Part shown: positions 1 to 57,533 of the stretch, in pieces
Layout: every line of letters begins with the position of its first letter
Position numbering within the stretch: position 1 is the first letter of the stretch
NCBI GenBank assembly: GCA_011056645.1
Contig: DSEL01000186.1
Coordinates: 1 to 57,533, forward strand
Origin: Candidatus Sediminicultor quartus
Lineage (GTDB): Bacteria > Atribacterota > Phoenicimicrobiia > Phoenicimicrobiales > Phoenicimicrobiaceae
Length of the DNA stretch: 57,533 nt
Direction: 5' to 3'
Program-made: the position numbers and the translations under genes
The notes under the pieces: model-generated
The model's database searches: none
What the model was told of the DNA's origin: nothing
What the model saw: the letters and a program-made list of their open reading frames with translations, nothing else

Positions 1-144
1 TATAACGGTTATCTTATATTTATATATTGTGATTTTCTTTAATATAAGTCATATTACCAAGATGAAAATAATTAAGAAAAAAGTTTGTAGAAATATAGTT
101 GAAGCTTTTGCAGTTAATTACTTTTCTAAAAGGAGTGAATAATT

Positions 145-1419
145 TTGGCACTATTATCTTTATTAATTTCTTTCGTAGTTTTATTAATTATCGGTTTTCC
201 TATTGCATTTAACTTATTGCTAAGCTCAATAATTTATTTAATAGTTGGAGGATACCCTTTAACTTTAGTTACTCAACGAATGTTTGAAGGAATGAATGGA
301 TTTGCTTTATTAGCTGTCCCATTTTTTGTGCTTACCGGACAATTTATGGTAAAAGGGCATCTTCTTCGTTCTTTAACGGATTTCGTTAATGCTTTTATCG
401 GTCATGTAAGAGGAGCTTTGGCTCTGGTAACAATCGGAACTTGTTTATTTATGGGATCAATTGTAGGTTTAGCTCTTGCAGAAATTGCATCTCTGGGTTC
501 ATTTTTAATTCCAATGATGAAAGAGGAGGGATATAAACCAGCTTTTAGCTCAGCTGTAATGGCAAGTGCTTCATTACTTGGACCTATAATGCCGCCCAGT
601 GTACTAATGATTCTGTATTGTATGTCAGTAGGTCGAACCTCGATTGCAGGCTTATTTCTTGCAGCAATTATTCCAGCATTTATTATTGCTTTTTTTCAGA
701 TGGTAACTGTTTATTTTATTGCAAAAAAGCGTAATTACCCAAGCCATTCAAAGACTAATTGGCCAGAGAAGTGGACTCAATTTAGAAAATCTATACCAGC
801 CCTTTTTTTGCCTATAATTATTCTAGGTGGAATTTTTGGTCGTATTTTTACAGTTACTGAAGCATCTGCAGTCGCTGCACTATATGCTTTTATTGTAAGT
901 TTTTTTGTATTTCGAGAAGCAAAATGGTCAGATCTGCCAGGTATTTTTTTAGAAACTGCCTTAACATCAGGTTTAGTTATTTTATTAGCTGGCACTGCTA
1001 CAGTAACTGCTTGGGCTATTGCTAATGAACGGATCATTTATATGTTGGTTGAACCACTTTCTAATGTTCCTACATGGGTTTTTCTATTATTAGTAAATAT
1101 ATTACTATTAATAAATGGAATGTTTATGGATGATTATGCTTCAGTCGTAATATTAGGTCCAATTCTTGCTCCAATTGCTTGGAAATTGGGAGTTGACCCT
1201 TTACAAATTGGGGCGATTGTATGCGTAAATTTGGTAATTGGACTTGCAACTCCACCCTTTGGTATCGCTCTTTTTGTCACTAGTCCTATGGCAGGAGTAA
1301 AAATTGAAGATACCGTTAAAGAAGCTTTACCTTTTATAGCTGTAAGTATTGCAGCGCTAATTTTAATAACTTATATTCCACAGCTCACTTTATGGTTACC
1401 TAGACTTTCTGGCTATTAG
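145..1419 (+). CDS. dctM: TRAP transporter large permease
   Basis: 424 aa, highly hydrophobic, TRAP-M motifs (LLAVPFFVLTG, GPIMPPS, GLATPPFG). TTG start after an AAGGAG RBS. Confidence 0.95.
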   Translation: MALLSLLISFVVLLIIGFPIAFNLLLSSIIYLIVGGYPLTLVTQRMFEGMNGFALLAVPFFVLTGQFMVKGHLLRSLTDFVNAFIGHVRGALALVTIGTCLFMGSIVGLALAEIASLGSFLIPMMKEEGYKPAFSSAVMASASLLGPIMPPSVLMILYCMSVGRTSIAGLFLAAIIPAFIIAFFQMVTVYFIAKKRNYPSHSKTNWPEKWTQFRKSIPALFLPIIILGGIFGRIFTVTEASAVAALYAFIVSFFVFREAKWSDLPGIFLETALTSGLVILLAGTATVTAWAIANERIIYMLVEPLSNVPTWVFLLLVNILLLINGMFMDDYASVVILGPILAPIAWKLGVDPLQIGAIVCVNLVIGLATPPFGIALFVTSPMAGVKIEDTVKEALPFIAVSIAALILITYIPQLTLWLPRLSGY

Positions 1420-1518
1420 AAGTATGAAACAGAAAGGAGAGGATGCTTATAGAAAAAACTAGTAAAAATATCTGTTTTTAAAAATTAAAAAATATTTATA
1501 AAAGGAGAGTATTTTATT

Positions 1519-2538
1519 ATGAGTAAAAAGTGTATAGCAGTTTTATTAGTATTACTATTAGTATTGTCTCTATCAAGTGTTGGGTTTGCTGCAACAAAAG
1601 TGAGAATTTCGGTTTGTAATGCCCCCACCCATCCACAAAATATTGGTTTGGAAATATTTAAGAATTACGTGGAAGAAAAAACTAATGGCGAAATGATAGT
1701 AGATGTATATCCTAATTCACAACTTGGTGCCGAAAGAGAATCAGTAGAACAATGTAAGAATGGTTCTTTAGAAATGGCTACTGCTTCTGCTGGTCCATTG
1801 ACTACTTTTAATAGTAAATTTATGGTTTTAGATATTCCTTTTGCTTTCAATAGTTACGATGTAGCTTGGATGGTTTTAGATGGTCCGGTTGGGCAGAAAT
1901 TACTTGAATCTTGTGAAGAAGTTGGACTAAAAGGATTGAGCTTTATGGAAAATGGTTTTCGTCACGTTACTAACAACGTACGACCAGTTACTAAAGTAGA
2001 AGATTTTGCAAATATTAAGATTCGTACTATGGAAGCTCCAATGCACATGGAGAATTTTAAATTATTAGGTGCTAATCCTACTCCAGTTCCATGGACTGAA
2101 CTATATTTAACTCTACAACAAAAAATAGTGGATGGTCAGGAAAATCCTTTGGCAAATTTATGGGAAGTTAAGATGTACGAAGTGCAAAAATACGCTTCCT
2201 TAACTGGTCATATTTATGATCCTATGCCATTAGTTGCAGATTTAAAATGGTTTAATGGCTTAACTCCTAAACAACAGAGCATTATTGAAAAAGGTGCAAT
2301 TTTAGCGCAAAATTACAGTAGATTTGTTAACAACGCCCGCGAAGAAGAGTTGGCCAGACTATTAACTGAAAAAGGAATGATAATTAATGATGTTACAGAT
2401 GAGGAAAAAGCAAGAATGAGAGATGCTTCTCAGGCTAAAGTAGTAGAGGCGATCAAGAAAAATACTGATCCAGCTTTCGTAGATGAGTGGCTAAAAGCTA
2501 TTGATAAAGCCGGGGAAGATATTAAAGCAGGTCTATAA
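1519..2538 (+). CDS. dctP: TRAP transporter substrate-binding protein
   Basis: Signal peptide; motifs YPNSQLG, ENGFR, KIRT, NPTPVPWTELY and DGQENP. AAGGAG RBS. Confidence 0.95.
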   Translation: MSKKCIAVLLVLLLVLSLSSVGFAATKVRISVCNAPTHPQNIGLEIFKNYVEEKTNGEMIVDVYPNSQLGAERESVEQCKNGSLEMATASAGPLTTFNSKFMVLDIPFAFNSYDVAWMVLDGPVGQKLLESCEEVGLKGLSFMENGFRHVTNNVRPVTKVEDFANIKIRTMEAPMHMENFKLLGANPTPVPWTELYLTLQQKIVDGQENPLANLWEVKMYEVQKYASLTGHIYDPMPLVADLKWFNGLTPKQQSIIEKGAILAQNYSRFVNNAREEELARLLTEKGMIINDVTDEEKARMRDASQAKVVEAIKKNTDPAFVDEWLKAIDKAGEDIKAGL

Positions 2539-2550
2539 TATTAACTCTGT

Positions 2551-2584
2551 TTCAGGAGAAAGGCGCACCTGCTTTTCTCCTGAA
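2551..2584 (+). terminator. Stem-loop after dctP (terminator or mRNA-stabilising hairpin)
   Basis: TTCAGGAGAAA ... TTTCTCCTGAA 11-bp inverted repeat just after the dctP stop. Confidence 0.6.
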
Positions 2585-2636
2585 ACCTTTTTATAATATC
2601 GAAATTATTGTAAAAGAACAGCTATTCAAGTAAGAG

Positions 2637-3155
2637 GTGGGTAATATAGTGAATGAAGTAGAAAAAAACTGGTTTTTTAAACTTTGTGATATATTAGAAA
2701 AGATTACTTTATATACTGTAATGATAATATGTGCAACAATGTTAATTGTAGCTTGGGTACATGTAATAAGAAGATATATTTTTAATAATTCTTTAACTTG
2801 GTCTGAAGAATTTCTTAGATTCTCTTTAGTATGGTTTGCTTTATTAAGTGCCAGCATTATTCACAAAAAACGTGGTCATTTAGGTATAGTTACTTTTCGG
2901 GAAATGATGCCTAAAAAAATTCAGATATTTTTAGAGAGATCTTTACCCTATTTAGCATTAGTAGCTACTTCGTTGACTGCTATTTATGGTGTAAATTTAA
3001 TGATAAGAGTACAAGGACAGTTTTCACCAGCTTTAAGGATCCCGGTTGCTTTACCTTATGCCGCTATTCCAATATCGTTTATTTTAATGACCTTATATGG
3101 AATAGCTCATATAATCGAAGATTTCAAAGTTGCTTTAAAAGTAAAAAATAATTAA
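2637..3155 (+). CDS. dctQ: TRAP transporter small permease
   Basis: About 4 TM segments and the RRYIFNNSLTWSEE motif. The in-frame GTG at 2649 is better spaced from the RBS and may be the true start. Confidence 0.9.
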   Translation: MGNIVNEVEKNWFFKLCDILEKITLYTVMIICATMLIVAWVHVIRRYIFNNSLTWSEEFLRFSLVWFALLSASIIHKKRGHLGIVTFREMMPKKIQIFLERSLPYLALVATSLTAIYGVNLMIRVQGQFSPALRIPVALPYAAIPISFILMTLYGIAHIIEDFKVALKVKNN

Positions 3156-3184
3156 CAAATTAAATCTTTTAGAGGAATTTATTT

Positions 3185-4474
3185 ATGTATTTTACTGAGA
3201 CCAAAGATAAAAATGTTATTTACTATGATACAGAAGAGAAAATAAAAATTACAATAAATGAAGAAAAATATCATGGTTTAATCAGTATAAAAGAGCCAGA
3301 AGAATTAAAATGGCCGGAAGAATTTAAGAAATCCCTTGAAAAACCTATTAATAGTAAATTACTAAGAGTGTTAGCGAAAGGTGTTAACAAGGTAGTTATT
3401 ATTGTTTCTGATTCTACCCGGGGAGTACCTACTTCAAAAATTATACCGATAATTCTTAAGGAACTTCAAAGTGCGGGAGTAGATTTTAAACAAATAGTTA
3501 TAGTAATTGCACTTGGAGTTCATAGACCAGCAACTTCAAGAGAAATTGAAGAAATTATTGGTAAAGATTATTTAAAAAAAGTAAAAATTATAAATCACGA
3601 TCCTTACAATAAAGAGGAATTGGTTTTTTTAGGTAAGACTTCTTTTGGTACTCCAATAGAGGTAAACAAAACCGTTTTTCAAGCTGATTTAAGGATAAAT
3701 ATAGGAAAAGTTGAACCTCATGAATTTGCAGGGTTTTCCGGTGGGAGAAAGTCAGTTTTACCTGGAATTAGCAGTGAAAGGACCATAAAAGAAAATCATA
3801 GACCTGAAATGATCCTGAAATATGGATCAAGACCTGGTTGTTTAAAAGATAATTCAATACATAAAGATATGATAGAGGCAACAAAAATGTTAGGAATTCA
3901 CTTCAGTATAAATTTTGTACTTAATTCAATGGGTCATACCATTGGTCTTTTTGCGGGGAATATTTTTGATGCTCATCAAAGAGCAGTTGAATTTATAAAA
4001 TCATTTTGTCAAGTAAAGATAAAAGAGAAACCTGATATTGTAGTTACTACGCCCGGGCCTCCACTAAATATTGATTTTTATCAATCTATTAAACCATTAA
4101 TTTCTCTAGAGTCGATTATGGCTGAAAAGGGGATAATAGTATTGTATAGTTTGTGTCCCGATGGTTTTAACTCAGATGATATGCTCTTACCATTTAAAGG
4201 GGTGAAAAGTTTGGATGAGGTAGTCAGTAAGCTTATGAAAAATTATAAAATACAAATGGATCATGCACTTCTTTTATGTAAAATATTAAAGAAGAATATA
4301 AAAATTATTACTTCATCACCTAATTTAGAGGAACAAACATTAAACAAAATATATCTGGAGTATTTTAGAAATCCACAAGAAGCAGTAAATAGAGCTTTAG
4401 ATATATCCGGAAAATTTAAACCTAAAGTATTGTTTTTCCCGCAGCCACAGAGGACTTTACCGATCCTGGTTTAA
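3185..4474 (+). CDS. larA: LarA-family nickel-pincer (NPN)-dependent 2-hydroxyacid racemase/epimerase
   Basis: Motifs SDSTR, ALGVHR, PHEFAGFSGGRKS, ENH and FYQSIK match the conserved D/R, H, H/K, H and Y/K residues of LarA. Substrate unknown. Confidence 0.9.
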   Translation: MYFTETKDKNVIYYDTEEKIKITINEEKYHGLISIKEPEELKWPEEFKKSLEKPINSKLLRVLAKGVNKVVIIVSDSTRGVPTSKIIPIILKELQSAGVDFKQIVIVIALGVHRPATSREIEEIIGKDYLKKVKIINHDPYNKEELVFLGKTSFGTPIEVNKTVFQADLRINIGKVEPHEFAGFSGGRKSVLPGISSERTIKENHRPEMILKYGSRPGCLKDNSIHKDMIEATKMLGIHFSINFVLNSMGHTIGLFAGNIFDAHQRAVEFIKSFCQVKIKEKPDIVVTTPGPPLNIDFYQSIKPLISLESIMAEKGIIVLYSLCPDGFNSDDMLLPFKGVKSLDEVVSKLMKNYKIQMDHALLLCKILKKNIKIITSSPNLEEQTLNKIYLEYFRNPQEAVNRALDISGKFKPKVLFFPQPQRTLPILV

Positions 4475-4578
4475 ATTTTGAGAAAATTTAAGAACAAAAT
4501 TATAGTTTTTGTTTTTTTATGATATTTTAATGCGTAGATTATATAATGTAAAAATATTATTTTAAAAAGGAGAAAAAG

Positions 4579-5853
4579 ATGAATAAATTTAAAATTACAG
4601 CCATTAAAGCAAGAGAGATCTTAGATTGCCGCTGGACTCCTACTGTTAGAGTAGAAGTTCAGGTAAACAATGAAATTGTTGGGCAAGCTGATGCACCGGC
4701 AGGACGTTCTACTGGATTAAATGAAGCAAGTGAATTGAGAGATAATGAAGAGCGTTTTAATGGTTTAGGAGTAACCAAGGCAGTTAAAAATGTTAACGAA
4801 ATTATTGCCCCAGCATTAATCGGTATGGATGTTACTGAGCAAAGAAAAATAGACTATAAAATGATAGAACTTGATGGAACTAAGAATAAAGAAAATTTAG
4901 GTGGAAATGCAATAATTGCAGTATCTTTAGCATGTACTCGCGCTGCAGCTAATGCAATGGGTTTACCATTATATCGATATATTAATCCAAATGCTCACGT
5001 ATTACCAGTTCCATTGTTAAATCTTATTAATGGCGGAAAACTTACTTCTAATGACCTTGATTTTCAAGAAGTGTGTATATTCCCAGTAGGCGCTAAATCT
5101 TTTAAACAGGCAATGGAAATTGGGTATGCTGTAAATGAAGAGTTAAGAACTATAATTATCGACAATTACGGTAAAATTGCAGCAAATGTTGGAGATGAAG
5201 GGGGATTTGCTCCGCCAATTGTCAAAGTTCGTGAAGCAATGGATCATTTAGTTCATGCAGTAGAGCTATCTGGATTTGCTGATAAAATTGTATACGGATT
5301 TGATTCTGCCGCCAGTCATTTTTATGATAAAGACACCAAGCTTTACAATTTAGAAGGAAACAAATTAACTACTAATGATATGATTAATTATTATAAAGAT
5401 TTAATAAGAAGTTATCCAATAGCAACGATCGAAGATCCCTTAGATGAAAATGATGTTGAAGGTTTTATCCAGGTGACCAAGGAATTAGGTATTCAAATTG
5501 TTGGAGATGATTTTTTCTGTACCAATCCTGCTTTAATCAAAGAACGTTCCAGTTTAGGGGGAGCAAATGCTTTATTGTGGAAATTTAATCAAATTGGTAC
5601 TGTTTCAGAGGCTTTGGATGCCGCACAAATAGCCTTTAGAAACAGTATGGGGATTATGGTTTCAGAACGTTCAGGTGAAACAGAAGATCCAATTTTAGCA
5701 GATTTTACTGTTAGCCTTAACGCTGGGCAGATTAAAACCGGTGCTGGAGTGCGCAGTGAAAGAACTTCGAAATACAACAGGCTTTTACAAATTGAACAAG
5801 AACTTGGTTCTTTGGCTAAATATGCGGGAAGAGATTTTAAGATGGCCCTTTAA
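4579..5853 (+). CDS. eno: Enolase-family protein, divergent paralog
   Basis: AREILD, GDEGG, IEDP, VGDD, KFNQIG, RSGETED and QIKTG are present, but both conserved His residues are replaced (see findings). Family call is firm; activity is uncertain. Confidence 0.85.
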   Translation: MNKFKITAIKAREILDCRWTPTVRVEVQVNNEIVGQADAPAGRSTGLNEASELRDNEERFNGLGVTKAVKNVNEIIAPALIGMDVTEQRKIDYKMIELDGTKNKENLGGNAIIAVSLACTRAAANAMGLPLYRYINPNAHVLPVPLLNLINGGKLTSNDLDFQEVCIFPVGAKSFKQAMEIGYAVNEELRTIIIDNYGKIAANVGDEGGFAPPIVKVREAMDHLVHAVELSGFADKIVYGFDSAASHFYDKDTKLYNLEGNKLTTNDMINYYKDLIRSYPIATIEDPLDENDVEGFIQVTKELGIQIVGDDFFCTNPALIKERSSLGGANALLWKFNQIGTVSEALDAAQIAFRNSMGIMVSERSGETEDPILADFTVSLNAGQIKTGAGVRSERTSKYNRLLQIEQELGSLAKYAGRDFKMAL

Positions 5854-5905
5854 GATAATTGTCTTTTTAAAACAAATTTGGTGTGGAACCAGAGAAGAGG
5901 GAAAA

Positions 5906-7261
5906 GTGATTTACATTAAAAACAAAAAACAGTTATTATCTCATGGTAATATAGAAATGCGCAAGGCTGCTTTAGAAATAATTGAGCATTCATTAGAAAA
6001 AGCCGACCCGTATATTGCAACTAAGAATTTAGTCTCTTTAAAGAATAATAATTTACATGTTGGAAGCTTAACTTTCAATTTGCAAAATCATAAAAGAATT
6101 TTTATTCTAGGAGCCGGAAAAGCTACTTTTCCAATTGCGAAAGCACTAGAGGAAATTTTGGGGGATAAAATAACTGATGGAATAGTGATTTGTAAATACG
6201 GGCAAGAAGGATACCTAAAGTATTCTAAATTATACTTAGCTAATCACCCTATTCCGGATGAAGCTGGGCTTCTGGCGACCAAAGAGGCTATAATATTAGC
6301 TAAAAAAACAAGACCGGGAGATATAGTATTTGCCTGCATTACCGGTGGTAGTTCTGCACTTATGCCCTTACCGGTATCTGAAGTGAGCTTAGAAGAAAAA
6401 AAAGTAGTAAATAAGTTACTGCTTACTTGTGGTGCTAATATAATTGAAATAAATGCTGTTCGCAAACATTTAAGCCAAGTAAAGGGTGGTAGACTCGCAA
6501 AAAACATTCACCCAGAAGCACATTTAATTAACTTGACTGTATCTGATGTTATTGGTGACCCTTTAGATTATATTACCTGTCCGACTGTTCCCGACACTTC
6601 TACATTTAATGATGCTCTAAATGTAATTTCCAAGTATACACTTTGGGAGAAATTACCGGTATCTGTAGCGAACTACCTTAGAAATGCTACTTCAGAAATG
6701 GAAACTCCAAAAGATCTTTCCAATTATCATTTATATAATTTTATTATTATAGCTGGAGATACAGCTTGTGTTGCAGCAGAAGCAAAAGCAAAAGAAATGG
6801 GTTTTAATACAATGATCCTTTCAACTATGTTTGAAGGAGAAAGCAAGGAATTAGGGAGAGCTTTTGTATCAATTGCTAAAGAAATTATAATAAATAAGAG
6901 ACCGCTTAAAACTCCTTGTGCTTTAATTGGTGGGGGTGAAACTACCATAAAGTTAGAAGGGAATTATGGAATGGGTGGTCCAAATCAAGAGTTTACTCTG
7001 AGTGCTGCGCTCTATTTAGAAGGTTTGAAAGATATAGTGATAGTAGGATTGGATACTGATGGTACGGATGGACCAACGAAAATTGCCGGAGCTATTGTAG
7101 ACACCGACTTTACTTTCATGGCAAAAAAAATAGGCATATCACTCCAGCATGAACTTGATTGGCATAACACTGTGGAAGTTTTTGAAAAAATGGGTGATGC
7201 AATTATCACCGGATCTACCGGAACAAATGTAAATGACCTTAAATTCTTATTAATTTTTTAA
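5906..7261 (+). CDS. Glycerate 2-kinase / MOFRL-family kinase
   Basis: GAGKA, TGGSSAL, RKHLSQVKGG, SDVIGD, GGETT, GGPNQE, DTDGTDG and TGTNVND motifs. Start moved from 5741, which overlaps eno, to the GTG at 5906 behind GAAGAGGG. Confidence 0.9.
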   Translation: MIYIKNKKQLLSHGNIEMRKAALEIIEHSLEKADPYIATKNLVSLKNNNLHVGSLTFNLQNHKRIFILGAGKATFPIAKALEEILGDKITDGIVICKYGQEGYLKYSKLYLANHPIPDEAGLLATKEAIILAKKTRPGDIVFACITGGSSALMPLPVSEVSLEEKKVVNKLLLTCGANIIEINAVRKHLSQVKGGRLAKNIHPEAHLINLTVSDVIGDPLDYITCPTVPDTSTFNDALNVISKYTLWEKLPVSVANYLRNATSEMETPKDLSNYHLYNFIIIAGDTACVAAEAKAKEMGFNTMILSTMFEGESKELGRAFVSIAKEIIINKRPLKTPCALIGGGETTIKLEGNYGMGGPNQEFTLSAALYLEGLKDIVIVGLDTDGTDGPTKIAGAIVDTDFTFMAKKIGISLQHELDWHNTVEVFEKMGDAIITGSTGTNVNDLKFLLIF

Positions 7262-7320
7262 AACAATAAAAAATGAGGAATCACCTAATAAATATATATA
7301 TTTTGAAGGAAGGAATAAAT

Positions 7321-7980
7321 ATGATTTTTCTAAAAAAGGAACCAAAGATAATGGCCCAAGAAATAACTACCGATATTAGGAGAGCAATAGCGAATGGCAT
7401 TATTAAGCCAGGTGAAAAAATTAATGAAACACAAATTGCAAGAGATATGGGTATTAGTCGTTCTCCAGTTAGAGAAGCATTGCAAATGCTGAAAAAAGAA
7501 GGAGTTGTGGTCAGTATTCCTTATAAGGGAACATTTGTAAACTTGCTTGGGAAAAAAGATATTGAAGATATGTATATTATAAGAGGATTACTTGAGGCTT
7601 ACGCTATAGAAAAAGTAATAGAAAATAAAAATGAGAAAATTTTAAAATGTTTAAGAAAAAATATTGAAGACATAGAAAAAGATGTGAAAAAAAACCAATT
7701 GAAAGAATTGGTTAGCAAAGATATTGAATTCCACCGTAATATTTGCATTTTTTCTGGCAATAAAAAATTAATTGATATTTGGGAAGGGTTTCAAACGCAA
7801 ATAGAAGTTTTGATTGATTTAGAGAGTAGTTTTTATGAACGCTTCCAATTATTAGCGGTTGAGCATAGGGAATTGCTTTCTTTAATAATTGATGGAAAAG
7901 TTGAACAAGCTCAAGAAAAGATTAAAGCCCATATTTTACAAGCCCTTGATTTTTTAAAAAAAAGTTTGAAGAAATATTAA
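7321..7980 (+). CDS. GntR/FadR-family transcriptional regulator (FCD domain)
   Basis: N-terminal wHTH (GISRSPVREAL) and C-terminal FCD (DIEFH, EHRELL). ATG at 7321 after GAAGGA chosen over 7273. Confidence 0.9.
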   Translation: MIFLKKEPKIMAQEITTDIRRAIANGIIKPGEKINETQIARDMGISRSPVREALQMLKKEGVVVSIPYKGTFVNLLGKKDIEDMYIIRGLLEAYAIEKVIENKNEKILKCLRKNIEDIEKDVKKNQLKELVSKDIEFHRNICIFSGNKKLIDIWEGFQTQIEVLIDLESSFYERFQLLAVEHRELLSLIIDGKVEQAQEKIKAHILQALDFLKKSLKKY

Positions 7981-8024
7981 AAATATAGAAACAAAAAATA
8001 AGTAGATATTAGGAGAAAATAATA

Positions 8025-8981
8025 TTGGCTTATCATATTTTAATTACAAAACATATACCAAGCGAAGGATTAATAGATTTAAAAAAATATTGTAATATTT
8101 ATATGCCTGAAACTGAAAGCAAATCATTTTCTCAGGAAGAGCTATTTCGTTTAGCACCTCATTTGGATGCAATTATTTCGGTTGGTGACGTAATTGGCGC
8201 GGATTTTATAAAGAAAGCTAAAAAATTGAAAATAATTAGTAATTATGGTGTTGGGTACGACAATTTAGATATAAAGGCCGCTAATAAAAAAGGAATTATA
8301 GTTACAAATTTACCCGATGTAGTTACAGAAAGTACAGCAGAATTAACATTTATGATTATGTTAGCAGTAAGTCGCCGACTAATTGAAGCAGATAGATATA
8401 TAAGATATGCAAATGATAAAAACTGGCACCCGTTTTTATTTAATAGCCACGAACTTTTTGGCAAACTTCTTGGTATTGTGGGCTTTGGAAGAATTGGCAA
8501 AGCCGTAGCAAGAAGGGCATTAGCTTTTGGAATGCAAGTTTATTATTTTGATGTCTCGCATGATAGAGAAACTGAGTTAGAAGTTAATTTCTTATCTTTT
8601 GAAAAAATACTTAGCGAAATGGATTATATTACTTTACACGTTCCTTATATGAAAAGTACTCATCATTTAATTGGTGAAAAAGAGTTAAATATGATGAAGA
8701 AAAGCTCTTACCTAATAAATGCTTCTCGAGGAGCGGTAATAGACCAAAATGCATTAATAAAAGCCTTAAAAGAAAAGAAAATAAAAGGAGCAGCCTTAGA
8801 AGTATTTGAAACTGAACCATATGTTCCAGAAGAACTAACTTGCCTTCCTAATGTGGTATTAACTCCTCACATGGGGACAAATACAGTAGAAACGAATATT
8901 AAAATGACTAAAGAAGCTGCGAAAAAAATAATTCAAGTATTTCAAGGTGAAATTCCAGCTAATATTATAACATCTAATTGA
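8025..8981 (+). CDS. D-2-hydroxyacid dehydrogenase (glyoxylate/hydroxypyruvate reductase-like)
   Basis: YGVGYDN, GIVGFGRIG Rossmann motif, NASRG, catalytic E (EP) and PHMG. TTG start after AGGAG. Confidence 0.9.
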   Translation: MAYHILITKHIPSEGLIDLKKYCNIYMPETESKSFSQEELFRLAPHLDAIISVGDVIGADFIKKAKKLKIISNYGVGYDNLDIKAANKKGIIVTNLPDVVTESTAELTFMIMLAVSRRLIEADRYIRYANDKNWHPFLFNSHELFGKLLGIVGFGRIGKAVARRALAFGMQVYYFDVSHDRETELEVNFLSFEKILSEMDYITLHVPYMKSTHHLIGEKELNMMKKSSYLINASRGAVIDQNALIKALKEKKIKGAALEVFETEPYVPEELTCLPNVVLTPHMGTNTVETNIKMTKEAAKKIIQVFQGEIPANIITSN

Positions 8982-9186
8982 ATTGAAAAAATAATATATA
9001 AGATAATCGTTTTATAAATTATTTTTTATAATATTTGAATAGAGAAAAATTAATTCTTAAAGAATGTTCTAAAAATTCACGGGAAGAAATGTGTTTTTCC
9101 GCAATCCATTCTCAAAATCCTCATAAATAAGCTTAGGGAAATAACTTTTTAGATTAACCCATTACCTGCAACAAATAGTTATTAAT

Positions 9187-11154
9187 TTAGTCTATTAAAG
9201 GATTATCCTTTGACAAACTTAAGATAAGTTGTTTTTGAGTTTTATTTAGGTTGACGAGTTCCTGGTTATATTTTTTTAGATCAATCATCAGGTTTTGGAC
9301 TTTTTTTGAATCTTTAAGGACTATCGGATCACATAGCTGATTTTCTATATCAACTTTATTTTTTTCTATGAGCTTTATTTCTTCTTCGGCTAATTTCAAT
9401 CTATTTAGAACATCCTTATTTTGCCGATAGATACGATTCCGTTCTTCTGCTTCTTTCTGTTTTCTCAGTTTATCAGAAGTTTTTGCGCTTTGTTTTGGCT
9501 GCTCTGTTTTTTTTATATATAAGTTCCTTTCATTAGTTTCTGCCAGTAGTTGATTCCGTTTTTCTATAAAGTAGGAATAATTCCCAGGATAATCATAGAT
9601 CCGTCCATCACGGATCTCGATTACCCGGCTAATTAGATTGTCCAGAAAGAAACGATCATGGGATACAATCAATATAGTCCCGCTATATTTTAGCAAGGCT
9701 TGTTGAAATAATTCTTTAGTAATTATATCCAGATGATTGGTCGGCTCGTCAAGTATCAGAAAATTAGATTCTTGCATCAGAATCTTTGCCAGGGATAGCC
9801 GGGATTTTTCTCCTCCGGAAAGAACACTAATTGGTTTATAGACATCATCACCGGAAAAGAGAAAGGCTCCCAATAAATTTCTCCTTTCTCCGGAAGTCAT
9901 AGAACTTGGTTCAGCAGATATTTCTTCCAGGACAGAATGGTTGTAGTTGAGATTGTCAGAGCTTTCCTGAGAGAAGAAAGCCAGATTTACTTTATGTCCC
10001 AGGTGTACTGTTCCGGAAGTCGGTCTTTCTCTTTTGCTAATCAATCGGGAGAGGGTAGATTTACCTGCTCCATTTACCCCTACCAGAGCTACTCTTTCGC
10101 CGCGGTGTAAGGTAAAAGTAAGACCGTTGAATACTTTAATTTCTTCATATTCTTTAGCCAAGTTTTCTACACTTACCACTTGATCCCCACTTCGGGGGCA
10201 TTTAGGAAAATAGATGGCTACTTTTTTAGGGGTTTTATCAATTTTTACTATTTGCATTTTTTCCAGCATTTTTATTCTGCTTTGCACCTGTGTTGCCTTA
10301 GTATTTTTGTAACGAAATCTTTCAATAAAAGTTTCGGTTTTGGCTATCTTTTCCTGTTGATTTTTCGCTTCTTTTTGCAATAGTTCATGCCGCTTATCTT
10401 TTTCTTCCAAGTAATAGGAAAAATTTCCCTGATAGAGTGTCAATCTCTGATGGGCTAATTCTGCAATTTGGGTCATAAGTTTGTCCATAAAGTACCGGTC
10501 ATGAGAGATGACTAAGATAGTACCGGAAAAATTTAAGAGCCAATTTTCCAGCCACTCCAGGCTTTCGGTATCCAGATGGTTGGTCGGTTCATCGAGCAAA
10601 ATAATATCCGGTGAAGAAAGAAGTATGGAAGCCAGGATTATACGCATCTTCCATCCTCCGGAGAATTCAGTACATTGTCGGGTAAAATCTTTTTCTCGGA
10701 AGCCCAAACCTTTAAGTACTTTATGTGCCTGGGTAGAAAAAGTATAGCCTCCCCGGTGCTCAAAGAGATTGGTTATCTGTTCATATTTTTTAAAAGCTGC
10801 CAGATATGCTTTTGACTCAGCAGATAGTGAAGTCAGATGTTCTTCGCAAGCTTTTAGGGAATGTTCTAATTTAGTAATACCTGATTTTTCTTTCAAGTAA
10901 GAGATAAGGTCGATGTTGCTTTTAAGTTCTATTAAATCTTGAGGAAGATAGCCAATCCGCTGATTTCGTGGTAAAGCAATATTGCCTTTATCTGGTAGAA
11001 CAAGTCCTACAATGGATCGAAATAGGGTAGTTTTTCCGGTACCGTTATTGCCTACCAAACCAATACGGCTGCCTCTGGGGATTCTCCAGTTTAAATTATC
11101 AAAGAGAACTCTCTCCTGGAAACCAATGCTGACATTTTCAAGGGAAATCATCAA
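9187..11154 (-). CDS. ABC-F family ribosome-associated ATPase
   Basis: Two NBDs (GNNGTGKT, FSGGW, LLDEPTNH; GVNGAGKS, LSGGE, ILDEPTNH), no TM segments, C-terminal coiled coil. Confidence 0.93.
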   Translation of the reverse strand: MMISLENVSIGFQERVLFDNLNWRIPRGSRIGLVGNNGTGKTTLFRSIVGLVLPDKGNIALPRNQRIGYLPQDLIELKSNIDLISYLKEKSGITKLEHSLKACEEHLTSLSAESKAYLAAFKKYEQITNLFEHRGGYTFSTQAHKVLKGLGFREKDFTRQCTEFSGGWKMRIILASILLSSPDIILLDEPTNHLDTESLEWLENWLLNFSGTILVISHDRYFMDKLMTQIAELAHQRLTLYQGNFSYYLEEKDKRHELLQKEAKNQQEKIAKTETFIERFRYKNTKATQVQSRIKMLEKMQIVKIDKTPKKVAIYFPKCPRSGDQVVSVENLAKEYEEIKVFNGLTFTLHRGERVALVGVNGAGKSTLSRLISKRERPTSGTVHLGHKVNLAFFSQESSDNLNYNHSVLEEISAEPSSMTSGERRNLLGAFLFSGDDVYKPISVLSGGEKSRLSLAKILMQESNFLILDEPTNHLDIITKELFQQALLKYSGTILIVSHDRFFLDNLISRVIEIRDGRIYDYPGNYSYFIEKRNQLLAETNERNLYIKKTEQPKQSAKTSDKLRKQKEAEERNRIYRQNKDVLNRLKLAEEEIKLIEKNKVDIENQLCDPIVLKDSKKVQNLMIDLKKYNQELVNLNKTQKQLILSLSKDNPLID

Positions 11155-11370
11155 TATTTTCTCCTCTAAATTTTGATTCGTTTATTGATTAGTTGGTTAA
11201 TCATTAAATCTTTTGTTCCGAATCTTTAATTGGTCAATTGGTAAATTAATGAATCTATTATACACGAAATTCAAAATATTTTTAAACATTTGCCCCGAAA
11301 TTTAAAATTATTGTTTTTAGATATTATGGTAAGATATAATGGAAAACAGATATTTATTTTCATTGGAAAT

Positions 11371-11399
11371 CGTGTCAGAAGAACCGTCCCTCTGACACG
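11371..11399. repeat. REP-like unit, AGAACCGTCCC family
   Basis: CGTGTCAGA-AGAACCGTCCC-TCTGACACG: a 9-bp inverted repeat around the same core as the 41.8 kb palindrome. Confidence 0.65.
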
Positions 11400-11417
11400 G
11401 TGAAGGATGTACTTGCT

Positions 11418-12665
11418 ATGAAAGAAAATAATTCGTTTGATGTTGCGGTAATAGGCGGAGGGCCAGCCGGGATGATGGCAGCTGGTCGGGCAGCTGAATT
11501 AGGAGCAAAAATCGTTTTAATCGAAAAGAACGAAATTCTGGGGAAAAAATTACTGATTACCGGCAAGGGACGTTGCAATTTTACCCATTACGAGTTAGAT
11601 ATAAGAAAATTTGCTGAAAAGTTCGGCAGAAATGGACGCTTTCTTTATAGCGCTTTAGCGGTATTTGGAGTGCCAGAGGTGATCAATTTTTTTGCCTCCC
11701 GAGGGATTAAAGGAAAGGTAGAGCAAGGAGATAGAGTTTTTCCGGAGAATGGTGATGCCCAGGATATATTGAACATGCTTTTAAAATATTTGACGGAAGG
11801 AAAAGTCAATATTTTAATCAGTTCTGAGGTAATCGGATTTACACAGGAGAAGGAAAAAATACCCCAGGTTCTTCTTCGAGACCGCCAGATAAGTGCCGAT
11901 AAATTAATTATTTGTTCAGGAGGAAAGGCATATCCCCAGACCGGTTCTACTGGTGACGGCTACCAATGGGCCAAACAATTAGGACATACGGTAGTTGAAC
12001 CTGCTCCCGCACTCAATCCGGTAAAGACCTCTGAAGTTTGGGCGAAAGAGGTACAGGGCTTATCTCTTAAAAATGTCTCACTCAAATTGTTTCAGAATGG
12101 CAAGAAACAGGATGAACGTTTTGGCGAGATGCTTTTTACTCACTTTGGAGTAAGTGGACCTATTGTCATGGATATGAGTAAAAACATCGGAGCGTTGTTG
12201 AAAAATGGTTCGCTAAAATTGTTCTTAGATTTAAAGCCTGCTCTGGATTTTAAAAAATTAGATCAGCGCATCCAGCGAGATTTTCAGGAGTTTAGGGGGA
12301 GAATGTTTAAAAATTCCCTAAAGGTGTTATTACCTTTATCGATGATACCGGTAATAATTAAGCTTTCCGCTATAAATCCTGAGAAAAAGGTGGATTACAT
12401 TAGCCGGGAAGAACGAAATAAGTTAGTTCACCTGTTAAAAGAATTAGAATTAACTCCCACAGAGCTGTTGGGATTTAAGTGGTCGGTAGTAACCAGCGGA
12501 GGAGTCTCCCTTAAAGAGGTGGATCCGAATACTATGGGTTCCAAAAGGATGAAAAATCTTTTTTTTGCCGGGGAGATTTTAGATCTTGACGGACCATCAG
12601 GGGGATATAATCTACAGGAATGTTGGAGCACCGGATACCTGGCCGGCCAAAGCGCTGTAAAATGA
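11418..12665 (+). CDS. HI0933/YhiN-family FAD-dependent oxidoreductase
   Basis: GGGPAG, GKKLLITGKGRCNFT, GGKAYPQTGSTGDG, LFTHFGVSGP, GEILDLDGPSGGYNLQ. ATG at 11418 preferred to GTG at 11400. Confidence 0.92.
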   Translation: MKENNSFDVAVIGGGPAGMMAAGRAAELGAKIVLIEKNEILGKKLLITGKGRCNFTHYELDIRKFAEKFGRNGRFLYSALAVFGVPEVINFFASRGIKGKVEQGDRVFPENGDAQDILNMLLKYLTEGKVNILISSEVIGFTQEKEKIPQVLLRDRQISADKLIICSGGKAYPQTGSTGDGYQWAKQLGHTVVEPAPALNPVKTSEVWAKEVQGLSLKNVSLKLFQNGKKQDERFGEMLFTHFGVSGPIVMDMSKNIGALLKNGSLKLFLDLKPALDFKKLDQRIQRDFQEFRGRMFKNSLKVLLPLSMIPVIIKLSAINPEKKVDYISREERNKLVHLLKELELTPTELLGFKWSVVTSGGVSLKEVDPNTMGSKRMKNLFFAGEILDLDGPSGGYNLQECWSTGYLAGQSAVK

Positions 12666-12771
12666 ACTAAGACTTTGTGTTATAATTAAAAAGCAATCTC
12701 CCTTAATGTAGAAGATCAGGAAAACATAGTAATTTTAACCTTGAGGAAAAATTGGAAAGGTAAAAAATTAG

Positions 12772-13998
12772 ATGAAATTTCTTCACTTGGCCGATATTCA
12801 TCTGGGGATGGAAAATTATGGACGGATAGACCCTTCCACCGGCTTACATACCCGATTAAAGGATTTTATAAAATGTTTTAGCTTTGCGATTGATATTGCT
12901 CTGGAAGAAAAGGTGGATTTGGTAATATTTGCCGGTGATGCTTACAAAAATAGCAATCCTAATTCTACTCATCAGCGTGAATTCGCCCGGCAGATTTATC
13001 GATTAAGCGAAGCAGAGATTCCGGTAATCCTGATAAATGGAAATCATGATAATCCCGTATCTTTCGGTCGAGCTGCCTCACTGGATATCTTCGAAACTTT
13101 AAACATCTCCGGAGTAAGAGTGGTAACCAAGCCGGAGCTGCTAAATATTAAGACTAAGGGAGGGCAGGTTCAAGTCTTTGGGCTGCCCTGGCCTACCAAA
13201 GCCCTTTTTCTTAATAAAGAAGAATATAAAGATTTTACCGATGAGGAAATCACCCGGGAAATTCAAAAGAGAGCAGGTAAAAAAATCAGAGAATTTGCCC
13301 GGAGGATAAAGCCGGGTACTCCCGCAATTTTTGCTGCCCACCTGGCTGCTGCAGAAGCCACTTATTCCGGTTCAGAGAGGTCGGCAATCATCGGAAGAGA
13401 CCCGGTATTTCCTACACAAGTATTGCTTCAAAAAGAATTTGATTATGTAGCCTTAGGTCATATCCATAAATTTCAGGATTTAAATCTTAACCATCATCCC
13501 CCGGTAGTCTATCCGGGGAGTATCGAAAGAATAAACTTTGGTGAGGAGAAGGATGACAAAGGGGTTTGTTTGGTGAATATAGAAAAAGGCAACACTTCTT
13601 ATGAATTTATTCCTCTTCCCGCTCGAAAGTTTATCACCATAGATGTGGTAATTAGCGGAGAGCAAGATCCCACCAGGACTTTAGTGGAGGAAATTGAAAA
13701 GTTTGATTTATCTGAGGAAGTAGTGAGAGTATTTTATACTATACCTGCAGAGAGGGAAGAATTACTGGATTTTAAGAGGATAAACTCTGCCCTGGAAAAA
13801 GCCTTTTTAGTAAGTACTATTGCCAAAAAATCTAAACCGCTAGAGCGAAGAAAAAGAGTAGAGGAAATGACAGAAAATTTAGGAATGTTAGAGGCTATGG
13901 ATAAATATATTCAAAATAATTCCGATTTAGTTCTTTTATCTCGTGAATTGAAAATTTATGCCCAAAAATTAGAAAAAGAATTAGAAGGGAATGGTTAA
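12772..13998 (+). CDS. sbcD: SbcD/Mre11-family nuclease subunit
   Basis: Metallophosphoesterase motifs ADIH, AGD, GNHD and LGHIH, plus YPGSIER. Upstream of sbcC. Confidence 0.92.
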   Translation: MKFLHLADIHLGMENYGRIDPSTGLHTRLKDFIKCFSFAIDIALEEKVDLVIFAGDAYKNSNPNSTHQREFARQIYRLSEAEIPVILINGNHDNPVSFGRAASLDIFETLNISGVRVVTKPELLNIKTKGGQVQVFGLPWPTKALFLNKEEYKDFTDEEITREIQKRAGKKIREFARRIKPGTPAIFAAHLAAAEATYSGSERSAIIGRDPVFPTQVLLQKEFDYVALGHIHKFQDLNLNHHPPVVYPGSIERINFGEEKDDKGVCLVNIEKGNTSYEFIPLPARKFITIDVVISGEQDPTRTLVEEIEKFDLSEEVVRVFYTIPAEREELLDFKRINSALEKAFLVSTIAKKSKPLERRKRVEEMTENLGMLEAMDKYIQNNSDLVLLSRELKIYAQKLEKELEGNG

Positions 13999-14016
13999 AG
14001 AAGGAAGGATTAAAAA

Positions 14017-16608
14017 TTGATACCGGTCACATTAACCTTGAAAAATTTTTTAAGTTATGGGGAAGGTGTTCCCCCTCTCGATTTTACCCAGTTTCATGTC
14101 GCCTGTCTTTCGGGAAATAACGGTCAGGGTAAATCCGCTCTTCTGGACGCTTTAACCTGGGCAGTATGGGGAGAGGGAAGAAAAGCCAGCCAGGAGAAGA
14201 AAGCCGATAATAGTCTTTTGCGGATAGGGCAGAAAGATATGCAAGTAGAATTTGTATTTGATCTGGAAGGGGATAGATATCGAATTATCAGGAATTATTC
14301 TCTGGCTGGGAAAAGCGCTCGCTCCGGTTTAGAATTTCAGGTTTTTGAACAAAAAGATAAAAATAAATATATTTCTCTCACCTGTCCTTCTATTCGGGAA
14401 ACCCAGGAAAGAATTACTAAAACCCTGAGGATAGATTACCAGACCTTCATCAACTCCGCTTTTATCCTTCAAGGTAGAATAGATGAATTTAGCCGAAAGA
14501 GTGCCCGGGAAAGAAAGGAAATTTTATCCGAAATTTTAGGTCTTTCCCGTTACGATGAGTTAGCCAATTTAGCCAAATCCCATCTTAAGGAAATGAATAA
14601 TATTCTCATGATTAAAGAAGGCAGATTGGCATACATCTATCAGGAAACGGCCAACTTTGATTTTTATAAAGAGAAAATAGGGGAATTGTCAGAAAGTTAT
14701 AAAGAAATTTCCCGGAAGATAAAGACAGAAGAGACAAAAACAGGTCAATTAAAAGAGGAAATAAATCTCTTAAAACATAAAAGTAAACAATGCACAGAAT
14801 TGGAAGATCGAATAGGGCAGTATCGGCAAGAGATTGTACGAGGGAAAAAACAGATTGAATTAAGAAAGAAAGAAATTATTGAATATGAAAAGATGATTTC
14901 CCAAAAGGAGAAAATTTTAGTTGATTTCATAAATTATCAGAAATTTAACAATGAAAATAATGAATTTAGCCGAAAGCTCCAAAAAATAAGGAAAATAGAA
15001 GAAGAGGAAGTTCTTATCGAAAGAAGGATAGAAAGCAGGCGGGCAGATTTAGAAGTAGAAGTTAGGAATAAAAAAGACAGATATAAGGATTTTGAGAATA
15101 AAGCTCAGCAGGGGATAAAGAACATGGCCAAGGTTTCGGAATTAGAAAAAAAGGTGGAAGAGATAAAGTTACTCGAAGAGCAGATGGATAAAATTCGAAA
15201 CCAGGGCGGCGAACTAAAGGTAAAAATAAATAGTATTAGAAGTCAGATAGAAAGATTAGAAAAAGGCAATAAAGATAACCAAGAAAAACTACGTTTGTTA
15301 CAAGAGAATCCGGAGGGAGAGTGCCCTTTGTGTGAGGCGAATTTAAATGCGGAGAGAAAAGGGAAGATCGAGGATAATATAAATAACGAAATAAGTGTAA
15401 ATCTTAAAGAGATAGAGAAACTAATAAAAGAGAAAGAAGATTCAAACAAACAGAAGGACAAATTGTTAGAAAAATGGAAGGAAATTAGTCAACGGGTAAA
15501 AGTTAAAAATGTTTGGCAGCAGAAGTTAAGCAAGGCGCATTTTGAACTTGAAGAATCCAAGCAAGCTGAAAAACTGATGATTGACTTACAGAAAGAGATT
15601 GAAAAATTAGAAAAAATTATTCAGGAAAAGGATTATGCCCTAAAAGAACAAAAAAGATTAAAAGAGTTTGAAGGCCAAATCAAAAATATGGGTTACGATG
15701 AAGCAAAGCACCGTCAGTTAAACCGCAAGATAGAAGAATTGATTCATGCTCCTCTGGGAAAAGCAAAATTAGAAGAGGCAGAGAAGAAGATTGATGTTTT
15801 AAGAGACGAACTATTCGAATTACAAGAGCATTATCAACAGAAAGAATTAGACTTAAAAAATTTGGAAAAGGGGAGAGAGAAAATACAAATAGAATTAAAA
15901 GAACTTCCTTCTCTGAAAGAAAAATTAGTTCAAGGAGAACAGATATTAAATTCCGATCATATCTTTAAAGACAAAATTTTAGAAGAAAGAGGCGGATATC
16001 AGAGTAAATTCGAGCAGTGTTTTAAGTTAGAGAAAGAGAAGAAAGAGATAAAAAAAGAATTGGAAGAAAATAAAAAAGAGCAGAATATTTACGAAAAACT
16101 GATTGTAGCTTTTGGAAAGAATGGAATTCAAGCCCTGATTATCGAAAATGTTTTATCGGAAATTGAAGGAGAGGCTAATGACCTGTTAGCCCGGTTGACT
16201 AACAACAGCACCCAGATTTCTATCGAGTCCCTCCGTGATTTGAAGAGTGGAAAAATAAAAGAAACTTTGGATATCAAAATAAGTGATGAGTTGGGAATCC
16301 GGGACTATGAGTTGTATAGCGGCGGGGAGGCCTTTAGGATAGATTTTTCATTAAGAATAGCTCTGTCTAAGTTACTGACCAGAAGAGCGGGGACTAAGTT
16401 AAGGACTCTGGTTATGGATGAGGGATTTGGCACCCAGGATGAAGAAGGAATCGATAATCTGGTACAGGCTATCCAATCGATAAGTGATGATTTTGATAAA
16501 ATATTAGTTATAACTCACCTGGAATCATTAAAAGACGCTTTTCCGGTAAGAATCGAGGTAAACAAGTTACCCGAGGTCGGTTCCCGATATGAGATTATAA
16601 AAAGCTAA
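14017..16608 (+). CDS. sbcC: SbcC/Rad50-family SMC-like ATPase
   Basis: Walker A GNNGQGKS, long coiled coil with CPLC zinc hook, YSGGE signature, Walker B VMDEG. Confidence 0.92.
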   Translation: MIPVTLTLKNFLSYGEGVPPLDFTQFHVACLSGNNGQGKSALLDALTWAVWGEGRKASQEKKADNSLLRIGQKDMQVEFVFDLEGDRYRIIRNYSLAGKSARSGLEFQVFEQKDKNKYISLTCPSIRETQERITKTLRIDYQTFINSAFILQGRIDEFSRKSARERKEILSEILGLSRYDELANLAKSHLKEMNNILMIKEGRLAYIYQETANFDFYKEKIGELSESYKEISRKIKTEETKTGQLKEEINLLKHKSKQCTELEDRIGQYRQEIVRGKKQIELRKKEIIEYEKMISQKEKILVDFINYQKFNNENNEFSRKLQKIRKIEEEEVLIERRIESRRADLEVEVRNKKDRYKDFENKAQQGIKNMAKVSELEKKVEEIKLLEEQMDKIRNQGGELKVKINSIRSQIERLEKGNKDNQEKLRLLQENPEGECPLCEANLNAERKGKIEDNINNEISVNLKEIEKLIKEKEDSNKQKDKLLEKWKEISQRVKVKNVWQQKLSKAHFELEESKQAEKLMIDLQKEIEKLEKIIQEKDYALKEQKRLKEFEGQIKNMGYDEAKHRQLNRKIEELIHAPLGKAKLEEAEKKIDVLRDELFELQEHYQQKELDLKNLEKGREKIQIELKELPSLKEKLVQGEQILNSDHIFKDKILEERGGYQSKFEQCFKLEKEKKEIKKELEENKKEQNIYEKLIVAFGKNGIQALIIENVLSEIEGEANDLLARLTNNSTQISIESLRDLKSGKIKETLDIKISDELGIRDYELYSGGEAFRIDFSLRIALSKLLTRRAGTKLRTLVMDEGFGTQDEEGIDNLVQAIQSISDDFDKILVITHLESLKDAFPVRIEVNKLPEVGSRYEIIKS

Positions 16609-16714
16609 AGTAGTTGTTAAGTGAATTGCCATTATTAAGACTCTCTTTAAAAATATTTTTGAAATTATCTCAAATATAGATATAATAAAAAATAAAAATC
16701 CGAAAGGTTATTTT

Positions 16715-17755
16715 ATGAGCGTTAACTACGAATTATTTGGAACGACCCCAAAAGGGGAAAAAATCGAAAAATACTTTTTAAATAACTCTAGAGGGATTAC
16801 GGTTACAGTAATGAGCTTGGGAGGTACCGTTATATCCCTTAAAATGCCTGACCGGGAAGGAGAAATTAAAGAAATAACTCTCGGTTTTGATAATCTTCAA
16901 CAATATTTGTCCAGTCATTTTTATTTTGGTGCTGCAATTGGTCGTTTTGCCAATCGTATCGCCAACGGAGTTTTTCAGTTGGATGGTATAAAATATTGTC
17001 TCGCCCGTAATGAGAATGGTTTGAATCACTTGCATGGTGGGAATAGAGGATTTGACAAGGTTATCTGGCAAGCCGAGAGTTTTAAAGAACCTGATTTTTG
17101 TGGAGTGACCTTCTCCTACCTCAGTTCAGACGGAGAGGAAGGATACCCTGGAAATCTAAAAGTAGAGATAACCTACAGTTTGAATGAAGATAATGAGTTT
17201 AAAATTGAATATAATGCTAAAACAGATAAACCGACTATCGTGAATCTAACTAACCATACTTACTGGAATCTGGCTGGTGCTGGTTCTAGAACGGTTTTGG
17301 ATCATCAGTTGACTCTGAACAGCAAAAAATACCTTCCGGTTAATAATAATCTAATTCCCATCGGAGAAATTAAGACTGTGTACGGCACCCCTCTGGATTT
17401 TACCAAACCGAAATTAATTGGAAAAGATATAAAGGAGACTGCAGGCGGTTATGATCACTGCTTTGTTATCGAATCCTCAAATCAAGAACTCAATTTAGCG
17501 GCAATGCTTTACGAACCGGAAAGTGGGCGCACGATGGAAATTTTGACCACCACACCAGGCATCCAATTTTATTCCGGGAACTTTCTTCACCCTATTAAAG
17601 GTGCAGACGGAGTACACTTTCAGAAGTACAGCGGTCTCTGCTTAGAAACAGAATTTTTCCCCAATTCAATTAATGAACCGGCGTTTCCTTCTCCTATCCT
17701 ATATCCGGACGGAAGCTACCACCAGGTTACAATACACCGTTTTTCTGTCAATTAA
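16715..17755 (+). CDS. galM: Aldose 1-epimerase (galactose mutarotase)
   Basis: GRFANRI, NHLHGG, EEGYPG, NLTNHTYWNL, YDHCF and GLCLETE motifs. Confidence 0.95.
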   Translation: MSVNYELFGTTPKGEKIEKYFLNNSRGITVTVMSLGGTVISLKMPDREGEIKEITLGFDNLQQYLSSHFYFGAAIGRFANRIANGVFQLDGIKYCLARNENGLNHLHGGNRGFDKVIWQAESFKEPDFCGVTFSYLSSDGEEGYPGNLKVEITYSLNEDNEFKIEYNAKTDKPTIVNLTNHTYWNLAGAGSRTVLDHQLTLNSKKYLPVNNNLIPIGEIKTVYGTPLDFTKPKLIGKDIKETAGGYDHCFVIESSNQELNLAAMLYEPESGRTMEILTTTPGIQFYSGNFLHPIKGADGVHFQKYSGLCLETEFFPNSINEPAFPSPILYPDGSYHQVTIHRFSVN

Positions 17756-17921
17756 GTTAGTATTTTTGTCCGCTTCCCAAATTTTTCTCTTTTATGCGGA
17801 TTTTTATTAACTTAACTTGCTCCCTACATTTATCTTACTGCCTCGAAATGTTAATTGTGATTATAAAAAAGTATATTCTTTTTGATTTTCCATTGGATCT
17901 CTAAAAAAATTTAAAAATAAT

Positions 17922-17951
17922 TTGACATATACAATTAATGAAATATATAAT
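17922..17951 (+). promoter_or_regulatory. Sigma70/SigA-type promoter of the sugar ABC operon
   Basis: TTGACA-18 nt-TATAAT, perfect hexamers. Confidence 0.75.
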
Positions 17952-17953
17952 AG

Positions 17954-17975
17954 TTGTACGGTTGTCCGTATAAGT
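17954..17975. promoter_or_regulatory. Candidate AraR operator
   Basis: TTGTCCGTATAA (17962-17973) is 2 mismatches from the TTGTACGTACAA core of the Bacillus AraR box. A TTGTACG half-site lies at 17954. The site sits right after the -10 element, and an AraR homolog lies in the locus. Confidence 0.55.
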
Positions 17976-18110
17976 AGGGGTATTTGACCCCTTAATATTA
18001 AAGGAGGTGAAAAAAGAACAAAGATCTACGTTAGCACTTTGTATTCAGGTTGCTAGAGCGAGATTTATGGCGAAAAAATATTTAGAGATATTAAAAAAGG
18101 AGGAAAAGTT

Positions 18111-19106
18111 ATGTTAAGGAAAATTAATATTTTAGTTTTGTTGGTATTGACTTGTGTTGCTCTTTTGGTATTACCGGTAATGACACAGGCAAGTGAAGGT
18201 CCTGTGGTTATTTACTTTTTCCCGGGTGGCGCTGCCGGAGGTACCTTTGCTACCGTAGTTTATAATGGCGCTAGAGCAGCAGAGGAAATATTAGGTGATC
18301 GAGTTGAAATAAGATATTTGTGGTCAGAATGGAGCCCGCAGAAAATGGTTGATCAACTTCAGCAAGCTATTGCAGCCAATCCTGATGGTATAGCCATAAT
18401 GGGGCATCCCGGAGATGAAGCATATAAACCTTTCGTTGAAGAAGCTGAAAAACAGGGGATTATCGTTACCAGTCAAAATACAACATTACCCGAACTGGAA
18501 AAAGCTTACGCAGCCAATGGATTTGGTTATGTAGGTCAGGGACTTTATGAATCAGGTTATACTCTCGGTGAAGCTGCGGTTAAAGGTGCAGGATTAAAAA
18601 CAGGAGACAGAGCACTTGTTTGGGGTCTTTTGTCACAACCCACCAGAGGATTGAGGACAAAAGGAGCCATAGATGCTTTTGAAGAAGTAGGTGTAAAAGT
18701 AGATTATGTGGAAATTTCAGCTGAAGTAGACAAGGATGCTTCCAACGGTATTTCTGTTATAGTCGGTTATTTACAGGCAAATCCTGATTGTAAAGTGGTG
18801 GTCACCGATCATGGTAATTTAACTTCTACACAACGTACTTATTTTGAAGCAGCAGGTTTAGGTCCGGATGATATTTTTGGAGCTGGTTTTGATTTATCGC
18901 CGGCTACTGTAACTAGTATTAAGAGTGGTTATACTGATCTTGTGTTAGACCAACAGCCTTTCTTGCAAGGATTTCTGCCCATTATGCAAATTTATTTAAC
19001 TAAGATGTATGGGTTCTCCGGATTACATATTGATACAGGAGGCGGTTTAATTAGCAAGGATAATATAGATTTGATAGCCCCCTTAGCCGAAAAAGGAATA
19101 AGATAA
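18111..19106 (+). CDS. Sugar ABC transporter substrate-binding protein (periplasmic binding protein type I)
   Basis: Signal peptide; AIAANPDGIA, GFDLSP and DQQPFLQG motifs. Confidence 0.9.
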   Translation: MLRKINILVLLVLTCVALLVLPVMTQASEGPVVIYFFPGGAAGGTFATVVYNGARAAEEILGDRVEIRYLWSEWSPQKMVDQLQQAIAANPDGIAIMGHPGDEAYKPFVEEAEKQGIIVTSQNTTLPELEKAYAANGFGYVGQGLYESGYTLGEAAVKGAGLKTGDRALVWGLLSQPTRGLRTKGAIDAFEEVGVKVDYVEISAEVDKDASNGISVIVGYLQANPDCKVVVTDHGNLTSTQRTYFEAAGLGPDDIFGAGFDLSPATVTSIKSGYTDLVLDQQPFLQGFLPIMQIYLTKMYGFSGLHIDTGGGLISKDNIDLIAPLAEKGIR

Positions 19107-19134
19107 ATAATAGTTAGAATACTCATTTCATGGT

Positions 19135-19175
19135 ATCCTGCAGGAAGAATTTAAAAAAAATTCTTCCTGCAGGAT
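19135..19175 (+). terminator. Stem-loop between SBP and ATPase genes
   Basis: Perfect 18-bp inverted repeat ATCCTGCAGGAAGAATTT / AAATTCTTCCTGCAGGAT with a 5-nt loop. Confidence 0.65.
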
Positions 19176-19223
19176 TATTTTAGGTTACACTATTAATGAC
19201 TATAAAAAAGGAGAGGGTTATAT

Positions 19224-20006
19224 ATGGATAAATTGGTAGAGATGAAAAATATATATAAGTCCTATGATGGAGTAGTTGCCTTAAAGGGAATAGATTTTGA
19301 AGTAGGCTTTAATGAAGTGGTAGGTATTTTAGGTGACAATGGCGCAGGCAAATCCACATTGATTAAAATTATTTCCGGCGTGCACTCCTTTGATGATGGG
19401 GAAATGTATATTAGAGGTGTAAAAATTGATCCTAAAAAATATTCTGTAAAGATGGCTCATAGTCTGGGCGTAGAAACAGTATACCAGGAAAAAGCGCTTG
19501 CAGATAAGCAAACCTTATGGAGAAACGTTTTTGTCGGTCGGCAAATTACCAATAAACTTGGTTTTCTTAATATAAAAAAAGAAAAAGAGGAAACCAATAA
19601 AATTATGCGTGATTTAATGAAATTTAGAGGAATAGGTGTCAGCGCTGATTCAGTTATTAAAACTTTGTCCGGCGGAGAAAGACAAGGAGTTGCCATATCA
19701 AGAGCAATGTACTTTGAAGCAGACCTGGTCATTTTAGATGAACCGACTATGGCTTTATCGTTACAAGAAGTAAAAAAAGTCTTGAAATTTATCCAAAATA
19801 TTAAGGATAAAGGAAAATCTTGCATTTATATTTCTCATAATATCGCTAATGTTTATCCTGTTTCTGATCGTTTTGTAGCCATTGACCGAGGTAAGATAGT
19901 AGGTGCATATGATCGTAAGGACATATCTTTACAGGAGCTTAGCGAGGAGTTGATAAGATATACTAAGTCAAGCACACAGATTAATCAAGGTGTAGAGGTA
20001 TTATAA
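19224..20006 (+). CDS. Sugar ABC transporter ATP-binding protein (single NBD)
   Basis: GDNGAGKS, LSGGERQ, ILDEPT, SHN. Confidence 0.93.
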   Translation: MDKLVEMKNIYKSYDGVVALKGIDFEVGFNEVVGILGDNGAGKSTLIKIISGVHSFDDGEMYIRGVKIDPKKYSVKMAHSLGVETVYQEKALADKQTLWRNVFVGRQITNKLGFLNIKKEKEETNKIMRDLMKFRGIGVSADSVIKTLSGGERQGVAISRAMYFEADLVILDEPTMALSLQEVKKVLKFIQNIKDKGKSCIYISHNIANVYPVSDRFVAIDRGKIVGAYDRKDISLQELSEELIRYTKSSTQINQGVEVL

Positions 20007-20007
20007 T

Positions 20008-21000
20008 ATGGATAATTTGGAAAAAAAGTTCACAGTGAAAAAATCTATTCAATACAAATCTCAAATTGCATTATTAATTATGACGGTCAGTATTTTTGGG
20101 TTGTTTATGATTACCAGTCCCGAAGTTTTCCTTAAAGGAAGGATATATCAATCATTTTTATCCACAGTTCCTATTATGGGGGTTATGGCTCTCGGTTTGA
20201 CTTTTGTGCTGGCTATGGGCGAAATAGATCTTTCTTTTCCCTCAGTGATGGCCTTATCTGGTTTTATTTTTGCCATTATTTTTAAGGCTACAAACAATGT
20301 TGTATTAGCCATAATATGTAGTCTTTTATCCGGCGTAGTAGTGGGGTTTATTAACGGAACATTAGTTACTTTAATAGGCATTCCGTCAATTGTAGCTACC
20401 TTAGGCATGCAATTTTTAATCAGGGGGTTTAGTAATATTATATCGAATGGTTTAGCCAGGACGGTAGTATTAGATAAAACTATTTCTTACAAAATATTTG
20501 CAGAAAAGCTATGGGTAATTCCTGTGCAGTCAATTTGGTTTGTAGGAATAGCAATTTTTTTCTATTTCTTGCTTTTAAGACACAAGTTTGGTGAGCATGT
20601 ATTATTTTTAGGTGATAATCAGGAAGCTGCGGGAATGATGGGCGTTAATGTAAAAAGAACAAAAATCATGGTCTTTATATTGATGGCAGTAATAGCTTCC
20701 TTTGCCGGGATACTTAGTTGTTACCGGATGAGAACCTGGTGGCCAACCATGGGAGAAGGATATTTAATGATGGTAATGGCTGCTACTTTTGTGGGTGGTA
20801 CTTCTATGTTTGGCGGTGAAGCCAGCATTGAGGGTACTTTCATTGGTGCTTTTATTATTGGTTCTTTAGAAGCAGGTATTGTGGCTGCCGGTCTTTCTGG
20901 TTTTTGGACACAATTTATTTGCGGTGTTTTGATTATAGTCTCGGTTATTATTCATACTCTGGCAAAGAGAAGAAAACAAGGTTTTAAGCACCAGGTTTAA
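20008..21000 (+). CDS. Sugar ABC transporter permease (RbsC-like)
   Basis: GEIDLS, GIPSIVATLG, and GGTSMFGG motifs; hydrophobic. Confidence 0.92.
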   Translation: MDNLEKKFTVKKSIQYKSQIALLIMTVSIFGLFMITSPEVFLKGRIYQSFLSTVPIMGVMALGLTFVLAMGEIDLSFPSVMALSGFIFAIIFKATNNVVLAIICSLLSGVVVGFINGTLVTLIGIPSIVATLGMQFLIRGFSNIISNGLARTVVLDKTISYKIFAEKLWVIPVQSIWFVGIAIFFYFLLLRHKFGEHVLFLGDNQEAAGMMGVNVKRTKIMVFILMAVIASFAGILSCYRMRTWWPTMGEGYLMMVMAATFVGGTSMFGGEASIEGTFIGAFIIGSLEAGIVAAGLSGFWTQFICGVLIIVSVIIHTLAKRRKQGFKHQV

Positions 21001-21152
21001 ATCATATAATATTATAAAGCAAAAAGTTATATGAAATTAAAAGGGGAAAAAGAACTAAAATATTTTTAGTTTCAGCTTGAAATTTTCGGGTTGTTAGATA
21101 TTTTAGCTATAGGTCATCATAGGATTATTAATGTTTTAGGAGGAAGATTTAA

Positions 21153-22634
21153 ATGATTAACATTCCTGAAGTAAAGATAGGGATAGTTACAGTAAGCCGT
21201 GATTGTTTTCCTGTTGAACTTAGTAAAAGTAGGAGAGAAAATGTTATAACGAAATGCAAAAAAAAGGGAATATTGATTAAGGGAATTGAGACAGTCGTGG
21301 AAAATGAAAGGGATGTTTTAAATGCGTTACGGGATTTGAAAGAAGCAGAAGTTAATGCATTAGTCATTTATCTGGGTAATTTTGGCCCTGAAGGGCCAGA
21401 GACAATGCTGGCTCAAAAGTTTTCAGGACCTACTATCTTTGTTGCTGCGGCAGAGGAAAGCGGAGAAAATTTAGTAAGTGATAGAGGAGATGCATACTGC
21501 GGAATGCTAAACGCTTCATATAGTCTGGCACTTAGGAAATTAAATCCTTATATTCCTGAATATCCGGTTGGTACAGCTGAAGAGATAGCAGAAATGATAT
21601 TGAATTTTGAAAATATAGCCAGAATACTACTTGGGCTCAAAAAACTCAAAATAATCAGCTTTGGCCCCAGACCTCAGGATTTCCTTGCCTGTAATGCACC
21701 TATAAAACCTCTATATGATTTAGGGATAGAAATAATGGAAAATTCGGAGTTGGATCTTTTCGAAGCTTTTAATCATCACGAAAATGATTCAAGGATATCA
21801 GAAGTAATTAAAGATATGGGAAAAGAATTAGGTGATAAAAACAGATATTCAGGAATACTATCTAAACTTGCCCAATATGAACTTACCCTAAAAGATTGGA
21901 TGGAGCAGAACCTTGGTGCATCTGAATTTGCCATATTTGCTAATAAGTGTTGGCCGGCTTTCCAGACTCAATTTGGATTTGTGCCTTGTTATGTGAATTC
22001 GAGATTTGCCAAGAGAGGGATACCCATATCTTGCGAGACAGATATATATGGAGCATTAAGCGAATACATAATCACTTTGGCTACTCGTTTACCGGCTACC
22101 CTGCTGGATATCAACAATACAGTTCCTAAGGATATGTATGGAGAAAATACAGAAAAAGTAAAGAATTATAAATTGAACGATCTTTTTATGGGATTCCATT
22201 GTGGAAATACTCCTATTTGTTATTTAAAGCATGCTGAAATGAAATACCAATTAATAATGCATCGGTTGCTTGAACCAAATAAGGAACCTGATATTTCCAG
22301 GGGTACCCTTGAAGGAACTATAATTCCCGGAGATATTACCCTGTTTAGGCTGCAAGGTACAGCTGATGATGAATTGAGGAGTTATATTGCTCAAGGGGAA
22401 GTGCTGGATATAAACCCGAAATCTTTCGGAGGAATCGGTGTATTTGCAGTTAAAGAAATGGCCAGATTCTATCGACATATACTTATTGCAAAAAGATTTC
22501 CTCATCATACTGCTGTAGCATTCAAACATACAGGAAAAGTTTTATTTGAAGCTATGAAGATGTTGGGTATAAATAATATCGATTTTAACCAACCTTCCAA
22601 TCTACCGTATAGAAATGAGAATCCATTTGCCTAA
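21153..22634 (+). CDS. L-fucose/L-arabinose isomerase-family protein
   Basis: GNFGPE, GDAYCG, CETD, MGFHCGN and FPHHTAV motifs. Arabinose-type context (AraR, AraD). Confidence 0.8.
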   Translation: MINIPEVKIGIVTVSRDCFPVELSKSRRENVITKCKKKGILIKGIETVVENERDVLNALRDLKEAEVNALVIYLGNFGPEGPETMLAQKFSGPTIFVAAAEESGENLVSDRGDAYCGMLNASYSLALRKLNPYIPEYPVGTAEEIAEMILNFENIARILLGLKKLKIISFGPRPQDFLACNAPIKPLYDLGIEIMENSELDLFEAFNHHENDSRISEVIKDMGKELGDKNRYSGILSKLAQYELTLKDWMEQNLGASEFAIFANKCWPAFQTQFGFVPCYVNSRFAKRGIPISCETDIYGALSEYIITLATRLPATLLDINNTVPKDMYGENTEKVKNYKLNDLFMGFHCGNTPICYLKHAEMKYQLIMHRLLEPNKEPDISRGTLEGTIIPGDITLFRLQGTADDELRSYIAQGEVLDINPKSFGGIGVFAVKEMARFYRHILIAKRFPHHTAVAFKHTGKVLFEAMKMLGINNIDFNQPSNLPYRNENPFA

Positions 22635-22746
22635 ATTTCAAAAGGGAAAATACCTTAAATATAATAGTCAAACATCGTAAACTAAAAGTGATTAAGTAAA
22701 AACAGAATATGTGATTTATTTTTTATTAATTTGGAGAAAGGTAAAA

Positions 22747-23832
22747 ATGATAAAACCCGATAAGTATTTACCAAAATATTACCAGCTAAAAGAATACCTA
22801 AAGAAGATGATTCAAAATGGAGATATTATTCCACCGCAAAAACTACCTTCGGAAAGTGACCTTGTCCGCCAGTTTAAAATAAGCAGACATACGGTACGCC
22901 ATGCTTTTAGCGAATTAGAAAATGAAGGATGGATATATAGAGAACAGGGAAAGGGTACTTTTTGTGCTTTCAGAGGAAGTAAAAAAGAGCAGAAAATAGC
23001 TGTTCTAACCACTTATATTTCTAACTATATTTTCCCCTATATTATCAGAGGTATTGAGGAAACATTATGTGAATCAGGTTTTTCCTTTAGTATTGCCAGT
23101 ACAGGTAATAATAAGCTCAAAGAAGAAGAATGTATGAAAAGATTTTTGGAACAAGATATTTCGGGTATTATTGTTGAGCCAACAAAAAGCGCTAAGCCTA
23201 ATATCAATCAAAAATACTTTCAGGAGTTAGATAAACGTAATATCCCCTATATCTTATTACATGCCACCTATCCTGGTTTAGATTCTGCTTATGTAATTAT
23301 GAATGACGAAAAGGGTGGCTTTATTGCTACGGAGTATTTATTAAAGCTAGGTCATAAAAATATTGCCGGAATATTTTTATCTGACGATTTGCAAGGAATA
23401 AGACGACAAGAAGGTTTTTTATTTGCCTTGAAGAAATATAATCTTACCGTCAATAATGAATTTTTAGGTAATTATAAAACTGAGCAGATGTTTACTTTCC
23501 CCTACAATTTTACTTTAAACTTGTTAAAAAAAGAAAATCGACCAACCGCTATTGTTTGTTATAATGACCAGATAGCTATTCAAGTTATAGAGGCGATTCG
23601 CCGTAGCAACCTAAAGATTCCCCAGGACATTTCATTGGTAGGATACGATGATTCAAATTTAGCAGTGGCTACTGAAGTAAAATTAACCACTATTAAGCAT
23701 CCAAAAGAAGAGATGGGCAAACGAGTAGCACATATGATAATCGATATGATTAATAGAGAAGCAAATGATCCGTACTTTGTTTATGATCCGGAGCTGGTCA
23801 TACGAAGCTCTTGTAAAATAATCTCAAAATAA
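22747..23832 (+). CDS. araR: AraR-type regulator (GntR wHTH plus LacI-type sensor domain)
   Basis: KLPSE, SRHTVR and QGKGTF HTH followed by a LacI effector domain (CYND, SLVGYDD, LTTIKHP). ATG at 22747 after GGAGAAAGG. Confidence 0.85.
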   Translation: MIKPDKYLPKYYQLKEYLKKMIQNGDIIPPQKLPSESDLVRQFKISRHTVRHAFSELENEGWIYREQGKGTFCAFRGSKKEQKIAVLTTYISNYIFPYIIRGIEETLCESGFSFSIASTGNNKLKEEECMKRFLEQDISGIIVEPTKSAKPNINQKYFQELDKRNIPYILLHATYPGLDSAYVIMNDEKGGFIATEYLLKLGHKNIAGIFLSDDLQGIRRQEGFLFALKKYNLTVNNEFLGNYKTEQMFTFPYNFTLNLLKKENRPTAIVCYNDQIAIQVIEAIRRSNLKIPQDISLVGYDDSNLAVATEVKLTTIKHPKEEMGKRVAHMIIDMINREANDPYFVYDPELVIRSSCKIISK

Positions 23833-23928
23833 GTTAAAATTTTTGATGAATGTCCTCAAAAAGGAATTAATACCCTACGTTATTATATCATTTCATAAGA
23901 AAAATTATACAGGGAGGACGATGAAAGA

Positions 23929-24570
23929 ATGTTGGAGAATCTAAAACAAGAAGTATACCAGGCTCACAGGAAACTTTGGGAGAATAGATTAGTTATGTGG
24001 ACCTCCGGGAACGTAAGCGGCAGGGACCCAAAAACTGATCTTGTTGTAATTAAGCCGAGTGGCATTTCTTACGATGAATTACACCCTGATCATTTAGTAG
24101 TTGTTGATTTAAATGGCCGTATAATTGAAGGAAACCTAAAACCTTCTGTAGATATGACTACACATCTTTATGTATATAAATATAAACCAGAGGTTATGTC
24201 TGTGATTCATACTCATTCTACTTACGCCAGTGCTTTTGCAGCCATAGGCCAGCCGATTCCGGTTTGTCTTACGGCTATGGCAGATTTCTTCGGTGGCGAT
24301 ATACCTGTAGGTGAGCTTGTACTGATAGGAGAAAAAGAGATAGGAAAGGAAATTGTTAGTAAGATCGGCAACTCAAAAGCCATCATTATGAAAAATCATG
24401 GCCCTTTTACCATTGGAAAAAATGTTAATGAAGCTCTACAAGCCGCAATCTTTTTAGAAGAAATTGCCAAAGTGTTAATTATGTCCAAGATCTTGGGAGA
24501 ACCACAAACCATCCCAGGATCTATGATAAATATACTTCATAAAAACTATACTGAAAAATATGGACAATAA
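23929..24570 (+). CDS. araD: L-ribulose-5-phosphate 4-epimerase (class II aldolase family)
   Basis: TSGNVS, IKPSG, KPSVD (Asp as in AraD, not Glu as in FucA), HTHS, NHG. Confidence 0.8.
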   Translation: MLENLKQEVYQAHRKLWENRLVMWTSGNVSGRDPKTDLVVIKPSGISYDELHPDHLVVVDLNGRIIEGNLKPSVDMTTHLYVYKYKPEVMSVIHTHSTYASAFAAIGQPIPVCLTAMADFFGGDIPVGELVLIGEKEIGKEIVSKIGNSKAIIMKNHGPFTIGKNVNEALQAAIFLEEIAKVLIMSKILGEPQTIPGSMINILHKNYTEKYGQ

Positions 24571-24588
24571 TATTAAAGGAGATAAAAT

Positions 24589-26133
24589 ATGATGCGTAAC
24601 GAATATCTTTTGGGTACAGATATAGGTACACAAGGCACAAAGACAATACTGGTAAATCCTGATGGAAAAATAATTTCTTCAGCATTCTCAGAATATGATG
24701 TAATAAAACCAAAACCTTCCTGGGCAGAGCAATGGCCGGATGTATGGGTAAAAGCTACTTTTGATACCATCAGAAATGTATTGCTAAAATCAAAAGTGAA
24801 ACCTTCCGAGATAGCAGGAATTGCCTTGAGTGGGCTTTATGGCGGCTCAGGTATACCGGTGGATAAAGATATGAAACCAATAAGACCTTGCCTGATATGG
24901 ATGGATAGGCGAGCGACGGATGAAGTGCAATGGGTAAAGGAAAACGTTGATAAAGATCAGATATTTAAAATCACCGGTAATTACGTCGATTCTTACTATG
25001 GATTTACCAAGATGATGTGGATTAAAAATAATGAACCGGAAAATTGGAAAAAGATATTCCGCTTTATAACTCCCAAAGATTATGTCATATATAAATTGAC
25101 CGGAGAAGATATTACAGACTTTTCATCGGCTGGAAATATTGGCGGGGTTTTTGACCTAAAGAAACGAACCTGGTCAAAAGAAATGTGTAAAATTCTTGGG
25201 ATCCCTCTATCCATGTTACCACAAAGAATTGTAAAATCTGCAGATGTAATAGGTAAAATAACTAAAGAAGCCTCGAAATTATGTGGTTTACTGGAAGGGA
25301 CAGCGGTAGTAGCCGGAGGCATAGATGCTCCGGTAGCTTCCTTAAGTGCAGGTGTTTTAGAAGAAAAAAGTCATGTTGCTATGGCAGGAACTTCAATATG
25401 TTGGGGGGTCGTTCATAAAGGACAACATCTGTCTCCTAAATTGGTAAGCTTTCCCTACGTTGCCTACGATGATGAAATGATCTATACTTTTGGCGGAGCA
25501 GCAACTGCTGGTGGAATAGTTAGATGGTTTCGGGATCAATTTGGTTATAACGAGAGAGAACTCGAGAGAAAATCGAAAACCTCTGCTTATGAACTTTTAG
25601 ATAAACAAGCAGAGGAAATTTCCCCCGGAGCAGAGGGACTTTTATTATTACCCTATTTTATGGGTGAGCGTTCACCTATATGGGATCCTGATGCAAAAGG
25701 AACCATCATAGGTCTGACCTTATATCATACCAAGAAACATGTTTACCGATCTGTTTTAGAAGGAGTGGCTTATTCTTTACGACACAATATAGAAGCAGGA
25801 TTGGAAAGCGGATTAAAATTGACAGAGGAATGTATTATGGTAGGTGGGGCGACGAAATCCCCCTTGTGGGTAAAGATGTTTTCGGATGTAACCGGGTATC
25901 CGATAAAAACCCTCGCGCAAGATGTGGAAGCTCCTTATGGAGATGCCTTACTGGCTGGTGTTGGAACAGGTGTTTTAGATTCCTATCAAAGGATTAAGGA
26001 TTGGGTACGATTTGACAGAACCATTTATCCTGATAAAAAAGCGAAAAAGATATATGATCAGTATTTCATAGAATACAAGAAAGCCTACGAGTCTTTAAAG
26101 GATATTATGAAAAGGTTAGGAAAAATAAAGTGA
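24589..26133 (+). CDS. FGGY-family carbohydrate kinase (pentulose kinase-like)
   Basis: GTDIGTQGTK, WMDRRA, PYFMGERSP, VLEGVAY, VGGAT. Confidence 0.88.
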   Translation: MMRNEYLLGTDIGTQGTKTILVNPDGKIISSAFSEYDVIKPKPSWAEQWPDVWVKATFDTIRNVLLKSKVKPSEIAGIALSGLYGGSGIPVDKDMKPIRPCLIWMDRRATDEVQWVKENVDKDQIFKITGNYVDSYYGFTKMMWIKNNEPENWKKIFRFITPKDYVIYKLTGEDITDFSSAGNIGGVFDLKKRTWSKEMCKILGIPLSMLPQRIVKSADVIGKITKEASKLCGLLEGTAVVAGGIDAPVASLSAGVLEEKSHVAMAGTSICWGVVHKGQHLSPKLVSFPYVAYDDEMIYTFGGAATAGGIVRWFRDQFGYNERELERKSKTSAYELLDKQAEEISPGAEGLLLLPYFMGERSPIWDPDAKGTIIGLTLYHTKKHVYRSVLEGVAYSLRHNIEAGLESGLKLTEECIMVGGATKSPLWVKMFSDVTGYPIKTLAQDVEAPYGDALLAGVGTGVLDSYQRIKDWVRFDRTIYPDKKAKKIYDQYFIEYKKAYESLKDIMKRLGKIK

Positions 26134-26567
26134 AGTGTACTCTCTAATATTCATTAATAGAATAGATATTTTTAACAAAATGAGATTACCAGAGTAACTT
26201 TTATTATAATATAGGATTTTCTCTGCACCATTAGAAAAATTTCATAGATATTGCCCCTTTCTGCCAAGTATATTTAGCTTTTTCAGGAGATATACTGCTC
26301 CATACTTCAATAGTCCTCCTCAGTTAAAATTGAAATATCCAGACTCCCTAAGATTAGTTTTTGATTTGAGAAGGTAAAAAAATTGAAATAATTTCAATAT
26401 TTATGCAGGAATTTGTTAGGTTGTGTTGAATATATTAATATAAAGGAAGTTTGAATTTGTATAGTTATCTCCTCTAACAAGTTTTTAGCGAAGGGAGGTG
26501 AAGAAAGAATTTAATTAATAGGAAACAAATAAAAGTTACCATATTATTTTTTAGGAGGTTTGTATCT

Positions 26568-27842
26568 ATGAAAAAGTTATTCACTATTTTTCTTTTTGTG
26601 CTTCTTCTATCTATCACCATGAATGCAGCTGCTAATATGGAAATTACTTTCTGGACGCACGAGGACCCGAATAGAACGGAAATTGAAGATAGATATATTG
26701 CTGAATTTGAGCAGGCTAATCCAGGAGTGACCATCAAGAGAGTTACCAGTGGTTCAGGTCAAATTCAGGAATTAGTTCTTACTGCCTTTGCTGCTAATCA
26801 AGGTCCGGATATCTTCAATATGTCGATTGAAGATGAATATGCCTATATAGTCAATGAGCGTCTTGCTCCTGTTGACTTCGAAGCGGCAGGTTATCCCAGT
26901 CTGCAGGCAGTTTACGATGCTTATATCCCCGGGGTATTAGATCCGGTAACCTATAAAGGACAACTTTATGGACTGCCATTAGAATTAACTAATTGGTGTA
27001 TCTTTATTAATAAAAAAGTATTTAGGGATGCTGGGTTAGACCCTGAAAAGGATTATCCTAAAACCTGGGAAGAAATGGTGGAAGTATCAGATAAATTATG
27101 TATCCGCGAAGGTGAAATTCTTAACAGAAGAGGATTTGACTTCAGATACCCCTATTATCTTGTAGCCATGGTACCTATGGTTGAACAACTCGGAGGACAG
27201 TTAATTAGCGATGATGGTAAAACTGCTATTGTCAATGACCAAGCCTGGCTAAAATTTCTTAAATTTATGCAGGAATGGGGTCCCAGCGGTAGAAATCTCG
27301 GTTCACCGACTTATACCAATGCCAGAAAGCTTTTCAACATGGATAATAATGATATAGGTATGTGTAATACCGGCCTTTATCAAGTAGGAAGGATTAACGC
27401 AGATAATCCTGCTTTTTATGAAAGTAAAGAATGGATGATTGTTCCCTTCCCGCAATTCGAAGATGCAGTAAAAGATGTTCCTGCAGCGTATTATGGACAT
27501 TATTATATGGTCAATGGGCAGAAACCGAAAGAAAATCAGCAAATGGCCTGGAAATTTGTTGCCTATATGCTTAGCCATCCAGAAGAATATCTGACCAAAG
27601 TCAATATTATCCAGCCTACAGTTGAACTGATGAATTCAGAGACCTATAAATCTATGCCTTACTCTGATGTATTTACCAATGATATGGCAAAAGGCCATAT
27701 CGTATATTATGGAGAGAATAGTGCCAAAATTCAGTCACATATCAGGGAAGCAGTAGAATCAGTCATGTTAGCCGGGGTCTCACCAGAGGATGCATTGAAA
27801 ACATTAAAGAGAAAAGTACAGGAAGTACTCGACGAAGGATAA
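26568..27842 (+). CDS. Carbohydrate ABC transporter substrate-binding protein (family 1)
   Basis: Signal peptide MKKLFTIF..., GPDIF, YGLP and PKTWEE motifs. Confidence 0.9.
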   Translation: MKKLFTIFLFVLLLSITMNAAANMEITFWTHEDPNRTEIEDRYIAEFEQANPGVTIKRVTSGSGQIQELVLTAFAANQGPDIFNMSIEDEYAYIVNERLAPVDFEAAGYPSLQAVYDAYIPGVLDPVTYKGQLYGLPLELTNWCIFINKKVFRDAGLDPEKDYPKTWEEMVEVSDKLCIREGEILNRRGFDFRYPYYLVAMVPMVEQLGGQLISDDGKTAIVNDQAWLKFLKFMQEWGPSGRNLGSPTYTNARKLFNMDNNDIGMCNTGLYQVGRINADNPAFYESKEWMIVPFPQFEDAVKDVPAAYYGHYYMVNGQKPKENQQMAWKFVAYMLSHPEEYLTKVNIIQPTVELMNSETYKSMPYSDVFTNDMAKGHIVYYGENSAKIQSHIREAVESVMLAGVSPEDALKTLKRKVQEVLDEG

Positions 27843-27855
27843 TAACTTTAATTGA

Positions 27856-27896
27856 AACCACAGGGCTGGCTTATTATTTAGCTTAGCCCTGTGGTT
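27856..27896 (+). terminator. Stem-loop after the SBP gene
   Basis: AACCACAGGGCT ... AGCCCTGTGGTT 12-bp inverted repeat. Confidence 0.6.
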
Positions 27897-27917
27897 CTCA
27901 TAGAAGGAGTGTAGTTA

Positions 27918-28829
27918 ATGAGGAAACGAATACCAACTTATAGCATTGAACGGAAAAAAGCCCGCTGGGGATGGATATTCGTTGCTCCGACACTCATCTT
28001 TTTTTCCCTTTTTAGTTTCTATCCGATTTTTAATGCCCTTTATACAAGTTTATTCAAGAAAAAACTGTTATCGTTAAGACCGCCAGATTTCATCGGGCTT
28101 GATAATTATAGTTATCTTCTTAAATCTCCGGATTTCTGGAACTCTATGAGAGCTACCGTGGTTTTTACTTTAGGTACTTTTGTGCCCCTTTTGATCTTTA
28201 GTCTCATATTTGCTATTTTTATCATGTCCAGAAAGAGATTTCAAAGTTTTTTCCAGATAGCCTATTATTCTCCGGCAGTTTTATCCTCTGTTGTGGCTGC
28301 AGTAATCTGGTTATTGATCTTTGACCCCAGGGGGCTGGGTAATCAATGGTTGAATTTAATTATAAACACTCCCGGTATTGATCACAAATGGCTGGCTAAT
28401 TCAGTTATGGTTCAAATGTCTACCATGTTGGTTTATTTTTGGAAATATGTAGGTTATTTTACCATTATCTTTATTGTGGGATTAGCTTCGATTCCCCAAA
28501 GTATCTATGAAGCAGCCAAAATAGATGGAGCGAATGATTGGAAAAATTTTTGGTATATTACTCTTCCCCTTTTGAAACCAACCACTATTTTAGTTTCCAT
28601 TATTTCTATGCTTCAGTGTTTGAGAACTTTCAGTACCCAATATTTATTTACTCAGGGGGGAGCACCGTTAGCTCCCATCAATGTAATCACTTTAAATATT
28701 TATCATACTGCCATAAGAGATCATCGGATTGGCAGGGCTAGTGCTATGAGTATTATTTTATTTGTTATTATGATGTTATTTACCTGGGTTCAATTTAAAA
28801 CTTCACGAGCTGATGAAATCAGTTATTAA
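27918..28829 (+). CDS. Carbohydrate ABC transporter permease
   Basis: EAA loop (YEAAKIDGA) and ITLPLLKP. Confidence 0.93.
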   Translation: MRKRIPTYSIERKKARWGWIFVAPTLIFFSLFSFYPIFNALYTSLFKKKLLSLRPPDFIGLDNYSYLLKSPDFWNSMRATVVFTLGTFVPLLIFSLIFAIFIMSRKRFQSFFQIAYYSPAVLSSVVAAVIWLLIFDPRGLGNQWLNLIINTPGIDHKWLANSVMVQMSTMLVYFWKYVGYFTIIFIVGLASIPQSIYEAAKIDGANDWKNFWYITLPLLKPTTILVSIISMLQCLRTFSTQYLFTQGGAPLAPINVITLNIYHTAIRDHRIGRASAMSIILFVIMMLFTWVQFKTSRADEISY

Positions 28830-28844
28830 GGAGAATATTTTTTT

Positions 28845-29720
28845 ATGAATCCTGCCTTGCAAAGAAAAAATAATAAGATTTCTCATCAATCTTTAGTAAT
28901 AGATAGCTTTGTGTGGATTTTTCTCCTTTTGGCGGCTTTATTTATCCTTGCTCCCATCATATTCATGTTTACTGCTTCTCTCATGCCGGCAAATGATATC
29001 TTGAAGATGCCTTACCGTTGGCTCCCCAAAGGTTTTTACTGGCAGAATTATTGGCAGGGGATAAAGGGAAATGACGGAAGCTTTATCTATATCAGAAATA
29101 TTTTAAATTCCATAATTGTAGCTTCAGTGGTATCGGTAACTACGGTAATTTTATCAGCGTTAGCCGGATTTGGTCTGGCTAAATATTATTTCAAGGGAAG
29201 AAACGTGGTTTTTATGTTAATTATGGCCACCATGATGATACCTTTTGAAGCCATAATGATTCCCCTTTATCTGGTCACTACTAAATTAGGAATTCAGGAT
29301 TCTTATGCCGGATTAATAGCGCCCTTTCTGGTCAATGCCTTTGGCGTGTTTTTAATGAGGCAATATTTTATTACTTTCCCTGATGAAATATTGGATGCAG
29401 CCAGGATAGATGGAGCCAGTGAATTAATGATTTTCCGAACCATTATTTTACCAAACAGTATTCCTGCTGTAGCCACTCTGGCTATTCTTACCTTTAAAGC
29501 TCAATGGGATAATTTATTATGGCCTTTATTAGTTGTACAGAGTGAGGAAATGAAAACCATACCTTTGTATATTGTTAAATTTATGGCCGAAAAACACACT
29601 GACGAAGGGGCGATGATGGCAGTTGCGGCTATAGCAAGTATCCCAATATTAATAGTATTTTTTAAACTATCTAAGTATTTTTTAGGTGGTGCAGCCCTGT
29701 ATTCATCAAGGAAAGGATAA
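28845..29720 (+). CDS. Carbohydrate ABC transporter permease
   Basis: EAA loop (DAARIDGA) and WDNLLWPL. Confidence 0.93.
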   Translation: MNPALQRKNNKISHQSLVIDSFVWIFLLLAALFILAPIIFMFTASLMPANDILKMPYRWLPKGFYWQNYWQGIKGNDGSFIYIRNILNSIIVASVVSVTTVILSALAGFGLAKYYFKGRNVVFMLIMATMMIPFEAIMIPLYLVTTKLGIQDSYAGLIAPFLVNAFGVFLMRQYFITFPDEILDAARIDGASELMIFRTIILPNSIPAVATLAILTFKAQWDNLLWPLLVVQSEEMKTIPLYIVKFMAEKHTDEGAMMAVAAIASIPILIVFFKLSKYFLGGAALYSSRKG

Positions 29721-29731
29721 CAGATATAGTT

Positions 29732-30331
29732 ATGAAGACGCTGTATATTTTTGATATGGGGGGTGTCCTATGTTGTGATTTTAATGATATTCCCGGCATA
29801 AGTAATTATCTGGGAATTACCGAAGAAAATTTTTTTATTTATACCGGTGAAAATTTTAAAAAACTCCTTGAAGGAAAAATTAACAGTCATGAATTTTGGA
29901 TAAGATTTTCTAAAAGATATGGTAAAAAAGTAAAAGAAGAATTATTTGGTAAATTTTTTAACCCGGGAATAATCGAGGGAACAAAAGAAATAATAGAACA
30001 GCTAAGAAATAATTCAAGAGTTGTTTGCGGGACCAACACGATTGATGCGCATTATCACTATCTTTTAAACCAAGGCAGTTATAAAATCTTCGATGAAGTT
30101 TATGCCTCTAATTTAATGGGAATATCCAAGCCTAACCCGGATTTTTACCGGCATATTTTAAATAAAGAAGGGGTTAAGCCCGAAAACACAGTCTTTGTGG
30201 ATGATATCGAAGAGAATATTATTGCTGCTCAAAAAATCGGTATCAGCTCTATTCTTTTTACCGATCCCAATTCTCTAAAAACTAAATTAAAGAATTTAAT
30301 GATTATTCATAAGACTAAAAAACAAATGTAG
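29732..30331 (+). CDS. HAD-superfamily phosphatase
   Basis: FDMGGV, TN, KPNP and FVDD motifs. Confidence 0.88.
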   Translation: MKTLYIFDMGGVLCCDFNDIPGISNYLGITEENFFIYTGENFKKLLEGKINSHEFWIRFSKRYGKKVKEELFGKFFNPGIIEGTKEIIEQLRNNSRVVCGTNTIDAHYHYLLNQGSYKIFDEVYASNLMGISKPNPDFYRHILNKEGVKPENTVFVDDIEENIIAAQKIGISSILFTDPNSLKTKLKNLMIIHKTKKQM

Positions 30332-30473
30332 ATAAAGGTGCGATTCATCGAGCTTCTTAATTTTTAACCCTCCTTTTGGATGCTTCGAGAAAAGTATTTA
30401 TCTTTAAATAGAAAAATGATAGTGTTATAATTAAAATAGTTCTATTTAAAATAGGAAATAAAGAGGAGATAAG

Positions 30474-31850
30474 GTGCTTAGGATCAGAAATGCCCGGATT
30501 GTGAAAAATGAAGAGTTGAAAGAAGTAAATATATATGTTGAAAAGGGAAAAATAAAAGATATTGTACCGGGAGATAAGGCATTGCTTTTAGTTGAAAGAG
30601 AAATTGATGCCAAAGGCCATGTAGTATTTCCTGGCTTTATTGATTCCCACGTGCATTTTGATGATCCTGGATTTACAGAGAGAGAAGATTTTGAGACTGG
30701 GACTAAAAGTGCAGCAGCTGGCGGTATTACCACCATTATCGATATGCCCTGTACCTCTATTCCTCCGGTTACGAATGGTAAAAATTTTGATTACAAATTA
30801 AAGATAGTTAAACCAAAAGCCTATGTAGATTTTGCTTTCTGGGGAGGGATTACTCCGGAACAGATAGGATCGGGAGAATTCAAGAATAGTGTAAAAGAAT
30901 TAAAAGACAGGGGAGTTGTAGGAGTGAAGTTTTACACTATTTCCGGGATGGAACTCTATCCCAGGATGTCCATTCCCGATATGGATAAAGCCTTCAGAGT
31001 TCTCAAGGATTTAATGCTAGTTTGTGCGGTACATGCAGAGGATTATTATTTAGTAGAATATTATTCCCATCTTATGCAGGAAATGGGAAGAGAAGACCCC
31101 GAGAGTTGGTCTGAAGGAAGGACCTATGAAGCAGAGCCGGAAGCAATATGGTCGGTAGTGGGAATTACAAAAAAAGTTGGAAATAAACTTCATATTGTTC
31201 ATCTTTCTACCAAAGAAGGTTTAAATATTATTCGATGGGCGAAGTCTCAGGGAACGGATGTGACCGCTGAAACTTGCCCTCAGTATTTAGTTTTTACAGC
31301 AGAAGATTTTAACCAGATTGGTTCAATATTAAAAATCGCTCCACCATTACGCAAGGAAGAGGATAGGGAAGAACTGTGGAGAGGGTTAAAAGATGGTTCA
31401 ATTGATTTTATTTCCACCGACCATGCGGCAGGAAAATATCCGGAGGAAAAATCATCACCTAATATCTGGAAAAATTATGCTGGTATTCCTGGTGCTCAAT
31501 TGGCTGCTCCAACCTTAATTCATTTTGGTTATCATGGCGGTAGGTTAAAGTTAGGGGAGATTCAAAAATTAATGTCTGAGAATTCTGCTAAAAGGTACGG
31601 ACTTTTCCAGCAAAAAGGAGCTATTCAAGTTGGTTATGATGCTGATTTTACCATAATAGATCTGGATAAAGAATGGACTGTAGATCCATCGAAATTAATG
31701 AGCAAAGGAAAATACTCTCCCCTCTCCGGGAAAACTTTAAGAGGGAAAATATATATGACGATTATCCGTGGGGAATTAATATACAAGGAAGATGAAGGAA
31801 TAATTGGAGAAAAAGGAATCGGTGAATTGGTGGAAAGCAAGGAAAATTAA
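30474..31850 (+). CDS. Cyclic amidohydrolase (allantoinase/dihydropyrimidinase family)
   Basis: DSHVHF, AAAGGITT, carbamylated Lys (GVKF), VHAE, HIVH and TDHA motifs. GTG start after GAGGAG. Confidence 0.85.
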   Translation: MLRIRNARIVKNEELKEVNIYVEKGKIKDIVPGDKALLLVEREIDAKGHVVFPGFIDSHVHFDDPGFTEREDFETGTKSAAAGGITTIIDMPCTSIPPVTNGKNFDYKLKIVKPKAYVDFAFWGGITPEQIGSGEFKNSVKELKDRGVVGVKFYTISGMELYPRMSIPDMDKAFRVLKDLMLVCAVHAEDYYLVEYYSHLMQEMGREDPESWSEGRTYEAEPEAIWSVVGITKKVGNKLHIVHLSTKEGLNIIRWAKSQGTDVTAETCPQYLVFTAEDFNQIGSILKIAPPLRKEEDREELWRGLKDGSIDFISTDHAAGKYPEEKSSPNIWKNYAGIPGAQLAAPTLIHFGYHGGRLKLGEIQKLMSENSAKRYGLFQQKGAIQVGYDADFTIIDLDKEWTVDPSKLMSKGKYSPLSGKTLRGKIYMTIIRGELIYKEDEGIIGEKGIGELVESKEN

Positions 31851-31948
31851 TATTTAAAAATTAGTAGCAGATTCTGCTGCAATTCTGGTAATTTATCTTT
31901 ATCACGATCTCAAATAGAAATTATCCATAGAAAGGGAGGAAAAAATTA

Positions 31949-32932
31949 ATGCAAACTATATTTAAAGGCAAACATTTTATTACACTTCAAGATTGGAACA
32001 AAGGAGAAATAGACACCTTGCTCGATGTCTCTTTTGATTTGAAGAAAAAATTTGCCATGGGTATACCAACACCTTATTTATTATACAAGACCATATTTTT
32101 AATGTTTTTTGAGCAGTCAACACGAACCAGAAACTCAATGGAATCAGGGATTGCTCAGTTAGGAGGTCATGGCACTTTTCTTGATACCAGTACCATGCAA
32201 ATAGCTCATGGTGAAGTGGCAAAGGATACAGCTATTATTTTATCCAGATTTGGCCATGCTATTGCTTGCAGAAATTGCTTTTGGGAAGTAGGGAATAAAT
32301 ATCTAAAGGAAATGGAAAAATGGTCTACAGCTCCCATTTTAAACCTGCAAAGTGACTTATATCATCCCATGCAGGGAATTGCTGATTTGATGACCATGAA
32401 AGAAAAAATTGGAGATTTGAAAGGCACTAAAGTATCTGTTATTTGGGCTTATGCAAGCAGTCACAAGAAACCAATTTCAGTTCCGCTTACTCAAATTCTT
32501 TTATTTCCGAGATATGGAATGGAGGTTACTCTTGCCTATCCAAAAGGATATGATTTACCGGATTGGGCTATTAAACAAGCCAAAGAAAATGCTGAAAAAC
32601 ACGGGGGAACTTTAACCATAACCCACGATATAGAAAAGGCATATAGAGAAGCAGATGTAGTCATTCCCAAGAATTGGGGAAGTTGGGCAACTAATCAAAC
32701 AAGCGAAGTAATGGATGCCTTGCTTGAATCTTGCAAAAATTGGAAATGTACCGAGAAAATGATGAAACTTGCCAGCAAAGATGTTATGTATATGCACGCA
32801 CTCCCGGCAGATAGAGAAAATGAAGTTGAAAATTCAGTGATTGATGGGCCTCATTCAATTATTTACGACGAAGCAGAAAATAGATTACATACGGCAAAAG
32901 CAGTAATGATGCTAACCATGAATGGGAGGTAA
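31949..32932 (+). CDS. YgeW-like carbamoyltransferase
   Basis: STRT and HPMQ motifs; WAYASSHKKPISVP resembles YgeW WAYSPSYGKPLSVP; also PKNW and MHALPAD. Confidence 0.8.
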   Translation: MQTIFKGKHFITLQDWNKGEIDTLLDVSFDLKKKFAMGIPTPYLLYKTIFLMFFEQSTRTRNSMESGIAQLGGHGTFLDTSTMQIAHGEVAKDTAIILSRFGHAIACRNCFWEVGNKYLKEMEKWSTAPILNLQSDLYHPMQGIADLMTMKEKIGDLKGTKVSVIWAYASSHKKPISVPLTQILLFPRYGMEVTLAYPKGYDLPDWAIKQAKENAEKHGGTLTITHDIEKAYREADVVIPKNWGSWATNQTSEVMDALLESCKNWKCTEKMMKLASKDVMYMHALPADRENEVENSVIDGPHSIIYDEAENRLHTAKAVMMLTMNGR

Positions 32933-32980
32933 AAGAGGGAAAAAAGAAATAATTATATAGCCGGGGAGGAAAAAATAGAG

Positions 32981-34216
32981 ATGAGTTACCTAAAAAAACT
33001 AAAATGCCTATTGTGCGGAAGGGAATATGATATTGGAGAGGTAAGATACAATTGTCCGGAATGTGGGGATGAAGGGATTTTAGAAATAATTTATGACTAT
33101 CCTAAGCTAAAAAAGGTTTTTAATCGGGAATCCCTCAAAAAAAATAAGGAATTTTCCATGTGGAGATACCTGCCTCTTTTACCGGTGGATAATCCTGCCA
33201 AAATTGGACCGTCAAAAGTTGGTTGGACTCCTTTATATGAAGCGAAAAGAATAAGAGAAGATCTAAGAATACCCAATCTATGGATCAAGGATGACGGGAG
33301 GAACCCCACTGCTTCTTTAAAAGACCGGCCGTCTGCTATAGCAATAGTAAAAGCCCGGGAATTGGGGGAGAAGATCGTTACCTGTGCCTCTACCGGCAAT
33401 GCTGCCTCATCACTGGCGGGAGCTGCTGCATCGGTAGGTTTAAAGAGTTACATTTTTGTTCCCCAGACCGCACCAAGTGCCAAAATTGCCCAACTTTTAG
33501 TATTTGGCTCAACTGTCTTTGCAGTAAGAGGAACCTATGATGAAGCTTTTGATCTGTCCATTGAAGCTACCAGAGAATTTGGCTGGTACAATCGAAATAC
33601 TGCTTTTAATCCCAATATGGTGGAAGGGAAGAAGACGGTTGCATTGGAAATTATCGAACAAATGAATTTTGAAGTTCCAGATTATATATTTGTACCGGTA
33701 GGAGACGGTTGTATCATCTCTGGAGTAGCCAAAGCTTACCATGATATGTTTTCTTTAGGCTTTATTGACCATTGCCCCAAATTGGTGGCTGTACAGGCAG
33801 AAGGATGTAAGCCGATTGTAGAGGCGGTAAATGGTGATGGAGAAGTAAAATTTGTGGAGCCGAATACCATTGCCGATAGCATTGCTGTAGGAATTCCCAG
33901 GAATCGACTGATGGCAGTAAGAGATATAAAAGAATCAAGAGGATTTGGTGTTGCAGTTAGTGATCAAGAAATATTGGAAGCGATTAAATATTTAGGTTCT
34001 AAGCAAGGAATTTTTGCCGAACCTGCGGGCTCTACTGCTTTTGCCGGAATGGTCAAAGCGCTAAAGGAGGGAAAAATCTCCAAAGGAGATAAAATTGTAG
34101 TATTAGTTACTGGAAATGGATTAAAGGACGTAGAAAGTGCTAAAAAAGCCGGGGGAGAGGCCCTGGTAATAGACCCCAATTTAGAAGCGGTAAAGGAGAT
34201 AATGAACAGAAAGTGA
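32981..34216 (+). CDS. Threonine synthase-like PLP enzyme (fold type II) with N-terminal Zn ribbon
   Basis: CLLC..CPEC, PTASLKDR, ASTGNA, VPVGDG and EPAGS motifs. Confidence 0.85.
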   Translation: MSYLKKLKCLLCGREYDIGEVRYNCPECGDEGILEIIYDYPKLKKVFNRESLKKNKEFSMWRYLPLLPVDNPAKIGPSKVGWTPLYEAKRIREDLRIPNLWIKDDGRNPTASLKDRPSAIAIVKARELGEKIVTCASTGNAASSLAGAAASVGLKSYIFVPQTAPSAKIAQLLVFGSTVFAVRGTYDEAFDLSIEATREFGWYNRNTAFNPNMVEGKKTVALEIIEQMNFEVPDYIFVPVGDGCIISGVAKAYHDMFSLGFIDHCPKLVAVQAEGCKPIVEAVNGDGEVKFVEPNTIADSIAVGIPRNRLMAVRDIKESRGFGVAVSDQEILEAIKYLGSKQGIFAEPAGSTAFAGMVKALKEGKISKGDKIVVLVTGNGLKDVESAKKAGGEALVIDPNLEAVKEIMNRK

Positions 34217-35337
34217 ATATTACGGAACAAAAAGAAATACAAGATCTTCTTCAAAAGCTTATTCGGATTAAAAGTATAAACCCTCCGGGAAACGAAAATC
34301 AAATTGCTAATTTTATAAAGAAATTTCTCTTAAAAAATAATATCCAATCCGAATTAGTTCCTTTAGAAGAAAGCCGGAGTTCGATTGTAGCAACAATTGA
34401 AGGAGAAGAGGAAAGAAATATTACACTTTGCGGGCATTTAGATACGGTAGCGGCAAAAGAAGAGGAGTGGACGAGACCTGCTTTCCAGGGATTAATCGAA
34501 AACGGGAAGATGTACGGCTTAGGTACATCAGATATGAAGGGTGGAGTGGCTGCCATTCTTTACGCAGCAGTACTTTTAAAAAGAAAGGGAATTGTTCCTA
34601 AAAAATCAATTCAATTAGCTCTTACGGCAGATGAAGAATGGGAATATAGAGGGGTAAAAAGTTTAATTGATGAGGGTTATTTTGACCGGACTGATTTTCT
34701 TATTATTGCTGAACCCTCTAACCTTCAAGTTTCTACCGGAGAAAAGGGAGAATTATGGATAAAAGCTAAATTTTTCGGGAAGTCCGCCCATGGATCCACT
34801 CCTGAGGTGGGGGTAAATACAATTATACCGGGAAGTGAGTTTGTAGTGAAAGTCACCGAAAGATGTGGGAAAATATTTGAAGCAAATCACTTTTGGGGCA
34901 AAAGTTCAATAAATATCGGACAGTTTCACGGAGGATCACAGGTAAATATTGTCCCTGATTATTCAGAAATACAACTAGATTTCAGGGTAATTTCAGATGA
35001 GGATAAAGAGAAAGCAGTGGAATTAGTGGTAATGGCGGGTGAAGAGATTGAAAAAAAGTATAAAGTGCGATTTGCGCAAGAGATTTTTAGTTATCATCCT
35101 CCTATTTTTACCAGTTCAGATAATCCTTATGTGGAAAAGTTTCGGCAGGTTTCCGGAGCAAAGGGGGTAATAATTACTAAATACTGCACTGATGGAGCGA
35201 CAATAATTCCAAGGAAGAGAATTCCTTTTATTATTTTTGGACCCGGGTATATTACCCAGGCTCATCAAAACGATGAATATATTGAATTGAAATCTCTTTA
35301 TCAAGCAGTAGATACCTATATAAAATTCTTAACATAA
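34213..35337 (+). CDS. M20 (ArgE/DapE/YgeY-like) metallohydrolase
   Basis: GHLDTV, DMKGG, DEE, AEPS and AHQNDE motifs. GTG start overlaps the upstream stop. Confidence 0.88.
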   Translation: MNITEQKEIQDLLQKLIRIKSINPPGNENQIANFIKKFLLKNNIQSELVPLEESRSSIVATIEGEEERNITLCGHLDTVAAKEEEWTRPAFQGLIENGKMYGLGTSDMKGGVAAILYAAVLLKRKGIVPKKSIQLALTADEEWEYRGVKSLIDEGYFDRTDFLIIAEPSNLQVSTGEKGELWIKAKFFGKSAHGSTPEVGVNTIIPGSEFVVKVTERCGKIFEANHFWGKSSINIGQFHGGSQVNIVPDYSEIQLDFRVISDEDKEKAVELVVMAGEEIEKKYKVRFAQEIFSYHPPIFTSSDNPYVEKFRQVSGAKGVIITKYCTDGATIIPRKRIPFIIFGPGYITQAHQNDEYIELKSLYQAVDTYIKFLT

Positions 35338-35462
35338 CCAAGAATATCTCTCGTTAAGCAACTGTCAGCTTGAAAGTTACGAATTGTAAGGTTATAGGAT
35401 AGAATTCAGAAGCCAGTAACCAGAATCAAGAACAATATTTGATAACTTAAAGTATTTGGAGA

Positions 35463-35515
35463 GTAGGGATTTGATTCATTAAACCCGTTTCGGGTCGGAT
35501 AAATCCGACCCCTAC
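35463..35515. repeat. REP doublet, GTAGGG family
   Basis: Two head-to-head units: GTAGGGATTTGATTCATTAAACCCG (+) and GTAGGGGTCGGATTTATCCGACCCG (-). Internal hairpin GGGTCGGAT/ATCCGACCC at 35492-35511. Confidence 0.75.
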
Positions 35516-35544
35516 AGTCTACAAATAAATAAAGGAGATATAGA

Positions 35545-37011
35545 ATGATTGATCTAACTATTAACGAAAAACAATTAGAAAGAACTGTAAAGAGAGCCAG
35601 AGAAAAAAATATTGTCATCCCCACTTTTGAACAGATGAGAAATCCGGAGCTTATTCCCCAAAAAATCAAAGATCATCTAAAAGATGTAGGATTATGGGAT
35701 ATTAATTCTTATAATCTTTTTCGGATTACCTGGAAGAATGAACCGATAAAAAAGGGTGGCCAATTCGATGGGGTTAATTTTGTAGAGTTACCTCCCGAAT
35801 TAACCGGAGTAAAAGCTAAAATATACGCTTTAGTAGGTAAATGGTTTCCCACCGGAGCCCATAAGGTAGGAGCTACTTTTGGTTGTCTGGTCCCCAGATT
35901 AGTGACCGGTCAGTTTGATCCTACTTCCCAGAAAGCAGTCTGGCCTTCTACCGGCAATTACTGCCGGGGCGGTGCCTATGATTCTGACCTGCTTTCCTGC
36001 GAATCCATTGCTATTCTCCCGGAAGGGATGAGCAAAGAACGCTTCGACTGGTTATCCAAAGTAGCCGGAGAAGTCATTGCTACTCCGGGAACCGAGAGTA
36101 ATGTAAAAGAAATTTTTGATAAGACCTGGGAATTAAAAAAGACCAGGGATAATGTGGTCATCTTCAATCAGTTTGAGGAATTCGGTAATCACCTCTGGCA
36201 TTATGATGTTACCGGTCATGCCATGGAAGAGGTCTTATCTCAAGTAATGAATTCAAAAGATCATTATGCCGGAGTGGTTCTGACTACCGGTTCTGCTGGT
36301 ACCCTGGGTTGCGGAGATTACCTGAAAGAAAGATTCCCTACCAGCAAGCTCGCGGCCGGTGAAGCTTTGCAATGCCCCACACTTCTGGCTAATGGTTTTG
36401 GTGCTCATCGCATTGAAGGGATAGGGGATAAACATGTCCCCTGGATACACAATGCCAAAAATACCGATCTGGTCATTGCCGTAGATGATAACAACAGTAT
36501 GGGGATCATCCGTCTATTTAATGAACCGGTTGGGCAGAGATATTTAAGCAAAAAAGGTGTCCCTGCAGAAATCATCAAAAAATTGCCTCTTATGGGAATC
36601 TCCAGTGTGGCTAATATGATCATGGCTATTAAGTTTGCTAAATATTATGAATTAACCGAAAAAGACATCGTCATAACTGTCTTTACCGATTCCATGGAAC
36701 TTTACGGCTCCCGGTTAAAAGAGTTAGAGGAAGAGTTTGGTCCCTATAATGAAATAGATGCAGCTATCGATTTTCATCGTAACCTGCAGGCACTTACTAT
36801 TGATTATATGCAAGAATTAACCTACTATGATAAGAAAAGGATCCATAACCTCAAATACTTTACCTGGATAGAACAACAGGGAAAGGGTTTAGAGGAATTA
36901 GATGCCCAATGGTATGACTATGAAAATTACTGGGGTGGTATTCATAACCAGGTCGATGAGATAGATAGATTGATTAGAGAATTTAATCAGAGGACTGGTC
37001 TGTTAAAGTAA
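35545..37011 (+). CDS. PLP-dependent enzyme, fold type II (cysteine synthase-like, long form)
   Basis: TGAHKVG (PLP Lys), STGNY, TGSAGT and HRIEGIG motifs. Function unknown. Confidence 0.8.
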   Translation: MIDLTINEKQLERTVKRAREKNIVIPTFEQMRNPELIPQKIKDHLKDVGLWDINSYNLFRITWKNEPIKKGGQFDGVNFVELPPELTGVKAKIYALVGKWFPTGAHKVGATFGCLVPRLVTGQFDPTSQKAVWPSTGNYCRGGAYDSDLLSCESIAILPEGMSKERFDWLSKVAGEVIATPGTESNVKEIFDKTWELKKTRDNVVIFNQFEEFGNHLWHYDVTGHAMEEVLSQVMNSKDHYAGVVLTTGSAGTLGCGDYLKERFPTSKLAAGEALQCPTLLANGFGAHRIEGIGDKHVPWIHNAKNTDLVIAVDDNNSMGIIRLFNEPVGQRYLSKKGVPAEIIKKLPLMGISSVANMIMAIKFAKYYELTEKDIVITVFTDSMELYGSRLKELEEEFGPYNEIDAAIDFHRNLQALTIDYMQELTYYDKKRIHNLKYFTWIEQQGKGLEELDAQWYDYENYWGGIHNQVDEIDRLIREFNQRTGLLK

Positions 37012-37051
37012 ATAAAAGAATAAAATTAGAACATAAAATAGGAGGTTTTCA

Positions 37052-38005
37052 ATGCGTAGTTTTTTAGGAAGAGATATCCTCTCTTTGAAAGATTTTGAGA
37101 GGGAAGATTTTGTTAGAATTTTTGAAGTTTGTAAAAAATTAGAACCTATTGCCAAGAATCGTAAAAACAGTAATATTCTGGCCGATAAAACTATGGTAAC
37201 CGCATTCTATCAACCAAGCACCCGTACCCGCTTGTCTCATGAAGCAGCCATGCATCGTCTTGGCGGCCATGTACTTGGTTTTGCGGATGCAAAAATGACC
37301 CGAGCGGGCGATTTCTATCAGGAAAGCATTAAAGATACTGTTAAAATGCTGGAATATTATGGTGACGTTATTGTAATGCGGCATTTTCAACAGGGCGCCC
37401 CGGCTGAGACAGCAAAATGGGCTAGCGTTCCTGTAATTAACGCCGGTGATGGTTGGGGAGAGCACCCTACCCAGGTTTTAACCGATCTATATACCATTCT
37501 ACAGGAAAAAGGTACTATTGATGGGTTGACTTTCCTCTGTATTGGCGATATGCGTATGCGCACGATGCATTCCATTTCCTATGCACTTACCCAATTTGAT
37601 GCCCAGGTTATTTACGTAGCCCCACCTGCAATGTCAATGACCGAAGAATTTAAAGCCGAGTTAAAAAATTACAACTTGCGTTTCAAGACAGCAGAGCATG
37701 TTGCTGATGTAATTAATGAAGCGGATGTTATCTACATGGAACCTGTTGTGCAGGCTGATTATACCAAATCTCGTGAAGATACAAAGTCAGACAAAGGCTT
37801 AACCCCTGATAATTACCGGGTAACTCGCGAACTTTTAGAGAAGAAAGCAAAACCCAATTCAATTATATTGCATTCTCTGCCGAGAATGGATGAACTGCCT
37901 CCAGACGTCGATATCACCCGACATGCACGTTATTGGCAGGAAGCCTTTAATGGAGTTGTTTTGAAAATGGCTTTGCTCGCATTAATTCTGGGTGCCGAAG
38001 AATAA
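37052..38005 (+). CDS. Aspartate carbamoyltransferase-like protein (altered acceptor site)
   Basis: STRTRLS, MRH, NAGDG, HPTQ and HSLPR are present; the aspartate-binding residues diverge (see findings). Confidence 0.8.
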   Translation: MRSFLGRDILSLKDFEREDFVRIFEVCKKLEPIAKNRKNSNILADKTMVTAFYQPSTRTRLSHEAAMHRLGGHVLGFADAKMTRAGDFYQESIKDTVKMLEYYGDVIVMRHFQQGAPAETAKWASVPVINAGDGWGEHPTQVLTDLYTILQEKGTIDGLTFLCIGDMRMRTMHSISYALTQFDAQVIYVAPPAMSMTEEFKAELKNYNLRFKTAEHVADVINEADVIYMEPVVQADYTKSREDTKSDKGLTPDNYRVTRELLEKKAKPNSIILHSLPRMDELPPDVDITRHARYWQEAFNGVVLKMALLALILGAEE

Positions 38006-38180
38006 ACTTCTTATAAGAAACAAGATAATTCTATGTGGTTAATAAAATAAATCCAAACAAAAAGTATAAAATTTTAGCATAGAGTAGCATGGAGAAGTTA
38101 GATTAGCATTCTACATTATTTATCTATCTTATTATCTATTGGTATTTTTGGGATAGAACTACTGAAAAGCGAGGCGAGGC

Positions 38181-40481
38181 ATGGATTATAGTACAGTTAA
38201 TAAACCAATAAAACGGATTGATGCCTATGAAAAAGTTACTGGAAAAGCCAAATTTGGTGCTGATCTTTTCTTTACCAATATGCTTTATGCCAAAGTTTTA
38301 CGAAGTAAATATCCCCATGCTCTAATTTTGAAAATTAACATCAAAAAAGCTCTGGCTTATCCGGGCGTAAAAGCAGTGATTACGGCGGATGATATTCCTA
38401 ATAATGAATTTGGAGTTATTGTTCAAAATCAACAAGTGTTAGCTCGACAACAAACTTTTTATAGCGGGGATGGCATTGCTGTCATTGCTGCCGAGACTAA
38501 AGAGTCAGCTGCAAAAGCTCTGGAGTTAATTGAAGTAGAGTATGAGGAATTACCGGGTATTTTTGACCCGGAAGAAACCGAGAAAAAAGATGCTCCTCTA
38601 ATCCATCCGGAGCTAGAAAATAATCAGGTGGTTCATCATCAGTTAAGAAAGGGAGATATTGAAGGGGGATTTACTCAGGCAGAGGTAATACTGGAAAGAG
38701 AATATACCACACAATTTGTAGAACACGCTTATATTGAGCCTGAGTCGCTCATCGCAGTCCCCCATGAACAAAATGCTTTAGTAACAATCTATGGTTCAAT
38801 TCAGAACCCTTTTTCCTGCCGAAATGCTGTGGCCAGCGTACTCAAGGTACCCTTGAATAAAGTGAGAATAATTCAGAATCATATGGGTGGATCATTTGGA
38901 GGCAAAGACGAAGTGATGTCTTCCATGGCTGCCCGGGCTGCCCTCCTGGCTCTAATAACCAACCAACCAGTCAAGATGGTTAATACCAGAGATGAGTCAA
39001 TTCTCGAAAGCTACAAACGCCATCCTTATAGGATGAAATACAAAGTAGGTGCCACCAAAGAAGGCAAGCTGATAGTAATGGAGATTAAGTGTTTGGCTGA
39101 TAGTGGAGCTTACGCCTGCCAGACTCCTTTTGTTACCTGGCGTTCAGTTGTCCAGGCTACCGGTCCCTACGAGCTGCCTAATGTGAAGACAGATACTTAC
39201 GGTTATTACACCAACAATATATATACCGGAGCAATGAGAGGTTATGGTTCCCCGCAGATTGTCTTTGCCCAGGAATCATTAATGGATGAGCTGGCCGAAG
39301 CACTACAGATGAACCCCATGGAGCTGCGTTTGAAAAATATCTATCATAATAATTCTATTACTGCCAGTGGACAGAAATTAGATAATCACCAGGTGAGTCT
39401 GGAAGAGGTTATTCATAAAGCGGTTAAAGTCAGTAATTATAAGGAGAAATATAGAGAATACAGCAAATCACAGCCAGGAGATAAAAAAAGAGGAATCGGT
39501 ATGGCTGTCAGTTTTAGAGGCTGTAGCCTGGGTGCTGAAGCAACCGATGCTGCAGGAGCCATAGTCGCCGTACAGCGTGACGGAAGTATCTTAATCTCCT
39601 GCGGATTAGCAGAAAATGGTGAAGGCTTAAAGACTGTTTTTACTCAGATAGCTGCCGAAGAATTAGGTGTGTACACTCAAAGGATTAACTATATGGAGGT
39701 TGATACTTCAGTATCTCCTGAAAGTGGGGCTACGGTTGCCTCCCGCAGTACTATATTAGGTGGCAATGCCGTAAAAAATGCTGCCTATCAATTAAAAGAA
39801 ACTCTTATTGAAATAGTCGCCGCTAAATTTAAAATTAGAACAGATCATTTGGATTTTAAGAATGAAAATATATATGATAAAAGTAAAAATCAAAAGATCA
39901 TTTCTTTTGATGAGGTTGTAAATTTAGCTGATCAGCAGGGAATATTTTTATCTGCTTATGGTTGGTACAAAGCTCCTGATATTTCCTGGAATGAAGAAAT
40001 TGGTCAGGGCAGACCCTATTTCACCTATGTTTATGGTTGTCAGATAGCAGAAGTGGAAGTTGATATCGCAACCGGTCAGGTAGAAGTATTAAAGATGACC
40101 GCTGCTCATGACGTGGGTAAAGCCATTAATCCTGCCTGCCTTAAAGGGCAGATCTACGGTGGCGTAATGATGGGCTTGGGTTATGGCATTATGGAGGAAT
40201 TAGAAAGCGAAGAAGGCTATATCAAAAATACTAACTTTGATGAATATCTAATTCCTACGGTAAAAGATATGCCGGAAATTATCCCGGTTATTATAGAAAA
40301 TCCCGATCCTCATGGTCCTTATGGAGCGAAATCTATCGGTGAACCAACTTTAGAACTGGGTGCCCCTGCCATTGCCAATGCAGTAGCTCAAGCAACCGGA
40401 AAAAGAATTAGGCATTTACCCCTTAATTTAGAACGGGTATTACTGGGATACTCTTTAAGAAAAGGTAAAACAAAGAAATGA
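38181..40481 (+). CDS. Xanthine dehydrogenase-family molybdopterin-binding subunit
   Basis: GGSFGGK, AMRGYG, SRST and KSIGE (catalytic Glu) motifs. Confidence 0.92.
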   Translation: MDYSTVNKPIKRIDAYEKVTGKAKFGADLFFTNMLYAKVLRSKYPHALILKINIKKALAYPGVKAVITADDIPNNEFGVIVQNQQVLARQQTFYSGDGIAVIAAETKESAAKALELIEVEYEELPGIFDPEETEKKDAPLIHPELENNQVVHHQLRKGDIEGGFTQAEVILEREYTTQFVEHAYIEPESLIAVPHEQNALVTIYGSIQNPFSCRNAVASVLKVPLNKVRIIQNHMGGSFGGKDEVMSSMAARAALLALITNQPVKMVNTRDESILESYKRHPYRMKYKVGATKEGKLIVMEIKCLADSGAYACQTPFVTWRSVVQATGPYELPNVKTDTYGYYTNNIYTGAMRGYGSPQIVFAQESLMDELAEALQMNPMELRLKNIYHNNSITASGQKLDNHQVSLEEVIHKAVKVSNYKEKYREYSKSQPGDKKRGIGMAVSFRGCSLGAEATDAAGAIVAVQRDGSILISCGLAENGEGLKTVFTQIAAEELGVYTQRINYMEVDTSVSPESGATVASRSTILGGNAVKNAAYQLKETLIEIVAAKFKIRTDHLDFKNENIYDKSKNQKIISFDEVVNLADQQGIFLSAYGWYKAPDISWNEEIGQGRPYFTYVYGCQIAEVEVDIATGQVEVLKMTAAHDVGKAINPACLKGQIYGGVMMGLGYGIMEELESEEGYIKNTNFDEYLIPTVKDMPEIIPVIIENPDPHGPYGAKSIGEPTLELGAPAIANAVAQATGKRIRHLPLNLERVLLGYSLRKGKTKK

Positions 40482-41362
40482 TATCTTATGAATTTTTGAC
40501 CACCCGAAAAATAGAAGAAGCCTTGAATTACTTAGACAAATTAACTAAGGTTCATATTTTAGCTGGCGGAACGGACTTTTTAGTTGACCTTTATAAAAAA
40601 AGCTCTCGCTTACCGGACTTTGATTACCTGTTAGATATAAGCAATATCTCGGAATTAAAAATTATTAATTTAAATAACAATTTTATAGAAATAGGGCCGC
40701 TGGTAACCCATTCCCGTTTGATCAATGAGCCGCTTATTAAAAATAATTTTCCGATAATAAAGGAAGCAGCTTGTACCATTGGTTCAACCCAGATACGTAA
40801 TCGTGGTACTATCGGAGGAAATATTTTAAATGCTTCACCGGCAGCAGATCTTCTACCTCCTCTCATCGCCTTAAGAGCTGAAGTAGAATTAACTTTCAGG
40901 AAAGGCAAAAGGGTACTACCTTTAGAAGCATTTTTAGCTGGTCCTTACAAGACCAAATTACAGTCCAATGAGCTACTGACTAAGATAAAAATACCTCTGC
41001 TTGGTGATAATTATTATAGTGATTTTAAAAAAATTGGCCGGAGAAAAGCCTTATCTATTGCCAGATTAAGTCTTGCCCTGATTACCAAAATAAATAAAGA
41101 AGGTATTTTCCAAGATACCAGAGTTGTACCAGGTTCAGCTACACCTTATCCCCAATCCCTTCCAGAGACCGAAAAAGCGGTTAATAGTAAATCGATATTT
41201 AATATTGATTTAGAAGAGATTGGTAAGATAATCAGTAAGGAAATGATTTCTATCACTGGAGAAAGATGGTCTACTCCTTACAAAGAACCGACTATTGCTG
41301 TTCTAGTTAAGAGAGCGCTGAAAAAAATTATTGGGGAGGCAAAGATCAATAAAAATGAATAA
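40478..41362 (+). CDS. Xanthine dehydrogenase-family FAD-binding subunit
   Basis: AGGTD, QIRNRGTIGGN, SPAAD and GRRKA motifs. Confidence 0.92.
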   Translation: MISYEFLTTRKIEEALNYLDKLTKVHILAGGTDFLVDLYKKSSRLPDFDYLLDISNISELKIINLNNNFIEIGPLVTHSRLINEPLIKNNFPIIKEAACTIGSTQIRNRGTIGGNILNASPAADLLPPLIALRAEVELTFRKGKRVLPLEAFLAGPYKTKLQSNELLTKIKIPLLGDNYYSDFKKIGRRKALSIARLSLALITKINKEGIFQDTRVVPGSATPYPQSLPETEKAVNSKSIFNIDLEEIGKIISKEMISITGERWSTPYKEPTIAVLVKRALKKIIGEAKINKNE

Positions 41363-41843
41363 GATTATAGTTACTTTCATGGTTAATGGCAAGGAAGTAA
41401 CCTTAAAAGTAAGCCCTAAAGAGCGTTTACTTGATACTTTAAGAGAACAATTAAAATTAACTGGAACCAAAGAAGGTTGTAGTGTTGGTGAATGCGGAGC
41501 CTGCACGGTTATCCTTGATGAAAAAGCAGTTTCTTCCTGTCTGGTTCTTACCGGGCAGATCGGAGGGAGTGAGGTTTTAACTATTGAAGGGCTAGAAACT
41601 AATGGAAAGCTTGATCCTTTACAACAAGCTTTTATTGATTATCATGCCATACAATGCGGCTTCTGTACCCCGGGGATGTTGATGTCCGCCAAAGCATTAC
41701 TTATGCACAATCCTCATCCCAGCCGAGAAGAGATTAAAACTGCTATAGAAGGTAATCTTTGTCGTTGTACCGGTTATGAACAAATTATCCAAGCGATTGA
41801 ATATTGTCAAGGGGACGGTTCTACTGACAATATTTCTATTTAA
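41355..41843 (+). CDS. Xanthine dehydrogenase-family [2Fe-2S] subunit
   Basis: GCSVGECGAC..C, QCGFCTPG and NLCRCTGY motifs. ATG at 41355. The C-terminal tail derives from a repeat. Confidence 0.93.
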   Translation: MNKIIVTFMVNGKEVTLKVSPKERLLDTLREQLKLTGTKEGCSVGECGACTVILDEKAVSSCLVLTGQIGGSEVLTIEGLETNGKLDPLQQAFIDYHAIQCGFCTPGMLMSAKALLMHNPHPSREEIKTAIEGNLCRCTGYEQIIQAIEYCQGDGSTDNISI

Positions 41844-41874
41844 TATTGTCAGTAGAACCGTCCCCTTGACAATA
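41802..41874. repeat. Perfect 33-bp-arm palindrome (REP doublet, GGGGACGGTTCT family)
   Basis: TATTGTCAAGGGGACGGTTCTACTGACAATATT, a 7-nt loop, then its exact reverse complement. Confidence 0.9.
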
Positions 41875-41894
41875 GCAAGAAGGAGATTTTATAA

Positions 41895-43253
41895 ATGTCT
41901 TCTATATTAATTAAGAATATAAAAGAGATTGTAACTATGGATAGAGAAAGAACCAGATTAAAGAGTTACAGTCTTTTGATTAAAAATAATATAATCAGCA
42001 AAATTGCTCGTGATATAAAACTTGAAGCTGATAAGGTAATTGATGGTTCTGATTATTTTCTTTATCCTGGGTTGATAAATACCCATCACCACTTTTATCA
42101 AACTTTAACCAGAAATATTTCCCAGGTGCAAAATGTAGAGCTATTTAATTGGCTCAAATATCTTTATCCTATCTGGGCTCGCTTAACTCCCGAAGCAGTT
42201 TATTACAGTAGTCTGGTAGCTATGGGAGAACTTCTAAAAACCGGTTGTACTACTGCGGTGGATCAATTCTATGTTTTTCCCAAGGACCAGCCCAAAGAAC
42301 TGGTAGATGAAGAATTTAGAGCGGCTCAAGAAATTGGGATTCGATTTCATGGAAGCAGAGGCTCTATGTCTTTGAGCGAAAAAGATGGCGGATTGCCTCC
42401 GGATTCAGTAGTACAGACAGAAGAAGAGATTTTGAACGATTCTCAGCGGGTTATCGAAAAATTTCATGATTACCGGCCTTTTGCCATGCAAAGGGTGGTA
42501 TTATCCCCTTGTTCCCCGTTTTCGGTTACTGAAAATCTTTTGAAGGAATCGATTAAATTAGCTCGGAGTTATAAAGTAGAGAGCCATACCCATATAGCCG
42601 AAACCAAAGACGAAGATGATTTTTGTCAGGAAACTTTTGGTCTTCAACCATTAGATTATATGGAAAAAGTCGGCTGGTTGGGGAATGATGTTTGGTTTGC
42701 TCATTGTGTCCACCTGAATGAAAAAGAAATAAATTTATTGGCTGAAACAGGGACAGGAGTGGCGCATTGTCCGGTATCCAATCAGAAATTGGCTTCCGGA
42801 GCGGCGAATATTCCTTATATGTTAAAAAAGAATGTACCGGTGGGATTAGCAGTTGATGGCAGCGCCAGCAATGATTCTTCTAATATGATTGCTGAACTTA
42901 AAGCAGCTTTATTGATGCATCGATTAATTTATGGTATCTCCAGTATGTCTGCCGAAGAAGTGCTAAGTATGGCGACCAATGGTGGCCGTGATGTCCTTAA
43001 TCAGCCGGAGATTGGCAGTCTTGAAGAAGGAAAAGCGGCAGATATGTTTTTGATCAATGTAAAAAGATTAGGATTTGCCGGGGGTTTGCACGATTCTGTT
43101 TCTGCTCTGGTTACTTCCGGTGATTCCCAAATTGTGGATATTACGATAGTAAATGGCAGGATTGTAGTTCGTGATGGAAGATTGCTCTCTGTTAATGAAG
43201 ACAAAGTGGTGGAAAGGGCCAACAAGATTTCCCAAAAAATGATTGAAGGATAG
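41895..43253 (+). CDS. 8-oxoguanine deaminase/AtzB-like amidohydrolase
   Basis: NTHHHFYQ, PCSPFS, HTHIAE, AHCVH, HCPVSN and AVDGSASND motifs. Confidence 0.88.
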   Translation: MSSILIKNIKEIVTMDRERTRLKSYSLLIKNNIISKIARDIKLEADKVIDGSDYFLYPGLINTHHHFYQTLTRNISQVQNVELFNWLKYLYPIWARLTPEAVYYSSLVAMGELLKTGCTTAVDQFYVFPKDQPKELVDEEFRAAQEIGIRFHGSRGSMSLSEKDGGLPPDSVVQTEEEILNDSQRVIEKFHDYRPFAMQRVVLSPCSPFSVTENLLKESIKLARSYKVESHTHIAETKDEDDFCQETFGLQPLDYMEKVGWLGNDVWFAHCVHLNEKEINLLAETGTGVAHCPVSNQKLASGAANIPYMLKKNVPVGLAVDGSASNDSSNMIAELKAALLMHRLIYGISSMSAEEVLSMATNGGRDVLNQPEIGSLEEGKAADMFLINVKRLGFAGGLHDSVSALVTSGDSQIVDITIVNGRIVVRDGRLLSVNEDKVVERANKISQKMIEG

Positions 43254-43267
43254 AGGAGGGGAGAAAG

Positions 43268-44599
43268 ATGTTGATCGTCGGAAATGGAACAGTTCTTACT
43301 TTTGATAAAAATTCCCGGGTTATCTCTAAGGGCGGAGTAGTAATCGAGGAAGAGAGAATTTTGGCAGTCGGGGATACGGCAAAATTACTGATCAAATATC
43401 CTAAAGCCGCATTTAAAGATGTTCAAGGCAAGATAATAATGCCGGGTATGATTAATACTCATATGCACCTTTATAGCACTTTTGCTCGAGGTATGAACCT
43501 TAAAACTGAGCAACCACCTAAAAATTTTGTGGAAATATTAGAAAAACTATGGTGGAGATTAGATAAAATTTTAAACGAAGAAGATATATATTGCAGTGCT
43601 ATTTATGCTCTTTTAGATAGTGTTAAAAAAGGAACTACCACTATTTTTGATCATCATGCCAGCAGCAATCTTATCGATGGTAGTTTAGACATTATTACTG
43701 AAGCAGTCCGACAAACCGGTATTCGGGCAAATCTATCGTACGAGATTTCCGATCGGGATGGTCATGAAAAAGCTTTAGATGGGATCAGAGAAAACGAAAG
43801 ATTTATTAAAAAAGCACAGCAGGAAGGCAATAATTGCCTGGGAGGATTAATCGGACTTCATGCTTCCTTTACATTGAATAATGAGACTTTAACTGAAGTG
43901 GCTGCTCTGGCAGACAGGCTGAGAGTCCCTTTTCATATTCACGTTGCTGAGGGTAAAGCCGATTACTATGAAAGTAAAACCAGGGGTTATCAAGGGGTAG
44001 CCGAACGCTTAAATCGCTTTCATATCCTGCGACCCGGTACTTTGGCTATCCATGGAGTTTATCTTAAAGAAGAGGAATTAGAAGTTATCAAGGAGCACAA
44101 CAGTTACTTAATCCATAATCCAGAATCTAATATGGGTAATGCAGTGGGTACTGCTCCAATTAAAGCTGCCATGGATAAGGGTGTAATAGTAGGATTGGGG
44201 ACAGATGGTTATACCAGCGATATGTTTGAAAGTATTAAAGTAGCTAATCTATTACAAAAACACGATTCAGGTAATCCCCAGGCTGGCTGGGCAGAAGTCT
44301 TTAAGATAGTTTTTAAGAATAACTGTGAAATTGCATCCGGATTTTTTGGAGAAACTTTGGGCGTCCTTCAAGCTGGAGTCCCAGCGGATGTTATTGTGGT
44401 AGATTATTATCCGCCTACTCCTATTAACAGTGAAAATGCTTATTTCCATATTTTATTTGGTATAAGTGGAGATATGGTCGATACCACTATTGTCGGAGGT
44501 AAAATATTAATGGAAGATCGAGAGATATGTGGTATAGATTACCAAAGAATTACTAAAAGAGTAAGAGAACAAGCAGAGAAGTTTTGGAAACGATTTTAA
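43268..44599 (+). CDS. ssnA: SsnA-like aminohydrolase
   Basis: NTHMHLYSTFARG, DHHAS, GLHASFT, HIHVAE, HNPESNMGN and GTDG motifs. Confidence 0.85.
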   Translation: MLIVGNGTVLTFDKNSRVISKGGVVIEEERILAVGDTAKLLIKYPKAAFKDVQGKIIMPGMINTHMHLYSTFARGMNLKTEQPPKNFVEILEKLWWRLDKILNEEDIYCSAIYALLDSVKKGTTTIFDHHASSNLIDGSLDIITEAVRQTGIRANLSYEISDRDGHEKALDGIRENERFIKKAQQEGNNCLGGLIGLHASFTLNNETLTEVAALADRLRVPFHIHVAEGKADYYESKTRGYQGVAERLNRFHILRPGTLAIHGVYLKEEELEVIKEHNSYLIHNPESNMGNAVGTAPIKAAMDKGVIVGLGTDGYTSDMFESIKVANLLQKHDSGNPQAGWAEVFKIVFKNNCEIASGFFGETLGVLQAGVPADVIVVDYYPPTPINSENAYFHILFGISGDMVDTTIVGGKILMEDREICGIDYQRITKRVREQAEKFWKRF

Positions 44600-44722
44600 A
44601 ACTCCCCCTGTCTTTATGAAGGTAAAAGCTCCTATTTATATGGATAAAGCTTATTCAATAGATGATCAATTTTTATATAATAAAGATATAAAAAATATTT
44701 TTAAAATTTGTTTAAAATTTAC

Positions 44723-44750
44723 TTGACATTGCATGAAAAATAAGTATACT
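44723..44750 (+). promoter_or_regulatory. Sigma70/SigA-type promoter
   Basis: TTGACA-16 nt-TATACT. Confidence 0.7.
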
Positions 44751-44756
44751 TATTCA

Positions 44757-44884
44757 GTGTATAATTGATAATTGTTTGAATGATGTACTAAATTAAGGTA
44801 ACAAACAACAAAACAATCTTTTTCATAATTATACCTCCTTTACAAGCTCGCTTTGCTCATGGCAAGGCGAGCTTTTATTTTTTT
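44757..44884 (+). ncRNA. Candidate ~125-nt small RNA or leader with an anti-Shine-Dalgarno sequence
   Basis: Bounded by a consensus promoter and an intrinsic terminator, with no plus-strand ORF. Contains a C/A-rich tract and ACCTCCTTT (44833-44841). No known family recognised. Confidence 0.45.
44844..44884 (+). terminator. Rho-independent terminator
   Basis: AAGCTCGCTTTGC-TCATG-GCAAGGCGAGCTT 13-bp stem (one G.U) followed by a long T tract. Confidence 0.85.
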
Positions 44885-44979
44885 CGTAAAAAAAGAGGAT
44901 TTATAAAAACATTTATAGAATTATAATTATATCTAACTGGCAAATAATAAAAACATCATTTTTTCCAAAGGAGAAAATT

Positions 44980-45609
44980 ATAATAAATAAAATAAGTTTT
45001 TTACTAATTTTTATCCTGATCTTAAATATATTCCTGTGGTTAGGTAATTTTTCAGCAGATAGTAAGTTTTACGTCATTAAGGATCAAGCGGGAAATATAG
45101 TGCGCTTTACTTCCCAGCATAAGATTACCGGGGAAGAGAAGGCAGCAGGCTACACTATTATTGAAAAATATAGTCTCCCCAAAGAGACAGATCCTTATGG
45201 CTTTAATAAAATAGATTGGGAAAAAGCAGAAGCAAAAGCAGAAGAAATAAAAAAAGCATTGAAAGCCGGGAAGGATAAAGATCTGCCCTATCCGCAATTT
45301 ACCGTAGTGGCCACCGCTTATACTCCCCACCAGAGATCATGTTGGCCTTATGCTGATGGTTTTACTTCAACGAACTACAAAGCCGGATATAGAAGCATAG
45401 CGATTGACCCTGAATACGGTATTTTTCGTTATGGAGATGTGTTATATATAGAAGGTTACGGAGTAGGGTTAGCCAATGATTGTGGAAGTGCTATTATAGG
45501 GAACAGGATAGATGTGTGTTACGACCTGGGGGATGAGCAAAAAGCCCTGGATTGGGGAAAGAAAAAAGTAAGGACATGGATTTTAACTCGATTGGCAGGT
45601 GATAAGTAG
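44980..45609 (+). CDS. Secreted or membrane-anchored 3D-domain cell-wall protein
   Basis: ATAY, IAIDP, ANDCGSAIIGNRID (three-Asp domain). The frame is open upstream of the GTG at 45100 and encodes a hydrophobic signal-like segment. Start placed at ATA 44980 behind AAAGGAG by inference. Confidence 0.75.
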   Translation: MINKISFLLIFILILNIFLWLGNFSADSKFYVIKDQAGNIVRFTSQHKITGEEKAAGYTIIEKYSLPKETDPYGFNKIDWEKAEAKAEEIKKALKAGKDKDLPYPQFTVVATAYTPHQRSCWPYADGFTSTNYKAGYRSIAIDPEYGIFRYGDVLYIEGYGVGLANDCGSAIIGNRIDVCYDLGDEQKALDWGKKKVRTWILTRLAGDK

Positions 45610-45681
45610 TATTTTTTAAAATAAAAAAGAAGAGAATTTTGTTTGAATATTTAAAAAAATGGTGTAATGAGGAGGAAATCA

Positions 45682-46149
45682 ATGAAAAAAATTAATTATC
45701 TATTTGGTTTTTTGCTTTTGGTTATAGGAATAGTATTAATATTATCGAACTTTGGGATAATAAAAATTATTTGGGAGAATTTATGGCCTTTATTTTTATT
45801 AGTACCGGGGATTATTTTTGAATTGAGTTATTTTATCTACAGGAATGATTCCGGTCTTTTGGTCCCAGGGGGGATACTTCTTACTTATGGTTTATTATTT
45901 TTAGTTAATGTTACATATGGCTGGCACTTGATGGAAGATTTGTGGCCTATCTTCCCTTTGGGGGTAGCAATAGGTTTACTTCAGCTTTATCTTTTTGGAA
46001 CGCGAGAAAAGGGACTCTTAATTCCAATCGGGATTTTGAGCACCGTTTCTCTATTTTTCTTGGTCAATAATTTATTTTTTGTTGATTTTGCTTTTTTAGC
46101 AGGAATTGTATTAGTAATAATTGGAGCATGGTTTATAATAAAAAAATAG
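45682..46149 (+). CDS. Small multi-pass membrane protein (LiaF/DUF5668-like TM repeats)
   Basis: Repeated LWPLF/LWPIF hydrophobic motifs. ATG at 45682 after GAGGAGG. Confidence 0.7.
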   Translation: MKKINYLFGFLLLVIGIVLILSNFGIIKIIWENLWPLFLLVPGIIFELSYFIYRNDSGLLVPGGILLTYGLLFLVNVTYGWHLMEDLWPIFPLGVAIGLLQLYLFGTREKGLLIPIGILSTVSLFFLVNNLFFVDFAFLAGIVLVIIGAWFIIKK

Positions 46150-46190
46150 GGACACATCCCATTAAATTTATCAGGATGTGTCCCTATTTT
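46143..46190. repeat. REP doublet, GGGACACATCCC family
   Basis: AAAATAGGGACACATCC ... GGATGTGTCCCTATTTT 17-bp arms. The left arm contains the upstream gene's TAG stop. Confidence 0.85.
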
Positions 46191-46452
46191 CCAATGTTGG
46201 CTCTTGTTTTTTCCTTGGGCGTTTGGTATATTTATACTAATTATAGTAGATGAAAATAGTAGCACGATCTAGGAAGAATAGTATCGATATATTCGAAGAG
46301 TATTACCGGAAACCAACTGATTTACTGTCCTATCATTAGAAGATTTTATTGAAAAAAAATCCTATTACCATACTCATTAATTTAATAAATTTAATAGATA
46401 GTACAGATAAGAGCTTTAATTAATCCCGCATACAACAAAGAAGGATAAAGGA

Positions 46453-47994
46453 GTGACCTTGGATAATTCAGAAGGTTATGCAATCGAATTACGAGGAATT
46501 GTTAAGCGGTTTCCCGGTGTAATTGCTAATAACGGTATTGATCTCAAGGTTTGTCGTGGCGAGATTCATTGTCTTCTCGGAGAGAATGGCGCAGGTAAAA
46601 CTACTTTAATGCGTGTCCTTTATGGCCTCTATCAACCCGACGAAGGGGAGATTATCCTAAACGGCCAACCAATTCAAATGACCTCTCCTCGAACTGCACT
46701 TAATTACCATATCGGAATGGTACACCAACACTTCCGCCTTGTTCCTACGCTATCGGTGGAGGAGAACATTATTCTCGGTTTAGATGAGGGAACCGGTTTA
46801 TTTATGAATTTCCACAAGATAAGAGAAAAGATTTCATCTATCGCTCGAGAATATGGTCTACCGGTCGACTTGCAGGCAAAGATTTGGCAGTTAACTGTTG
46901 GTCAACAACAGCGGGTGGAAATCTTAAAGGCGCTTTATCGTAAGGTCAATATCCTGATCATGGACGAGCCAACAAGTGTCCTTACCCCCCAGGAGGTTGA
47001 TCAATTATTTACCACCTTACGTACCTTAGTTGATGACGGATTAACTATTATCTTCATTACTCACAAACTTGATGAGGTGATGCAGGTGAGTGACCGGGTG
47101 ACAGTACTGCGTAAGGGAAAGGTTGTAGCAAATCTCATTACTACCAAGACGGATAAACCAACTTTGGCCAAGCTAATGGTCGGTCGCGAGGTGGTCTTTC
47201 GTCTAAAGAAGAGCCCCTTGAAACAAAGAGAGAAGCTTCTTGAGGTAAATGACCTGCATGTATTGAACGATCGCGGACTCCCGGCTCTTCGTGGACTATC
47301 CTTTGATCTTTTCGGAGGAGAGATTCTGGGTATAGCCGGAGTATCAGGCAACGGGCAAACAGAACTCGCGGAAGTTATTACCGGGCTACGTAAGTCAACA
47401 AGGGGAAAAATATTATTAGCCAACAAAGAAGTTACTAATTATTCTGCGCGAGAAATGAACGATCTGCATGTTGCTCACATTCCGTCGGAGAGAATTAAGA
47501 TGGGAATTGTCCCTGCTCTTAGCATTCGTGAGAATCTGATTCTGAAAAAATATTGTCGACCTCCTTTTTCTCATAGAGAATTTCTTAACAACAAAGCAAT
47601 TGAAGATAATGCACGTTGCGCAATGTCTGATTTCCAAATAACTGCTCCGAGTTGTGAAACACCTGCAAAACTCCTCTCAGGAGGGAACATTCAAAAAGTA
47701 ATCCTGGCACGCGAACTATCCGAAAGACCTAATCTGATTGTTGCGGTGCATCCTACTTATGGTCTCGATATCGGTGCTACCGAACAGGTGCGGCAAACTC
47801 TCTTAGCACAACGGGAACAAGGTGCAGCCACTTTGCTCATCTCAGAGGATTTAGAGGAAATTATGACCCTGTCTGACCGGATTCTGGTCCTATTCAATGG
47901 TGAGGCAATGGGTATTCTCAATACAGAGAGAGTCGATATAGAGCAGATTGGTTTAATGATGGCTGGCACAAGGTACCATAAGGGAGAAGAATAA
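46453..47994 (+). CDS. Nucleoside/purine ABC transporter ATP-binding protein (duplicated NBD)
   Basis: GENGAGKT, GMVHQHF, MDEPT, LSGGNIQK and PTYGLD motifs. Confidence 0.93.
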   Translation: MTLDNSEGYAIELRGIVKRFPGVIANNGIDLKVCRGEIHCLLGENGAGKTTLMRVLYGLYQPDEGEIILNGQPIQMTSPRTALNYHIGMVHQHFRLVPTLSVEENIILGLDEGTGLFMNFHKIREKISSIAREYGLPVDLQAKIWQLTVGQQQRVEILKALYRKVNILIMDEPTSVLTPQEVDQLFTTLRTLVDDGLTIIFITHKLDEVMQVSDRVTVLRKGKVVANLITTKTDKPTLAKLMVGREVVFRLKKSPLKQREKLLEVNDLHVLNDRGLPALRGLSFDLFGGEILGIAGVSGNGQTELAEVITGLRKSTRGKILLANKEVTNYSAREMNDLHVAHIPSERIKMGIVPALSIRENLILKKYCRPPFSHREFLNNKAIEDNARCAMSDFQITAPSCETPAKLLSGGNIQKVILARELSERPNLIVAVHPTYGLDIGATEQVRQTLLAQREQGAATLLISEDLEEIMTLSDRILVLFNGEAMGILNTERVDIEQIGLMMAGTRYHKGEE

Positions 47995-49073
47995 TGAAGA
48001 GACATGTAGGTATTAAAATTGAGAGAAAACCGCTTGCCTCTGGACAGGAAGTGTTTTTTGTATCACTTCTGGCTATTCTTGCAGCATTCCTGGTAGCAGG
48101 AATATTCTTCCGGGTTTATGGCGTTTCTCCTATCAAAGCCTATCAGCTAATACTACATGGATCACTGGGAAGCAGATTTGGTTTAGCCGAAACAGTACGC
48201 AGAGCAATTCCTCTATTGCTCTGCGGAGTAGGATTAACCATTGCCTTTCGCGCCCTCTTTTGGAATATCGGTGCTGAGGGACAGCTCCTCATGGGAGCGG
48301 TTGCTGCCACTGGAATTGCTCTCTTTAGTGGGTTGCCGGATCCACTACTCTTACCGGCGATGTTTATTGGTGGATTTATTGGCGGAGCAATATGGGGATT
48401 TATTCCGGCTATCTTAAAGGTAATATTAGGATTAAACGATGTCATTACGACGCTAATGATGAATTATATTGCTATCTACTTTATAGAATGGTTAATCCAC
48501 GGTCCATGGAAAGGACCCTCTGCGCGCGGATTTGCCTATTCAGATACCTTTCCACGAGCTGCCTGGCTGCCGACTATCTACAATACACGCATCCACTGGC
48601 CAACATTAATGCTGGGGCTTTTTCTTGCTGTTATGATGTACGTAATGGTTACACATACCAGGAGTGGATTTGAGATTCGAGTTATCGGGGAAAATCCCGA
48701 TGCAGCAAAATTTGCCGGTATCAGCCAACTTAAGACCACCCTGCTTGTCATGTTGATCTCCGGAGGTTTTGCAGGCTTAGCCGGAGTTGGTGAGATAGCG
48801 GGTATTCATCTACGACTATTGGGACCGACTAATATCTCGATGGGGTATGGCTATACTGCAATCATCGTTGCCTGGCTGGCAAGGCGCAATCCTTTGGCGG
48901 TAATCATCACCTCATTTTTATTTGGCGCTATTATGACCGGAGGGGATGTAATTAAAGTATCGCTTGGACTACCCTTCCAGTTGATCAATGTATTTAACGG
49001 ATTAATATTATTTTTCCTTATCGGAAGTGAAATTATTCTTCGTTACAAAATATCCTTTTTATCGAGGAGGTAG
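47994..49073 (+). CDS. Nucleoside/purine ABC transporter permease
   Basis: WNIGAEGQ, TTLMMNY and GYGYTAIIVA motifs. Confidence 0.9.
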   Translation: MKRHVGIKIERKPLASGQEVFFVSLLAILAAFLVAGIFFRVYGVSPIKAYQLILHGSLGSRFGLAETVRRAIPLLLCGVGLTIAFRALFWNIGAEGQLLMGAVAATGIALFSGLPDPLLLPAMFIGGFIGGAIWGFIPAILKVILGLNDVITTLMMNYIAIYFIEWLIHGPWKGPSARGFAYSDTFPRAAWLPTIYNTRIHWPTLMLGLFLAVMMYVMVTHTRSGFEIRVIGENPDAAKFAGISQLKTTLLVMLISGGFAGLAGVGEIAGIHLRLLGPTNISMGYGYTAIIVAWLARRNPLAVIITSFLFGAIMTGGDVIKVSLGLPFQLINVFNGLILFFLIGSEIILRYKISFLSRR

Positions 49074-49075
49074 CT

Positions 49076-50005
49076 ATGGGTTGGGAAACATGGATAATTA
49101 CAACACTCAGCCGTTCTCTTGCTTATGGGACGCCACTTCTTTTGGGAACACTTGGTGAGATCTACGCGGAACGTTCAGGTGTATTGAATCTTGGTGTCGA
49201 GGGCATGATGATCATGGGGGCTTATTCTGCTTTCACCACTGCCTATATCACTAAAAATCCCTGGTTGGGGATCCTGATGGGTGCAGTTGTCGGTGGCGTC
49301 TTTTCTTTAATCCACGCTTTTACCAGCGTAACACTTAAAGCGAACCAGGTAATATCCGGACTTTCCCTTACCATGCTCGGTCTTGGTCTATCAGGTGTAT
49401 TAGGACGGGGTTGGGAGGGTAAGCCGCTTCCTGTACCGCTTCCCAAGATCACCATTTCGGGACTCTCCAGTATCCCTTTTTTGGGGCCTGCACTTTTCGA
49501 AAATCAGAATTTTATTGTTTATCTAACAATTCTTATTGTGCCTTTATTGTGGTATATACTCTATCGTACGAGAATCGGGATCACCATCCGTTCTGTAGGG
49601 GAGAGCCCTGCTACTGCCGACTCTTTAGGGATAAATGTTAATCGGGTACGTTATGTATGTGTACTTTTAGGAGGGATCCTCGCCGGTGTAGCAGGGGGAT
49701 ATCTTTCGGTTGCCTATCGACCAGCATGGACCGAGGGAATGACTGCGGGAATGGGATGGATTGTTATTGCTTTGACTATTTTTGCTTTTTGGAATCCGGT
49801 TAATGGTATGTTAGGAGCCTACTTGTTCGCCGCTCTTTATCATTTGTCGTATCGCCTACAGCCGTGGGTATCACCGGAATTGCTTAAAGCAATGCCTTAC
49901 GCATTTGCCATTCTGGTATTAATATTTGTCTCGCGTGGAACCTTACAAAAGCGGATGGGATCACCGGCTGCATTATCCTTACCTTACACCAGGGGAGAGG
50001 AGTGA
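49076..50005 (+). CDS. Nucleoside/purine ABC transporter permease
   Basis: ERSGVLNLGVEG, GESP and GMGWIVIAL motifs. Confidence 0.9.
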   Translation: MGWETWIITTLSRSLAYGTPLLLGTLGEIYAERSGVLNLGVEGMMIMGAYSAFTTAYITKNPWLGILMGAVVGGVFSLIHAFTSVTLKANQVISGLSLTMLGLGLSGVLGRGWEGKPLPVPLPKITISGLSSIPFLGPALFENQNFIVYLTILIVPLLWYILYRTRIGITIRSVGESPATADSLGINVNRVRYVCVLLGGILAGVAGGYLSVAYRPAWTEGMTAGMGWIVIALTIFAFWNPVNGMLGAYLFAALYHLSYRLQPWVSPELLKAMPYAFAILVLIFVSRGTLQKRMGSPAALSLPYTRGEE

Positions 50006-50306
50006 GTTCGATACTTTCTTTGAACGATTTGCTTTTTTCCAAAGTGTTTGTTAAATTTATAATGATGGTAAAATAAAAAAAAGAATAAGATCAAGAATAA
50101 GACGAACAATTCTTTACAAGATAATTAGGAAAATAATATAATTAAAAATCAAGAGAAAGCAGATTATTATTCGATATTCAATAATGGCAACAAATAATTC
50201 GAGTGTAGGAGGTGAGGTGGGTAATCCTGAATATAGGTTAAAGTAAGCAGTGAAAGTTGTAAAAATTAAAATGGCTGTTTCAACAGCCCAAAAAGGAGGT
50301 TACAAA

Positions 50307-51485
50307 ATGTCTGTTCAACGAATTAAAATCATGTTAATAGCTCTGTTACTGATAACAGTCATCTTCAGCTTTGCTTCATTTGTTATAGCTAAAGAGTACG
50401 TTCCCGGTACACCACTTAAGGTGGGATTCATCTATGTCGGACCTATTGGCGACTTGGGTTGGAGTAATGCACACGATGAAGCACGGAGAATCTGCGAGGA
50501 TACTTTCCCCTGGTTGGAGACGGTCTATGTAGAGAGTGTTGCTGAGGGAAGCGAGGGGCTTTATATTGACAAGCTAATTGTGGAAGAGGGTTGTGATGTG
50601 GTATTAACTACCAGTTTCGGCTTTATGGATGGGACACTTATTGCAGCCCAGAAATACCCGGATAAGATCTTTGCCCATTGCTCAGGTTTTAAACGTAATC
50701 CAAATCTAATGACCTACATGGCTGATTTTTACCAGATCTACTACCTGAATGGATTGATCGCCGGAGCGCTCACCAAAACTAATAAGACTGCCTATGCAGG
50801 TGCTTTCCCCATTCCCGAAGTAAAACGTCATATGGATGCTTTCGCTGTGGGTGTAAGGGAGACCAATCCGGAGGCTGAGTTGCATGTACGATGGATATAT
50901 GAGTGGTTCAGTCCCACAGCGGCCAAGGAGGCAGCCGAAGCCTTGCTCGCCGAGGGATGTGATGTATTTGCCTTTACTGAAGACTCGCCGACGGTCGTAC
51001 AGGTCGCTGCAGAAAGTGGTTTTCCATCCTTTGGACATTACTCACCGATGTACAAATTCAGTCCCGAATATGTCGTTTCCGGACAGATTGCCCACTGGGA
51101 AGCGATCTACCTTGATTTTCTTGCTAAAGTCTATGCCGGTGTCTATACAGCACATAACCTTACTAATGTAGACTACTGGTGGTTACTAAAGGAAAAGGCA
51201 GTAGAAATAGGAGCCGAGCCAGGTATGTTGATAAATCCCGCCTACGAGGATAAATTAAAAGGGAAATATGTAGATGATCCCGTCCTGGGAAAGATTAGCG
51301 TTTATGATCTGGTGATGAAGAGGTTGGAGCAGATGGCCGATCCATCGATGGTATTCGATCCGTTCAATGGTCCCATCTACGATCGTGACGGGAATCTGAA
51401 AGTTCCCGAGGGCTTACGAATGTCTGTATTTGAACTGACTACTATGGATTGGGCGGCGGATGGTATCGTCGGACCCTGGGAATAA
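50307..51485 (+). CDS. BMP-family ABC substrate-binding protein (purine/nucleoside)
   Basis: YVGPIGDLGWS, TSFGFMD, AFPIPEV and GHYSP motifs. ATG at 50307 after AAAAGGAGG. Confidence 0.9.
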   Translation: MSVQRIKIMLIALLLITVIFSFASFVIAKEYVPGTPLKVGFIYVGPIGDLGWSNAHDEARRICEDTFPWLETVYVESVAEGSEGLYIDKLIVEEGCDVVLTTSFGFMDGTLIAAQKYPDKIFAHCSGFKRNPNLMTYMADFYQIYYLNGLIAGALTKTNKTAYAGAFPIPEVKRHMDAFAVGVRETNPEAELHVRWIYEWFSPTAAKEAAEALLAEGCDVFAFTEDSPTVVQVAAESGFPSFGHYSPMYKFSPEYVVSGQIAHWEAIYLDFLAKVYAGVYTAHNLTNVDYWWLLKEKAVEIGAEPGMLINPAYEDKLKGKYVDDPVLGKISVYDLVMKRLEQMADPSMVFDPFNGPIYDRDGNLKVPEGLRMSVFELTTMDWAADGIVGPWE

Positions 51486-51524
51486 GAGAAGCTAAGCTAA
51501 ACTTGGGCGGCACCCTCCACTAAA

Positions 51525-51593
51525 AAAAATAGGGACACATCCCATTTTTCTCTATCTATAAAGAAGAGAAAAATGGGATGTGTCCCTATTTTT
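51525..51593. repeat. REP doublet, GGGACACATCCC family
   Basis: Perfect 29-bp arms AAAAATAGGGACACATCCCATTTTTCTCT with an 11-nt loop. Confidence 0.9.
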
Positions 51594-51599
51594 AATTTC

Positions 51600-51902
51600 T
51601 TAACAGGTGGAAACTGGTCCACTATAAGGATAGACTAAAAATCCTCTCTGTAGAAAAAAATTAGAATAGTCGATCTTGAATCCTTTATATTGATTTATTA
51701 AGTTTTTATCTGCTACAAAGTCAATGCTGTCTTCTGAGTAGGTTTCGTCATTTTCTTTCTGCTCATCCAGAGCAAGATTAAATTTTGGACCTCCTCAACC
51801 TATTCCTGTTAAAAATATTCTTATTACTTTAGTAGATTTATTTTTTTCTGCCAAAACTTTTTTTATTTCATCTAAAGCCTTGTGGGTAACTTTTATATTC
51901 AT
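51600..51902 (-). CDS. HesB/IscA-like selenoprotein (Sec36), absent from the ORF track
   Basis: Hand translation: MNIKVTHKALDEIKKVLAEKNKSTKVIRIFLTGIG-U-GGPKFNLALDEQKENDETYSEDSIDFVADKNLINQYKGFKIDYSNFFLQRGFLVYPYSGPVSTC (100 aa). GAAAGGA RBS; TGA at 51795-51797 in the GxGUGGP motif; SECIS-like hairpin downstream. Confidence 0.88.
51758..51777 (-). promoter_or_regulatory. Candidate bacterial SECIS element of the HesB-like gene
   Basis: UC(U)UGCUC-UGGAU-GAGCAGA: 7-bp stem with a bulged U and G in the loop, loop starting 25 nt after the UGA. Confidence 0.6.
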
Positions 51903-51992
51903 TTCTTTCCTTTCTAAATATTTAAAATATTTATATAATTTTATAAGCGAATATGATAATACTATATATGAGTATATTTGTCAACATTAAAA

Positions 51993-52052
51993 TAAAATAG
52001 GGACACATCCCATTTTTCTTTTCTTAGAAAAATGGGATGTGTCCCTATTTTA
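51993..52052. repeat. REP doublet, GGGACACATCCC family
   Basis: Perfect 27-bp arms TAAAATAGGGACACATCCCATTTTTCT with a 6-nt loop. Confidence 0.9.
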
Positions 52053-52099
52053 GTGTTCTTCATTTTTCACCAGTAAACTACTGGTGGTATTTAACTCCC

Positions 52100-52741
52100 T
52101 CATCCACCACTTGAAGGTACTGTGACGGTTACTGTATCACTTTTCATTACACTATCTTCGGTATAATTTACGGTAATAGTTGCGGTGGTGGCCGAGCATG
52201 TTGATAAAACCGTAATTACTCCATTTGCGACCGTGATTTTAGAGTTATTTGATGTATACGTACAAGCAGTAAGTGCTATATTTGCTTCAGAACCATTATC
52301 ATAATAAGCGGTAATTGAAGTAATGGTTTTTGAGCTACCTGCATTTATTGATATGCTGGTCGGGAGTACTTCTATAGAAGAAAGCAAGGTTTCGCCCACA
52401 ATAATGGTAAATGATTGAGTGGTTGATTTATATTGATCAGATACTTCAATCTCGACCTCATTTTCACCAATTTGGTCTTCTGTTGGAGTCCAGCTGATTA
52501 CTCCGGTCGTAGAACTAATAGTCATGCCGGTAGGGTTAACAGTTAAGGAATAAGTTAAAGTATCTCCATTAGGATCAGTAGCTTCTACGTCATAAGTATA
52601 GGCAACTCCCTCTTTTGCAGTAGTTACCGGATCAGATTCAATAACTGGTGCGCTGTTGAAAAGAAAGCAGCCGGTAAATAAAAATGCCATTAAAAATACA
52701 CTTAAGCTGAGTAGTAATTTCTTATTTTTAATGATAATCAC
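52100..52741 (-). CDS. Lipoprotein with Ig-like/cadherin-like and Big_2-like domains
   Basis: Lipobox FTGC; YTYDVEATDPNGDTLTYSL...GMTISSTTGVISWTP motif; Thr/Ser-rich beta domains. True start may be the ATT at 52732. Confidence 0.8.
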   Translation of the reverse strand: MIIIKNKKLLLSLSVFLMAFLFTGCFLFNSAPVIESDPVTTAKEGVAYTYDVEATDPNGDTLTYSLTVNPTGMTISSTTGVISWTPTEDQIGENEVEIEVSDQYKSTTQSFTIIVGETLLSSIEVLPTSISINAGSSKTITSITAYYDNGSEANIALTACTYTSNNSKITVANGVITVLSTCSATTATITVNYTEDSVMKSDTVTVTVPSSGG

Positions 52742-52843
52742 CTCCTTTCTATGGCAAATATATCGTAGTTTTTTATAAAATTATTTATTGAAAATTATAT
52801 AAATAATATCACAATTAGTTAAACAGATAAAGATATTTTTTAT

Positions 52844-53887
52844 TTATTTTATTTTAATTTTTCTTCCTGAGAAAACATTTATGATTTTCCCGATAATTTG
52901 GCTGGAAGTAAATCCCTGTTGGAATAAAAGATTTTTTGCTTTTTTTGCCTGCTCGGGGCTTATAGACAACAATAATCCCCCTGAAGTTTGGGCATCATAA
53001 AGAATAATTTCTTGCTCCGGTAAAATATTAGATATTTTTTCTACAGAACAGGAATAAATTTCCCTGTTTTTTAACGTTCCTCCTGGAATCATTCCTGAGG
53101 AAATATATCTATCTAAGCTACTAATGAAAGGAATATCATTAATCCATAATTCAGCTCCTAAATTATTTTTCCTGAGCATTTCACTTAAATGGCCGATTAA
53201 ACCAAAACCGGTGATATCAGTTAAACTGTGGATAGGTGATTTTAATAATTCTTCAGAAAGGCGATTTAATTTAGTCATCCAGAAAATTGCTTCCTTTAGG
53301 GCTGAGGAATTTGGTTCGGCCATACCACCTTTAAGGGCAGTAGATAAGATTCCTGTTCCCAGAGGCTTAGTTAATATTAGTAAATCCCCTTCCCGGGCAG
53401 TATCATTATAAATGATATTCTGTGGATGAATTAATCCCACTACAGCTAATCCATACTTTGGTTCTTTGTCTTTTATAGTATGTCCCCCGGATAGAATTGC
53501 ACCTGCTTCTGCTACTTTTTCTGCTCCCCCTTTTAGAATAAGCTCTAAATCATCTAATCTATCTTCGGGAAAGGCAACTATATTTAAAGCCATAAGAGGG
53601 TTTCCTCCCATGGCAAAAATATCACTTAGGGCATTAACGGCCGCGATTTGTCCAAAAGTATAAGGATCATCGACTATTGGCGTAATGACATCCAGGGTAA
53701 AAATTAGAGCTTGGTTTTCATGTAATCGATACACCGCTGCATCTTCATATTTTTCGAATCCCGCTAATAGATTAATATCTTTTTTAACATTAATTGTTTT
53801 TAAGATCTCACCGAGATCTTTAGGATTTAATTTGGCTGCTCATCCGGCAGCAGAAACCATTTGGGTTAGTTTCCTTTTATCTGTCAA
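52844..53887 (-). CDS. selD: Selenide, water dikinase (selenophosphate synthetase), Sec-containing
   Basis: The ORF-track fragment (52844-53734) extends in frame through TGA 53840-53842 to TTG 53887 behind AAGGAG, giving MTDKRKLTQMVSAAG-U-AAKL... (347 aa). Motifs DAAVY, NALSDIFAMGG, GGHT, LTKPLGTG, DITGFG and DAQTSGGLL. Confidence 0.93.
53802..53820 (-). promoter_or_regulatory. Candidate SECIS element of selD
   Basis: AAGAUCUC-GGU-GAGAUCUU, a perfect 8-bp stem with a G-first loop 27 nt after the UGA. Confidence 0.6.
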
Positions 53888-53917
53888 ATCTTTTTTGTCT
53901 CCTTTTTGATAGTTAAA

Positions 53918-55801
53918 TTAGCTGAGTTTAGTTTTTAATATTCTCACATTTTCTTTACGTTGGGTAATTTTTTCCTCATCCATTTTATTAAGCAAAGGGA
54001 TAATATATTTTCGACTAATCCCCAACAGTTCCCGAACCTTTGCAATCGAGATAGAGCCATTTATCTTTAAAAAACTTATTAATTTATTTTTCATAATATC
54101 ATAATTTTCCTTTTCAAGTAAAATGCCATCGGTTAACTTGATAATTTTTCCTTCTTGAATTAAAAAATCTATTATTTCCTTGCTTCCTGAAATTTGGGTA
54201 ATAAGTGTTTTTTGGTCAGGGGGATTGGTGGGATTATCTTTCAGGATTTTTAATATTTTAAAAATTAATATTTCTTGCTGTGAAGAAATTTTAGGTTTAC
54301 GCTCGAGTAAAAACATTTTTCCTTTTTCTAAACCTATTTTCTCTGCATTGATCAGAACATCTAATAACCACTTAAATATTTCCGGTTTTAAATAATGAAA
54401 ATAACTTTGGAATTTATTGGTAGGGAAACCGTTTTGTAAAGGATAAAGTTTGTATTCCTGATTTAATCTCTCCATAAATATTTTTATCTGTTTTTGCCAG
54501 TAGTTTTTTTCAATCAGCCAGAGAGAAGTAGCGATAATTTCACCTTGTTTTTTTAGAGATTCAACACCTTCCCTGATTTCTGAGTCAGCAAAACCACTAT
54601 TAACTAATAGATCATCCTTTTTAATAAAAAGATTCTTTTTTAATTCAGTTAAAATTAATTCTCTCAATTCCAATTTTATTCTTTTTTGTAAGAGATTAAG
54701 GATGTTTTTGTCTTTAAAATGATGCTTGTAGGCTAAAGGGTCGACAATCCATCCCCCGCCAATGGTTTTGGGTGGACTAGGTATTCTTAAAATAAAGCGG
54801 TCTCCCAAATAAGTTGACAGCGGTTCCTTAAAACGAAGCTGAGCGAACCCTTTTTCGCCGGGTTTTAGGTCTTCAGTTTGGTTGAGAATTATTTTTGCCG
54901 GTATTTCTTTCGTTCCAGTAAAAAAAGCTACTTCTGACCGATTTTTTAAGGAATATTTTTTCAGCTGGGGGAGGATCTGTAGATAGATATCTATATTCTT
55001 GCTGGCTTTAATCTCTTTACTTCCGAAGATAATATCTCCTCGGTGAAGCTCCTCTTTTTCTATTCCTGCTAAATTAAGGGCTGTTCTGTTTCCGGGAAAG
55101 ACTTTTTCTGTTTTTTCTTTATAATTCTGTAAATTTCTAATTCGGGCTTTTTTATGGGATGGAAAAATAGTTACTTCCATCCCCTTTTGGAGAGTTCCTC
55201 CTGCTAAAGTACCGGTGACCACTGTGCCGCTTCCTTTAATATTAAAGACTCGGTCTATAGATAGTCTCGGTTTTCCCACATCTCTTTTTGGTTTCATCTG
55301 GGGGATTAAATCTTTGATTGCTGATTTTATCTGATCAATTCCTATATTTTTCACTATGCTTACTTTTATGATAGGCGCGTTTGAGAGAACAGTGTCTTTT
55401 AATCTCTCTTTAATCTGTTTTTCCACTAAATTCACTCTGGCTTGCTCTACCAGATCGATTTTAGTTAGGGCGATGATACCGTATTTTATATTAAGGAACT
55501 CTATAATTTGAAGATGTTCTTCGGTCTGGGGCATCCAACCTTCATTGGCATCAACCACTAAAATGACTGCATCAATTCCGGTTGCGCCGGCGATCATATT
55601 TTTTATCAGGTTTTCATGCCCAGGCACATCGACTATTCCTACCTTTTCTCCGGAAAGAAGTTTCATCCAGGCAAACCCCAAATCTATGGTCATACCTCTT
55701 TCTTTTTCTTCGGGTAGACGATCTGTATCTATGGAAGTTAGCGCATAGATTAAAGCGGTTTTGCCATGGTCAATATGGCCTGCTGTACCAAAAACAAACA
55801 T
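53918..55801 (-). CDS. selB: Selenocysteine-specific elongation factor
   Basis: [30 protein letters not shown], and a C-terminal winged helix (SRKYIIPLL). Confidence 0.96.
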
Positions 55802-55813
55802 AGAAACCTCTTT

Positions 55814-57223
55814 TTATTGTAGTTTAGAATAGGTTGATTTAATTATATTTATCACTAACTTGTCTAAAGATGGGTCAATGCAGCGGGGATCTAAAATAAA
55901 AAATTCTTTTTCTTTTCTTCCTACCAAAGGAGGTCGATAGGAGTGTAATGCTTGGGAGAAAATTTTCGCCGGACAGGGAGGTTTTATAACAACTAATTCG
56001 GTTGGTAGGCTTTGTCCGGGTAAGGAACCTCCGCCAATAGCAGTCTCTCCTTTTTTGTTAAATGTGGGGATATTTTCTTCTTTCAGCTTTTGGCTGATAT
56101 TCTGACTGCGAGCAGTAATTTTTTCTAAGGGACAGGAAATCATTTTCCAGATGGGAATTTCGTTTACTGCTTCACCTCTTAGATAGGATAATAAAATTTC
56201 CTGAAGAATGGTTAAGGTGATTTTATCCACTCTTAATGTTCGGAATAAAGGGTGCTGAGAAATTTTATTCAGGTAAATCTCTTTTCCGCAAATAACTCCT
56301 CCCTGAGGACCTCCTAAAAGTTTATCTGTGCTAAAACAGACAATATCAGCGCCGTTTCTGATACTTTCTTGAACAGTTGGTTCGTGTTTCAATCCAAAAT
56401 TCTCGGTATTTAAAAATGTTCCACTGCCCAAATCTATTACTACCGGTAATTTATATTTTTTTCCTAATTTTTTAAGTTCATTGATTTCTGTTTGATGAAC
56501 AAAACCGTTTATCTGAAAATTACTTTGATGAACTTTTAATAGCATAGCAGTATTATCATTGATTGCTTTTTCATAATCATCGATGAAAGTTTGGTTAGTA
56601 GTGCCCACTTCTCGAAGATAAGCCCCGCTTTGTTCTAATATCTCGGGAATGCGGAATCCTCCTCCGATTTGAACCAACTCTCCTCTGGAGACGATAACTT
56701 CTTTATTTTTTGCCAGGGCGTGTAATATTAAGAATATCGCCCCAGCATTATTATTTACTACCAAGCTATTTTCTGTGTTGCTGAGGGTACTAAGTAATTT
56801 TCCTACAATTTCTCCTCTTTTCCCTCTTTCACCTTCAGCAAGATCATATTCCAAATTGCTATAGCCGCTTAAAGAGGCTTGAACTGTTAAAAGCATTTCT
56901 TTGCCAAGCGGTGCTCTCCCCAAATTAGTATGGAGAATGACCCCACTGCCGTTTATAACTTCTTGCAACATAGAAAGATTATCTTTTTCCAAATATCCTT
57001 TAATTTTATTTATCCTTTCTTTCGATGAATAGAGGCGGCTATTTTTACGGGCATTTTTTTTCTCTTCAGAGATAACTATTCTTACTATTTGGGTAAGCAC
57101 TTTTCGGGAATGTTTTTTTATTAAAGGTTTTAGCGCTTTATTTTGTAAAATGATTTCTACACTGGGAATATTTGATAGCAATAAATTTATTTTATTATTG
57201 TTTAAATCCTTATTATTCTTCAA
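55814..57223 (-). CDS. selA: L-seryl-tRNA(Sec) selenium transferase
   Basis: INGSGVILHTNLGRAP, VNNNA, SRGELVQIGGGFRIP, EVGTTN and DKLLGGPQ (PLP Lys) motifs. Confidence 0.96.
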   Translation of the reverse strand: MKNNKDLNNNKINLLLSNIPSVEIILQNKALKPLIKKHSRKVLTQIVRIVISEEKKNARKNSRLYSSKERINKIKGYLEKDNLSMLQEVINGSGVILHTNLGRAPLGKEMLLTVQASLSGYSNLEYDLAEGERGKRGEIVGKLLSTLSNTENSLVVNNNAGAIFLILHALAKNKEVIVSRGELVQIGGGFRIPEILEQSGAYLREVGTTNQTFIDDYEKAINDNTAMLLKVHQSNFQINGFVHQTEINELKKLGKKYKLPVVIDLGSGTFLNTENFGLKHEPTVQESIRNGADIVCFSTDKLLGGPQGGVICGKEIYLNKISQHPLFRTLRVDKITLTILQEILLSYLRGEAVNEIPIWKMISCPLEKITARSQNISQKLKEENIPTFNKKGETAIGGGSLPGQSLPTELVVIKPPCPAKIFSQALHSYRPPLVGRKEKEFFILDPRCIDPSLDKLVINIIKSTYSKLQ

Positions 57224-57309
57224 TTAGTAAAATTTCTCCTTTACTGATCTTTTTAAAACAAAGATAATAATGAAAGTTAGAAGAAAAAAATATCGAAGTG
57301 AAAAATTAA

Positions 57310-57408
57310 TGGCGGGAGGGGTAGGAATCGAACCCACCGCAGCAATTAAAAATAATTACCGCCCACGGATTTGAAGTCCGCAAGGCCCACCAGAGCCTAT
57401 CCGCTCCC
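57310..57408 (-). tRNA. selC: tRNA-Sec (UCA anticodon), 99 nt, CCA encoded
   Basis: 6-bp D stem with 4-nt loop, CTTCAAA anticodon loop, 10-bp variable stem, TTCGATT T loop, G73-CCA. Directly upstream of selA. Confidence 0.95.
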
Positions 57409-57533
57409 CTATTGTTTAACTTTTTTAGTTTTTTTCTATTTTAATTATAAATTGTATCGCAAGACTTTACAAGGGGAGATATTAAAGTATCAAGCATATA
57501 GTATCTATTGTCGAGTTAAGAAAGAGAAGAAAA

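Follow-up and report, generated by a model that had tools for sequence, protein, structure and literature searches.

Flanked by genes for an SsnA-like amidohydrolase and a 3D-domain protein, a genuine small-RNA gene of about 128 nt very likely lies on the plus strand of the window, that is, of the whole stretch of 57,533 nucleotides analyzed here. The MAG holding this window comprises 2.25 Mb at 35% G+C, and its relatives are Ca. Sediminicultor of the JS1 lineage, class Ca. Phoenicimicrobiia, phylum Atribacterota, a phylum of anoxic subseafloor sediments that is abundant and mostly uncultured. The gene opens with a sigma-70-type promoter at 44723-44750, composed of a -35 element TTGACA (44723-44728), a 16-nt spacer, and a -10 element TATACT (44745-44750). 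This promoter matches at 11 of 12 positions and was the top promoter-like site in a 3-kb scan (43500-46500); transcription would start near G44757. A Rho-independent terminator follows at 44844-44884, in which nucleotides 44844-44857 pair with 44861-44874 to give a stem of 14 base pairs, 7 of them G-C, and then TTATTTTTTT, the U-tract running up to 44884. With UUAUUUUUUU 3' of its stem, it is the sole strong terminator nearby. The original prediction had read a promoter TTGACA-16-TATACT, an RNA of about 125 nt, and a strong terminator in this stretch, and all of them were recovered in place, the transcript now being predicted at about 128 nt (44757-44884).

For the predicted transcript, the folding energy is -32.2 kcal/mol (z = -5.06), a stability reached by 0 of 200 shuffled sequences. 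A covariance model, R1, which was built from 29 members of the family described below, gave the window copy 101.6 bits (44796-44882), and the same-genus orthologs of this copy retain 85-89% identity over promoter and RNA. Reading the plus strand of the sRNA by eye showed no open reading frame beyond one of 3 codons. According to a single-sequence minimum-free-energy fold and its base-pair probabilities, a 5' domain would occupy 44759-44834, with an outer helix between GUAUAAUUGA (44759-44768) and a downstream spacer region (44820-44821 and 44827-44834), and an inner hairpin formed by 44771-44777 with 44811-44817. This 5' helix is a prediction only, as it was absent from the RNAalifold consensus folds, in which subtypes A and D yielded the terminator alone. 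Reading the sequence further revealed a G-free stretch of 47 nt (44799-44845), which holds an A/C-rich tract (44800-44817) and the entire element that we call the anti-translation-initiation-region (anti-TIR) core.

In this core, a U5 run (44819-44823) complements the AAAAA of Lys codons and is directly followed by CAU (44824-44826), which complements an AUG start codon. Next come the 7-nt spacer AAUUAUA (44827-44833) and an anti-Shine-Dalgarno (anti-SD) box, ACCUCCUUU (44833-44841). In the window transcript, CCUCCUUU lies at 44834-44841 and CCUCC at 44834-44838. Given that 16S rRNA is missing from the source MAG assembly, the 3' tails were taken from four relatives in the order, and all nine bases of the box proved identical to the 16S rRNA 3' tail of the order, GGAUCACCUCCUUUCU. 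The spacer sets the anti-AUG to anti-SD distance at the usual SD-to-AUG spacing of the source genome, in whose crude translation-initiation set G-richness is highest from -13 to -9. The reverse complement of the core therefore reads AAAGGAGG-UAUAAUU-AUG-AAAAAG..., and at the level of sequence, the core UUUU(U)-CAU-N7-CCUCCUU(U) is an exact reverse complement of what would be an optimal initiation region (AAAGGAGG, 7 nt, AUG, AAAAA).

The core is almost devoid of G and does not vary: in an alignment of 29 members (A1), UUUUCAU, UUAUA, and CUCCUU are invariant columns, the core as a whole reading UUUUCAU-N7-CCUCCUU. Around it, 45 of 50 members have no more than 2 G in about 45 nt, versus a genome G fraction of 0.18. 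In the second family of the order (f2), the box reads ACCUCCUUUC where the others have ACCUCCUUU, and this variant likewise equals the 16S tail GGAUCACCUCCUUUCU. Invariance in f2 spans 26-34 nt; this exceeds a typical seed and could reflect another constraint, for example, a protein or ribosome partner. Base-pair probabilities predicted the anti-SD box to be exposed, with an unpaired probability of 0.71 in the window copy, and over ten representatives CCUCC had unpaired values of 0.47-1.0, eight of the ten reaching 0.7 or more. The predicted 5' domain would cover part of the anti-AUG and spacer region in the window copy, and its cover of the U-run, CAU, and spacer varies among the representatives.

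BLAST detected four copies of the 3' two-thirds of the sRNA in the source genome, and the covariance model added a fifth; the copies lie at C3:44796-44882 (the window), C109:2728-2814, C115:4764-4850, C140:1085-1171, and C1:2497-2579. R1 matched 44 of the 52 genomes of the same order, which comprises two families, at 1-5 copies per genome, and none of the 34 genomes from the other families of the phylum. The recurrence of the unit, five times in the genome and in 44 of the 52 genomes of the order, goes well beyond chance. The exact 23-nt core was also scanned in 185,579 species genomes, yielding 119 stretches. R1 gave 84 bits or more to twelve of these loci, ten with titles naming Atribacterota and the other two being L137 and L142, and the remaining stretches reached at most 50 bits. 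Those low-scoring stretches that were read in context are ordinary gene starts in antisense, as a generic SD-ATG-AAA sequence predicts. Judged from these genome comparisons, the family appears to consist of sibling sRNAs confined to one Atribacterota order (the JS1/Ca. Phoenicimicrobiia lineage). Atribacter laminatus, a cultivated member of another class, would therefore be an improbable native host for it.

Both ends of the gene are conserved along with the core. Of 50 non-redundant members whose upstream sequence was long enough, 49 carry TTGACA-N16-18-TAnnnT on the plus strand, 20-70 nt upstream of the U-run/CAU. In the terminator helix, 97.6% of the aligned cells from 29 members are paired, and 8 of the 13 pairs have changed on both sides, a covariation score that 0 of 500 shuffles reached; the covariation in relatives that had been suggested as a check is present in this helix. 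What separates the subtypes is the 5' end; the core is common to them and the terminators are alike. The window copy represents subtype A, and one subtype A ortholog examined for its flanking genes (L007) has the same neighbors. The C109 copy (subtype B) resembles subtype A. The C115 and C140 copies (subtype C) have additional C-rich tracts (CCACCACCACCC and CCGUCCCCC), and no recognizable sigma-70 promoter was found for these two. The C1 copy (subtype D) lies about 80 nt downstream of tRNA-Ser(UGA). Subtypes f2-1 and f2-3/4 belong to the second family of the order, where one f2-1 copy is located between PspC-like and PgsB-like genes. Genomic contexts accordingly differ among the paralogs and between the two families. 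The differing 5' extensions of the paralogs, A/C-rich or C-rich, suggest target sets that overlap without being identical.

Candidate targets were then sought among 1,473 SD-bearing gene starts collected with a crude ORF/SD caller, which selects for SD-bearing starts. Real sRNA seeds gave stronger predicted duplexes than shuffled seeds. For the copies C3, C109, and C1, signal-peptide-like N termini made up 27-34 of the 74 starts in the top 5% (36-46%), compared with 16% in the background (Fisher p 8e-6 to 4e-10), and this enrichment was absent with shuffled seeds. We considered that the A/C-rich tract might read hydrophobic signal-peptide codons, and this idea was rejected: the core alone sufficed for the enrichment, the tract alone gave none, and shuffling the tract changed nothing. 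Since the enrichment stems from the generic core, it reflects the strong SD plus AUG-AAA-AA(G) starts typical of exported proteins; target specificity is consequently unproven, and the targets listed here are predictions. The caution that an SD+ATGAAA match is generic and makes weak target evidence was thus well founded. With this proviso, the candidates are likely to be genes with strong SD-AUG-AAA starts, disproportionately those for secreted proteins, lipoproteins, and ABC-transporter binding proteins.

The best predicted target was a gene for a 107-aa lipoprotein (C87:6842), with a duplex of -32.1 kcal/mol and matches at 19 of the 20 bases that follow the AUG; the pairing is kept at -29 to -36 kcal/mol in close orthologs and lost in distant ones. 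The solute-binding protein (SBP) gene at 26568, which had been put forward as sharing the SD and start sequence, is a plausible target at -22.5 kcal/mol, a value in the top ~4%, but not a special one. When the antisense core was searched against the genome with blastn-short, it retrieved the sRNA genes and short generic SD/ATG matches, nothing else, and pattern scans of the genus and the order for near-perfect trans targets (at most 3 mismatches) found none, returning mainly the sRNA genes. The lack of a near-perfect target is usual for trans-acting sRNAs. Near-matches recurring at a GNAT acetyltransferase gene are weak candidates.

Taken together, we read 44757-44884 (plus strand), with a probability of roughly 70%, as a sibling sRNA of about 128 nt that acts in trans on the SD, spacer, AUG, and Lys codons of mRNAs. 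A trans-acting anti-SD sRNA, one of four options that the original prediction had left side by side, is favored because the element is a promoter-to-terminator gene of its own, occurs in multiple copies and varied contexts, and exposes an invariant core; its predicted targets are also enriched for signal-peptide proteins. As in trans-acting sRNAs generally, the promoter and intrinsic terminator are independent of the neighboring genes, and the core stays constant among members that differ in their 5' domain and terminator sequence. From its sequence, then, the sRNA probably blocks the translation of mRNAs from other genes. In such a mechanism, the exposed CCUCCUUU box would seed on the Shine-Dalgarno sequence of a target mRNA, and pairing would then spread through the spacer and the start codon into the first Lys codons as the 5' helix of the sRNA opens. 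The resulting duplex would occlude the site of the 30S subunit, repressing translation and perhaps destabilizing the mRNA. Pairing and repression would proceed without Hfq, for which no match was found in the 52 genomes of the order, the positive-control genomes being matched.

A bolder version of this mechanism, which we regard as unlikely though worth stating, is that the siblings mimic the mRNA-docking elements of the ribosome, combining the 16S 3' tail ACCUCCUUU with a CAU at the distance of a start codon, and serve as a class-level brake on the strongest SD-7 nt-AUG-AAA starts. In the source genome, a disproportionate share of these starts lies in genes of the secretome, those for binding proteins, lipoproteins, and exported enzymes. 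The siblings of these Hfq-less subseafloor bacteria, if this is true, would throttle the synthesis of envelope and uptake proteins en bloc and not gene by gene, for example, under energy limitation.

It is more doubtful that the RNA is simply a global decoy, which would regulate no particular genes and instead sequester strong ribosome-binding sites wholesale, for example, to lower translation in dormancy, or would bind a protein or ribosome partner through its long invariant stretch. Several observations are consistent with this possibility: ACCUCCUUU(C) has the same sequence as the 16S tail and is combined at optimal spacing with a CAU that resembles the initiator anticodon; the consensus initiation region of the genome is the reverse complement of the core, and 44% of the crude initiation regions pair with the core at -15 kcal/mol or lower; the scans above gave no near-perfect specific target; 26-34 nt are invariant in f2; and strong near-consensus promoters accompany 1-5 copies per genome. 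Nevertheless, titrating hundreds of mRNAs stoichiometrically would demand very high sRNA levels, and the distinct 5' extensions of the paralogs point to diversified specific targeting instead. To our knowledge, moreover, the well-studied anti-SD sRNAs (csRNA, LhrC, and RoxS) all act on defined target sets, and we therefore consider a decoy distinctly improbable and prefer a trans-acting sRNA with candidate mRNA targets.

The strand opposite the core called for separate consideration, as it holds a micro-ORF. This frame, MKKIVLLFVTLI* (44788-44826, minus strand, ATG...TAG, 12 codons), is present together with a perfect SD, just as had been described, and it raised the question of a type I toxin-antitoxin pair in the style of Ibs/Sib, with a small hydrophobic peptide from the minus strand held in check by a plus-strand antitoxin RNA complementary to it over its full length. 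The perfect SD and AUG, the hydrophobic frame, and the several copies, as in Sib/Ibs, fit such a pair, and the subtype A orthologs of the genus keep the 12-codon length. Across 53 members, however, the frame ranges from 5 to 56 codons, neither its stop nor its body is conserved, and it often extends into the sRNA's own promoter. Only its MK(K/R) start, read from the strand opposite the RNA core, is conserved, and conservation accordingly peaks at the complement of SD and AUG instead of within the ORF body. Even among the genus subtype A orthologs, the changes in codons 9-12 are mostly non-synonymous (V/A, A/T/V, L/S, and V/I). Twelve residues are too short for a membrane span, and no minus-strand promoter-like site was found beyond the terminator (44885-45000). 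A peptide pair is therefore very unlikely. Given the length of 5-56 codons and the lack of a conserved stop, we judge the micro-ORF to be an incidental mirror image, apparently a by-product of the anti-TIR core, and not a gene. Conservation therefore separates the two features that had been proposed together, the element recurring across the order and the micro-ORF failing to.

The neighborhood of the window copy suggested another possibility, namely, that the stretch is a cis-acting leader or attenuator in which terminator read-through controls the downstream 3D-domain (cell-wall) gene. The sRNA is indeed co-oriented with the 3D gene and lies about 95 nt upstream of it, an adjacency kept in the one genus ortholog examined for flanking genes. 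This adjacency is confined to subtype A, though, and the paralogs and f2 orthologs either precede unrelated genes (HicAB, lipoprotein, and PgsB-like) or follow tRNA-Ser. Furthermore, a promoter-like TTTATA-16-TATAAT (44900-44927) follows the terminator and precedes the 3D gene, no alternative antiterminator fold was found, and the predicted pairing of the sRNA with the 3D start is weak (-9.6 kcal/mol). Rfam scans of the window likewise gave no riboswitch or cis-regulatory family (e.g., ydaO-type) above noise. Attenuation of the 3D gene, which had also been suggested, is thus highly improbable. Least probable of all is a dispersed or mobile (MITE/REP-like) repeat or a decayed gene start, the latter also among the earlier options, since the occurrence of several copies on short contigs, with C115 and C140 in a duplicated module beside a transposase gene, is outweighed by the lack of visible terminal inverted repeats and target duplications, the low copy number, the constant flanking genes of subtype A in the single ortholog examined, and an orientation-consistent promoter and terminator that are conserved across the order, with compensatory stem changes. 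The module shared by the C115 and C140 copies is larger than the sRNA gene, and the transposase gene that it adjoins is of the RAYT type.

Returning to the trans-acting sRNA, we compared it with known systems. Membership in an established family was not recovered, as an Rfam scan of the window at the gathering threshold returned no family. A permissive scan gave only sub-threshold matches, all to Gram-positive sRNAs and all aligned over the pyrimidine-rich stretch and the terminator: ncr982 (RF02454; 30.0 bits against a gathering threshold of 50), LhrC (RF00616; 28.1 against 110), RsaOG (RF01775; 26.9 against 50), and csRNA (RF02379; 25.9, E = 0.34, against 57).

The csRNAs of streptococci are the closest in design. 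They and the Atribacterota sRNA share several similar copies at unrelated loci, a length of about 90-150 nt, and a 5' stem-loop plus a terminator stem-loop, of which, in the sRNA described here, the terminator stem is backed by covariation and the 5' stem is only predicted. Their hosts are also alike in lacking Hfq, streptococci being devoid of it and the order here giving no match in 52 genomes. In csRNAs, the anti-SD and anti-AUG (CAU) sequences lie in an unpaired region between two stem-loops, and the five similar copies, encoded at scattered loci, have been proposed to block translation-initiation regions (PMC3091779). The differences are nonetheless clear. csRNA promoters are CiaR-dependent, with a TTTAAG direct repeat replacing the -35 element (PMC3091779), whereas a plain TTGACA/-10 promoter is found here and no TTTAAG-N5-TTTAAG occurs in 44690-44750. 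The sRNA described here also belongs to a different phylum, Atribacterota, its complementarity runs unbroken across the SD, the 7-nt spacer, the AUG, and the Lys codons, and its core contains nine bases of the 16S 3' tail. It therefore shares the csRNA design but is not a csRNA.

Other anti-SD sRNAs resemble it less. LhrC1-5, ncr982, RsaOG, and RsaE/RoxS likewise expose G-poor, C/U-rich motifs by an intrinsic terminator and pair with SD regions, and LhrC in particular is multi-copy and targets the mRNAs of surface and secreted proteins; the motifs of this group, however, are UCCC or CCCC without a fixed anti-AUG at SD spacing. AbcR1 and AbcR2 of alpha-proteobacteria depend on Hfq and are unrelated in sequence and structure to the Atribacterota sRNA, which had no Rfam match to them even at E up to 10. 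They are sibling anti-SD sRNAs whose regulons consist mainly of mRNAs for ABC-transporter periplasmic binding proteins (PMC5461406, PMC8844928), which resembles the enrichment for SBPs and secreted proteins predicted here. Concerning the micro-ORF, the Sib/Ibs loci of E. coli, which are multi-copy, also have an sRNA exactly opposite a short hydrophobic frame with its own SD, whereas the opposite frame here varies in length and sequence, down to 5-12 codons, and has no detectable promoter.

A literature search for small regulatory RNAs in Atribacterota found no relevant paper, and the family is undescribed. The mechanism class of sibling sRNAs directed against the SD and the initiation region is itself well known, so that the advance lies in distribution and annotation, not in concept. 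The design is unusually explicit, in that the core mirrors an entire ribosome-binding site together with its start codon, and it indicates that a csRNA-type anti-TIR architecture arose outside Firmicutes too. For the JS1 lineage, which lacks Hfq, it supplies a concrete and testable candidate for a post-transcriptional regulator, and R1 can be used to annotate the family in metagenomes.

The 3D-domain (cell-wall) gene lying downstream of the sRNA (44977-45609, plus strand) encodes a protein whose N terminus is clearly signal-peptide-like (…INKISFLLIFILILNIFLWLGNFSA…), and no ATG, GTG, or TTG was found in the same frame ahead of this N terminus in the window. Instead, the frame begins with ATT/ATA (44977-44982), which follows the SD AAAGGAGA, and the AAAGGAGAAAATTATAA arrangement is also kept in L007, a genus ortholog of the window copy. 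This conserved placement of ATT/ATA after an SD, without any of the three usual codons, suggests from the sequence that translation of the 3D-domain gene begins at a non-canonical codon, AUU or AUA.

Within the predicted 5′ end of the sRNA itself, a second perfect TATAAT (44760-44765, plus strand) occurs 10 nt 3′ of the first −10 box and is conserved in subtype A (that of the window copy) and subtype B. The same hexamer doubles as a 5′ arm, GUAUAAUU, which is predicted to be able to pair with the spacer AAUUAUAC between the anti-AUG and the anti-SD. It could serve as an alternative −10 box or as a structural element.

Among genus relatives, a gene for a GNAT-type acetyltransferase (164 aa) begins with AAGGAGGAATAATTATGAAAAA (loci L224, L227, L221, and L219), and in these four genomes its start is fully complementary to the sRNA core except for one to two mismatches; three mismatches were counted in a fifth genome of the genus. 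A match of this kind was not detected in the genome that the window comes from. By complementarity, the GNAT-type acetyltransferase mRNA is a possible conserved target of the sRNA.

Both C-rich subtype C copies in the window's own genome (C115:4650-4900, L004; C140:970-1230, L003) are embedded in a duplicated module, in which a conserved segment of about 100 nt, 3′ of the sRNA terminator, carries a perfect TTGACA-17-TATAAT promoter. On one contig this promoter faces a HicB/HicA-like pair, with a RAYT-type transposase gene on the other side; on the second contig, the gene it points toward encodes a lipoprotein. The subtype D copy of this genome (C1:2497-2744, minus strand) is preceded on the same strand, about 80 nt upstream, by tRNA-Ser(UGA); likewise, a tRNA 3′ end precedes the subtype D copy at L185, in another genus.

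As for other RNA genes, the sole Rfam match reaching the gathering threshold in the window was a tRNA-Sec gene (57313-57409, minus strand; RF01852, 67.3 bits). On contig C109 of the same genome, the subtype B copy has an abiF RNA motif (L002:923-959, plus strand; RF03085, 41.3 bits versus a gathering score of 37) at a distance of about 600 nt.
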